Both the position numbers and the translations under genes were made by a program. From the NCBI RefSeq assembly GCF_020745735.1, contig NC_083438.1, forward strand, positions 10,381,867 to 10,445,866: DNA of 64,000 bases, in the 5' to 3' direction. Position 1 is the stretch's first letter. Each line of letters opens with the position of its first letter. A model generated the notes under the pieces. It saw nothing but the letters and a program-made list of their open reading frames with translations, was not told where the DNA came from and made no database searches. Positions 1-64,000 of the stretch are shown here, piece by piece. Origin of the DNA: Hemiscyllium ocellatum. Lineage: Eukaryota.

Positions 1-2510
1 AATAGACCTGCACTCCAAGATCTCTCTGCCCATCAACTTTTCCCAAGGCTCTTCCGTTCATTGTATAATTCACTCTAGAATTAGTCTTGCCTACATGCAT
101 CACCTCACGTTTGTCTGGATTGAAAACCATCTGCCACTTTTCCGCCCAAATCTCTAGCCCATCTATAACGTCCTTTATTCTCTGATAGTGCCTTATACTT
201 TCTGCTACTCCACCAATCTTCGTGTCATCTGGAAAATTGCTGATAATACCAACAGTGCCCTCTTCTAGATAATTTATGTATATTACAAACTACAGTAGCC
301 CCAACACTGATCCCTGTGGAACACCTTTCTCCATTTCGAGAAACTCCCTTCAACTACTACTTTCTGTCTCCTGTTTCTCAACCAGTTCTTTATCCACCGA
401 GCTAGAACACCCTGCCATACCATATGACTTCAATTTTTCCATTAGTCTACCATGGGGAATCTTAACAAACGCCTTACAAAAGTCCATGTATATGACATCT
501 ACAGTCCTTCCTTCATCTAGCAACTTGCTCACTTCCTCAAAGAACTCAATAATGCTGGTAAGGCACGATCTCCCCCGCACAAAACTATTTTCCCTATCAC
601 TGATAAACCCATTCTTTTCTAAATATAAGTAGATCCTAGCCCTCAGTACCTTCTCCAGCAACTTTCCCACCACTGACATCACGCACACTGGCCTTTGGTT
701 ACCCAGAATATCCCTACTACCCTTCTTGTACAGGGGGACAACATAAGCTACCCTCCAGTCCTCCGACACCTCACCTGTTTTTAAGGATTCCACAAATATA
801 TCTGTCGGGGCCCCAGCTATTTCCTCTCTTGCCTCCCTCAGCAACTTGGGTAGATCGCATCCTGTCCTGGGAGTTGTCCACCTTAATAACCTCTAGCATA
901 CACAATACATCTTCCCTACTTATGTCAACGTGATCCAGACTATTCAAACTTCAATCCTAATCTCAACATTCATCATGTTCCTCTCCTCAGTGAACACTGA
1001 TGCAAAGTAATCAATCAGAATCTCACCCAGTCTCTCAGGTTCGGCACACAGCCTTTCTTTGTTGTCCTTTAGTGGCCTAATCCTTTCTCTAGTTACCCTC
1101 TTGCTTCTTATATAAGAATAAAATGTTTCGAGATTCTCCTTATTTCTGCGAGCTAAAACTACTTCATAACCCATTTAAGCCCATTTGATTCCTCATTTAA
1201 GACTTGTCCTACTCTTCCGATATTCTTCCGGGGCCCGTTCTGTTCTTAGCTGCCCAGTACGCTTCCCTTTTCCTCTTGGCTTTTCGCAAAATTTCTCCTG
1301 TTATCCACGGTTCACGAATATTGCACTTCCTATCCTTTGCCATCAACGGGACATGCCTATCCTGCACTACCTTTAATCTAGGAGAAAGTGAGGACTGCAG
1401 ATGCTGGAGAACAGAGCTGAAAATGTGTTACTGGAAAAGCGCAGCAGGTCAGGCAGCATCCAAGGAACAGGAGAATCGACGTTTTGGGCATGAAGAAGGG
1501 CTCGTGCCCGAAACCTCGACTCTCCTACTCCTTGGATGCTATCTTTAACCTACCTTTGAAAGCCTCCCACATCTCAAATGTGGACTTCCCTTCATGAATG
1601 CTATCTTCATAATTCTTACAGTCTCCAGTCTCCACATCACTGCCTACCTATTTTCTCTTCTTGTTCCCTGTCTCCTGCCACATTAGTTTAAATATTCCCA
1701 ACAGCAGTAACAACGCTGGCTAGCACGTGGCATTGGTAGCAATCCCAAGATCACTACCTTCGAGGTCCTCTCTTCAATTTCTTTCATAGCTCCCTGAATT
1801 CTTCTTTCAGGACCTCAACTCATTTTCTGCTTATATTGTTGGTGCCTATATGCACCAAGACAACTGGCTGTTCACCCTCCTCTTTTAGACCGCTCTGCAG
1901 CTGATCGGTGATATACCTGACCTGAGCACCTGTGAGGCAACAAACCATCCAGAAGTCACATTTTCAGGGACAGAACCGCCTATCTACTCCCTTTAAAAGA
2001 GAATTCCCTATGACAATGGTCCAACGAGTGGTTTTCCTGCCCTTCTGAACAGCAGTACCCACCACTGTGCCATGATCTTGGCAATTGCTGCCCTCCCCTG
2101 GTGAGCCATCTCCCCCAACAGTATCCAAAATGGTATAGCAGTTTTGGAGGGAGATGACCGCAGGCAGCACCTGCTCTGCCTTCCTACTCTTTTTCTGCCT
2201 TTTGGTCACACATTCATTGTCTCCCTCAGCAATTCTAAACTGTGGTGTGACCAGTTCACGAAACATGCTATCCATGCCCTCCTCAGCATCGCGGATGCTC
2301 CACAGTGAGTCCACCAGCAGCTCCAGAGCCGTCATGTGGTCAAACAAGAGCTGCAGCTGGACACACTTCTTGAAAGTGTAAGAGGCAGGAATGTCAGCCA
2401 CGTCCCTGAGCTCCCACATCAAGCAAGAGGTACATACCACGGGTCTGAGTCAACCATTGTTGTTTTGCTAAAAGGTTGCCATAGTGCAGTGGAAGTTTAT
2501 AGTATCTATT
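1..2510 (-). mobile_element. CR1-type LINE (ORF1 + decayed ORF2), runs off the window start
   Basis: ORF 1964-2440 has a C-x2-C...C-x2-C ORF1 N-terminus (MVCTSCLMWE...KKCVQLQLL) and an esterase-like IVIGNSLLKGVDRRFC. ORFs 350-1174 are RT-proximal (VVPLYKKGSRDILGNQRPV...GRSCLTSIIEFFEEV...VDVIYMDFCKAF). ORF1 appears to join directly to the post-endonuclease linker. Confidence 0.88.
1381..1539. mobile_element. Short palindromic Penelope-type terminal-repeat insertion inside the CR1
   Basis: Inverted arms (...catccaaggaacaggagaatcgacgttttgggca / tgcccgaaacctcgactctcctactccttggatg). Flanked by ctttaatcta / ctttaaccta, a near-TSD. Confidence 0.7.
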
Positions 2511-2554
2511 TGCCTTATAGACATCTTATATTTCAAGATTTTCCCTTATCCATG

Positions 2555-2589
2555 GTGTGTGTGTGTGTGAGAGAGAGAGAGAGGGAGAG

Positions 2590-2625
<36 letters not shown>
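2555..2625. repeat. (GT)n(GA)n compound microsatellite
   Basis: Directly visible next to the CR1 5' end. Confidence 0.95.
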
Positions 2626-2626
<1 letters not shown>

Positions 2627-2854
2627 CTGACGAGAATCCTATTTCTTTTGGTATTCTCTAATTAGATTCAGTGGTTCAGCCTTTTTTACATGAATGTTCG
2701 TGTTTACTTCGGTGTTTTTTTGGAACTGAGAATTAACCGGAGTTCAGAACAGTTAGGATCATATAATTTGTGCTGCTATTTAAAACAGATCTGTATCTGC
2801 TCAAATTTTCCAATTATTGACTCAGAGTCCATGACTTATGAGGAATTAATATAA

Positions 2855-3076
2855 AGTTAAAAATCACCCAACACCAGGTTATAGCCCAACAGGTTTAATT
2901 GGAAGCACACTAGCTTTCGGAGTGACGCTCCTTTACCAGGTGATTGTGATCACCTAATGAAGGAGCGTCGCTCCGAAAGCTAGTGGGCTTCCAATTAAAC
3001 CTGTTGGACTATAACCTGGGTGTTGTGTGATTTTTAACTTTGTACACCCCAGTCCAACACTGGCATCTCCAAATCA
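2855..3076. mobile_element. Palindromic Penelope-type miniature insertion with 12-bp TSD
   Basis: TSD gaattaatataa at 2843-2854 and 3077-3088. Arms of ~85 bp (ttaaaaatca...ctagctttcggag / ctccgaaagctag...tgatttttaa). Hammerhead-like core ctAatga-aggagc..gctcc-gaaag-cta. Confidence 0.8.
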
Positions 3077-3149
3077 GAATTAATATAATGCTGACATGAC
3101 AAAGAAAGGTTAAAACATAACCTCAGAGGACGTTAGGGTGCTATAGAGA

Positions 3150-3860
3150 AACATACGTTAAGTGAGTAGTCAAAGACCTGACAAATAGATTTTTACGTGG
3201 ATAAATCTGAAGTCGTCCATTTTGACTGGAAGAAAAGCTTCATTTTAAATAGAGGGTGACTCCATAGCTCTGAGATACGTTGGGATCAGAGTATAGCCTT
3301 ACCTTAATTCACAAAGTGCTAGCACACAGACGCAATGCGTAATTAGGAAAGTGAATAAATATTTTTCTTTTATCGTGGAGGAATTTAAACACAAAAGTAG
3401 AGAGCACTGCTGAGCTTGTATTTTGAATGCTCTAATTCCAATTGATCACCCTGTTTATGGAAGGAAGTAAATACATTGGAGGCAATTCGGAGAATGCTTA
3501 CCAGAATAATACCTATTGAATGACTTGTCATACAAAGGGAATTCGGATAGTCTAGGCTCTTGTCAGTTTGTGTTTAGGAGAGGAAGAGACAAATTCATTG
3601 AAACAAGATGTTTCCTCCTACAGAAGAGACGAGAATAAAGGATTACTGTCTAAATGTCAGTGTTTGTCCATTAAAAATAGATTGAGATGATTTGTTTTAT
3701 CTCGAAATGTGGAAACTCTGCCACATTATTAAAGCAGAGCTATGGGATATTTTAAAGGCAAAGATAAATAGTTTATTGTTGAGAGAGGAATGGTGAAAGG
3801 TTTTCATGGTAGGCAGGAATGTGGATTTAAAGTTACAATAAATGAGACATACTTATGTTG
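3150..3860 (+). mobile_element. Degenerate CR1 3' fragment (~)
   Basis: Eroded similarity to the CR1 RT C-terminus and 3' region (e.g. tacattggaggcaattcggagaatgcttaccagaataatacct). Confidence 0.55.
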
Positions 3861-5239
3861 AAAATCTAACTCTCCCTGTTTGTATGGGATGTGGCAGGTT
3901 TATTAAATTTCCTAATTGGAGTTCCAATGTAAAGATTCAACAAACAAGTTTATAATGCTGAAATCCTCCACCTTCAGAGCTTTAAAATCACTTAATTTGT
4001 GCTGTAACACCGATTGCAAATATGGAAACTGTGATACTTCCAAGGCAGAAGAGATTCCAGTAATGAACGCACTGATCACAAAGAAAGTTTTAGTCCAATG
4101 TGTGACTGAAATAAGATTCATCTAGAACACAACAATGTGAAAGAAAATTAGTGCCACTTCCCGTAAGTTCTATGGAGGGGCTTCTGTCTGAGTACATGCC
4201 ACAGCAATGTAACAAACACCAACCTACAGCAGTCACATTAACAAAGTTGCTTTAATATGTCTGTAATGTTTGCATTTTTCTGAGAGATTAGAGATTTTAT
4301 TTGCTAAAAGATAGTTGCATCAATAGAAAACCTTCAAAAGTGGTCAGTGGAAAATTGCTTGTCGATTCAATATTCAGATCTCAATTTGTAGTCGAACATT
4401 TAGATAGCTGAACTCTGAAGAAAGGATAAATATATTGAACGATTAGTGTTCCTATCTTCTCTGCTCCCCTCAAGCTGCGTGTCGTGTCTTTCAAATCCCC
4501 TATGAAAGTTTTAAAGAAAAAAACCTACTGTTTTCAATTGTCCCACTTCCTCTGGAAGTTGATCTACTTCATAAATACAGTTGATCAAAGAATATAATAC
4601 TGAATCCCTGAGCATCCAACAATTTTATACAAACCATCAGCCAATTGTGCATACAATACCTAGCTTAAAATGTCTTTTTTCATGACTCATTTGAGCTGCG
4701 TATACTGTGAAGAAACTGGGAAATCTAATGTCTCCAGGGACAGTTGCAGAAAATAAATTTGCTCCAGTTTGTGTATAAATTATCCTTGATTCAGAATTCA
4801 AAGATGTGAAAGGATATTGCTGGAGAGCTGTTGTTTCGATTGTTGATAGGTTGCCTCTTGAAAGCATGTGATAGCAGTGGAACAAACACCTTTGCAGACC
4901 AGACCACAGCAGTCACACTACATTTGCATCCCTAATGCTCGCTTTGTTCCTACAGGTTGAAGCTATTATTTAACTAGAACAACAGAGAGCAACCAAATAA
5001 AACCCGAAAGAACTGTGAATGCTGTAAATCAGAAAGAAAAACAGAGTTGCTGGAAAAGCCATTGCTTTAATACATCCAAATCTCTTCAGTGAAACGTTTC
5101 CCCTTCATCAGCCCTGTCCAGACCGTTTTACCTCCCACTGACCTCTCTGATCTATACTGTAAGAAAAAATTGCATCTCCCCGATATTCTCTGCCTCTTCC
5201 CCTATCTTGCAAACCAGTTTTGTAAGTTTGACACAAAAA

Positions 5240-8200
5240 AAATCACCAACTCATGCAGTCATCCTTCCGCAGTGTGAACAGTTTTTAAAAAGCAGCTGAA
5301 TAAGCGCTGCAATACTGAATCCAGATCCTTCAGCCATTCCGTCAGCTGGCACACAATTGTATACGCAGGCAAATGCTGATTTCAGTGACTAAACTTTCCT
5401 GTTCAATTGCAAGCTTGGTAAACCTGACAGCCTAAATGGCGATGGAGATGGAAAACCGTGCTATCCAAATCTAAGGCGGTCTAGAAAAAGTATGTTTGAC
5501 ATGATATGTGACCATGATTTTACTTCATTCAGAGTACAAGAAAGTGGAAGTAAGTTGGTGGTGGGCAGGCAGTTACGGTAAGTTAACGTACAGACCCCTC
5601 ATGAAAACACCACACAGCAGTGCAGAGATTACCATTCCCGACCGTAGCAATCACATATTGCCTCTCCAATATCTACATTGTTCTTTGGGTCAGAGAGTTT
5701 TTTTTTCAAAACAGACAGTTTTAGGAGAGGACATCAAGGAAGCTTGAATTCAAAATTGCAATCAAATTTGGGTTTACTTACCTCTGATCATTTTAGTCTC
5801 TTAAAATGAATATATTCAAGAAATACGTATCCAGTCACACTCTCATCCTTATCACCAGCTATAGTGTCCGTGAAACCTGTGATAGGGTTTGAACAATAAA
5901 CTCAGTATTGATTGCCGTATCCATCTGGATTGTAAGAAGTTTAACAAAAGCAGCTGAACTCAAGCTGTACGGCTGAATCCAGAGTCTTCAGCCATTCAAG
6001 CAGCTGGTACTCAATAGTAGCTGGAGGCAAGTGCTAACGTACGGACTTAATTTATCTTGCCTAACCAGTTCCAGGCATGGCAAGGTTGACAATCCAAACT
6101 GCATGGGATATGGAAAATATAGTTCTCCAGGATTGTTTGCAATAACTAGAAAATATGTTTGATATTTTGTGTAATTCGTACTTCATTTGTTATTATATTC
6201 TCCAAGGCATTTACTGGAGAACAAGCAGTTCCTTTGAAGTTATGTAGATATTTCCTTCCGCATCCAGTAACCATGTAGCAGGCCCTAGTTACCACAGTCA
6301 GCTTAACCCACAAAATATGTATTACATCCAAAAGTCAGAAGATGGTGTTCTTTCTTACACAAGACTTTTGCCGTCATAATTTTATGAATTCTGGTGAAGT
6401 CCTGCTGGTTGAACTGAGAGCTGGATTATAACGCGATGGTTGGTAGTGCCAAAGGTGGCATGGTACTGACAGTAGCTAATACAGAAGTTGCTGCGTGGTC
6501 ACAAACCATTATTGAAATGGCATGATCCAGAGAGCTAACAGCAATAACAGAGAGAAGGCAGAGCAGTGACCTTTCCTTTACTGCCATTAGTGGTGGGTAT
6601 TGCTGAGCCTGTACTAAAGAGATTTGCAGGCCAAAGCGCACTGTGGGAGTTGAGCTCTATTGTTTACAAAACAGACAGACATGAGTGGTTCTCAATTGGT
6701 GCCTTCATTTGCCCACCACTGACAAGATAACATAATGGTGCAGAAGGGAGTTGGGCTTTGCTCCTGAACTCCCCTCCACTTGGCCTGACTCATGAGAATC
6801 TTGGCAAGAGCCAGAAAACATGGAAGATGCAGCCCTGTATGTGGAGACAGTACCAAAGGTCTTCATTGGAGATATTGGCAAGTTGGTTGCCTAGTCTCCT
6901 TTTGGGCCTGGAGCTCTTTAGTTGAGATACTTTGAGACGTTGCAACAAGAATAAAGTATTGAAGAAATGAATTTGTTGCATCGTGTCTCCCTTTCTTTGC
7001 TACCACACTCCAGCCTCATTATCTTGTCTTGCAAACAGCCAATGAGGGTTTTGGGGTAATAAATCACCATCTACTGTAATTGTATCTTGAAATAGTTTTA
7101 CAAAACTAGCTGCCCATGACTTGAAATACTGATTCAATTTTTCAGGTTTATAATGATGATTTTATTGTGGATGTAGATGCACGCTTAAAATGACTGAAGA
7201 GCACTTTTCTGACTATTTGCAGATCACCTGATAGTCCAAAGTACAAGGTCTATGGACTGTATACTCCAATATCCATCATGAAAAAAATAAGTTTGGAAAC
7301 AATACGGCTTAATGTTTTGCTCCATTCAGAGTACACAAAATAGAAAGGAAATCACTTTCCAGGTACTTTTCAGGAAACAGCACACAGCAGTGCAGGGAAC
7401 ACCACTCCAAGCAAGAGCATTTGCATTACTGTCTCTCTGTTATCGGCATTAGAATTAGGGCTTCAGAATTTTGGCTCAAAAATATTGTATTAGGAGAGGA
7501 CATCAAAGACACTTCATTGTAATTTGCTTGCATTTTGTTATTGAAGTTTCTAAACTCTGAATATGGGTACATTCAAGAACTTGATATCCAATTTCTGTCT
7601 TTAATTGTTATCACCAGCAACAAAGGTTTTGAAGAACAAATTCACCATCTATTGTAGTCACCCATCTGGAGTGTGACCAGTCTCACTCAAACGGCTGAAT
7701 GCAGGCTGCAGTCCTGAATCCAGAATCTTCAATCTTTCAAACAGCTGGCACACAATTGTGGGATGGAGGCAAATGCTTTAAATAACTTCATTTATCTTTT
7801 ATGAACAATTGCAGGCAAAGTAAGTGTGACAATCCAAACTGCGATGGAAATGAAACCTATAGTCTGTCAGGATCAACTGAAGAGATTAGAGAACAATGTC
7901 AAATACGCTATTCCAGGCCATAGTTAGCACATGACGGAACTGCTGGGCTCTACCTCCCAAGTGTGTATTTTTCCTGGAAGTTAGTGTGTAGTGGTTCTTT
8001 TTTAAAAACAAGACATTTGCAGTAATAATGTTGTGAATTATGGTGGAGCCCTGTTGCTTGGACTGAGAGCTGGAGCCAGCGCTGCTGTGAATGATGGCAC
8101 CACTAATGTTGGCATGCTGCTGATGTGGACTGATCAAGAAGCTGTTGCTGGGTCACTATCCCAAGAATGAAATGGCCCAATCTAAAAAGCTGATGGTTTA

Positions 8201-8500
8201 ATTGGAACAATAGCAGAGTGGCAAACCTTTCTGTGCCACCATTAATGTTTGCAATTACTGAGCCAATACCCATTGATGAGGAAAAGTCAATCTATATGTA
8301 GAGCCAGCATCCAAAGCTCTTCACTGGAGAAATTGGACAGCTAGTTGCCCTTCTCTAATTGCCCTAAGCTCTTTATTTGAAACTTTTCTAGACTATGCAA
8401 CACGTGTAAAGCATTGAAGAAATGGGTTTGTCACATCCTTCATTTCCATGTTCCAGCCTGCCTGTCAGTGGCTTGTAAGCCAGACACTCCTTTTCCAGTT
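5240..8500. repeat. Ancient nested direct duplication (two ~1.75-kb units, each with an internal ~650-bp repeat)
   Basis: Exact anchors: cacacagcagtgcag 5611/7381; taggagaggacatcaa 5722/7491; gacaatccaaactgc 6088/7828; cagctggcacacaattgt 5343/7742, with the variant cagctggtactcaatagt at 6001. Confidence 0.8.
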
Positions 8501-10387
8501 TCTAAAAATGGTTTTTATTCTGAACGTAAATGTTTGCTTACATTGACTTAATAGCACTTGATGACCATTTGCAGCTCCGAAAACATCAACTGCTGAAGGT
8601 GCAAGGCAGCTGGTGATCCTGGTTCTCCAGAAACTAAGAAAGTATTGAAAAATCAGCTGAATACAATGTGTGACTGTCTATTAATAGCTAGCAGGTCTGG
8701 CTGTATCTGTGGAGTGAAAACAGAGTTAATGTTTTTAGTTGAATGACTCATGTTCAGAACTTCAGATCTCTCTGAAGAAGGGTCACTTGACTCAAGGTGA
8801 ACTCTGCTTTCTCTCCACAGATGCTGCAAAATATGTTGAGTTTCTCTAGAAACTTCTGTATATCTATCAGATTGTCAACTTCTACAGTTTGATTTTACAT
8901 TAAAGAAATTATTGACTGGCATATAATCTTTACTGTATCGTTAGTCTTGTAAAAAGACATTTTAGGTGGAAGCTTGCAATTAATGCTGCAGACCTGATGA
9001 TGGGACTGAAACCTGGAGGTTTTGGCATATGCTAAGGATGATATATTGCCAGCAGTGACCAATGCAGAGATTCTTCATTGGTGAAGGGCTTTTCCCCGAA
9101 ATGGCGATTTTCCTGCTCCTGAGATGCTGCCTGACCTGATGTGCTTTTCCAGCTCCATTCTAATCTAAAATGAAGAGATTCTTGCCAGGGTTACTTATCA
9201 ATTGACGGTGCATCTTAGTTTCAAGAGCTGCTACTCCAGTAGGAGGGAGGACAGATCAACAATTTTCTGAGCCCTACTATTCACGCTGATCATTGCTGAG
9301 GCTGCAAAGGTAGGCACAATCAGGGAAATGAGGGCGGCAGCCCTGAGAGATCGTGGAGAGTCAAGATGTCAAAGAGAACTTGTCTATGTTAGTATGGTTT
9401 AGCAATAAGAGGGTGCCAGACTCCCTCCTGCCAGTTTCCAAATTCTACCACCTCCCAATTAAAAGCCAATGAATTATTGGACATGCATTAACTCAAAGTC
9501 TTTCAATAATCATTTCCAGCCCTTCAATGTTCAGGCCTTCAGTTGTTCACTTCCAAGCACTGGACTGTGCAATGTGGCTGAACATGTTGGAAACCCATTG
9601 ACTACCTAACTCTCTGCTTCCCAATACTATTACATCGGTCACCTCCCCTCACCCCCATCTCTTCAAAAAGAACAGGCCATGGTATTCTGCAAACCTCTGT
9701 GAAAGTTGAAAAAAAGCCAACATATATTGCAGTCATAGCTTTTAAAAGTGGCCTTTTTTAACAGAATGTAATGTTAAAAGGAATTTCTGGGGAGCAGGAA
9801 TTTCTGTAAGATTTCTGGAGGAACTTCCGCTTGACAGCATCTCCCAGTGCTATAGCAAGCACCATCATTCCAGACCACAGCCCCTCACAATATTTGCATT
9901 GCTCCTGGTGATAACAGTGATTCCTCTTTTTTTTAAAAAGATGCTGTATCAGCTCAATAGAGCCTTTCGATCTTCAGGATTTATTTTCAAATGTTTGCAA
10001 GTCATTTATAGGTGTAAGTCCTTTGTTTAATTTGTGCTTCACGATGACTTGTGGCTGGGGACATTTTGACATACCAGATTCTCAGAAGGATGGGAGTCAA
10101 AGTTTGCCAGACATGTGGAAGCAAGTCTGTTTTGATCTGATTTTGATGTGGTTTAGTTATGCTTCATTTGGAATACAACAATGTGAAAGGGAATGTTGGA
10201 GAACAGTTGATTCCTTCAAATGTTTTGTGCAATGCGACGAATGCCAGTTCAAACAACAGCAGCTACATTTACAAGGCTGTTAGACTGCCTTCCAAGGATT
10301 TAATATTAGTGACAGAGTTGTCATAAACACTAGTACCACCATCCTAAATGCTGAGACGGGACATTGCTTGCTTATCAATGTTGAGGT

Positions 10388-10595
10388 AAAAAAAATGAGG
10401 TCTGCAGATGCTGGAGATCACAGTTGAAAATGCGTTGCTGGTTAAAGCACAGCAGGTCAGGCAGCATCCAAGGAATACGAAATTCGACGTTTTGGGCATC
10501 TTTCCTGATGAAGGGCTTATGCCCGAAACGTCGAATTTCCTATTCGTTGGATGCTGCCTGACCTGCTGTGCTTTAACCAGCAACGCATTTTCAAC
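10388..10595. mobile_element. Palindromic Penelope-type miniature insertion with 15-bp TSD
   Basis: TSD tatcaatgttgaggt at 10373-10387 and 10596-10610. Near-perfect ~85-bp arms agttgaaaatgcgttgctgg...gggcat / atgccc...cattttcaact. Confidence 0.88.
10502..10535 (+). ncRNA. Minimal type I hammerhead ribozyme motif (PLE-associated)
   Basis: UUC-CUGAUGA-A-GGGC(UUAU)GCCC-GAAAC-GUC-GAA: intact core, stem II, GUC cleavage triplet and a 3-bp stem I (UUC/GAA). Activity is not testable here. Confidence 0.7.
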
Positions 10596-13272
10596 TATCA
10601 ATGTTGAGGTTCTGTTTCTGGACATTGGAGCCATCGTGAAAATACTGAAGAATTGGGTTCCTCTCCTTCACCCCACCTCACCGCTTCACTTTGTTTCACT
10701 TTCCTGCTCATCCTCACTCCCCCACCCCCCATTCCATACTACCTACAAAATCATCACCATGGTCTCCATAGTTTGGTGACATTTGATGAAATATGGCTTC
10801 ATATTTGAAGAAATATGGCGATGGATTGGGACCAACTCCTGATCTCCTCGCCTTGGTTTATCTCCCATACAAGGTCGCCATAGTATGCTTCGCACTTTTT
10901 ATAAATTTATTTGGCCAGAGGCCATGTGTATCCGCAGAGTCAGGCACTTTCCCTAGTAATAGTTATTTGTTTGAATCAAGCTTATAAAGTGTTTTTTATA
11001 GTGAATCCAATATAGGAAGCATCAAATTCACACCGTTTTACTGATGCCATCAACTAATTGAAGCCTAAATACTGAGGTGATTACACTGCTCTGGGTCAGA
11101 GACCTGTAATTACTCCCGGGCTTAATATGGTCAAATCTTTCAGTAAACTCCGAACAGATGAAAGAGCAGGAGAAGAAAAGGAATAAAATTCACTTTTCAG
11201 CAAAACAGCCAATACTGACTAATATGACACGAACCTTCAATGAATTTGAATTATGAGAAATTATGTATTCGAACTCTGAATCAAACATTGAGTTACAAAT
11301 TGTGCTTGCAAGGGTTAAATTAGCAATAGTGTAGAAAGACCTTGAGTTTCTTTTTCAAAGATAAGCAAGTTAAACTTGAATCCTTGCATTTGGGATGTTT
11401 CCCTCTGTCCCAGTGCAGACAAGTTTTTATTTGACCTCTTTATTTCCCACCCACGAGCTCCTGCCCTCACAGCCAAAACTCTCGATGTTGATTAGAAGTG
11501 CCAAATATTAATTTTGTGATCATGCACATATTTAAAATTATTTAACTGGTACTTTATGACCATATGCTGCTGTGAAAATATTGACACCTCACACTGTGAA
11601 TTAGGTGGAAACCTAAGTTTGTCAGAAACTAAAGGGAACAAATTGGCATGTAAGTTTGGTCTAATGTCAGATTAAATCTGCTATGTTAGTGGTCCAATAA
11701 TGTGAAAGGGAAGTGCTGGCAGTTGTTGTAAGATTATGTCAGGATTGCCTCACGAAGGCATCCCATGGCAGCGTGGTGAACACAAACACAGATGAGAACA
11801 ATCACAGAAAACCACAGCTTGACTGGTTCAGAAATGCTAGGCTTATTTTGAGAGACCAATCTTGAATCAGCATAAAACATCCAAAGGTTTTCAATGGTCG
11901 TTTGAATTTTGCTTGACTTTCAGTATGAAGGTATTGCATAGCCCAGAAATGGCTCTAAACAATGATGACTTACTAAATAAATGGCTTTCTCTTCTTTTCA
12001 CTCTGTTCTGTCTCTTCCATACCCCAACCCCTGCATTCCCTCATTGTGGTGTACTGTACTCATCCTGTGGAAGTCAAAAGAACCGCATACCAACACGAAC
12101 AAGATGGTTCACGATGCATCTTGAAAAAAAAAGTCCCAGCAACATTTTTTTTAGATCATAGGACAGCATTGTCAATACACTCCAGGGGGATGGGCGGGGA
12201 ATGCAGCAATAACTAGCTACATTAGCAAGATTACAAGACTGAGGTACAAGGTATACTGCTTTGTCATTACCCCCTCATTAACTTCACCATTACAAAGCTA
12301 AAATCAGGAGCATTGGAATCTTCACTGATCACCTGGTGATTGATTTAATTGCAACAATAGTCAAGAAGCTCAATATGATCAAAGAGAGAGCAGTTTGATT
12401 GACTGGCAAAAGAACTCACGTACCTAATTTCCACTCCCTTCACCATCACTGAGCTACGATGTTGGGCTACCTAGCACTTACGTAATGAACTGCAGCAACT
12501 CATCAGACTTACACTGAAAGGACCTTTCCTGTCTATGATCTCTATTTCTGAACAGAGCAACTATCAGCTAAAGGTCTGTTACACCTGATTCTAACTTTGC
12601 ATGGATATCTCTGTTCTTTTATTATCACTATGCCAAAATAATGCGATTTATTAAAATTGCAGTCATTGTCTAACTGAAGAAAACTTGTCGACCAGGCTTG
12701 GAATATTGAATCTCAAGTCTGCGAATTTTTTTAGTTAAATTGATTTGGACTTAATTCTGAATAAGTTTACTGATGTTAAATGGCTTAATTTGTTCTCTTT
12801 GATGAACTGCAGTTCCGGAAACATTGTCAGTGCAAATAGTGAGGAAAATGGGAATGCAGGTTCTCCTGGATCAAGTGAAGTAATTACAAAGTAAGTTTAG
12901 TTGCATGCATAACTAAGTTAGTCATTATAACAAAATATGACAAACCATTAGGAAATAACTGGTGAGCTGGTAGTTTGTGCAATGTTATACAACGATCAAT
13001 GGTAACAACTCGGAGGCAATGATTTGATCGGCTCTCAAAGAGGAACTTGCCTATGTTCATTCCCAAGTCATTTTACTATGTGATACTGCAAAATCTCTCC
13101 TTATGAAAATTGTAGATTCGTTTTGAAGACCTTAGTTGAAGCTGCCTCCACTACTAAACTATCAGGCAGAACATTCCAGTTTCCGAATATGCTGTTTTTA
13201 AAGAAAGGGTTCCTTGTAACCATTGTTTTATTTTGCTGATGATCTTAAATCAGTGTCCTTTTCTTCTCAAGC

Positions 13273-13560
13273 CTTTTTAAAAATAGAATCCATACAGAAT
13301 GGAGGCAGGCCACTTGGCCCAACAAGTCCACACCAACCATCCAAAGAGTATCCAATCCAAATGCATTCTCCTACCCTTTTACGCTACTCTATCGAAATCC
13401 CTCATGATTTTGAACACGTTAAAAATGTCTTTATCTTCTGTTCTCCATAAAGAGCAGCCCGAGCTTCTACAAACTATCCACATAGTTGTCCAGTTGCTCA
13501 TCTCTGGTACCATTTTTGTGTACCTTTTGTGCACCTTCTCAAGTCACTTCCTGAAGCTTG
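13273..13560 (-). mobile_element. CR1 3'-end fragment (~)
   Basis: Reverse complement of the CR1 3' tail (atagaatccatacagaatggaggcaggccacttggccc...). Confidence 0.6.
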
Positions 13561-14291
13561 CTGTATAAATACTAGACATAAGGGAAAGGCAGGACTGTTT
13601 ATAACCATTTGTCATAATTTCCTAATTTTGCATGCATGCAACGGTCCTATGTATAATGTTCAGAATCCAATTTGCACTACCAACTTCATAATTTGTGTGC
13701 ATAAACACAATATGTATAAAATGCATTAAATATTAGACTGGGGTCATTTAAGAAAGCATTGATCGTTGTATCAAAAGATTTTAGCTTGAGTATAAAATGA
13801 ACAAGGAACAAACCAGAATAATTCTGAGTTGGAGGAGGGCTGATTTCAATGGGCCAAGAGGGCATTTGAGAAAGGACATTAAAACACAAATCTGGGCAAT
13901 GTTCAGTTACAGCTTTTCATTACAGCTTAACATTTCCATAAGCAGGAAATGTTGGCAAAAGCAATACTCTAATCCCCTGCATGATGTTGCAAAGGATAAG
14001 TATTATTTTTAACCCCAGTGAGAATCGTGCTAAATATAGATAGTTCAGAGGGGAAATAAAGAGTAAGGCAGCTAACTTTAAAAGGGAATCCAAAAGTCAT
14101 CCTTAGTCATAAACATTGAGAGGGTAGCAAAAGAATGAGTGGGGCCAATTATCATAAATGCCCTGTTGAAACTTCATAGGGGCAGGGGCCTGACGGAGGT
14201 ATTATGAAGAGGAAGTTGGTGTCCAGCTCATGCTGAAAAAATGTAGTTGAGACTTGGATGAGATGAAGTTTGACAGAATTTTAGAAAGGCT

Positions 14292-14445
14292 AAAATAAAA
14301 CAAAATTGCAGATGCTGGAAATCTGAAACAAAAATGAAACTGCTGGAGAATCTCAGCAGGTCTGGCAGCATCTGTGGCACGAAAGTAGAGTTAATATTTT
14401 GGAGTCCTCTGACCAATTGAGCTTCTCCAGCAATTTCTGCTTCAA
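14292..14445. mobile_element. Penelope-type terminal-repeat remnant with 11-bp TSD
   Basis: ttagaaaggct at 14281-14291 and 14446-14456. Body (gcagatgctggaaatctgaaac...ctcagcaggtctggcagcatctgtgg) is shared with other PLE ends in the window. Confidence 0.65.
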
Positions 14446-15435
14446 TTAGAAAGGCTGATTGTCAGTGAGTGTTGGTAACTGATAACAACCGAATTGGAGA
14501 GACCTGTGGATACAGAGAAAAGTAACATTGAAGCTGCAGTGGTAATGTCCAGAACAACCTAATCCTGTTCAAATACAGACATGGAATCAGAGACAGGGGA
14601 ATCACAACATTTAAAGTACTTTTGTTTAAAATTATCTGGATAAATCCAGCAGCCAGATTCATCTTCGTGGTGGGAAAGCTTCTAATGAACTGTAATCTCA
14701 GCCTCAAGCAACAATACTGGGAGATCAAATGGACTAACTTTATATGCTGACTAAAAAATCTAATGTGTAACCTGTTTACATAAATCATCTGATGACGGCT
14801 TATAATTCTGAATCTCCAGTTTTCTTGGATATTTAAGCCAGTTTAGAAACGTAGAAAATTGGACCAGGAGGAGGCCAGGCAATCTTTTGAGCCTGCTTTG
14901 CCATTCTTCACGATCATGGCTGTTTGGTGTCTGACCTTGTTTCATTAAATTAGTTGTTCAAGGCTTGAAATGCAGCATTGTGAGACTTCTGTTTTTTTAA
15001 TGTCTGACAATACATTATAGACCCAGACACCATTTTAGTTTGCTTTTCATTTTGTGGTTATTGATCAATTGCACGTTAACAGACCGAGCATTCAAAAAAA
15101 ATGATAATCTCAATTCTACAGAAATGAAAGCAGTGACGAAAAAGTAATCATGATTTGTCATGTGGCTAAATCGTATTTTTAATGTGGAATCTAACAACAT
15201 GAGAGAAATTGCTGGAGAGTCAGAATGTCCTGTAAAATAATGTAGAGACTTTCTCATGAAGACATGCCCCGAAAACCAGTCTACAGTGTTCGTCTTTAAA
15301 TTTCCCCAAAAAACTTTAATGGATTATGATCAATATGTATGGTTGTCTCAGATACATTTTGGCAAATGTTGTAATACTAATACCAAACTGAAGGTCTCTT
15401 TCTCAATTGTCAAATATTCCTGCTGATGAATGTGA

Positions 15436-15702
15436 GCAGCATGGTGGCATAGTGGTTAGCACTGTTCCCTCACAGTGCTAGAGATCCGTGTTCAATTCTC
15501 GCCTCAGGCGACTGACTGCGTGGAGTTTGCACGTTCTCCCCGTGTCTGCGTGGGCACCCTCTGGGTGCTCTGGTTTCCTCCCACAGTCCAAAGATGTGCA
15601 GGTTAGGTGAATTGGCAATGCTAAATTGCCGTAGTGTTAGGTGAGGGGTGTGGATTTATTGGGCCGAAGGGCCTGTTTCCACACTGTAAGTAATCTAATC
15701 TA
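15436..15702 (+). mobile_element. tRNA-derived SINE (HE1/V-SINE-like)
   Basis: A-box tggcatagtggttagc, B-box-like gtgttcaattc, central gtggagtttgcacgttctccccgtgtctgcgtggg, and a LINE-like tail (gggccgaagggcctgtttcc...aatct repeats). Confidence 0.85.
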
Positions 15703-15705
15703 GCT

Positions 15706-17110
15706 TCCTGAGAAACAATTGATAAGTCTTTTTATCTTCTCGTTGTTTTCCTGTAAGAGTACAGCACCGACACTTTTATCACTTGCATCGATAACTACCT
15801 TGAATAGCTTTGGGTTATTAGTTGTCGCTAATATTGGAGCAGTAGTTAACACAAATTTCAGGCTGACAAATGCCTTCTGACAGTTTTACATCCGTTGAAA
15901 CTTCCTGCATTTCTACAGTAATTCAGTGAGTGAAGCAGCCACAGTTATAAGATTCCGTACAACATTCTGATAAAACCCACTCATAGCACTACCACATGCA
16001 GAAGAACCTCTGTTATCCGAACGTCAATTATCCAAATTTCAGATTATCCAAACAAGATCTCAAGGTCCTTTGTTTGCAATCAGATCAGTTATCCGAGTAA
16101 TGAGTTATCTGAACAATCAGTTATCCGAACAATTAGTTATCCCCACCCGTCTAATTTCGATAAGCAAGATTGTTTTGTAGTCGTACTGCTCTTTTGGTTG
16201 ATGAGGTCATCTGTCCATGTTCGATAACATGGTCCAGGAGAGTGATTTGTGTTTCCTTGAATTCGCTGTCAGCCAGGTTTATCACCAAGCCTGCCTCCCA
16301 AAGTCGAATGAATAATTTTGAGAAATTCTGCAAATTATCCTTCCATGTGTGACTCAAAACAAGGTCATCAATGTGTACCACGCAATTGGGTAATGAAGAA
16401 ATTACTTCATTGGTTAGTCTTTGAAATGTAGCTGGCACATTCTTCATACCACATGACATGACTGCAAACTGGTACAGTGCAGTTTGCTGTCACCAAGGCT
16501 GAAATTGTCTTCACGTTTTTGAATAAAAGTAGCTGCCAGCATCCATTGAGTAAGTCGTACAGAGAAATATAAGTTGCTTGTCCCATCTTCTCAATATGGT
16601 CTTTCAAACTTGATTTAGGACATGTATCAGATTTAGTAACTGCATGGATTATGCTAAGGTCCACACATAATCATTGGATATTATCTGGCTTTGGTACCAC
16701 TGATATAGGTGAGCTCTATTCACTACGACTGATTTTGATTATATTGTCTTTCAGCATATGTTCAGTCTCTTTCTGAACCTGTGCTAACCTCCAAAGGTTA
16801 AGCCTGTAGGATGTTGTTTGATTGGGACAGCATTTCCTCAATCAATATTATTTGTAGTGAGATTAGTAATTCCCAGGTTATTCCCACTAATCTCTCCATG
16901 TGATTATACTAACTCATTCAAGTCACTTCGATTTTCAACTGGCTGGTAACTCAGCAGTTTATCCAAATTTTCAGAACTTCGTCATTGATCAATTTAATTT
17001 TAAGAGACCAATTCACAACCATCTGAAATTGTTTCGTCACTCTGTGTTGTAACAGTAACACATTCTCTTTTGTTTTCCTATCAAAATAGCTTTTGAACAC
17101 ATCTCTTCAA
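15706..17110 (-). mobile_element. Decayed Gypsy LTR-retrotransposon pol fragment (RT, RNase H)
   Basis: NAVPIKQHP...SSPISVVPKPD...LCVDL; DLLNGCWQ; GMKNVPATFQRL...VHIDDL; RNase H CQKAFVSLKFVLTTAPIL...VIDASDKSVGAVLLQE. Multiple stops and frameshifts. Confidence 0.88.
15990..16165. mobile_element. Short MITE-like insertion within the Gypsy pol (~)
   Basis: Interrupts the RT/RNase H frame, starts cagaagaacctctgttatccgaac and contains several agttatccga units. Confidence 0.5.
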
Positions 17111-18059
17111 TCCACAGAATGGTCACAAAAATGGGTGGAACAGTAAGCCATTAAGCATGCGCTGCCGTTCAAAATGACGATGGCTGATTATTCAACTCAG
17201 TACCCTGTTCCATCATTGTTTCTGTAAGCTTTGATCACTTTAGCCCGAAAAAAAACTATAACGTTTTGGGCTTAATTAATTTCTATGACAGTGAATTCCA
17301 AAGAGTTACTACTGTCAGGGTGAAGAAAGGTTTCCTCATCTCAGTCCAAAATGCCCGAGCCAGTATTCGTAGATCATGAGCCCTGGTTCTGGACTCCCCA
17401 GCCGTGGAGAACATCCTTCCTGGTTATCTAATTCTGGATATAAACACTAACTTGTGCTGCATCTTGTGATCTTAGCCTGGGTCAATATGGGGAAGGTTGT
17501 TCTCTGTATTGCCACATTTTGAAAGTGCAAGTTAACCTCTTGCTGACAGCAGGCTGGAAGCAAGATAGCCATTTGTTGCTAAGGAAGAGATAGGACTGAG
17601 TGCTCACTGCCCATAGTCAAAAAGGAAGAATGACCCGTTAAGGAGAGATATTAGAGGACTTTTTGTAGCTGTAATGGTGGACACTGACAGAAATTACTGA
17701 CTCCCGCATAACACACAGGGAATCAGCAAAGGTGACCCAAAGTGCTGATTCCTAATTACACATGTTGCACTTTCCATATGACAACAGCCCATTGGTTGAA
17801 GAGGCTTTCCTTTTTTAAAAAATTAAAATGTTCAGCGATGTATGACACGCCTCTCGAGTAGGTAGGACTTGAATTTAAGCCTGTTAAGTCTAATCTAGGA
17901 ACTTAAGCCTACTGATCTAGGGGTAGGGAGATTATCATTCGACCATAAGAGGCCTGTTGTGCATCTCATATAAGATCAATGCAATTTCCCTTAATTGCTT
18001 CATTAATCCCTGGGGATGTAAATAATAAGCCACCTGTCAGAGTATTGTGTGTTACTTGG

Positions 18060-18410
18060 GTGTCACTGAGTAGTGTGTTGATCTTTGAGTCGGAGGGTTC
18101 AAGATCAACCATCGGGTTTAGAATAGAGTAATTGATGCTGCCACAGCAGCGCAGTCCTGAGATAATCCTACACAATAGATGTATATGAGGCATTAAACCA
18201 AAGCCACTCTGCCATCTAAAGGGACCCTTATTATTTTGAATTAAAGTGAGGAGATTATACCTGGTGTCCCAGCCAATAGTCATCGCTCAATCCCGATGAG
18301 CAGATGATCTTGTCAACATATCCTTCCTGCTTTTCTCATGGTACACAAATGAGATATCACATTTCTGACATGTGACTCCATGATCAAAAGTACTTCAGCT
18401 ATTGTATAGA
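18060..18410 (+). mobile_element. Old SINE with Deu-domain-like core (~)
   Basis: gagattatacctggtgtcccagccaatagtcatcgctcaa and atcaaaagtacttc resemble the DeuSINE consensus as I recall it. Confidence 0.5.
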
Positions 18411-20844
18411 ATATCTCTGATTGAAAATTGGCTTTGTCAGAACCTGCATGTATTGAGTATTGTTACTCAAGTTTGCTGTTCATTTTTCATTCTGTTGTAA
18501 GAAAACACTCCTTTCCAACTTCCACCAAAGGACAATGAGACAAAGCTCAGTGCTGTAATATTTCACTTTGTACTAACATCTGGATCTACCAAAAATACAA
18601 TTCAATGTAAATATAAAATAAATTGAACCAGTTTTAAAGTATTAAAGCAAATTATATTTTACACACCAATGGGGTGTATTGAAATATTTCAATAGTTCTC
18701 ATTGTGTCAAGTATTGCAAACAGTGGAGTATGTTCCAATCTATTTTATCTTATCTAAAGAATAGACTGAGGAAAAGAACAGTGCCTTATAGGCTCCTTCA
18801 ATTCGAGAATGAGGAGAGGATTAAGTGTAGATCAGTGATTAAAGCAGGCGAATTATTCTCCAGATTAGAATAGACGTGTAGTGGAATAGACTAAAATGAT
18901 AGAATGAGAGAAGCTAAAGTGGGATATTGTCAGCTGAATGTTTTATCAGCTTGTTCATATCGGGTCAGTCAGGGTCTTATTGAATGGTGGAGCAGGCTCG
19001 AAGGGCCAAGTGACCTGTTCTCGATCATTGTTCATACCGCGGAACAATTTTGCTAGTTACTCGAGCAGTGGTATTAAACACATATTTTAAACTGTTACAT
19101 GGGCACATGCTGATATTTCCATCTCTGATTCCCTGGGTTTGATAGCATGTAGTTGACAATGGCTCCAGGGGTTCTGAACTTGTTTCAGAGATCTGGAAAG
19201 AGATGTTTAGGATACTCTGAGATTGCATTACGCTGTTATATAAATGCTCAAGTTTTCTACTTGTCTTCCTGCGAGGGTAGAGGGGGTGTTGCTCTTCATC
19301 AAACCTGTGCATCATTTGACTTCAATCTGCTTTACTTTGTTGCATTATTGTATGGAGTTTATTCTCTTAAGTCAATAGCCTGGGCTTTGCCCAAAGTTTA
19401 AGAGGTTTTTTACTCACATTGGCGAGTTTCTGTATCCCATGAGGTAGATTCATTGCAGTCAGTAATGGAAAATATAGCAGATCAAATATAATGTTGTTAA
19501 TGGTTATTAGGTCATTTAACAGGGATAACGATATGCTGTTCTATGAGCCTCAGGATTCAAAAGCCTTTTCAGTGGAGCCACTGCTGATTTACCTAATGTA
19601 CTATATTGGTGAAGTCACTGATACTGAAACCTCTATAATCTGGGACAATGATGAAGTACAAACTGATTGGAACTGCAACTTATCAGAAAAAGTGAGAACA
19701 GCGAGAGACTGGGGCCGAAGCTCAGAACACAGAGGCACTACAAACACAAACACCCATTGACACAGCTTCTCGAGATGAATTATGATGTGGTTCTGCACTA
19801 TTCGGTTCTGATCGGTGATCGGAACCAATGCTTCTCTGTCAAACCTATGCAGTTTGTGGGAGAAAAAGTCTACTTGAAGGCAACTACAAAGCTTTCTTGC
19901 GATAATGTGACACAGAATCAAGTGAAATGTGGAGTATCTCCTTATGGGGCTTCTTGCATCCCTTCAAGTGGCAGCTGAATTTGGTGATCAGGTACCAGTT
20001 GCTATCGAATTGAATGTTAGTGTTTCATTTCTTTACATTTCCCTATCTCTGAGTTTTGCCCCATTTCTTTATTAAAGAGCCAAGGGGTGTGAGATCTCTT
20101 TAGTGCTGTCCATAGGGTAGCCGTGCTCCTGACACTGTGCACCTTCATATTAATATCTGCCTTTAAAAACAATCTGAATCTGTGGTCACATACTGGTGTC
20201 GGAACTGAGCGGGGCCCATAATAGAATGAGCAACTCTTCAACTGCTGCAAACCAATGTGGGCTAGATTTTCAAACTGTCATTATCACAAAAGGTGCTTCT
20301 GGTGACACATTCACTATTCAGAATAACAATTAGTTTGTCTGCTCGTGCAGAATTTCTCTCTATTACTTTACTTTGCCTTTGATCCTATGCAGCAACAATT
20401 TCAAAGCCATTGAGGAACAGAAATAAATAGAAACATACCACATGCACATACACACAGCACACTATTATGTAATTAGGGCCACAAGGACATTGTTGCTGCT
20501 TTTCCTCTGAGACCAGTGCGAACTTTACCAGTTCATTGTAGGCCTGATACATTATAGTTCAGTTTCACCTCTGCCGACTGGTGCAACATGAAAATTTAAG
20601 TATTGATGAAAATAAAGGTTTTTTTTTATTTAAGTCTTTAGTATTTAACTTATCAGGACACTCTCAAGAATACCAATGGAAAGGGAGAAAGCATTTAATC
20701 TGTCTGGGTAACGAGTGCTGATTGGTAAAGGCATGGAGAATGGACCAGGTGATCATTGGCCGCTAACTCCCAATGCTTGTTGTGATTCCACTAAATTGGT
20801 GATGGCCATTCTCTGATTCATTTGGCAGGGCAATAACTTGGTAA

Positions 20845-22320
20845 AAACAATGACTGCAGATGCTGGAAACCAGATTCTGGATTAGTGGTGCTGGAAGAGC
20901 ACAGCAGTTCAGGCAGCATCCGAGGAGCAGTAAAATCGACGTTTCAGGCAAAAGCCCTTCATCAGGAATAAAGGCTGTGAGCCTGAAGCGTGGAGAGATA
21001 AGCTAGAGGAGGGTGGGGGTGGGGAGAAAGGAGCATAGAGTACAATGGGTGAGTGGGGGAGTGGATGAAGGTGATAGGTCAGGGAGGAGAGGGTACAGTG
21101 GATAGGTGGAAAAGGAGATAGGCAGGTAGAACAAGTCCGGACAAGTCATGGGGCAGTGCTGAACTGGAAGTTTGAAACTAGAGTGAGGTGGGGGAAAGGG
21201 AAATGAGGAAACTGTTGAACTCCACATTGATCTCCTGGGGTTGAAATGTTCCGAGGCGGAAGATGAGGCATTCTTCCTCCAGTCATCAGTTGGTGGTGAG
21301 GGAGCGGCGGTGAATGAGGCCCATGACCTCCATGCCCTTGGCAGAGTGGGTGGGGGAGTTGAAATGTTGGGCCACGTGGCAGTGTGGTTGATTGGTGTGA
21401 GTGAACCGGAGATGTTCCCTAAAGCGCTCTGCTAGGAGGGGCCCAGTCTCCCCAATGTAGAGGAGACAGCATCAGGAGCAACGGATACAATAAATGATAT
21501 TAGTGGAACTGCAGGTAAAACTTTGATGGATGTGGAAGGTTCTTTTAGGGCCTTGGATGGAGGTGAGGGATGAGGTGTGGGCGCAGGTTTTACAGTTCCT
21601 GCGATGGCAGGATGGAAGGATGTGTAGTGGGGGGCGTGGACCTGATCAGGTAGTCACAGAGGGAACGGTCATTGCGGAAGGTGGAAAGGGGTGGTGAGGG
21701 AGATATATCCCTGGTGATGGGGTCTTTTTTGAGGTGGCAGAAATGTCGGCAGATAATTTGGTTTATGCGAAGGTTGGTAGGGTGGATGGTGAGCACCAGG
21801 GTCGTTCTGTCCTTGTTACAGTTGGAGGGCTTGGGTCTGAGGGCAGAGGTGCGGGATGTGGACGAGATGTGTTGGAGGGCATCTTTAACCAAGTGGGAAG
21901 GGAAATTGCGGTCTCTAAAGAAGGAGGCCATCTGGTGTGTTCTGTGGTGGAACTGGTCCTCCTGGGAGAAGATGCAGCGGAGGCGGAGGAATTGGGAATA
22001 CGGGATGGCATTTTTGCAAGAGGTATGATGGGAAGAGGTGTAATCCAGGTAGCTGTGGGGGTCGGTGGGTTTGTAATAAATGTCAGTGTCAAGTCCGTTG
22101 TCATTAATGGGGATGGAGAGGTCCAGGAAAGGGAGGGAGGTTTCAGAGATGGTACAAGTAAATTTAAGGTTAGGGTGGAATGTGTTGATGAAGTTGATTA
22201 ATTGCTGAACCTCCTCGCGGGAGCACGAGGTGGCACCAATGCAGTTATCAATGTAGTGGGGGAGTGGTGGGGAGTGGTGCCGGTGTAATTATGGAAGATC
22301 AACTGTTCTACGTTCCAATC
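20845..22320 (-). mobile_element. Penelope-like element (Neptune-type RT C-terminus/linker + terminal repeat), decayed (~)
   Basis: ORF 21590-21931 (FFRDRNFPSHLVKDAL...DRTTLVLTIHP...FRNDRSLCDYLIRS) and upstream YIDNCIG. The terminal repeat carries a hammerhead motif CUGAUGA-AGGGC(UUUU)GCCU-GAAAC-GUC on the minus strand at ~20934-20968. Confidence 0.85.
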
Positions 22321-23249
22321 AGGCAACCTGCCAATTGAAAACTTAACATTGTATATCTGTTAACTCTCCATCACCATCTGACAAGTCCATTTCCATTGGG
22401 GACATCTCGATCAATCATTGTGCACTTTCCAAAGCATCAGAACTCTTTTCTTGTTCAGTGTAAAATGTTGTTTCCGTTTATATCAGCTATCCTGATGAAT
22501 GCAAGACATAAAAAAAGCATGTCCTATTTTACAGCAATACCCAATTTCTGTATTTACCAACAACCGTTTGTATAAGGGAACCTTTTGCTAATGCTAATAT
22601 CCAGCTGATATGATTAAAATGGAATCTAGTTTTTGAATGAGAAATTACAAGCCCACTTTGTTCATGCAGATCCTCTTTGAATATTGTATCAGTCTGGCTG
22701 TTGAAAGACAGCTTTGTAAAGTTGTTATTTCTGTTAACTTCTATTTAATGAATTGCTGAAATGGTGGAAAATACATTCTATTGCATTTACAAAACTAAGA
22801 TATCTTGTGAAATCAGGAGCTGTGCACAGTGCAAATAAAAATCCCATTTAATTCTGGCCTGGAAAAGACTGGTAAACTTAAACTTGTGCTTATAGAGAAA
22901 GGACTGAGATATTAACTGGTTCATTATCATTTAATGTATTGAGTTTAAACTTATGCCTATCTCTAAATTCTTCAAGGCCTTGATCCTTGGTGTCTCTTGT
23001 ACCCTTTATATACACACTCTGTTCTTTGGTTCTCTGATTGCTTTATATCTTTTTGTTCATGAGTATGGTCAAGCCCCCTTAATTAGCTGTACTTTACTGA
23101 TCAACTTCCTTAGATGCCCTCTGGTATTGATTCTTACTTTGAAGCTTGCTTAAAAGCCTGTTTCATGTTTCTGGTCATTGATCCTAACTTTTCTGATACA
23201 TGCCAATCTTCTCCTGTTTGTCATTTGTTGCATCCTTCCCCAGTTTGGA

Positions 23250-24000
23250 AGGTTGAACTCGAATGCTGAATATAGGGTTAAAGACAGGATTCTTGGCAGG
23301 ATGGAGGAACAAAGGGATCTGAGTGTACAAGAACATAGATCCCTCAAAGTTGCCACCCAAATGGATAGGGTTATTAAGCAAGCATATGGTTTTTAGGCTC
23401 TCATTTACAGGGGAATCGAGTTTGAGAGCCACGAGATTTTGCTGCAACTCTAAAAGTCCCTGGTGAGACCACACCTGGAATATTGTGTCCAGTCCTGGTC
23501 GCGCTGCTATAAGAAAGACATAGAGGCTTTGGAGAGGGCGCAAAGAAGGCTTACCAGGATGCTGCCTGGACTGGAGGGCTTGCCATATGAAGAAAGGTTG
23601 AATAAGCTCAGACTTTTCTCTCTGGAGAGAAGGAGGAAGAGAGGAGACCTGATTGAGGTATACAAAATAATGAGAGGAATAGATAAAATCAATAGCCAGA
23701 GATTTTCCCAAGGGCAGGATTGACTGGTACGAGGGGGTCATAGTTTTAAGATATTGAGAGAAAGGTATTGAGGAGACGTGAGAGATAGTTTTTTTTACAC
23801 AGAGTTGTGAATGCGTGGAATGCATTGCCAGAGGTGGAAGCAGAGTCATTAGGGACTTTTAAACGACTGCTGGATATGCACATGTTTAGCAGTGAGTTGA
23901 GGGGTGTGTAGGTTATTATTACATTTTACATTAGGATTAAACCTGGGCACACTGTTGTGGGCCTGAGGGCCTGTTCTGTACTGTATTTTCTATGTTCTAT
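23250..24000 (+). mobile_element. CR1 3' fragment
   Basis: [72 protein letters not shown]; tail ends in tctatgttctatg. Confidence 0.92.
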
Positions 24001-25059
24001 GTTATAGTATCTCATAAATGTGAGTATTTAATGTCCACTTTGGCAGATTTAATTGATTCTAATTGGAATGTATCTGCCAAAGTTTTAGTAAAACCGAATC
24101 AGCAAACAGCTTCAAACTGTGCACACGTCCATCACATAACATTGCTGCTCCTCATTAACATTTCAAATGCACTGCTCCGTTCCAAAAAGCGGACCACCCG
24201 TTCCCATTCATAGAAATTTGTTTCTGATGGATGGAAGTGGTTGTTTCTGTACTTCTGCCATTTTTATTGAACTCATCTCAAGTTACACTTTGGAATTTGA
24301 CAGTCAGCATTTGTTTGTGTTAAGCTTTATCAATTTTGACAAGTTTGCCAGCTCTTCATGTTCTTGAATATTGGAATGGGACAGGGTTCTATCAGCCCTC
24401 TCGGGACAGGCTGCAAGGTCATTAGGTGGATAATAGGATGGAAGATAACAAGGGAAGGAAGGAGTTTCAGTGCCTCTCATATTTCCACCTCCGTAGTATT
24501 TTATTGATCCAAATTAGGGAAAGGATGGCACTCAGGTTGTCAATGTAGAGTCTATCCCCACCAATGCTGGCAGTTTATTAGCTGTAGGTGTGTCCTCCAT
24601 TATGTGGGAGACCTCCGCCTGCATCCTAGAGACGTGCCTGCAGGATTTCCCTCCTAAAGAAGCTCACAACAGGGTATCCCATCTGCATACTGGAACAGTC
24701 TCCTATCCATGGTGGCGATCTTTACGGGAACTGGAAATCAGAGTAAGTGAGTGAAAGAAGCCGTGAGGGTTAGAGTGTACACAACATTCCCAGGACCAGG
24801 TTGGCAGGCCCTACTGAGGCCATTAACAAGTCATTCAGGTTCTCCAATTGGTGCATGTACAATGGGTTACTCCTACTCCTAGTAAGAGTTCTGTGATTAC
24901 TGCTTTTCAGTGCTATTAAACAAATAATGAAGTGTGGCCATGTGATAAAATCATTTACATTCACTGCTGAATACACGAGACCTTTTTGTGAGAAACTTTA
25001 GAATTTTTCTAGATGTTCTGAATATACTTTTTGTTTCATACAATGGTGATTTTCTACAT

Positions 25060-26990
25060 AGGAGTATAGAGGAAAAACAGACCATTTGGCACAATCAGTT
25101 CATGCCAGTGTTTATATTCCACTCAAGATCTTTCACATCTTTCCTCATCTAAATTGCCCATTGTAATTCTCTATTCCCATCCCTTCCAAGTGCTCGCCTA
25201 GTTTCCTTGAAATACATCTAAAGTTTTGATTTCAACTATTCCGTCTGGTCACATATTCCCCCCATGTTCTCGTCATTCTTTCAGTGAAGAGGTTTCTTCT
25301 GAATTCCCTTTTGGATTTCTTGAGGTATCGTCTTATATTGACAGCCTTGAGTTATGTTCTACCCCACAATGTAATGTTTTCTCTGTACCTTCTGTTTTCA
25401 AAAGTTTTCATAATTTTCGAACTGTCAGCCTTCTTTTCAAGAGAGAAGTGAACAGCACAACAATTCTTCCTAGATATACACAGCCAGAAACTTGTGTATC
25501 ATTCTTATAAATCTTCTCTTCACTCTCTCTCATACATCCTATAAATGTCAACTGGAACTGCAGGCAATACTCTTAATTATAGTCAACCAATTTTTTATAG
25601 TGACCCTACTTTCAAATCTATCCCTTTAGAGATAAAACTTAGGGCTTTGTTTGCATTTTTATGGCCTTTGGAACCTGTGGTGAAATTGTTATTGATGATT
25701 TAATTGTCTGAAATCCCTTTGTTTGTCTCCCTCACTGAGACGTGCATCTATGAATAAGTGACCTGCACATTATTCCTACCAAGATGGAACACCTTACGTT
25801 TATCTGTGTGGATCTTCATTTGCTAATTATTTGAACATACCGTAAATTAATTAATGATCTCTTGCAAATTCTTGGAGTACACAGAATTGGCTCCATTTCA
25901 ACAGTCCTTTCCAATTTGGTGTCATTGAATTGCTTTATTTGTTGTAATTAGATAGAATATTTAATTTGCAGTTTTACTGTATTTTACATAGAACATAGAA
26001 AAATACAGCGCAGTACAGGCCCTTCAGCCCTCGATGTTGCGCCGACCAAAGCCTACCTAACCTACACTAGCCCAATAACGTCCATATGCTTATCCAATGC
26101 CCGCTTAAATGACCATAAAGAGGGAGAGTCCACCACTGCTACTGGCAGGGCATTCCATGAATATTGTTTTGAATTTTTAGAGATGTGCAGTAATCCACAC
26201 GGTAACTATAACAACTAAATGTAGAATGACAGATAGATGAAAATTATTACACACAGGACTAAATAATAGACTCTATTAATTTGACGGTCAAAACAGGAAA
26301 TTATTTTTTACACGAATTATATGGTGAGATTTTACGTAGTGCATTAACTTTTTGTCCATTTTTTTGTTGCAGTTTATTTCTCCAGGTCTTTCTGTGCTAC
26401 TGGTATCAAATTGAAAAGACACCCATCCTCCATTTTAAACTAAATGATAATTAAAAAAACAGCATTTACATAAAATGCAACATGATTTATGAAGCCACCC
26501 CTCTAGGCTTATACATATTCACAGCCATGTAGAGTTATATAGGGTGAGGCTGAATAGGCTTGGCTGATTTATCTGGAGCGTTGGAGACTGAGGAGTTACT
26601 TTATAAGGGTTTATAAAATCATCAGAGGCATGGATAATGTGAATAGACAAGGTATTTTCCGTGGGGCGGGTGGAGTCTCATCTAAACCTATACTTGTGAG
26701 TATAGATTTAGAGTGAGAGGGTAAAAGTTGCAAGTACCTAAGGAGTTACTTTTTCATGCAGAGGATGGTGTGTATGGAATGAACTGCCAGAGGAAGCAGT
26801 GGAGGCTGGTGCAAGTTCAACATTTAAAAGGCATCTGAGTGTGTATACGATTAGGAAGGGTTTACAGGGATATGGGCCAAGTATTGGCAAATGGGACTAG
26901 ATTAGTTTAGGATATCTGGTCAGCATGGGCAAGTGATACTGAAAGATCTGTTTCCAAGTTGTACATCTCTATGACTCTATGATCTACCCC
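25060..26990. mobile_element. Cluster of CR1 3' fragments (25060-25950 minus, 25987-26160 minus, 26530-26990 plus) (~)
   Basis: Recognisable CR1 3' coding and UTR motifs and (tctatgt/tctatga)n tails. Confidence 0.7.
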
Positions 26991-29709
26991 TTTGCTCTTA
27001 ATGTACTAGCCGAATCTCTTTGGATTATCTTTAACATTAACTCCCAAGGTTATCTCATTTTCCTTTCTTGCCCTCCTCATTTCCCTCTTTAGAATGTCCC
27101 TGCACCTCTTGTACTCTTCGAGATTCACTTGATCTCATTTATCTATATCTAATATATGATTCATTCTTAATGTGAACCAGAGCCTCAATATCTTTATTCC
27201 TCCAGTGTTCCCTCCTCTTCCCAGCCTTATCTTCACACTAACAGGAACATTACACCTCCAAACTCTCGTTATCTCACTTCTGAAAGCTTCACTCTTGTCG
27301 GCCGTCCCTTGAGCTGCAAACAATCTACTCCAATCAACCCTTGAAAGTTTTTGTCTCTTACTATCAAAATTTTCCCTAGTCCAATTAAGAACTTTAACTT
27401 TTATATAATGCCAATCCTTTCCATAGATATTCTACAACTTATTGAGTTATGACCACGGCCCCAAAAAGCTCCTCTAATAACCATTCAGTCACTTGCCCTG
27501 CCTTATATCACAAAAGTAGGTCAGGTTTTCTCCTTCTGTGGTAGTTACATCTGCATATTAATGAAGAAAATTGACTTTAGCACTTACCAAATTCCTCACC
27601 ATCCAAGCTCTGAAGACCATGGCTGTCCCACTTTATGTTTGGAAGGTTACAATTTGCTATTATTACAATCCTATTATTCTTACATATAAATAAGATCTCT
27701 TGACATATTTGTTACTCAATTTCACTCTGACTGCATGGTGGGGAGGTGGGAGGTGGGGGGTGGGGGGGCTATTACAATTGCATCAAAGTAATCATGCTCT
27801 TCTTATTGATGAGTTACATCCACATAGCTTCACTGGACCATCCCTCAGAAATACCTTGTGTTAGAACAGCAGTAATGTTTCATCACTAGAAAAATCTCCT
27901 TCTAGCTCTTCCTACTCTGTCGTACCTTTGATGGTGGGAGGGGCTTTGAACATAAATTATTCAATTTACTGGTGATGGTTAGTAGCTGAAAATAAAGATA
28001 CTATGGAGGACTTGGTGACGGGAAATAAAAAGTTACATTGTGTGGAAGGAAAATTCCGGATATAAACAAGAATTTTAAAAAACAAATTCCATTCTGTCTG
28101 CCCAGGTCTTGCCTACACCGCTGTACCTCCAGAGTACCTTCCTTTTATTTTGATCAGTTCAAGTTAATCTCACCCGCTGTTTTGTACTTGTCAACCATTT
28201 GTTAACGGGTGTTTGCCATTTCAGAATGTAGGCTACCTTATTGTGTACGTTCTCAGAATTCAGTGTTTAGAGTCCTTGTTGTTTCAACCTGGGCTTTGGT
28301 CTATAATGCAAAATTACAGAAAAATATTAATAGCAATTTAAGGTAAAATGTTAGGATATTGGAAGAACAGCTAAGAGCATCAAGTTTGACAGAGGGGTTG
28401 TGGAAAAGGACATGGAAAGCAGCAGGGTTTCCAAACTTCTGATCTCTGCCTTCCCTGATCAAAATCAACCTGTGGTTTATAATTTTTGCGGATTGTTATT
28501 CATTAATATCGGCGTGTCAGATATATCTCAGTTTCAGGGAGGTGTGACGTGCTTCTTTGTTTTGTGATGAACTCAGGGGAACGTACAATAGTAAGGGGGT
28601 AAACCCAAAGGGGTGAAGGAGCAGAGGATCCTCCGTGTGTCTGTGCACAAATCAGGGAATGTGCCATGATACGTGAACAGAAGACCAAAAAACCCCTACT
28701 TCATCAATAACGCTGTAGAGAACAAACACAAAGCAATTATGTTAAACTGAAATAAAAGTCTCTTGTCTCACCTGGAATATTGCATCTAGTTTCAGGTGCC
28801 ACGTTTTTGAAAAAATGCGAAGTTATGAGATTGGGTGCGTGACTGATTCACAACACTATTCCAGGAATGATATACCTCACCGACTCTGAGAAATTGAGAA
28901 TGTTCTCCTCTGTTGATAGTTCCCAGGCTCTGTGAACATTTGCTATGATTGGTTCTCAATTCCGTCTTGCATCATATAGATCCCAATGGCTGAATATTTC
29001 AGGGACTCATGAGCTCTGACTTGCCTGATCAACATCGACTTCTGATTTATTATTTTTGAGGGTTGCTGTTCACTAATATCCCTGTATCAGATAAATCTTA
29101 GTCTCATTCCCTGGGACTTGACAGGTGTGGTGTGTCAAATAGATCCCAGGAATTGTGCTCCATGAGATTCATGTGAGAAAAACTCCAGTTCTGAGAATCC
29201 GCACTTGGATTGTGCACGTGTTGTGTCTGACTACCTGCCTGAACGTTGGCATTTTTGGCTGATGAATGTTTCGTTGGGCGTTTTAGGTGGTGATTTATGC
29301 ATTACTAACCCAGACTGTCGCGACATTGGGAATACATTTAGTTTAGACAGTGTAGAGAAAATGTTCAAACTCCATTGCCTGCCTTTTATAGGCTTCTGGT
29401 GGAGCAAAGCTCCTCATTTGTTTCATTACGTGACCCGAGGCCGTGACCCTTGATGCATAAGAGGAAATGTTCTCTAATCATTCTGTCTCTGTTGTGTTCC
29501 ATCAGACATATCATGTGAACGATGTATTTACATTAGTGGGTGGCATGGCAGCGCAACATTAAACTAAATGACTGGATGAAACACAACCAAACAGAACAAG
29601 TGAAAGTATTTGGCTGGGAAAGGAGTAGGATGTGGGAAAATGTATTATTACTGACTGGCCTTGAAGAAAGAATTAAGCAAACTCAAGGTTAGTGCATATT
29701 CATTCGAGA

Positions 29710-29715
29710 TTTATT
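29710..29715 (-). terminator. Candidate membrane-form poly(A) signal
   Basis: AATAAA on the minus strand ~430 nt after the TM2 stop. Supported by position only. Confidence 0.4.
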
Positions 29716-30143
29716 AACCATTTCAGAAAGCATTTTTATCCAAAAAGTTGATATAAAAGCTAACAGATGTGAATATAATGGCTGGATGCCACATTGAGAT
29801 GAGAACACATGCGTTGTGAGGTGGGAATTTTCTGTACATCAGTACAGTCACAAGAAAGGGAATACGAAGGCTCATCAGAAAGGGTATGCAACCATTCTGA
29901 GTAAGGAACAAATAAAAAGAATACAAATGGGCTTCAAACAACTGGGAAGCTACACATTCTTCCAAACACAACCATCTCAAAAATATCAAAGTAAAAACGA
30001 AAATCCATCAATAACTGTCTCAGTTACATGCTGATAAACTGAAGTAATCTCACTGTTAGAGTTAGCAACGGGACAGATTGTAGATTGGGAATTCAGAGAC
30101 CTTGATAAGCAGATCATGAAAATCAAATGGGTCCACAACTCAT

Positions 30144-30152
30144 TCACTTAAC
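30144..30152 (-). CDS. IGHM: IgM TM2 exon (VK*)
   Basis: A 139-nt intron ends in TTTCTCTTTTTCAG|GTTAAGTGA, giving the KVK cytoplasmic tail. Confidence 0.88.
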   Translation of the reverse strand, partial: VK

Positions 30153-30291
30153 CTGAAAAAGAGAAATAAAGCAATGACGCAGATATTTATGATCAGGGAC
30201 TTTCAGATTTAATGTTTATTCAATGGCACACTTAGAGATTTCACAAAACATATTGGGCTGCTTGGCGTGAGAAAGATGTGATCATTCTCAC

Positions 30292-30419
30292 CTTCACCAG
30301 AGTGATGGCAGCGCTGTAGAAAATACTCAGGAAGAACAAGGTGATGAATGTGGAAGCAGTTGTCCAGATGTTGCTGTTATCATCCTCATAAACTTCAATC
30401 CAAGTGCGATCTATTGAAT
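30292..30419 (-). CDS. IGHM: IgM TM1 exon (128 nt)
   Basis: Acceptor TTCATAG|AT. With the G from the C-mu4 internal donor it reads DSIDRTWIEVYEDDNSNIWTTASTFITLFFLSIFYSAAITLVK, the CART-type Ig TM motif. Donor AAG|GTGAGA. Confidence 0.93.
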
Positions 30420-30999
30420 CTATGAATATAAAGCCGAGAGAACGCATTTAGTTTGCTTATTGATCCAGATCGATCTATCTGCATCCAAGTCATGTAATTA
30501 GAGACTGTTACATCTTCATAAAGCAGTCAGGTATTTCTCAAGTGTGACTCTTATCTGTATCTATTAGTGCATTATTGACTCTCAGCAAGAAATTACAAAT
30601 ACAACTGCACATGTTCTTTTTTCATTGTCCATGTCAGAACGTTTTAATTTATTTTCTTTTAATCTATTATTTAAGGATATTATTATATGAGGAATGATTA
30701 TTACGAATGATTATTTTAATTATATCATTATATTTTAAATATAGGCTGTGACAGCACTTTAGTTGAAAATTGTGGCCATCACTGAAGAAAAGTTCAAATG
30801 TGATTCTCATCTTTATGCATTGGTGACCAATTGCTTGGCAAATCGTGGATACAAGTGACATCACAGTCAGGACATTGCTTCATATTTTTGTTTGTAGGAT
30901 CTGTATATTTAGGAATAAGTTTTTGTACATGTGTCCCTTAATTTATTTGATCTACTGCTTGGTGTGTTTGGTTTTCCTTTAATGTTTGTGTCTGTGGTT

Positions 31000-32020
31000 A
31001 TGAGAGTCTCTTACTTCACTCTTGCCCATGTTGGAGTCTGTGCATGAATAAACATATTCCTGTTCCTATACGGCTGTGTGCTCATGTGTTTGTGCACCTA
31101 AATTTTGGTCTTTTCACATTGTGTAAGCATCATTATGCTAATATGCTACTCCGTTGTTGGCTATACTTATCTTGTAATGTCTTTGTGTATGTTCACTTTT
31201 CAATAGTGCTATCTAAAATGTGTGCTTATGTGTCTGTTTCAGATCCTACCTAAACTAGATTATTTTCATGTTTATGCTTAATAAATGTTAGCATGCAATG
31301 TCATGTTTTGATGGATGTTTATATTTATATCATGATGTCTGCTTGTGTGGCAATCTTTCCCAAACCATCTCCTGAGAAGCTTGTTTGTGTTAGAGTTTGT
31401 GGATGCTTGCTGATGCTGGTGCCCATTATCCTTGTTTAATAAACGCACCTCTATTTGTTGATCTATGCACTTGCGAGTCTACATGTGAGACTCTGAATTT
31501 GTGTGTACGTGTGATATTGTATATATGCTAATCAATGTGTTTTAAAAATAACTAATTAAGCTGACTCTGTCAATGTATGTTTGTGATTCTGAAAATGGGA
31601 AAATAATGATATTAATGTTTATCTCTGTGCACTTACATGCCTGTGAGTTGACATGTGGGAGGACATTTTTCGGAATTTGTATCTGTGTGTTCATGCGTGT
31701 ATGTCTGTACGCATTGTGCTGTATGAATGCATGTATTTATGCCCATTTGTGTGTTACCGTGTGTCTATGTTTCTCATGGTTATGTGTGAGTACCTCTGCT
31801 CATTTATGCAAATGATTTTCTTTCGGTGTATGTGAGTTTTTGTATGAGCTTAGGTGAGTGTTCAAGTACTACTTGCATGTGTGGCTCTGTGCGAATATGC
31901 ATGTGTGACGTCTTATCTATATGCACATTTGAGTGTGCACATAAATATGCGTCTTTAGGTGAGAGCCCGTATATGTGTCATTACGTGTGTATTTGTGATC
32001 ATCTCTCTGTATCTGTTCTT
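31000..32020. repeat. Degenerate TG-rich (CA-rich on the IgH sense strand) low-complexity tract in the C-mu4-TM1 intron
   Basis: Dense tgtgtg/atgtg/tatgtg words over ~1 kb with no fixed period. Confidence 0.75.
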
Positions 32021-33134
32021 ATACCAGACGGCAATTTTTATTATTCTAATTTATTGTTCTAATTTTAATGGATTTCCCATAATTAGATCTGACCTTGGTG
32101 TTGTAGGAAACATTTCCCACCGTCATGGAGAGATAAGCGTTTTATGAGCAACTCTTCTGTTGCAGTGATAGAATTTCTGTCTCTGAGAGAAAAGGCATGA
32201 GTTCAAATCCCCACTGCCCCAGATATAACATTTCTGAATATGTTTATTAGAAAATGTCTACTTGTGTTCTGTGTGTGAAACAAAATGATATCAGGTATTC
32301 GAATACCAGAATTGATCCCTCGTGCTCCAGAAAACTGAGACAAAACTATCGAATTCAAACTGGGACGATGCAAACACCAGTTCTGGATTATGGGAATCAA
32401 TGTTAATCATTTGTTAACAGAGCCAAGCGTGTCCAACATGCTCCAAAGGTATTATTTTGCATGGAAATGTTAAATATTTGGACAGTAAGCAAGAAGCTGA
32501 CTGTTCCTGTTAGCAACTGGGTTACATTACAGAGGACATCTACCATGAAAATTCTGCACAGGGAGCAAGAGGACAGACTTGTTCCCCTCCCCTCTGCTCC
32601 ACAACAACTAATCTGTCGATTCTCTTTGGTGTGAAAGTGCAGATACATTCTGTCAACTCATGCGCTGGTGCAAGATCCCTGGCAGTTCCCAGAAACAAAG
32701 GTTACATTCAAACTGCTCTGCCTTCTTTACAATTTGTATGTTCCAATCAAATTTAATTTTAAAGTGTCTTAAATTTACATTTCCAATTGTTGCAATGTAG
32801 CAGTTTAAAACTGACATGAAGTTTGGAAGAATGTCCAATTGAGGGAATCAAGAACACTAAGTTCAAAACTCATGCTCTACCCTTGACATAAAATGGACAT
32901 TTTCAGATTTTGTCACAGAGGGATTTAGGATGGACAATGTACTTGTCGGAATTCTGCAATGAGTGAGCTTTACTCTGTCTCTGACCCAGGGTGTATCTGA
33001 GCAGAGAACATTAACTGCACAATACACTCGTCCTAGACCTGTTAATAACCCACTTTAACTACACCGATGCAATGTAAGTCAGAGGGAGAAGCAATTAGTT
33101 CAGTAGTTAACTCAAAACTGGATTAAAAAAACAC

Positions 33135-33181
33135 TTTATTACTTCTGTTGAATTATTAAATGCAACTTCGAGATTTTTATT
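33135..33181 (-). terminator. Secretory-form poly(A) signals (AATAAA)
   Basis: One AATAAA overlaps the stop codon (CAATAAAAA, ~33174-33182) and a second lies at 33135-33140. Confidence 0.7.
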
Positions 33182-33569
33182 GACATGAATTGACAGTGTC
33201 CATCAGTGCAAGTGAAATATTTACAAAACTCGGTTTACCGCTGGATTTATCGACTGTTCTGTTGATGATCTTCAATGGAATTGCCTCATGTCCCACCACA
33301 CAGGAGTAAGAAGCACCGCTAGCCCACTCCTCCGCTGTAATGGATAACAGGCTGTAGATGAAGAAGGAGATGTTGTCACTCTCCGCCATCACCTCGGTGT
33401 TCTTGTAGTTACTGTGATTCACCGGCATGTCATTGTTTGTCCACTTGACGAAGATCTCTAGGGGGGGAGAAACCTCTCACTAAACAGGTGAGGGAGAGAA
33501 ACCTCTGAGCGGAGATTTCTTCTGTTGGTGGCAGGAGGACCGACACTGATGGCTCCAGCGGATTAATCA
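33177..33569 (-). CDS. IGHM: C-mu4 + secretory tailpiece exon, with a +1 frameshift at the G7 run 33461-33467
   Basis: Acceptor CTGCAG|TG, then (V)[34 protein letters not shown]; after the shift [93 protein letters not shown]. Exon length of 393 + 1 nt is not a multiple of 3. Internal donor AGCG|GTAAAC at 33239/33238 serves the membrane form. Confidence 0.93.
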
Positions 33570-34024
33570 CTGCAGAATATTTGAGACAACTATAAATCAA
33601 CCCAAAACTCCAGAACCAATACCACAATTTCACTAAATACTAAAATACACCAAATTTAATTTGGGATTTATTCACTTTGGTTTTCTAAAGGAGCAGAATG
33701 GTACACATTCTGTTCAGTAAAAGAAGTAACAATTTAATGTGAAAGTCGCCTCCATGTTTCCAGCCCACAACAAGGACATTCTGTCCAATTGTCATTGCTG
33801 ATGGTGACGTCACACCCCAGGTTTCTTCCCACCTTATCTGACTTAATCGGAATAGAATATCCTTTGGTCAGTCTTCTCCTTAATCAGCTACTTAGCTATC
33901 CTGCCTTCAGATGCATCATCAATGCTCCCAATAGTGTTTGTTCATTACCAATCAAAGCCTGACATTGATGCAACTGGATCTGGATTACACATGGGATCCT
34001 GTGTGTTTTAATCTCACCACTCAC

Positions 34025-34333
34025 CTTTCTCCTTGTGGATGGAGTCTCTCATTGGAGTCGGTAGATTCTGATGGTACACCACACATTCAAAAGTAACACC
34101 ACTCAGCCAGGCTTCAGTCGACATGTCTAATTTGCTGATCACGCTGTCGGGATTCTGTCCAGGCTGGTCAGCAATCTCTGATTTCAGAGGCTTCTTTTCT
34201 TGTTTCCAGGTCACGTTGACTCCAGAAGGAAGATTGGACACAACGCAGGTTAACGTCACCGTCGCCTCCAGTAAGACTTGTTCTACTGGCGGTGGGAGGA
34301 TTTTAACGGTGTTAGGGTGGCACTCGGTATCTT
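34025..34333 (-). CDS. IGHM: C-mu3 exon (309 nt)
   Basis: Acceptor TTTCATAG|AA, then (E)[44 protein letters not shown]...[22 protein letters not shown], then donor AAAG|GTGAGT. Confidence 0.95.
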
Positions 34334-36291
34334 CTATGAAACAAAAATCAAAGTCAATGAAAAATGCCCCTTTATGATACAAACACCCAATATTCAGATT
34401 ACTTCTTCACAGGGTGAAGATACCACCTTCAAAATGGCAACTCCAACTATTGCTGAAACGATGCTTACTATTGTTGATGTATTTTGATTTGTGAAAGCAT
34501 TTGTGATTACCTATAACATACCCTGTGTAATTATTCCTCAAGAACACTGGCTTTGTAACAAGTGAAACCCGTGAAAAAAGTAAAATCATCAAAGATTCCA
34601 TCATGTAATCCATGGAATTACCTTTCTTTCAGAATTTGTCTCTCACTTGAGACCATCTATTGATACTTGTGACAAGAGTAATCTGAATATAATGAGTTCA
34701 TTTCCATGTTCATAACCCTTAGGTGCAAGTGCTGCTGGTCACGCTGACTGCCAAATCACATCACAAATTTTGGACAAATTCTAATAAATGATAATTATTT
34801 TCTTTGCAGAGTTCTAAAGTGTTACAGGAGCGGTGAACAGCCATGGTAATTCTGTTCATTATATTTAACGTGATCAAAAATACTTTGCGTTATTGTTATG
34901 ATGTCATTCTCTAATTTATGTCATTGTTCCTCGTGGGCTGAGTTTGGAGTAGATCTGAAAACTAGTCACTCAGTACAGCTTTGGATATCGAGAAGGATAC
35001 CCATCTCTTTAAGTCTTTCCCTCCATTCAGTTAGTTCATGACTGGTCTGTACTTCCACTTTATTTACCAAGCTGCATTTTTAAATTTATTCATAAAACAG
35101 GGGGAAAGAAAAACAAACAAAAGCGTCTTAAATTAATCTACAAACGCGATGAAAATGTGCATTAATTTTATAGACATTCACTACTCACTGTGTAAACATC
35201 ACCACCGCAAACCAGGCTAAAGCAGCCTGTCTCAAATTCCTAATTCATTAATCTCTATTGTAGCATTCCCACCAGAATTTATTCTCCTGCCTCATCCATT
35301 AATTAGAGAGCATCTTATAAAGCTCAGTGAGATCACGTTTATCCCAGTTCATCAAATGTGACACCCACTTGGTATGTGGTCTGATCCCATAAATGAAGTT
35401 AAAGAGCTCGGTACCAGATAAAAATTGATGTCGTACAATGTCCAAAGCCAACAGGTCTTTCCTGAGCAGGGAATGAAGCATTGAACGCATTTTGATTTAT
35501 ATTCAAGTAAAGGTCACTGTTTATTTTAAGTATGCCATTTTGAGACCACAACATCATACAGTAGAGGATCAGAATAAGGGTGTTCAGACAATCCAGAGTT
35601 TAGATCAGAGTGGTGCTGAAAAAGCACAACAGTTCAGGCAGCATCTGAGAAGCAGGAATATTGATGTTTCGGGCTAAAGCCATTCTATTGTCTTCTCCCC
35701 ACACTAAACAAGAGCCGATCTATCTCTGGCTTGAATACACACAATGACCTGGCCTCCACAGCACTCTGCAGCAGCGGGTTCTACAGATTTATCACCGTCT
35801 GGCTGAAGAAATTCCCCCATCTCAGTTCTAAACGGTGCCCCTTTGACCCTGAGACTGTGCCCTTGAGTCACGCCTACCAGTCAAAACATCTATTCCACAT
35901 TTACTCGATCTCAGTCTTTCAGTATTTTCTATGTTTCAATCAGATATCTCTCCAATATCCCCCCTCCACCCCCAAACTTATCCTTGAAGCCACTACCAGG
36001 CAAGGATTCAGCACTCTGAATGCCTCTCCCAGCATGGTCAGGCAACAAACTATTTAACAAAGCTCACTGTCTATATATCTGTCTTCAACAGAGAGGAAAC
36101 ATGCCTTTCTGATTTGCTAAAATGTTGAAGTATGAGCCATGCTAATATATCACTCAAACTGAAATAAGATACGTGGCATGTTGGGATATGAGAAGCTGTA
36201 CCGTGCCGTTTACTACGCCTGATAAATTAGTGTGTTTGATTCACATCAGAGTTCAGAATGATTTGTAGCTCTCTCAGTATGTGTCTCTTAC

Positions 36292-36597
36292 CCTGGAGTG
36301 CGGTGATGTTTTTACTTTGAATGTTCTCTCCATGATTGACCTGGCAGGTATAGACTGCGCTGTTGTACCATTCATCATAAGGGACCATCAGCCGACTCGT
36401 CACCGAGAAGTTCCCGTTTGCCTCACACACGGGAGACGTGAAGAAGCCAGAATACAAGCGTTGGCCATTTTTCAACCAACTCACAGAGATTGACTTCGGA
36501 TGGAAATCGATGATTGAACAGACTACGGTTGCAAACGTGCTGCTTGCGATTTCTTCACTGGAGCTCACAGTTAGGAGAAGAGTTGGCTGGAGAATAT
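36292..36597 (-). CDS. IGHM: C-mu2 exon (306 nt)
   Basis: Acceptor CCTAATTTTCAG|AT, then (D)[44 protein letters not shown]...[23 protein letters not shown], then donor CAGG|GTAAGA. Open frame, phase 1-1. Confidence 0.95.
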
Positions 36598-36719
36598 CTG
36601 AAAATTAGGAAGCACACCGTATACATTATGTGACAAATTTCATAACAAATACAATGTGTTCTCATATATCAAAGTTTCCTGTGGTTGATGGATACTATCC
36701 TCGATATTACAAGATATCA

Positions 36720-39700
36720 TAATTGTGCAGAGTGCTGGAGAAGCTGGGATCCACACAGAAAGATCAGCAGGACGATGTGAAAGGCTAAATTTATAGGACA
36801 CAGCAAGGGAGTCAAGGAGGCATAGAAACTAGGGCCGGTTAAATCAAAAGGGAGATAGCAACTTTGGATGGTATTCGTTTTCATGACAGAGTCTGATGAA
36901 CAAGGCAGATGAATTACCAGCATAAATCAGGAAATGATGCGGTTGCTATCGCAGAGACATATTGAGAGCCGGGCAGGAGTGGCTATTCAATATTCCAGGA
37001 TTTAGTGCTTTCAGGCGAGACAGGGAAAGATGGAAAATGCTTTGACCAGAGTGAACTGGAAGCTGGCACTTAGTGATAAATCTAAATCAGAGCAGTGTGA
37101 CACATTTAAGAAATAAATAAGAAAAGCATAGGGAGGACATTTCCCAGATAGCAGCTGCGTGGGATCAAGAATGCAGCGAGCTCTGGACACCAAAGGGCAT
37201 GGAGGTGAGATAAAGAGAAGCAAAGGAGGCTTCCGGTCTATACTGAAATCTGAAAGCAATAGAAACTAATATAAGGTACAGAAGGTGCAAGGGGAGTTTG
37301 AAAGAAAGAGGGATTAGGAGAGCAAAAGGGATCATGAGAAAATAATAGCACCAAAATAAAGGAAAATATTTTTAAAAGTTACAGGCTCATTCATAATAAA
37401 AGACTCATTTGGGAAACAGTAATGCCCATTAAATGTTATTACTGGAGTGGAGCCAGAGGATTAGGTTGTGCTCGAAACAAATGTGATGTGTCAGTGTTCA
37501 CTAGTAAAAGGAACAATGTGGGGACAGAAATCAAGGAGTGTTGTGATGTACTTTCCGAACTTAGGGCACATGATGTGATGTTTTGTGTTGAATTACTGGA
37601 TGAAAAGTGGTTATATTTCCAGGGCAGATGAAATATATACCAAGCTGTTGAGTGATGCAAAGGATGAAATAGTTGGGACGCTGACAATTATTTAGAATTA
37701 CTGTCTAGCCACAGCAGTTGTGCCAAGCGAGTGTAGATCAGCCAAAGTTGCACCGTTATGCAGGACGAAGGAAGGGATAAACAATGAAAACACAGATCTG
37801 TCAAGCTAATCTCAGTGGTGGGGAAATTATTGGAACTATTGAGAAGCAGAATTAGTCTCCATTTGGAAGATCAATCAACAATTTTCAGCATGGTTTTATT
37901 GAGAGAAAGTCATGTCTTAACAATTTGATGATAGTTTTCAGAGAGATCACTCGATGTACAGATGATAGCAATAATCAGAGCCAATGGGATCCGAGTTAAT
38001 TTGACAGATTGGATCCAGAACTGGCTGAGTGGTGGGAGCAGGGGATAATGGTCATAGAGTATCTGTGTGACTGGAAATCTATGTCTCGTGGTGTTTTGCA
38101 GGGATTTTGCTGATTTTCTTGCTGTTTCTCTTATATACCAATGATTGAGACTCGAATGTAGGAGGGTTATACAGTAAATTCACAGATGAAAGGAAAATTG
38201 TTATGTTGGTAAGTCATGAGCATAATGGCTTTAGATTGCAGGAGGATATACAAGGGTTGGTAATGTTGTGGTTCTGTTCGCCGAGCTGGAAGTTTTTGCT
38301 GCAAACGTTTCGTTCCCTGGCTAGGGAACATCATCAGTGCTATTGGAGCCTCCTGTGAAGCGCTGCTTTGATGTTTCTTCCGGTATTTATAGTGGCTTGT
38401 TCTTGCCGCTTCCGGGTGTCAGTTTCAGCTGTAGTAGTTTGTATGTGGGGTCCAGGTCGATGTGTCTGTTGATGGATGTTCTTGCCATTTCCGGGTGTCA
38501 GTTTCAGCTGTAGTGGTTTGTATATGGGGTCCAGGTCTATGTGTCTGTTAATGGAGTTTGTGGATGAATGCCATGCCTCTAGGAATTCCCTGGCTGTTCT
38601 CTGTCTGGCTTGTCCTATGATGGTAGTGTTTTCCCAGTCAAATTCATGTTTCTGGTTGTCTGAGTGTATGGCTACTAGGGATAGCTGGTCGTGTCGTTTT
38701 GTGGCTAGCTGATGTTCGTGAGAATTCACCACAAGGGTACACAGGAAACCAACACACACAGACCAAGTCCTAAACTATGAAAGTAACCACCCCAACACAA
38801 ACAAACGAAGCTGCATCAGGACACTATTCAAAAGAGCCACAACACACTGCAGTACACCAGAACTGCGAAAAGAGGAAGAGGAACACCTATACAATGTATT
38901 CGCCAAAAACGGATACCCACGCAACTTTATCACCAGATGCCTAAGAGATAGACCACGGAACGAGGACATGCCACAACCAAAAGGACTAGCCACACTACCA
39001 TACGTCAGGAGCGTCTCAGAACTGACAGCCAGACTACTGCGACCCTTAGGACTCATAACAGCACACAAGCCAACTTCCACACTCAGACAACAACTCACTA
39101 GAACAAAGGACCCAATAGCCAGCATGAGCCAAACTAATGTAGTTTACAAAATACCATGCAAGGACTGCACAAAACACTATATAGGACAAACAGGAAGACA
39201 GCTAACAATCCGCATCCATGAACATCAGCTAGCCACAAAACGACACGACCAGCTATCCCTAGTACCCATACACTCAGACAACCAGGAACATGAATTTGAC
39301 TGGGAAAACACTACCATCATAGGACAAGCCAAACAGAGAAGAGCCAGGGAATTCCTAGAGGCATGGCATTCATCCACTAACTCCATTAACAGACACATGG
39401 ACCTGGACCCAATATACAAACCACTACAGCTGAAACTGACACCCGGAAGCGGCAAGAACATCCATCAACAGACACATCGACCTGGACCCCACATACAAAC
39501 TACTACAGCTGAAACTGACACCCGGAAGCGGCAAGAACAAACCACTATAAATACCGGAAGAAACATCAAAGCAGCGCTTCACAGGAGGCTCCAATAGCAC
39601 TGATGATGTTCCCTAGCCAGGGAACGAAACGTTTGCAGCAAAAACTTCCAGCTCGGCGAACAGAACCACAACAACGGACACCCGAGCTACAAAGCTTCAA

Positions 39701-41670
39701 CCAGACTTTAAGGGTTGGTAATATTTGAAGAGAAGTTGCAAATAGAAATCGTTGTTGCTAAGAGTAAGGTGACATAATGCGGCAGAAGAAACTGCGAGGT
39801 ATTATGTTTTGAATGGTAGAACCCTGGAAAGGATCTTTGGCTTACGTACCCACCGATCCCCTATAGTACTGTGTCATCTGGATAAAGAGGCTAAGAAGGT
39901 GGGGAGAATATTTGCTTTTATTAGCCTTGACATTGACAATGAAGAGTAGGGAGATGATACTGGAACTTAATAAAACACTGGTTAGGCCATACTGAAGCGT
40001 TGTGTGCATGTTATCGAAGGATCTACAGTGTTATACATTGGGTGCTGTTTGCTGCCCTGGTAATTTGTGCTGTTTCAGTGACAATGTTTACAAGAAATTC
40101 TAAGGTAGGGATCATGTACAGTGCTGGGTCCTCTACGTTTTGTCACTTACATAAATGATTTGGATGTGAGCATTAGAGGTACAGTTAGTTAGTTTGCAGA
40201 TGACACCAAAATTGGAGGTGAACTGGACAGCGAAGAGGGTTACCTCAGATTACAACAGGATCTGGACCAGATGGGCCAATGGGCTGAGAAGTGGCAGATG
40301 GAGTTTAATTCAGATAAATGCGAGGTGCTGCATTTGGGAAAGCAAATCTTAGCAGGACATATACACTTAATGGTAAGGTCCTATGGAGTGTTGCTGAACA
40401 AAGAGACCTTGGAGTGCAGGTTCATAGCTCCTTGAAAGTGGAGTCACAGATAGATCGGATAGTGAAGGAGTCGTTTGGTATGCTTTCCTTTTTTGGTCAG
40501 AGTATTGAGTACAGGAATTGGGAGGTCATGTTGCAGCTGTACAGGACATTTTTTAGGCCACTGTTTGAATATTGCGTACAATTCTGGTCTCCTTCTTAGA
40601 ACATAGAACATAGAACATAGAAAAATACAGCGCAGTACAGGCCCTTCGGCCCTCGATGTTGCATCTTATCGGAAAGATGTGATGAAACTTGAAAGGGTTC
40701 AGAAAAGATTTACAAGGATGTTGCCAGGATTGAAAGTTTTGAGCTACAGGGAGAGGCTGAACAGGCTGGGGCTGTTTTCCCTGGAGTGTTGGAGGCTGAG
40801 GTGTGACCTTATAGAGGTTTACAAAATTATGTGGGGCATGGATAGGGTAAATAGACAAAGGTTTTTCCCTGGTGTCGGGGGTCCAGAACTAGAGGGCATA
40901 GATATAGGGTGAGAGGGGAAAGATATACAAGAGACCTAAGGGGCAACTTTTTCACACAGAGGGTGGTACATGTATGGAATGAGCTGCCAGAGGATGTGGT
41001 GGAGACTGGTACAATTGCAACATTTAAGAGGCATTTCGATGGGTATATGAATAGGAAGAGTTTTGAGGGATATGGGCCGGGTGCTGGTAGGTGGGACTAG
41101 ATTGGGTTGGGATAACTGGTCGGCATGGACAGGTAGGACCGAAGGGTCTGTTTCCATGCTGTACATCTCCATGAATCTCTGAATCTATGCATGTGATTAC
41201 ACTGAAATCAGCATTGATGAGATTTGCCATGATTTTGCTTGGGTTGGGGGTGTTTAGTTATGAAACTAGATTAGATAGAGGGGGGGTTTCCTTGGAGCAG
41301 AGGAGAATGAGAGAGAAGATTATCATAATGTCTGGAATTATTTTAGGCATAGACAGGGTAAACTGGACAAAACCTTTCCCTTTGATGGAGAGGTTAATGC
41401 CTCAGGAGCACAGGGTGAAGGTACAGCCAGGAAGTTTAGAGCGGATCTCGGGGGGAAAACAAAATTAAACAGAGGGTGATGTGAGTCTGGAGCTCAGTGC
41501 CTACAAGTCATGTAGAGACTGAGCCCCTCATAATAAGTATGAAGGATTTATATGCATCCTTGCAAGGCATACAAGGCAATGGATCAAGTGCTGGCACATG
41601 AGACTGGAATAGTTAGGTGCTGCAATTGATATGTGTGAACTGGATGGATCAAAGGGCCTTTCTCCTGTGC
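36720..41670 (+). mobile_element. Layered CR1 fragments filling most of the C-mu1-C-mu2 intron, antisense to IgH (~)
   Basis: Decayed endonuclease/RT from 36.7-38.25 kb, resuming after the PLE. Younger CR1 at ~40120-41180 (FADDTKIGG; RPLFEYCVQFWSP; LERVQKRFTRMLPGL). Confidence 0.8.
38265..39709 (+). mobile_element. Young Penelope-like element (GIY-YIG endonuclease) with inverted 3' duplication and 13-bp TSD
   Basis: ORF 38968-39597 has LPYV...VVYKIPCKDCTKHYIGQTGRQL..RIHEH...REFLEAWHS. Bases 38265-~38719 are the reverse complement of ~39222-39675. TSD aagggttggtaat at 38252-38264 and 39710-39722. Hammerhead-like GCA-CUGAUGA-U-GUUCCC(UAGCCA)GGGAAC-GAAAC-GUU-UGC at 39597-39636, mirrored at 38301-38340. 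Confidence 0.93.
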
Positions 41671-41763
41671 TGTGTAAGGTGATTCTGTGAAAACTGTTCT
41701 TAATAATGCTTTATTCATGTTAATCCCATATGCTCTGTTTATCTCAGTTCCCACAACACGTAC

Positions 41764-42069
41764 CTGGACATGGCATTTCTTTGGTCTTGTGTGACCCGCT
41801 GTGCTGAACCTCACAGTAGATTTTGCTGGGGCAATCTACCGCTGACCCGGGCAGGGTTAACTGGCTGCTCAGGGTGTAGGTTCCCTTCTTGTTTCTCACT
41901 GATGGGTAAGTCTTCAATCCAATCGTGATTAGCTCTCCACCTTTCTTCCAGGTTACCTTGGTGACGTCAGGGGAATAGTCCATCGCCAAACAACCATAGA
42001 TGACAGAACTGGTGTTGTGCTCCTCACAGGAGGAGACCAGTCCATAAAGCGTGGGATGAGATGGTGTCT
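41764..42069 (-). CDS. IGHM: C-mu1 exon (306 nt)
   Basis: Acceptor TGTTGTAG|AG, then (E)[101 protein letters not shown], then donor CCAG|GTACGT. Phase 1-1. Confidence 0.95.
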
Positions 42070-42404
42070 CTACAACAGAATGACCATGTTAGTTTCTGAT
42101 AATTTGACCTTATCAGTTACTCAAATGTATCCTCAGTTGTAAACGTTTGCCAGTATGCTCCCGCTGAAGTCTACAGCATAAATGCTTTTGTTTTGTTTCC
42201 TGCCAGTTGCTGATCATGATCATTGGTTCCCTCTTTAGAAACAGGCCCTCTACCTTGACCATTACCATATAATTTAGGAAGAAGAACATTCTGATCCCAC
42301 CCAAGTAACTGTTTGAAGATCTCACAACTGACACTTTCACTGGATTACAAGTGAAGAGCAGAGAAGTTTCACAAAATACAAACCAAGGAAATGCAGATTC
42401 ATCA

Positions 42405-42710
42405 AAATTCTACAGTGTGTGCAAACAGGCCATTTGGCCCAACAAGTCCACACTCACCCTCTGAAAAGTAACGCATCCATACCCATTCCCCTATCCTATT
42501 ACATTTAACCCTGACTAATGCACCTAACCTCCCAATCACTGAACACAACATTTGCAATTCCCCCAGCTTGCACATCTTTGGACTGTGGGAGGAAACGCAC
42601 ACAGATATGGGGAGAAAGTGCCAACTCCACGCAGACAATCGCCCGAGGCTGGAATGGAACCTAGCACTGTTAGGCAGCAATGCTAACCACGGAACCAGCG
42701 TGCTGCCCAA
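42405..42710 (-). mobile_element. tRNA-derived SINE (HE1-like)
   Basis: Reverse complement of the same family as 15436-15702. Confidence 0.8.
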
Positions 42711-42774
42711 TTAGGTACCGTACTGCTGGAAATACCCAACAGCTGGCAGTACCCCCGGAGAGAAATCAGAGTGA

Positions 42775-45400
42775 ATCATAGAACATTACAGCGCAGTACA
42801 GACCCTTCGGCCCTCGATGTTGCGCCGCCCTGTCATACTAATCTGAAGCCCATCCTACCTGCACGATTCCATGTGCGTCCATATGCTTGTCTAATGACGA
42901 CATAAATGCACTTAAACTCGGCGAATCTACTACCGTTGCAGGCAAAGCATTCCATAGCCTTACTACTCAATGATTAAAGAAAACACCTCTGACATCTGTC
43001 TTATACCTATCTCCCCTCACTTTAAAGTTGTGTCCCCTCGTGTTTGCCGTCCCCATACGTGGAAATCAGGTCCAGTGAGCCTTCCTCACTTATCAATGCA
43101 AGGCAGAATGTTCTCTCTGGGAGGAAGGTCACTGCAGCAGCAGCAGCACAGGCAGGAGCTGAGCACTGGGACGGGGAGGATGGCTGTCACAGCTAGCCTC
43201 ATGCCAATTGTCTGGAAGTTGAAACATCTAATTTACAATTATCTGAATTCTGGAGGCCTCTGAAAAATGCAGGACCATTAAAGTTCAGAGACTTTGGAGT
43301 GTTACAGCTGAGTATTTACGTAAATATGATTTGAGAATTGAACAAGTAATCTTTAACTTCACTAACTATCAAACTGACACGCAGTTCACCACCAAACGTC
43401 ATTTTTCAGACTAACCACTGCACTTACTCTGACAAAGCCTACCCTGCTATACACCCATTCATGCCCGGAACACACAACCCCTATCACACGAAACACATCT
43501 GAGGCAATCCATGTTGGTAGTGTAGCTGAGCAGAGAGATCTTGGTGTCCATGTACATGGATCCCTAAAAGGTTTCCAGCCAGTTTGATAGAGTTGTTAAG
43601 TAGGCATTCTTTGTGTTGGCTTTCATCAATAGAGGGACTGAGTTTCAGAACCACGAGGTTAGGCTGCAGCTGTACAAAACTCTGGTGTGGCCACACTTGG
43701 AGTATTGTATACTGTTCTGGTCACCACATTATAGAGAGAATGTGGAAGTTTTGGAAGAGTTCAGAGGAGGTTTACTAGGATGTTGCTTGGTATGGCGGGA
43801 AGGTTTAATGAGGAAAGGATGAGGGTCTTGAGGCTGTTTTTGTTTGAGAGAAAAAGGTTGAGAGGAGACTTAATTGAGACATAAAAGATAAACAGAGGGT
43901 GGACAGTGAAAGTATTTTTCCTTGAATATGATGGCTAGCAGGAGAGGACATAGATGACAGATGTCAGAGGTTGTTTCTTTACTCAGAGAGGAGTAGGGGC
44001 ATGGAACGCACTGCCCGTAACAATAGTACACTCGCCAACTTTAAGGGCATTTAAAAGGTCATTGGATAAACATATGGATGAAAATGGAATAGTGTATGAT
44101 AGATAGGCTTCAGATTGATTCCACAGGTCAGCGCAACATCGAGGGCTGAAGGGCCTGTACTGCACTGTAATGTTTTATATTCTATATTCCAGATGGACAT
44201 ATGATCTCAATTCCTTTCAGTCATTTACACTCCTGCCACCCTGCACCTGGCCCATGGTGAATCGGGCACTGACTGGACTTGGCACCATCATTTTCACAAC
44301 CTCTGACAAAAGCCCACTACCCAAGACATGACCTCAGCCCTTGATCACTGACCTCTCATCTTACTGAAGTCAACCTGTGCACATTGCATCCTAGCTCCTT
44401 TTGCATCTGTGCTTTACAACCTTCCATTTTGCCAGACTCCAAGCTTTGCATTTTGACAACACGTCCACCTGTCACTTCATTGCAGTGACCTTCCACCCCC
44501 GAAACATCCTGGCATTCTGTCCACCTCTACATTAACCAGACTGGCACCCAGCCCACATCTCCATAAACCAGCCTGGCAAAGCCAGACCTCCTGCATTTCA
44601 GCTCAAACTACCACTCACCTACCAAGCACAATTCGAACAAATTATCCTGTAACCATTACCATTTACCTTGATGCCACCTTTTGCCAGGCAGAGTGCACGC
44701 AAGCTTACCCAGCAGCCAGCCAACCAGCCTACCAGCCCAAACTCTCCCACATTCCCAATCTAGCCCCTCACTTGCTCACCACCTTCCAACTCTGAGCCTC
44801 CTCCACCATAAAGTCAGTTATTCATAAAGTCGTACAGCACAGAAACATTTCCTTTGGTCCAGCCCATCCATGCTGACCAGAGTTCCCAAATTAAACTAAT
44901 TTTACTTGCCTGCCTTTGGCCCATATCCATCCAGACCTATCCAGTTCCTGTAGCTGTTCAAATGGCTTCTAAATGTTTGACCTATCTCTGCATTTACCAC
45001 TTCCATTGCAGTTCATTCCAATGTTTGGACAGTTGCAACATGAAGCCCTAACTCCTGCACTCAGTGCTCTGACCAATAAAGGTACATGTACCAAACACCT
45101 TCAACACACTAGATACTTGAGACAACGCTTTCATGAATCTTTGTGTCTGAACCCTCAGGATCCTGTGTTTAGCATCACTACCCAGTGCCCTACCATTAAC
45201 TCTAAGTTGTGACCTGATTTGTCTTCTCAAAAAGCAACACATCGTATTCATTTAAATTAAACTCCATCTGCCACTCCTCAGCCCATTGGTCTAGCTGATC
45301 AAGATCTCATTGTAAGTTTAGATAACTTTCACTGCCAATAATGCCACCAATTTTGGCGTTACGTGCAAACTTACAAACCATGCCCCATTTAATGTTTTCA
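42775..45400. mobile_element. CR1 3' fragments in the J-C intron (42775-43060 minus, 43500-44210 plus, 44820-45400 minus) (~)
   Basis: ORF 43613-43822 (LQLYKTLVWPHLEYCILFWSPHYR) and characteristic tails. Confidence 0.75.
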
Positions 45401-45407
45401 TGGCTTT

Positions 45408-45582
45408 CAACCAATATTTCCCTTTTTCCCACATAACCAATATTGTCGCCTGTTTCCCTTTTTCCCACGTATCCAATACTGTAGCTTGTTTCCCTTTTTC
45501 CCACATAACCAATATTGTAGCCTGTTTCCCTTTGTCCCACGTATCCAATATTGTAGCCTGTTTCCCTTTTTCCCACATATCC
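45408..45582. repeat. 36-bp minisatellite, ~5 copies
   Basis: Unit ccaatattgtagcctgtttccctttttcccac(g/a)ta(t/a), visible as the 12-aa repeat GKRETGYNIGYV in ORF 45307-45576. Confidence 0.92.
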
Positions 45583-47332
45583 GTAGCATTTTTTTAAGGA
45601 TTGAAGAAATCTATCTCCTTATTGAAATCATTTAATCTTTTGTCCTCAATCAATTTCTGTGGTGGAGAATTCCAAAGGTACACCATTCTTTTGTTGAACA
45701 GTAAGCAATCAGGTTCAATGTTATCGGTGTGTTGGGAAGACTGGTGAGCAGCAAGATTAACGATGATCCCATGAATGGAATACCCTTCTAGAGGGGCCAA
45801 GTTGCCTTCTTCAGCTTCCATTTTGGATGCTGATATGTCCCTTCGACAGGATATTCCAAAATTGTGATCCTTGAGGATAAGGGTGCACATGCATGTAAAT
45901 GCTTCTTCTGAAAGCTTTCCTCCAAATCAGACTTTAACTTGACTCTCAACTATTTCCCTGCCCGTTTCCTCTTCCTCGATCACAGCCATGGGACTCACTT
46001 CCTAACGGCGCTGTGAATGTGCTAATACCACACAAACTTCAGGAATTCAAATAGACTGATAACAACTGGTTTCTCAAGGCGATATAAAAAGTCTGACGCT
46101 TCTACACCTGTCCAGAGATTCAAACAATCACTGGAATAATTGAAAATTATTTGAGGCACTTGTGTGTCTACACAAGATGGCATGGTTTCCTTCTGTGTGA
46201 TTTGACTGTGTTTTCACTGCATGGACAGAACTATTTCTTAATCACATAATGGGAATGAAGCTTCCCTCATTTTTAGCAAGGCAATCACACATCATATTTC
46301 TTTGTTCCAGGGAAGTATAGTGTTAAATTAATGGAACCTGATGATTGGGATGTTTCAATTGGAAATTGTCAGAGATTTAAAGCTTACTTTCATGAGCAAT
46401 TAATTCCAGCCTCAATGTGTCACTTTAAATACTCACAGAAATGTCTTTCAGAAATGGTGTCTCCCTTTGTTATGGGCAGTCGAATCAGTAAATCTGGGAT
46501 AGTTTTTGCTCGTTAATCAAAGGTGTTAAACACTTTTAGCCAAAGGGAGACCTATGGATTTAACTCATTGATGCACCATGATCTAAGTAAGTGGTGGAAC
46601 AGCTCGAGGGGCTGAGTGCCCTCCTCTTGTTCCTACCTTCCTATCATTGTGTCACTCATTAAGCTAGCACTGGCCGTGAATACTTTTTATTAAAATATTT
46701 CTACAAATTAATTGTTTCACACATTATTTTAAAAAAAGTCTGTTGATTATTTGGAACGGGATCATTGATATTCTCTATCTGAATGATCAAAATAACTTCC
46801 ATCCAATTACAGCAGCCACTGCACTCTGGAGTGTGTTGTTACTTCATAGTAGTTTCTTGTGAAACAATAGCTTGAGATCAGGGCGGTCAAATTCAATGAT
46901 TCTCTGATATTTAATATCTCTGAACGTTCGCAATTTGTTCAAATGCATCTTCTCTCTGAAGAACGGGTTTCATCGAACAGATCGTTTTTCAATTAAACGA
47001 CAAACTTTGAATGCTTTGAAAACCAAAATAAAGACAGAAATTTCTGAAGAAACTCAGCAGGTCTGCCAGCTCCTGTGGAGAGAAATCAAGGTTAACCTTT
47101 CGCATCCAGAGACCCCCCTCTTCAGCAAATTGTTTTCATGTTTTTGGCACAAGAGCTCAGACCTGTTGAGTGAGACAGTGATTACTTTGGCTTGACTCCT
47201 GTTGGAAAAGGACTCTTAGCAGAGGTACTGTAGTGTTGGATTCAGCGGAACCCCCACCGTACTGAACAATCAAATTCAGCCACAGCACTGGTGTAATATA
47301 AAGTAAAACAGCCTAGGTATAATCTCAACAAA

Positions 47333-49180
47333 CCAAAAGAGAAAATACTGGAAAATTTCAGCAGATCTGGCAGAATATGTAAGGAGAGAAAAGAGCTGAT
47401 GTTTCGAGTCTAACTGGATGGGTGAAACAGAGGCAAAATGGAAAACAGGGGAGAAGGGTAGCAAAGGAGGAATAGGAGAGAAAAAGGTGATGAGAGAGTG
47501 GGGAGAGAGAGAAAGAGGGATAATCAAGAAATAAGAGGTACAGAACAGTGGGAAAAAAAATAAAAAGATAAATAAAATTACGGAGCAGAATGAACACAGA
47601 GGGGTCGATATGGGATAATCATCTGAAGTTGTTGACTTCAATGTTGAGACCGGCAGACTGCAACGTGCCTAGTCGAAGATGAGATGCTGTTCCTCCAGTT
47701 CGCATTGACCTTGACTGGAACATTGCAGCAGGCCAAGGACAGATATGTGGGCATGGGAGCAGTGTTATGTGTTAAAGTGGCAAGCCACGGGAAGGTCCGG
47801 GACCTGACTGTGTACAGATCGAAGGTCCTCAGCAAAGCGATCACCCAGTCAGTGTTCTGTCTCTCCTATATAGAGGAAACCACATTGGAGCAACGAATGC
47901 AATAGACCAAATTGAAAGAGGTACAAGTGAAGCGCTGCTTAATCTGAAATGAGTGTTTGGGGCCTTGGATGGTGAGCATGGAAGAGGTAAATGGGCAGGT
48001 GTTGCACCTTCTGCGATTGCATAGGAAGGTGCTGTGTGTGATGGGAGAGGACTTAGGTGTGATGGAGAAGTGGACTAGGTTGTCCTGGGAGGGAATGATC
48101 CCAGCGGAATGCAGACAGGGGGAGGGAAGGGAAGATGTGTTTAGTGGTGGCATTGTGCTCAATTTGGCGAAAATGGTGGAGGATTATTCTTTGTATGTGA
48201 AGGCTGGTGGGGTGAAAGGTGAGAACAAGAGGGACCCTATCTTTGTTCTGGGAGGGGAGGGAGAGGATGAGGGTCCTGGCGTGGGAGATGGACCGCACGC
48301 TGTCTAGAGCCCTGTCAACAACTGTAGGTGGGAAGCCACAGTTGGAGAAGAAGGAGCACATAATAACAGCACCACTTTGGAAAATGACCTCATCAGAACA
48401 AATGCGGCGAAGGCTGAGAGCAAGGGATAGAGTCCTTACAGGATGTAGAGTGAGAAGAGCTGTCGTCCAGATAGCTGTGGGAGTCAGTGGGCTTGTAATG
48501 GATATTAGTGGATAGACTATTGCTGGAAATGGAGACAGAAAGGCCAAGAAAAGGAAGGCAAGTGTTGGAGATGGACCAGGTGAAGGTGCTGGAGGGATGG
48601 AAACTGGAAGAGAAGTCTATGAATGTTTCCACATCAGGACGAGTGCATGAAGCTGCACCGAAATAGTCATCGATGTACCGATAAAGCAGTTGTGGGAGGG
48701 GACCCAGGTAGGCCGGGAACAAGAAACGGCAGGCATAGCTAGATGACTACAGCACCCCCTTTGTCAGCAGGTTTGATGACAAGGTTGGGGTTGGACCTAA
48801 GGGAGCGAAGGGCAGAAATTTCGGAAGGAGAGAGGTTGGTATGGGTAAGGGGGCAGAGCAATTACTGCGGTCAATGTCCCGCCTACAATTGTCAATGAAA
48901 AGATCGAGGGCAGGAAATTGTCCTGGTGGGGTGTCCAGTTAGAGGTGGCATGTTGGGGGGATGTGAAAGGATCTGTGGAGCAGGGGAGTACTCTTGCCCA
49001 AAGAAGTGAGCACGAAGGTGAAGGTGACGGAAGAAGAGCTCAGCATCATGTTGTGTTTTGACAAAGGATCAGTTAGACTAGAAACGTCAGCTCTTTTCTC
49101 TCCTTACAGATGCTGCCAGACCTGCTGAGATTTTCTCTTTGGTTTCAGATTTCTGCATCCACAGTAATTTGCTTTTCTCC
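47333..49180 (-). mobile_element. Penelope-like element (Neptune-type) with inverted terminal repeats and 14-bp TSD
   Basis: TSD ataatctcaacaaa at 47319-47332 and 49181-49194. RT motif YRYIDDYFG (ORF 48393-48722), DRVPLVLTFHP linker, and GIY-YIG onset FTCTSFNLVYCIRCS. Ends 47333-47420 and 49075-49180 are inverted. Confidence 0.9.
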
Positions 49181-50721
49181 ATAATCTCAACAAATATGCT
49201 TGGAAAATAATTCATTCTGAATTAGTTATAAGTGATATTGTTAGAACAACAAGTCAAAAGCTGGGATTTCTTTGAGGATTTACTCCATTAACCCCAACTA
49301 GCAATGCCCTAAAGCTTGTGAACAAATATTGATTTGGAAAAAGATGCTAACCGCCAATGTTCTGCTAAATATCAAGTCAGGACAGCGATTGAATAGATTT
49401 CACAGTCCTCTGAGGGGAATTCCAACAAAAAATCAACTTAATCTGCTTTTCCCCCCAAATTAACCTGATAAGAGATGGTGTTACGTATCTCTCTAACAGG
49501 TTGTAAGTGCACACAGTCAAGGATACTACCACAACAGACCTGAACACAATGAGCTCGACACTCTCTCGGAGAACAAAGCCCACTTGTTAATTATGATCAT
49601 CTTCCAACAACCAGGGATTGTTCCAGAATGTTTACACAATGAAAGTAGCATTGCTGCAATTATCCAAGAATACTTTGTCAGCAGCTCGGAACTCGATGGG
49701 AACTACAGAGGATTAAAACTAGGAATTGCATTGCCATAAATTCATTGTCACTGGACTTCAACCTGGAACTCCCTTCCTCTTAGCCCTGTGAATGTTGCTG
49801 CACCAGATAGTTTACTTAGTTTGAAATAGATTAAAATGTTTTGAAGTGTATTATGACCGTTGTCAGTGACATTAAAGGTTGACGATAGATTTTCAACTAA
49901 CAAGATGCAAAGTAATTTCTGATTATATATTATGCCATTAAACATATCCCAGATAACTGAGACACAAAGAAAATATGCAGCACATTTCCCTCTGCCTCAC
50001 TCAAATATTCCTTGTTGTCAACAACCAATTTCAAAACTCTTTGCAGTCTGCCTTTTTTTCCTGAAGTGTTGGTTCTGATTGAAACAATTTAGTCAGGGCT
50101 CCAAATATTACATTTCTGGCAGAAAAAAAAGTGGTTTTGAAGCGCAAGATAAAATTGAACTGTCTGAGATTCAGATATCCAAACTGGACAATTTACAAAT
50201 GGTCAGGACCAGTTGACAAGTTAATCGGAGCTAGCACTGAAACAAACTGTATAACAGTCTTGATCCTAGCAGATACATCTGCTCAATTCCTCATGTCAAA
50301 TATATTCATTACAATTTCATATTTATCAGAGAAACTAACCAGAGGATTAATGTGAATGAGATTGTGTTCACAATGAACATAGATAATGATTGAGTCAATA
50401 AACTTAACAAGTCATTGTAATTAACAAAATTATTAAGGTGGGGTATATCGCCAATTAAAGCACAACTCCACAGGAAATGGATTATTCTCCAAATTATTTT
50501 TACATATTTTTAAAACATTTCTTAAACTGTGTAGATTTTGCATGCACTGCACAAAGCCAAGACTGCATTCCAGTGTGGAAATGCATTTCTGTTGAAGGAA
50601 CGAGGGCATTGTCTTTTTAGTTGCTTTGTAGTGTACGAATTTTTTTTTAAAAGATATGAATTGAAAACATGCTTCTGTCTGGAGTTGCCCACTTTAGCTG
50701 ATGTCTAAATAAATGTGGACA

Positions 50722-52850
50722 GTGCGCTGGCTTACTGGTGAGCACTGCTGCCTCACAGTACCAGGTACCTGGGCTCGGTTCCAGCCTCGGACGACTGTCT
50801 GTGGGGAGTTGTAGAGTTTACGCATTCTCCCCTGTGTCTGTGTGGATTTGCTCCCACAATCCAAAGATGTGCACATCAGATGAATTGGTCATGCTATATT
50901 GTCCATAGTGTTAGGTGCATTAGTCACCTAATGGGCCTGAGTGGGTAACTCTTTGGAGGATCGGTGTGGACCTGTTGGGCCAAATGACCCGTTTCCATAT
51001 TGAGGGAATTTAATTGAATGACCGTCACACTTAACTAATGTGAGCATTGCTACATTGCAATAAACCAGTCAAGTGTATTAACTAAAATAAATATTACTCT
51101 ATTTTCAGTGTTTGAATAAACAATGTGTTCTATTATCATTTCGTGCATGCCTTCTGCAAACTTGTGAACTCTGCATATGTCTGAATGCATCGATATAAAA
51201 TACATTCTCTGCATTCACAGCAAGTATTCCCCTGGTTTTAGAGTAGATTTCATCCAGCATGAAAACAGGCCATTTAGCCCAACAATTCCACACCGACCCT
51301 CTGGACAGGAAGTAGCCCACGCAGACCCACTCCCCCCCAACCTTTATTTACCCCTTACTAATGCAACCTAACCTATACATTCCTGAACAATATTTAGCAT
51401 GGCCAATTCACCTAACTTGCACATCTTTGGATGGTGGGACAAAACTGGACCACCCAGAGAAAACCCACACAGACACGCAGAGCATGTGCAAATCTCCATA
51501 CAGACAGTCACCCGAGAGTGAAATCGAACCTGGGTCCCTGGCGCTGTGAGGCAGTATTACTAACCGCTAAAAAGGCACAGGTGCAGATTAAATCTTTCAG
51601 TTCATATTTTGTTTTTTTATCCTGCAAATCCAATTTAATCAGGGATATAAAAATTAATTCATTCAAGTTACTTGTGAAACTGATCAAAGCAGTGAAATTG
51701 GTCTGTTCTTCATCGAATCGAGCAGAATTTCTAAATGGTCTTTGCCAATGATCTTTTCCAGCCAGAAAACTTGAGTGTAGTGTACAGCGGAATTGAACTT
51801 TTGAAATTCTATTGATATTTTTCGATGACTTGTGGACTGTTTAAAGACAGACCTTGTGATTGACTAGATAGTTGGGTTTAGATTAGATTAGATTACTTAC
51901 AGTGTGGAAACAGGCCCTTCAAGTCCCAACAAGTCCACACCGATCCTCCATAGAGCATCCCACCCAGACCCATTCCCCTACATCTAACAGTATGGGCAAT
52001 TTAGCACAGCCAATTGACCTAACCTGCACATTCTTGGACTGTCGGAGGAAACCGGAGCACCCGGAGGAAGCCCACGCTGACACGAGGAGAATGTGCAAAC
52101 TCCACACACCGACAGTCACCTGAGGTGGGAATTGAACCTGACTCTCTGGCACTGTGAAGCAACAGTGCTAACCACTGTGCCACCGTGCCGCCCACAGTTC
52201 TGAATTTGGATTCTAAGGAGTGGATTAGATTAATCCTTAATTATTACTTCTAAGTAAAAATTGCACCCGAAGGTATCTGTTTTCCCTTCATTTCCAAAAC
52301 CTTTGCAATTTGCCTTTCACATAATATTAGGCTTTATGAAATTTCAACTCACATGCTGATTGCATTGAATAAGGAAACTGGAGTGGTTCACTGTCGCCAA
52401 CCATGTAAATAGTGCAAAAACAATGTAGAAACCGGAAACAATTTCCCAAATATAACAAAACGTAATGTTACCCAAGCACATTCCCTCCCCAATAGAGCAA
52501 AGATCACCAAATGACAACACTGAGGAACACCAATGTGTTTGCAGCAGAACTAGCTCTGCAAACATTTTCAACAGAATCAAGAACATGATTTAACCTCACA
52601 AAAAAAAACAGATTGAAATCTAACAACACTGCTCAGTATTAATCAGGGGTAAATGTTGGGGAACGGGTCTGGGTGTGTTGCCCTTCGGAGGTTGGGTGAA
52701 TTGACCATGCTGAATTGCCCATAGTGTTATGTGTATTAATCAGGGGTAAATGTACCAGAATGGGTCTGGGTGTGTTGCTCTTCGGCGGGTTGGTGTGGAC
52801 TTGTTGAGCCGAAAGGCCTGTTTCCGCAATGGAGGTAATCTAATCTAGTC
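50722..52850. mobile_element. Cluster of HE1-like SINEs (50722-51003 plus; 51258-51567 minus; 51878-52193 minus; 52645-52850 plus, partial)
   Basis: tRNA-like heads, shared central domain and (aatct)n tails. Confidence 0.82.
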
Positions 52851-53327
52851 TATCAAACTAATGTAACTCTTGTGCAGTGCACAGTAGAGCAGTTGAAGGC
52901 ACATAATGATTAATCACTTTAAGGTCAAAACAAAATTAGTTCAATGGATAAATATTGCCACATTATAATTTTATATTATAGTAAGTTTAGTTTCAATTAC
53001 AAATCTGATCAATTCTGCACTTTTAGATTTTAGTCCCAAATTTTATTTTGAATGAGACTACTCAAAACAAACTTCTACTTAGTTTACAATTAGAACTGAG
53101 ATTTTTTTTAAAAGTCAATGCACTAAAAAGGATTTTTTTTCATTTCTCACACTTCCGTGTTTCTGCCTTAATTTGATTTTCAGACAGTTACAAACAGATG
53201 TAATGTTTTCAGTCAAACAGAAAATTATTGCCGTACAAGTTTAACAAATTCGGAAATGATTCAGGAAAAACAAAGAACTTCACAAATATTGGTAATTGAA
53301 ATGCAGATCAATTCCACAAACTGAATA

Positions 53328-53600
53328 AGAATCCAAGTAACTCAGTCTAACAGAATCAAGGAAAATAAATTCAAAATCCAATCCACTCAAAACAACAGAT
53401 TGAAATGAAAGATAATCAGAATCCAATCAATTCAATTCAACAGAATGAAATAAAATAATTTCAAAAGCCAATCAGCGCAATTCAACAAAACCAACTAAAA
53501 ACAAAGTCAGAAACAATCAATTCAGTTCAACCGTATCTTCTAAAACAAAGCCAGAATCCAAACAACTCAATTGAACAGGATCAAATAAAACAATCAACAG
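53328..53600. repeat. Degenerate ~45-bp A-rich tandem array (~6 units) in the J-proximal intron
   Basis: Units such as agaatccaatcaattcaattcaacagaatgaaataaaataatttc and aaaatccaatccactcaaaacaacagattgaaatgaaagataatc. Confidence 0.8.
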
Positions 53601-54130
53601 AATGAAATATAGCACAGCAAGAAAATATTATAACAATTTTTAACCTGCATGTCATCAAACAAATTAACAAAATAAATGACAAAATACAATTATGGTAAGC
53701 ACATTATGTATACAGGAATATACTCAAGAAATCAATAATGATATTTTCGCATATTTTAACCATGTTTGCTAATATTTTGAATATCTTTAAATGCTTAGCA
53801 TTTGTTGTCGATAATAAGGCTCACAATCAGGGTGTCACTGACATTAAACATCATTTATACCTTCCTGATTAAAATACTTTAGGTGCTTCAAGTAACCCAG
53901 CCACACAGAATGTCCATCTGATCAAAAAAAGAGATACACTGAGCATCTGACTCCATCAACACCATTTTAACTATTTGCTGAGCCTTAATCGAAGCCTATA
54001 ATCAGCTTGAACAAAAATCAATCTGAACCAAATCAAACTCAGCTCAGAATCCGAGTTTCACTTAATTCAGGAATTATTCACATGAATAGAACGTTAACAG
54101 TAAAAGTTACTCAGAAAGTTCAAGGGTCTT

Positions 54131-54250
54131 GCATTGAATAAGCATATGGAGGTTATAGCGCTAGTGTAGGTTAGGTAGGCTTTGGTCGGCGCAACATCGA
54201 GGGCCGAAGGGCCTGTGCTGCGCTGTATTTTTCTATGTTCTATGTTCTAT
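54131..54250 (+). mobile_element. 5'-truncated young CR1 3' tail inserted next to the JH splice donor
   Basis: Nearly identical to the reverse complement of 25987-26115 and ends in (tctatgt)n. gtctt flanks both sides (54126-54130, 54251-54255). Confidence 0.85.
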
Positions 54251-54257
54251 GTCTTAC

Positions 54258-54611
54258 CTGAAGTCACTGTCACCATGGTCCCTTGGCCCCAGTAATCAAG
54301 ATAGTACCCACTTGCACAGTAATAGATGGCAGTGTCTTCGATCTTCAGGTTATTCATGTCCAGCGCGAAAATGTTGTTTAAAGTGTCTTTGGACACAGTA
54401 AAGCGACCCTTAATCGTTGGAGCATAGTCATTGCTGAATGAATCATAGTACCAAAGCAGCCACTCCAGACCCTGTCCGGGAACCTGTCGGACCCAGCTCA
54501 TGCTGTAGCTGCTAAGATCGAAGCCGCTGGTTTTACAGATCAGTTTCAGACTGCCTGCGGGATAGCCAGTCTCTGTCTCTGGCTGAGTCAAAACAATCTC
54601 CGACTGGACAC
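54258..54611 (-). CDS. IGHV: Pre-joined VDJ exon (L2 + VH + D + JH), 354 nt, in frame
   Basis: [117 protein letters not shown]. Both V cysteines, the WVRQ tryptophan and the JH WGxG motif are present. Donor TCAG|GTAAGA at 54258/54257. There is no heptamer or nonamer between V and J. Confidence 0.97.
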
Positions 54612-54739
54612 CTTTAAAAAAGAAAACAAATAAACCATGAGCATGAATGCTCATGAAATGATGGCTGAGTCTTTTACATTCCTGCGGTAGACTAACATTG
54701 AGACAATAACAAAGAGAGACTTGAACAAAAAACACTCAC

Positions 54740-54788
54740 ATGATAAGAAAGTCAGTAACAAACTGAGAAAAGTTGCCGACACAATCAT
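54740..54788 (-). CDS. IGHV: IgH leader exon (L1), MIVSATFLSLLLTFLS + phase-1 split codon
   Basis: ATG at 54788, hydrophobic signal peptide, donor TCAT|GTGAGT. A 128-nt intron leads to the acceptor TTTAAAG|GT, which completes C-V-Q-S. Not called in the ORF track. Confidence 0.92.
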
Positions 54789-54873
54789 TCTGATAAATTG
54801 TGGGAAACGGTTCTTTCAAGATTTTTCTAAACAAGCCGATCCCGGAGTATTGAATTACGGTCCAGTGCCCAGG

Positions 54874-54880
54874 ATTTATA
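54874..54880 (-). promoter_or_regulatory. TATA box (TATAAAT) of the IgH promoter
   Basis: Plus-strand atttata is TATAAAT on the minus strand, ~85 bp upstream of the leader ATG. ETS-like GGAA cores (CAGGAAAC, GGCGGAAG) lie just upstream. Confidence 0.7.
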
Positions 54881-57063
54881 TGGCCATCGGAAGGGGCAGG
54901 CTCACAGCTTCCGCCTGTTGGTTTCCTGCTGGAGGCTGAGACTGGATCCTGATATCAGCTCACACAGCCCGAACACAGGGGCTCATGTCTTTACATGAGG
55001 TTCTGTTTAAACATGGGCATATACACATCTTGGGATATTTGTTTTGCTGAATAGCTTCTTTGGAAGTTTTTTTTTTAAATGGTGGAAGTAAAATTGAGTA
55101 GCTTCAGGTCTGTTTCACATGATCGTTGCAAGTATTTTGTTTAAAAAAACAAATTCAATCGGATGTTAGCTCCCTTTATTTCTATGTTCATTTACAAGCG
55201 GGTAAAACTAACATCAAAGTTCAAACATATGACCAGATGGTAAAACAATTCAGCTTTTTTTCCCCCTGGACACTGCAAGTCTCTGTCCCACTACAAAATA
55301 ACATGTAATTCATACTAAACATTTCGAAATTCAATTTAGACAACTGAATACAGAGCGTGTCCAAAGTGATTATATTTAGAATATTCAATTAGACGTGAAC
55401 TCCCTTTAATCCTACATTCAACCACAAGCAGATAAAGCTAAAATGAATTTCAATAATATTATTAGCCAACAAAATGAGTGACTTTATTTTTGCTGTCACT
55501 CAAAGTCTCTCCCACATTTCAAAATAACATACCATTTCTAATCTGCGTTTCTAAATTCAATTTAGCCAACCTAATATGGAGCATGTCTAAAGTGATTATG
55601 TTCAGAATGTGAGTGTGTATCACTAAACAGTTTGGACCCAGAGATTAGAAGCACCTCCTTACATTGCAGAATGTCTCTCCCTACATCTTTTTTGTCAAAT
55701 TGCCCCGGGACCCTAAAATACATAGTAAAGGAAAGCTGTGTGCCTGAGAAACAAACAGTGAGTTGGCAGTGATACATAACACCTCGGTAAACTTTTGAAA
55801 GAGCATCTAATGAACTAGAACAGGACAGTCCATAAGTTTTTTTTTAGTCCTCAACATCTAAAGCATTGCAGGTAACTGTCTGGGTACACCAGGAGCGTTT
55901 GGTTAAATAAGAGTATTACAATAATCATTGCCAATGATGTAGTTGATAAACAGTGCATTTCTCTGCTCACTGATAGCTCTGACAAGGGGGTTAACTCATA
56001 AAAGTCAGCAAAGATTCGCGGTTACACTACCCCAGTATTAACCATGTAAAAAGGGCCCACTCAGTTTTAATGAGATGAATGAATCAGAGAATGGTGCAAC
56101 AAGTGATGTGAGTTTGAACCAATTCAAGTTTATTAATTTACTTTGAGATGATAACAAATGTTACTGCAATGTGGGATTTTGGATCCATTAACTTCATTTT
56201 CAGGAGCTTTAAAGATACTCATAAACAGGCTGATCTAACCAGAACGTCATTGCATTCAATGTCCTGTTTTCTGATAGTCAAACAGTGAATGCTGTATTCA
56301 GTGACTTTCCTTTTTAAAGAAGAAATGTCAAGTGAAATGTATTCATTATGAGTAAATGGGAAAATATAGTTTGTTTGGTAGGACTTTAATATAGTTGATT
56401 CATTTTCCCTTTAATCGGCCAGATGCAATAGTTGGCAACAATTAAGCTGACTGCAGAAAAGGTCCTTGAGTTTCCAATTTCATTTACTGGAAGCAGGTGG
56501 AGTTTCTGCAGTGGATCAAAGATATTTTGTCTCATTGTTGACCAGTGGGTGGAAAGCCAACTGCAAACCATAACCACCGCCTCCGCAGAAACAAATCTAC
56601 TCAGCAACAATGCTGGAGAAAAGTTTATTTTCAGTTGTGTAACCTAGAGAACTAGTCCCTCCTTTTTTGCAGAGTCTCAGACACAACCTAAACATCAACA
56701 GTTCATTCAAGGATCACTACAGCACTGCTTACTATTGAGAAAAATTTGTAAATAGTCATAGAGTCATGGAGTGATACAGCATGGAAACAGACACTTCGGT
56801 CCAACCAGTCCATGCCAGTCATAATCCGAAACTAAACTAATCCCACTTGTGTGTACTTGGTCCATATCCTTCCAAACATGTGATATTCATTTACTTATCC
56901 AAATATCTTCTAAAGGTTGTTAGTATCCACCACCAAATCATTCCAACAACAAACCATTCTCTGTGTAAAACGTTGTCTCTGATATCTTTCTTAAAAATTT
57001 TTCTCCTCTCATTGTAAAAACATATTCTCTATTGTTGAAATCCCTCACCATATGGCAAATACA

Positions 57064-59179
57064 TCAATGTCTTAGTCAAAAATTGAAAACAATCCCAGCT
57101 CCAAACATTTACAAAATGTTTGATTCCAAAAAAGATTGCCCCCTTTGATCAATGATTTCTGAAATTTACTCACACATCTGTTGTGATGGACGTTTTGAAA
57201 TAACTTCTGAAATGCAAATGGTTCACATCAATCGGATTAAAGTAACATTTCGTGCGCTACCCCACACAAAAACAACAAGCAAGTTCGTTGACACGAATTG
57301 CTCTGAGGAAGTCTATGATGGATTCTTTTATCAAACAATGACATTTCCAATGTTGTGAGGGCTCGTCTACCTTCTGTGCAATGGTCTGAATTTTAAGTTG
57401 TGTCTGACTGCAGATGAAACTGGCTGCTCTGGGTAAAAGTACAGTTTGTGCCTTTCACATTGTTAATGTATATTGCTGAGTTTAGTTGAATAAAGTGATG
57501 TTGTCCCAGGCATTGTCTGGCACCATTAATTAGACCATTAATTTCCACAATACTAGCCAGACTATCAGGTGGAGTTTGTTGACATGTGATTTTTTTTTTA
57601 ACGAAAGCTTCGTACATTCCCAGTATGAATCATGTACATTAGAGCCATTCACCTTTCCACTCATGGCTTTATAAACTTATATGAGGTCACCCCGCCCCGA
57701 ACTCTCATCCTCCAGTTAAAAAGGTTCCAGACTATCTGGATTTCCAACGGTGGTTCTGTTCCCTCACATTCTGCTGTTAAAGATCCTCCTGCCACCCCAG
57801 GTCCACAGACAGTGTCCCTTGATATTAGTTCAAAGAAATGAAAGCAAGTTGTCCCATCATATTGTTCAATTTTAGTTGGCTTCAAATACCATCAAAAATA
57901 AATGTTCATGTCATTGCTGATTTATGAGAGAATGCCGTGTACACAGTATCTGCTGAAATACCTGCAGTACCCCCCTGAATCTGGTTCGCAGGTTCATCTG
58001 TTGCTCACAAACGCAACCAGATATCAGGGAATAGTGAACATCGCCCACTCCCACCCCTCCACCCTTCCCCTCTGTACTTTCCACTTTGTGAAATCCCGTG
58101 TTGTCAACAATCAGTTAAAAGAAAGTTTTTTTTAAACTTTCTTAATTCATGTTGCTGATCTTGGCTGAATAAAGGTATGTTGCTGTCAGCATTTCTGGGG
58201 AATATATCTGCATTTTTTTTCATGTCAGTTTACAATGATATTAAGTCAAGAATAGTCAAAATGTCCTAAGAAACAACGTTTAGAAATGGGCCTATTAGCT
58301 TCTCAGGGCTGTACCAACTGTTTGAATATTGATACAGTTCTGCCCCTACTTTTTTTCCCATAAGCCAGGATTTACAGCATTGAAGATCATATCTATGTTG
58401 ATAATGGATTAGACCCTACACAATGTTCCCGAATGTTTACTTCAAGTGCTATCACCTGCAGGGTTATGGACAACATGCTATAAAGTGGGTGTTGGCTGGA
58501 AGGCTGGGTCTTCACGTGATACAGGTGCGATGGGCGAAGTGATCTCTCTCTATCGTAAAACTTCCTACTACTCTAAATTCAACTTTCCTACTTTGTCTCG
58601 TTCAGAGGCTCTAATTCACATGATTCATACTGGAAATATTCCAAGCCTTCGGTTCAATGAGGTCAATACACTCCCCCTGATGGTCTGGCTAGTGATGTGG
58701 AAATTAATGGTCTAATTAATGGTGCCAGACGATGTCTGGGACAACATCAATTTTTTCAGCTGAAGTCAGCAATATACATTAACAATGTGAAAGGCACAAA
58801 GTGTACTTTTGCCCAGACCAGCCAGTTTCATCTGCAGTCAGACACAAAATTCAGACCATTGCACAGAAGATAGACGAACCCTCACAACATTGGAAATGAT
58901 TTTGTTTGATACAACAGTCCATCATAGACTTGCTTAGAGCAACTGGTGACAACAAAATTGCTTGATTTTTTTGTGTGGGCTGACACATGAAATGTTACTG
59001 TATTCCGACTGACGTGAACCATTTGCACTTCAAGTTATTTGAAAACGTCCATCGCAACAGATATGGGAACAAATTTTAGAAATCATTGATCAAAGGGACA
59101 TTTTTTTTTTGGAATCAAGGAAGATCCATAGTGATATTTGGTAAATGTTTGGAGCTGTGATTGCTTTAAATTTTTGACT
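57064..59179. repeat. Large inverted repeat: arms ~57064-57646 and ~58607-59179, spacer ~960 bp
   Basis: caatgtcttagtcaaaaatt / aatttttgactaagacattg; ccattaattagaccattaatttccac / gtggaaattaatggtctaattaatgg; cagtatgaatcatgt / acatgattcatactg. The arms are colinear with scattered substitutions and indels. Confidence 0.9.
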
Positions 59180-59739
59180 AAGACATTGGCATGCAATGGA
59201 CAACTTCACAATTTGCTGTAAAATGAAACTCGCAACCACTGTGAATCTGGAAGGTGATGGTTCAGAATTTAACAAGGCCCTCGCAAGGTTCGTGGAATGG
59301 ACCGATGAGTGATACATGAAATTTAACAAAGGCATTTCTGAAATGATTAATTTAGATAGGAAGAATGTAGAGACACAAATTCATATCTCTGTTTGCAGTT
59401 CAATATACTATAAATTACTTTTCTATTATATCCTAAAATACTTGTGTCTTTGTTCATATATAATACACTCTATCTTGTTCCGGGGTTAAGATAGTTTCTT
59501 TATTTATTTCACTCAAGACTTTATGCTGTATTTTTGCCTCAGTATTGACCAAACTCGGTTTGGTGCCAGCTTAAATCACTTGAGCTGCTTTTTCAGGAAG
59601 TGAATCTCTCCACCTGTTATGTCAAAATAATCTGTTCATGCTTAGATCGAAATAAATCCTATTAATATCATCCCAAATTCAGGCTCGGTTATTTTGTATT
59701 TATTCATTGGAATTGAACAAGAATATGACTGGTCTGTTC

Positions 59740-61400
59740 TTGGTGGAGTGGGAGAGAGAGTTAAGGTGTTCCACCACGGGGCCATGGGGTTGGTTGGCAT
59801 GGGTGTCCCAGAGATGTTCTCTGAAATGATCCGCAAGTTAGTGTCCTGTCTATCACATGTAGAGGAGACCACATCAGGTGGAACAGACATAGTGGATGAC
59901 ATTTGTGGAAGTTTGGATAAGTTTCTGTGGGATGTGGAAGGATCATTTGGGGCCTTGTCAGAGGTGAGGGGGGAGGTGTGGGTGCCAGGTTTTGCACTTA
60001 CTGTGTTGGCAGGGGAGGGTGACAGGGGTGGAGATTGGGCTGGTGGGGAGGGAGCATGGACCTGCTGAGGGAGTCACAGAGGGAATGGTGTCTCCGGAAT
60101 GCAGATAGGGGTAGGGAGGGAAATATACCCCAAGTGATGGGGTCTGTTTGCGGATGGTGGAAGCAGCGGAGGATGGTATGATGTATGTAAGGTTGGTGCG
60201 GTGGAAGATGAGGGCTCCCTATTGCGATTGGAGGATGGAGTTCAAGGGCATCGTCGACAACGTGGAGAGGAAACTGCAGTCTTTGAAAAAGAAGGTTATG
60301 TGGGATGTTTTATGGTGGAACTGGTCCTCCTGGGAGCTGATGCAGAGGAATTGAGAATAAGGGATGGCATTTTTTACAGGAGTTCAAAGTTTGTGAGAAG
60401 ATTTGTAGCTCAGGTGCTCGTTTTTGTGGTTCTGTTCGCCAAGCTGGGAATTTGTGTTGCAGACGTTTGGTCCCCTGTCGAGGTGACATCCTCAGTGCTT
60501 GGGAGCCTCCTGTCAAGTGCTTCTGTGATGTTTCTACCGGCATTTTTAGTGGTTTGTCTCTGCCACTTCCAGTTGTCAGTTCCAGCTGTCCACTGCAGTG
60601 GTCGGTATATTGGGTCCAGGTTGATGTGCTTATTGATTGAATCTGTGGATGAGTGCCATGCCTCTAGGAATTCCCTGGCTGTTCTCTGTTTCACTTGTCC
60701 TATAATTCTGTTATAGGACAAGCCAAACAGAGAACAGCCAGGGAATTCCTAGAGGCATGGCACTCATCCACAGATTCAATCAATAAGCACATCAACCTGG
60801 ACCCAATATACCGACCACTGCAGCGGATAGCTAGAACTGACAACCGGAAGTGGCAAATTCAATCCACTACAAATGCCGGAGGAAAGATCACAGAAGTGCT
60901 TGACAGGAGACTCCCAAGCACTGAGGATGTCACCTCGACAGGGAATGAAAAGTCTGCAACACAAATTCCCAGCTCAGCGAACAGAACCACAACAATTTTA
61001 CAGGAGTTTGGGTGGGAGGCGATGTAGCCCGGGTAGCTGTGGCAGACAGTGGGCTTTTAGTAAATGTTTAGTCGGTCACTGGAGATGGAGGTGGAGACGT
61101 TTAGGAAAGTGGGGGGGGGGGGGGGAGATGTTCGAGATGGTCCCTATGAAGTTTAGGTCAGGGTAGAATGTTTTAGTAAAGTTGATGAACTGTTCAACCT
61201 CCTCGTGGTAGCATGAGGTGGCGGTGATATAGTCATCAATGTAGCGGTGGTAATGGTTGGCAATGATACCGGTGTAGCTGTGGAAGATTGACTGTTCCAC
61301 ATATCTGATGAAGACGCAGGCATAGCTGGGGTCCATACAGGTGTCCATGGCTAACCCTTTTGAAGGAAGTGGGAGGATTGAAAAGAAATGTAGTTGAGGT
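59740..61400 (-). mobile_element. Penelope-like element (Neptune-type), decayed and interrupted by a nested PLE (~)
   Basis: ORF 61076-61348 has the RT motifs MDTCMDPSYAC.F..YVEQ and HRYIDDYI. The 3' part has the HVIDRT..SFQRTSLG remnant of the GIY-YIG region. Confidence 0.82.
60385..60995. mobile_element. Nested palindromic PLE 3'-end pair with 13-bp TSD
   Basis: TSD ttttacaggagtt at 60372-60384 and 60996-61008. Both arms encode IIGQ.KQRTAREFLEAWHSSTDSINKHINLDPIY in opposite orientations, with the turn at ~60698-60720. Degenerate hammerhead cores gca-ctgagga...gtc-tgc. Confidence 0.88.
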
Positions 61401-62689
61401 TGAGCATGTACTGATTGGGTTGGTGTGACAGGAAGAAACGGAGGGCTTCGAGGCCTACATCATGGCGTTTGGATGTGTACAGGGCCTGGGCATTCTGTTC
61501 ATTCTGGGGCTTATCAATAGCTTGCAGTTATTATGGAACTGTAAGGGCATTGGCTGAGAACTCAGAGAAACCAATGTTTCAGTCTTCTGCTTGAAGCAAA
61601 TTTTGACCAGAACATTTAAACGCCACAAAGCTCACTGTAGGAAATGCAAGTGCTGCAACTTTTAATAAGATTTGAAACTTTGTTAAAAATAGGGATTTTT
61701 AGTCATAGTTTCTGAAATAATCAAGAAAGAATTAACCATTAGAACAAGCTCTTTCAAAGAGAGAGGATTTGCAAAGTATAAAACCGTACAGTGCTGTGGT
61801 TTATTTGAATTCAATGTCGATCAGAGTTAGATACAGACAAGGTGATCTCTCCATATATCGATTCTGTTAATCGGACACACCAACATATCTGTCTGTACAA
61901 AATGGTATTATTTCTTTAGTTGACCAAAATTTAGGAAATAGATCAAACAGAATGTATTCGACTGGGAAGGTGATGGATACAGAAGAGAGAATCAAAAACT
62001 GGGAACATTAAATCTGAAGAGAGAGTAACAAGTTACAAGATCAAAGGCATGAAAAGATGCATGTCGATGCGTTCCAGATGTTCGTGAATCAAATGAGCTT
62101 GTTAGATGTTCGAGAGACTCGTCCAATGACGTCCTGGAATCAGACCGTGAAACAGAGATCGAAATGTCGATTTGCAAATGTCACTTCAATGTGATCGCTT
62201 CACACTCTGTGTCCTGATCTACGCCACATTGGCAGTTGTTTCCGCCAGATTGCATCCCCTGGGTTTATTTTCTGATCAGAAGTGAGATGTGTGGCTTGCT
62301 GCTGGCACATAGAAACAGGAAGTTGTGTGCCAGCTGAGAATGATACACCAGGTGCTACTTTCCATATTATCAGCACAAACAGTCTTCCTACCTCTGAGGG
62401 TGAACACACACTGACAGTGTCAAGAACAAACAGACAGATTGCTGTTGGTCTCAACATTGTAGTTAATTCCATTCCCATTTTCCAGAATGAAACAGAAGAG
62501 ACACAAGATTACTTCAGTTAGAGTAAATTATCTGTCAGAGAGATAAGAAGAGTTATCATTGGGTGAAAGGAGCTAAATGACAATGGGTAGTTTCACTCAT
62601 AAACCTATGTTTAAAAGCAGAAAGCTTGAGGAAAGTTGATAAGTAAATCTAAGAGACAGCATTCATTAAAAGTTGGAATTGTAAGGTTG

Positions 62690-64000
62690 AAGCAATAAAA
62701 TTCAGGATGACGTTGATGGAAGTGATATCATCTCGGAAGTGGTTGATTCTGTTTTCTGGAGAGGCAATGAGATATGACATCGGGTATAAAAAGGGGATGC
62801 AATGCTTCTTGACTTCAATCAGGTTTTTGACCAGATCTTGCATCTTCAATATGGTAAGGGTTCATGGGATCTGGTGCAATTTGGCAAATACATCAAAGAT
62901 TTACTTGTTAGCAGAAGGTAATGGTCGAAGGTAGTTGTTGTGAAGACATCTTGTGTGCAATGGCTTACTATATGACTTGGTGCTGGATCCTTTGCTGTGT
63001 GCAGCGTATATGAATGGTCTAGTCAAGAATGTAGCAATTTTTATTAGTAAGTTCAAAGATGAGGTGAGAAACGTTTGGTTTTGCAATTAGTGAGGAGGAA
63101 AACTCGTGTGACATCAATTATCTTGGCTGTCGGAGAGAAAAATTGAAAACAGAACATTATATCCTAAAGTCTGTGAAGTAAAGCATTCTCGAGACTAGCA
63201 ATTTAAGCGAATATACGATGCATTGTTAGAATCTACAAAATACAAAGGATAAGCAATCTACTGTTGTGAATATCCACATTATGGAGTGTGGGTTGGAGTT
63301 ACAGTCTGGAGATATTGGGCTAGACCATTAATTCAGGAAACAGGGGTCTGAGCCCACAGTGCTGCCACATCAAATCGTGAATTAAAGTTGAAAATTAAAC
63401 ATCTCATTGAAGGAATAAGCTCCACAGATATTCCCTTGCTCTGCTTTGGAGAGCACAACACATCAGCGCAAAAGTTAAGGCTGAAGCATTCACAGCAATC
63501 TTCAGCCAGAAGTGCCAATTGTCTGATCCACCTCAGCATCTTCCATAGATCATAAATATCACAGATACCTGTCAGCAGGGAATTCGCTTCTCTCCACGTG
63601 AAATCAAGACACTGTTTGGCGCGGTGGTGGTGGTTGGGGGGGGCGGGGGTGGAGATGGTGGCACTGGTTACTGCAAATGCTATGTAGCCTGACAAAATTC
63701 TGGCAATAATACTCATGACTTGTGCTAGCCAAGTACTCCCGGTACAGCTAAAACACTGGCATGGACAATGTGGAAAATAGGCCAGGCACGTCCTATGCAT
63801 AGAAAATAGGTTTAACCACCCTGGCGAATTACTGCCCCATCAGTCCATGCTCAATCATGAGTTAGGTGTAAGAAGGTGCTATTAAGCAGCACTAACCTGC
63901 GTAAATGTGGGTTACGCAAGGCCTACTCAGCTCATGTCTGAATTACAGACTTGATTTAAACATGGACAAAGAACTGAATTCCAGAAATGAGGGGAAAGTG
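62690..64000 (+). mobile_element. Decayed CR1/L2-clade RT fragments (~62690-63260 and ~63300-64000)
   Basis: Plus-strand frames give AEAFTAIFSQKCQL, GPDKILAI.LMTCA..LA and NYCPISPCSIMS. The 155-aa minus ORF 63333-63800 is their antisense. Confidence 0.75.

Follow-up and report, generated by a model that had tools for sequence, protein, structure and literature searches.

Antibody heavy-chain clusters that are partly or fully joined in the germ line are textbook features of cartilaginous fish (PMC5192425, PMC4279169), and germline-joined IgM clusters of the horn shark and of skates have been known from the work of the Litman laboratory since the 1980s (reviewed in PMC5192425, PMC4279169). According to Lee et al. 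2000, germline joins are the work of a RAG-like activity in germ cells, TdT contributes little to them, and the joined genes are expressed mainly early in life (PMC2193156); the same three elements, RAG-like joining, little TdT, and expression in early ontogeny, are found in PMC2193156, PMC4279169, and PMC5192425. Two further systems from the nurse shark are close enough to merit comparison: IgM1gj (Rumfelt et al. 2001), which has three C domains and lacks C-mu2 (summarised in PMC4279169, PMC5192425), and the NS4 light-chain genes, which arose by one-step VJ joins (PMC2193156).

Here we describe an IgM gene that shares with the joined clusters of horn shark and skates a four-domain constant region, V, D, and J elements fused in germline DNA, the coexistence of split clusters and partly joined ones (VD-J, VD-DJ, VDD-J) in its family, and a junction resembling a RAG coding joint. 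It differs from them in species (the nearest database V, from Chiloscyllium punctatum, is 81% identical, which points to a hemiscylliid or some other orectolobiform shark as the probable source), and is particular in its joint, which consists of V, 5 nt of D1, a full J, and no D2, and in its solitary position on a large scaffold. Like IgM1gj, its VDJ is fully joined in the germ line, so that the heavy-chain binding site would be predetermined and RAG would not be needed. IgM1gj is the neonatal IgM of the nurse shark, expressed preferentially in neonates and paired with a germline-joined sigma-2 light chain. In contrast to IgM1gj, it has an intact C-mu2 (36597-36292) and all four C exons, and these are 92-97% identical overall to paralogs in ordinary clusters, so that the gene does not form a separate subclass. 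Judged by its C-domain count, it is not of the IgM1gj type because C-mu2 has been kept.

The NS4 genes resemble the gene in having joints with little or no N addition (NS4 joints are trimmed or carry P bases), in being attributed to RAG-like recombination in germ cells, as we propose here, and in that joined genes nest among split ones, joining having been repeated (PMC2193156). The difference is that a heavy chain required at least two joins, in the course of which D2 vanished. Gene models that read straight through V, CDR3, and J (…YYCxx…WGQxTMVTVT…) are also present in the whale shark (Rhincodon typus, P0002), the starry smooth-hound (Mustelus asterias, P0010), and the cloudy catshark (Scyliorhinus torazame, P0019), two of the three (P0010, P0019) running on into C-mu1; these are 64-69% identical to the V region described here and have unrelated CDR3s, and thus are not orthologues.

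Structure of the IgM cluster

The window, that is, the whole 64-kb stretch of DNA analysed, holds a single Ig cluster (Table 1), the V region of which is the sole VH match on its scaffold (C116, ~10.436 Mb). An earlier note on this DNA had described one uninterrupted 354-nt exon with an intact leader, TATA box, and splice sites, ending in an 8-residue CDR3 and JH; each of these elements was found in place on the minus strand, including the CDR3 ASGYYLDY (54315-54292, minus strand). The leader donor is GTGAGT, with its GT at 54739-54738, and the spliced frame of leader and V(D)J exon is open (MIVSATFLSLLLTFLSCVQS|EIVLTQ...). The exon encodes a complete VH domain of the typical shark IgM type in which Cys22, WVRQ, and YYC are present (Pfam V-set, E = 1.7e-16), and its splice from J to C-mu1 would read …ACTTCAG|AGACACC….

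Table 1. Positions of the cluster's features within the window. L012 is the fully split cluster used as reference.
Feature	Positions	Strand	Remarks
TATA box TATAAAT	54874..54880	-	Inside a ~450-nt promoter matching other IgM clusters
Leader exon, 49 nt	54788-54740	-	ATG at 54788; ends in phase 1
Leader intron, 128 nt	54612..54739	-	GT...AG, retained; aligns with leader introns of other clusters
V(D)J exon, 354 nt, open	54611-54258	-	AG acceptor 54613-54612; donor CAG|GTAAGA at 54257
V-derived part	54311..54611	-	Ends ...TAT TAC TGT GCA AG (…TGTGCAAG); L012 homology stops exactly at 54311
D1-derived TGGGT	54306..54310	-	Untrimmed 3' end (last 5 nt) of germline D1
J-derived part, complete untrimmed JH	54258..54305	-	48/48 nt identical to L012 J; ends CAG|GTAAGA
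J-C-mu1 intron	42070..54257	-	First >=1.1 kb past the insertion colinear with other clusters
~124-nt highly repeated insertion	54128..54251	+	Directly after donor hexamer GTAAGA; ends (TTCTATG)n
C-mu1 exon, 306 nt, open, AG/GT	41764..42069	-	C1-set, E = 1e-13; 92-94% identical to paralogs
C-mu2 exon, 306 nt, open	36292..36597	-	C1-set, E = 2e-18; 94-96% identical to paralogs
C-mu3 exon, 309 nt, open	34025..34333	-	C1-set, E = 2e-11
C-mu4 exon with secretory tail, stop, AATAAA	33177..33569	-	C1-set; membrane-form donor 33239|33238
TM1 exon (...NIWTTASTFITLFFLSIFYSAAITLVK)	30292..30419	-	
TM2 coding part (V K stop)	30144..30152	-	

The region 5' of the gene is 88-91% identical to the corresponding regions of other clusters, and the sequence around the TATA box (CCATATAAATCC) is shared without change by 11 of the 12 clusters aligned. 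The classical octamer ATGCAAAT was sought 5' of the gene and is absent there, the only related element being ATGTAAAG at 54996-54989, which is unconserved across clusters. The V promoters generally are devoid of the classical octamer. A perfect octamer (ATTTGCAT) is found instead ~60 nt 5' of D2 in split clusters; in L012 it is offset ~740 from YYC, between D1 and D2.

The statement in the earlier note that this VDJ heads an IgM cluster is borne out by four C-mu exons and both TM exons that lie 12-24 kb downstream on the same strand (42069-30144). The C and TM exons are all bordered by AG/GT in phase 1, each of the four C exons encodes a C1-set domain, and C-mu1 carries the SSC cysteine. Between J and C-mu1, the stretch from 54130 to 53115 is ~80-88% identical to the J-C introns of clusters L012 and L008. 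The repeat insertion at the start of this intron has a contig depth of >10^6 and loose contig ends at 54252-54255, and was placed by alignment with the uninterrupted L008 intron. It lies antisense to the gene, 6 nt past the J splice donor, and the same tail motif is seen again near 40.6 kb; its (TTCTATG)n end resembles the 3' tail of what we take to be a CR1-type LINE.

Other mobile sequences occur around the gene. Open reading frames of one transposon family (…HIDLDPIYKPLQ… / …HINLDPIYRPLQ…) lie at 38340-39597 and 60201-61027, in part as inverted copies, in the C-mu1 to C-mu2 intron and upstream of the cluster, and their motif KIPCKDC…YIGQTGR is reminiscent of the GIY-YIG modules of Penelope-like elements. 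A Pfam search of the large open reading frames at 38968-39597, 48053-48547, and 1964-2440 gave no match. Downstream of the cluster, the minus strand carries RVT_1 fragments at 350-844 and 16151-16459 (Pfam, E = 7e-8 and 1.5e-5, the second being under Pfam's cutoff), and the region is retroelement-rich.

Anatomy of the junction

Germline reference segments and RSS spacers were taken from the fully split cluster L012. In this cluster, V ends in TGTGCAAGATAC and is followed by an RSS of the form CACAGCG-23-TCAAAAACA; D1 is ATACTACAGTGGGT, with spacers of 12 nt (5') and 22 nt (3'); D2 is ATATAGCTGGAGTGA, with 12-nt spacers on both sides; and J is ACTATCTTGATTACTGGGG…TTCAG, preceded by an RSS with a 23-nt spacer. 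The spacer layout of a split cluster is thus V 23 / D1 12-22 / D2 12-12 / J 23. Against these segments, every base of the fused junction (TGTGCAAGTGGGTACTATCTTGATTAC) can be assigned to a germline segment of this genome's split clusters. V lacks its germline end ATAC (4 nt) and D1 has lost 9 nt from its 5' end, while D2 bases, N bases, and P bases are all absent. The D core, which the earlier note had left to be assigned by comparison with split clusters, proves to be TGGGT, the exact 3' end of germline D1. Its estimate of ~4 nt between V-like and J-like sequence was right in that the gap is short, and wrong in the exact length, which is 5 nt (54310-54306).

When L012 was compared with the window by BLAST, homology ran from 56139 to exactly 54311 and restarted exactly at 54305, with an L012-homologous flank that extends at least 1.5 kb 5' of the gene. 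The ~1.2-kb interval between V and J of L012, which holds six RSSs, D1, and D2, had no match anywhere in the 64-kb window, in agreement with the earlier observation that the exon has no RSS and no free D or J segments nearby. The contiguity of V, CDR3, and J and the absence of an RSS nearby would also be expected if RAG had not joined the segments or they had never been separate, as in a primordial unsplit V gene or a retrocopied rearranged transcript. We consider this the most improbable of the readings: the junction splits exactly into the V, D1, and J of split clusters, the gene nests in their tree, and its flanks are homologous to those of split clusters for at least 1.5 kb upstream, while a retrocopy is excluded by the retention of the leader intron, the 12-kb J-C intron, and all C introns, and by the absence of poly-A or processed structure.

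Of the marks expected of RAG processing, trimming is seen at V (4 nt) and at the 5' end of D1 (9 nt), whereas P bases are absent and the D1-J joint is flush. TdT would have played no part because N bases are absent, which is in line with the little TdT input that had been claimed, with most other germline joints of the genome, and with Lee et al. 2000 (PMC2193156). The proposal that the join was guided by short homology fares unevenly. It holds for V-D1, where the two segments overlap by 2 nt (AG); it does not hold for D1-J, where two untrimmed ends meet flush, unless the join proceeded via an L008-type D2J. A direct join of D1 to J breaks the 12/23 rule (22- versus 23-nt spacer), which implies at least one intermediate step. 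The fusion would have taken two steps or more, and the likely route is a V-D1 join combined with an intermediate that involved D2 and lost all D2 bases. For example, clusters of the L008 type have the form VD1 … D2J, in which D2J reads …GCTGGT|ACTATC, and a VD1 end TGGGT joining such a D2J (ATATAGCTGGT|ACTATC…) across the common GGT would produce the sequence seen here. Very probably, then, V, D1, and J were fused in the germ line by deletional joining of the RAG type, and head a complete IgM cluster.

Germline status of the joint and joined clusters across the genome

Four sequencing runs were compared with the exon, all of them genomic contig sets, of which X1, X4, and X5 represent three samples from one study. 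Contigs of these three runs (X1, 54276-54486, depth 29.1; X4, 54276-54484, depth 11; X5, 54276-54335, depth 10.2) span both joints unbranched and with 0 differences, and an adjacent unique contig in X1 has a depth of 30.2, which places the joint at local single-copy depth. The bridging contigs reach 30 nt into J, one under the 31-letter bridging criterion, and stop there because the k-mers of J are common to all clusters. While the samples of X1, X4, and X5 could be from one animal, these data argue for a germline feature and not a captured lymphocyte clone, since a somatic clone cannot reach full allelic depth and a split copy of this V is absent from the assembly. The claim that this heavy chain is joined in the germ line is supported both by the base-for-base V/D1/J composite at the junction and by the unbranched joint in three DNA runs.

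The fourth run (X2), from another study, yielded a 265-nt contig of depth 53 that matches V and D1 exactly (54306-54485); its remaining 85 unbranched letters fit no J, and the match breaks off exactly where the coding sequence of D1 ends. This contig could stem from an allele or copy in which the D1 RSS is retained, from a paralog that the assembly lacks, or from an artefact of the graph; if it continued past TGGGT as CACAGTG/CACAATG-22 nt-ACAATAACC, a VD1|RSS allele or copy would be meant. It is conceivable, though unlikely, that the last join (VD1 to J) is very recent and still polymorphic, X2 representing a surviving V-D1 precursor with the D1 3' RSS. Were this true, one locus would exist both one step from complete and complete, and a germline RAG event would have been caught segregating.

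The departure of X2 from the assembly precisely at the D1|J boundary could also be taken to mean that the assembly captured a somatic lymphocyte rearrangement, or a chimera, and that the true germline locus is split, particularly as shark B cells rearrange inside a single cluster, which would give exactly such an architecture. This is very improbable. The joint contigs are unbranched in three runs from three samples, at a depth equal to that of flanking unique sequence, which a single B-cell clone could not reach; the junction is without N bases, unlike the somatic shark joints in PMC2193156; and the rest of the 3.98-Gb assembly has no split copy of this V, its closest counterpart there reaching 82-84% identity in protein and no more than 91.5% in DNA.

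A germline fusion places the gene among many clusters in various states of joining. The genome contains well over 100 VH copies, of which 70 loci were fetched and 62 were classifiable by joining state. V is still followed by its RSS in 22/62, V and D1 are joined in 20/62 (with D2 and J joined too in many of these), V, D1, and D2 are joined in 8/62, and the remaining 12/62 are fully joined, the partly joined clusters together amounting to 28/62. All intermediate states are thus present (V|RSS, VD1-D2-J, VD1-D2J, VDD-J, VDJ). Most germline joints in the genome are without N bases, and one cluster (L053) has a 2-nt P addition at its joint. In a tree of V exons the fully joined state appears at several separate places, which, on this tree, indicates that it arose several times. 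The gene itself stands alone on a branch of 0.084 in a basal polytomy, and shares 89-91.5% DNA identity with every other cluster.

The joint GCAAG|TGGGT is also found in VD1-joined clusters (L008-10, L014, L030/31), and on the V tree its carriers, this gene included, fall into at least four separate lineages. Recent common descent of this joint was considered and rejected, as its carriers belong to different clades and the gene is alone on its 0.084 branch; the joint may be recurrent, favoured by the 2-nt AG overlap, or may have been spread by gene conversion.

Two groups stand out among the 12 fully joined genes. Three (L028, L050, L052) are out of frame or have a stop in CDR3; the short distance (~0.003-0.014) between L050 and its closest relatives, the VD1-D2J clusters L030/31, suggests that the third join in L050 is very recent. 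Another four, all in-frame germline VDJ genes (L058, L059, L063, and L064, on G000:C188 at 26.24, 26.30, 29.58, and 30.61 Mb), make up a divergent VH family with ~60% amino acid identity to the gene described here. These have a common CDR3 (GVYYSNWAVA) and a variant J (WGPGTMVSVTA), and differ among themselves in their V regions; the family looks like a joined gene that was duplicated after joining with its CDR3 kept.

Constraint, productivity, and significance

The V exon departs from the family consensus at 28 positions. In the frameworks there are 8 replacement and 9 silent changes (P = 0.005 against neutrality), and in the CDRs 10 replacement changes and 1 silent change. J has 0 changes in 48 nt where its flanks are ~10% diverged (P about 0.005). 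Changes private to the gene number 10 replacement and 5 silent, which is not significant (P = 0.22). The pattern fits a gene that would have been functional through much of its history, and leaves the join itself undated.

Its present productivity is a separate matter. The leader and VDJ exons, C-mu1 to C-mu3, and the TM exons have open frames. C-mu4 as assembled does not: seven consecutive C (33467-33461) cause a +1 shift, and a stop follows 17 codons on, before either the secretory tail or the membrane splice donor is reached. Of 39 paralogous C-mu4 copies, 37 have a span 1 nt smaller than that of the gene across the aligned range (spans and not letters were compared). The extra C may be a genuine mutation or may have been introduced in assembling the homopolymer, and because productivity hinges on this single base, we give the gene about an even chance of being a copy that is still productive. 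Searches among RNA runs of the species found none that contains the exon.

If the gene is productive, its conserved V promoter and normal splicing would yield a mu chain with the invariant CDR3 ASGYYLDY, for which RAG is not needed. As with the other germline-joined shark Ig genes that have been described, such a chain would precede the rearranged repertoire; it could diversify solely through somatic hypermutation and light-chain pairing. That the gene supplies IgM of fixed specificity independent of RAG, as the earlier note had it, may be entertained as a possibility.

The competing view is that the join is truly germline and the gene is a dead relic, a neutral by-product of occasional RAG activity in germ cells. 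This bears on function alone, as the origin is the same as in the germline fusion favoured above, and we rate it a serious contender at somewhat under an even chance. A relic would account for the +1 frameshift in C-mu4, the repeat insertion 6 nt away from the splice donor of J, and the failure to find an RNA run containing the exon; it has parallels in the 3 of 12 fully joined genes sampled in this genome that are out of frame, and in the horn shark, where transcripts of germline-joined heavy-chain genes were not detected (PMC2193156); and the 10 replacement and 5 silent changes private to the gene's branch do not depart significantly from neutrality. On the other hand, there is a single lesion in ~1.7 kb of coding sequence, and it lies in a homopolymer, where assembly errors concentrate. 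The other exons are all open and the splice sites all canonical, the promoter is conserved, J is identical to germline J at 48 of 48 positions, the frameworks have an excess of silent changes, and the C exons are 92-97% identical to intact paralogs.

The gene is real. Its class, however, was already known in sharks in the 1980s, about a dozen such genes are present in this genome, and taken alone the gene leaves existing knowledge unchanged. What it offers is a clean and fully mapped example, in which all junction bases are assigned, D2 has been lost, and N bases are absent. Its importance would rise if the join proves to be polymorphic or if the invariant chain proves to be expressed in embryos. 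A genome with every intermediate state is a good place to study the frequency and route of such joins. More generally, germline-joined antibody genes are evidence that RAG acted on the shark germ line, and are candidates for innate-like, RAG-independent antibodies of early life.
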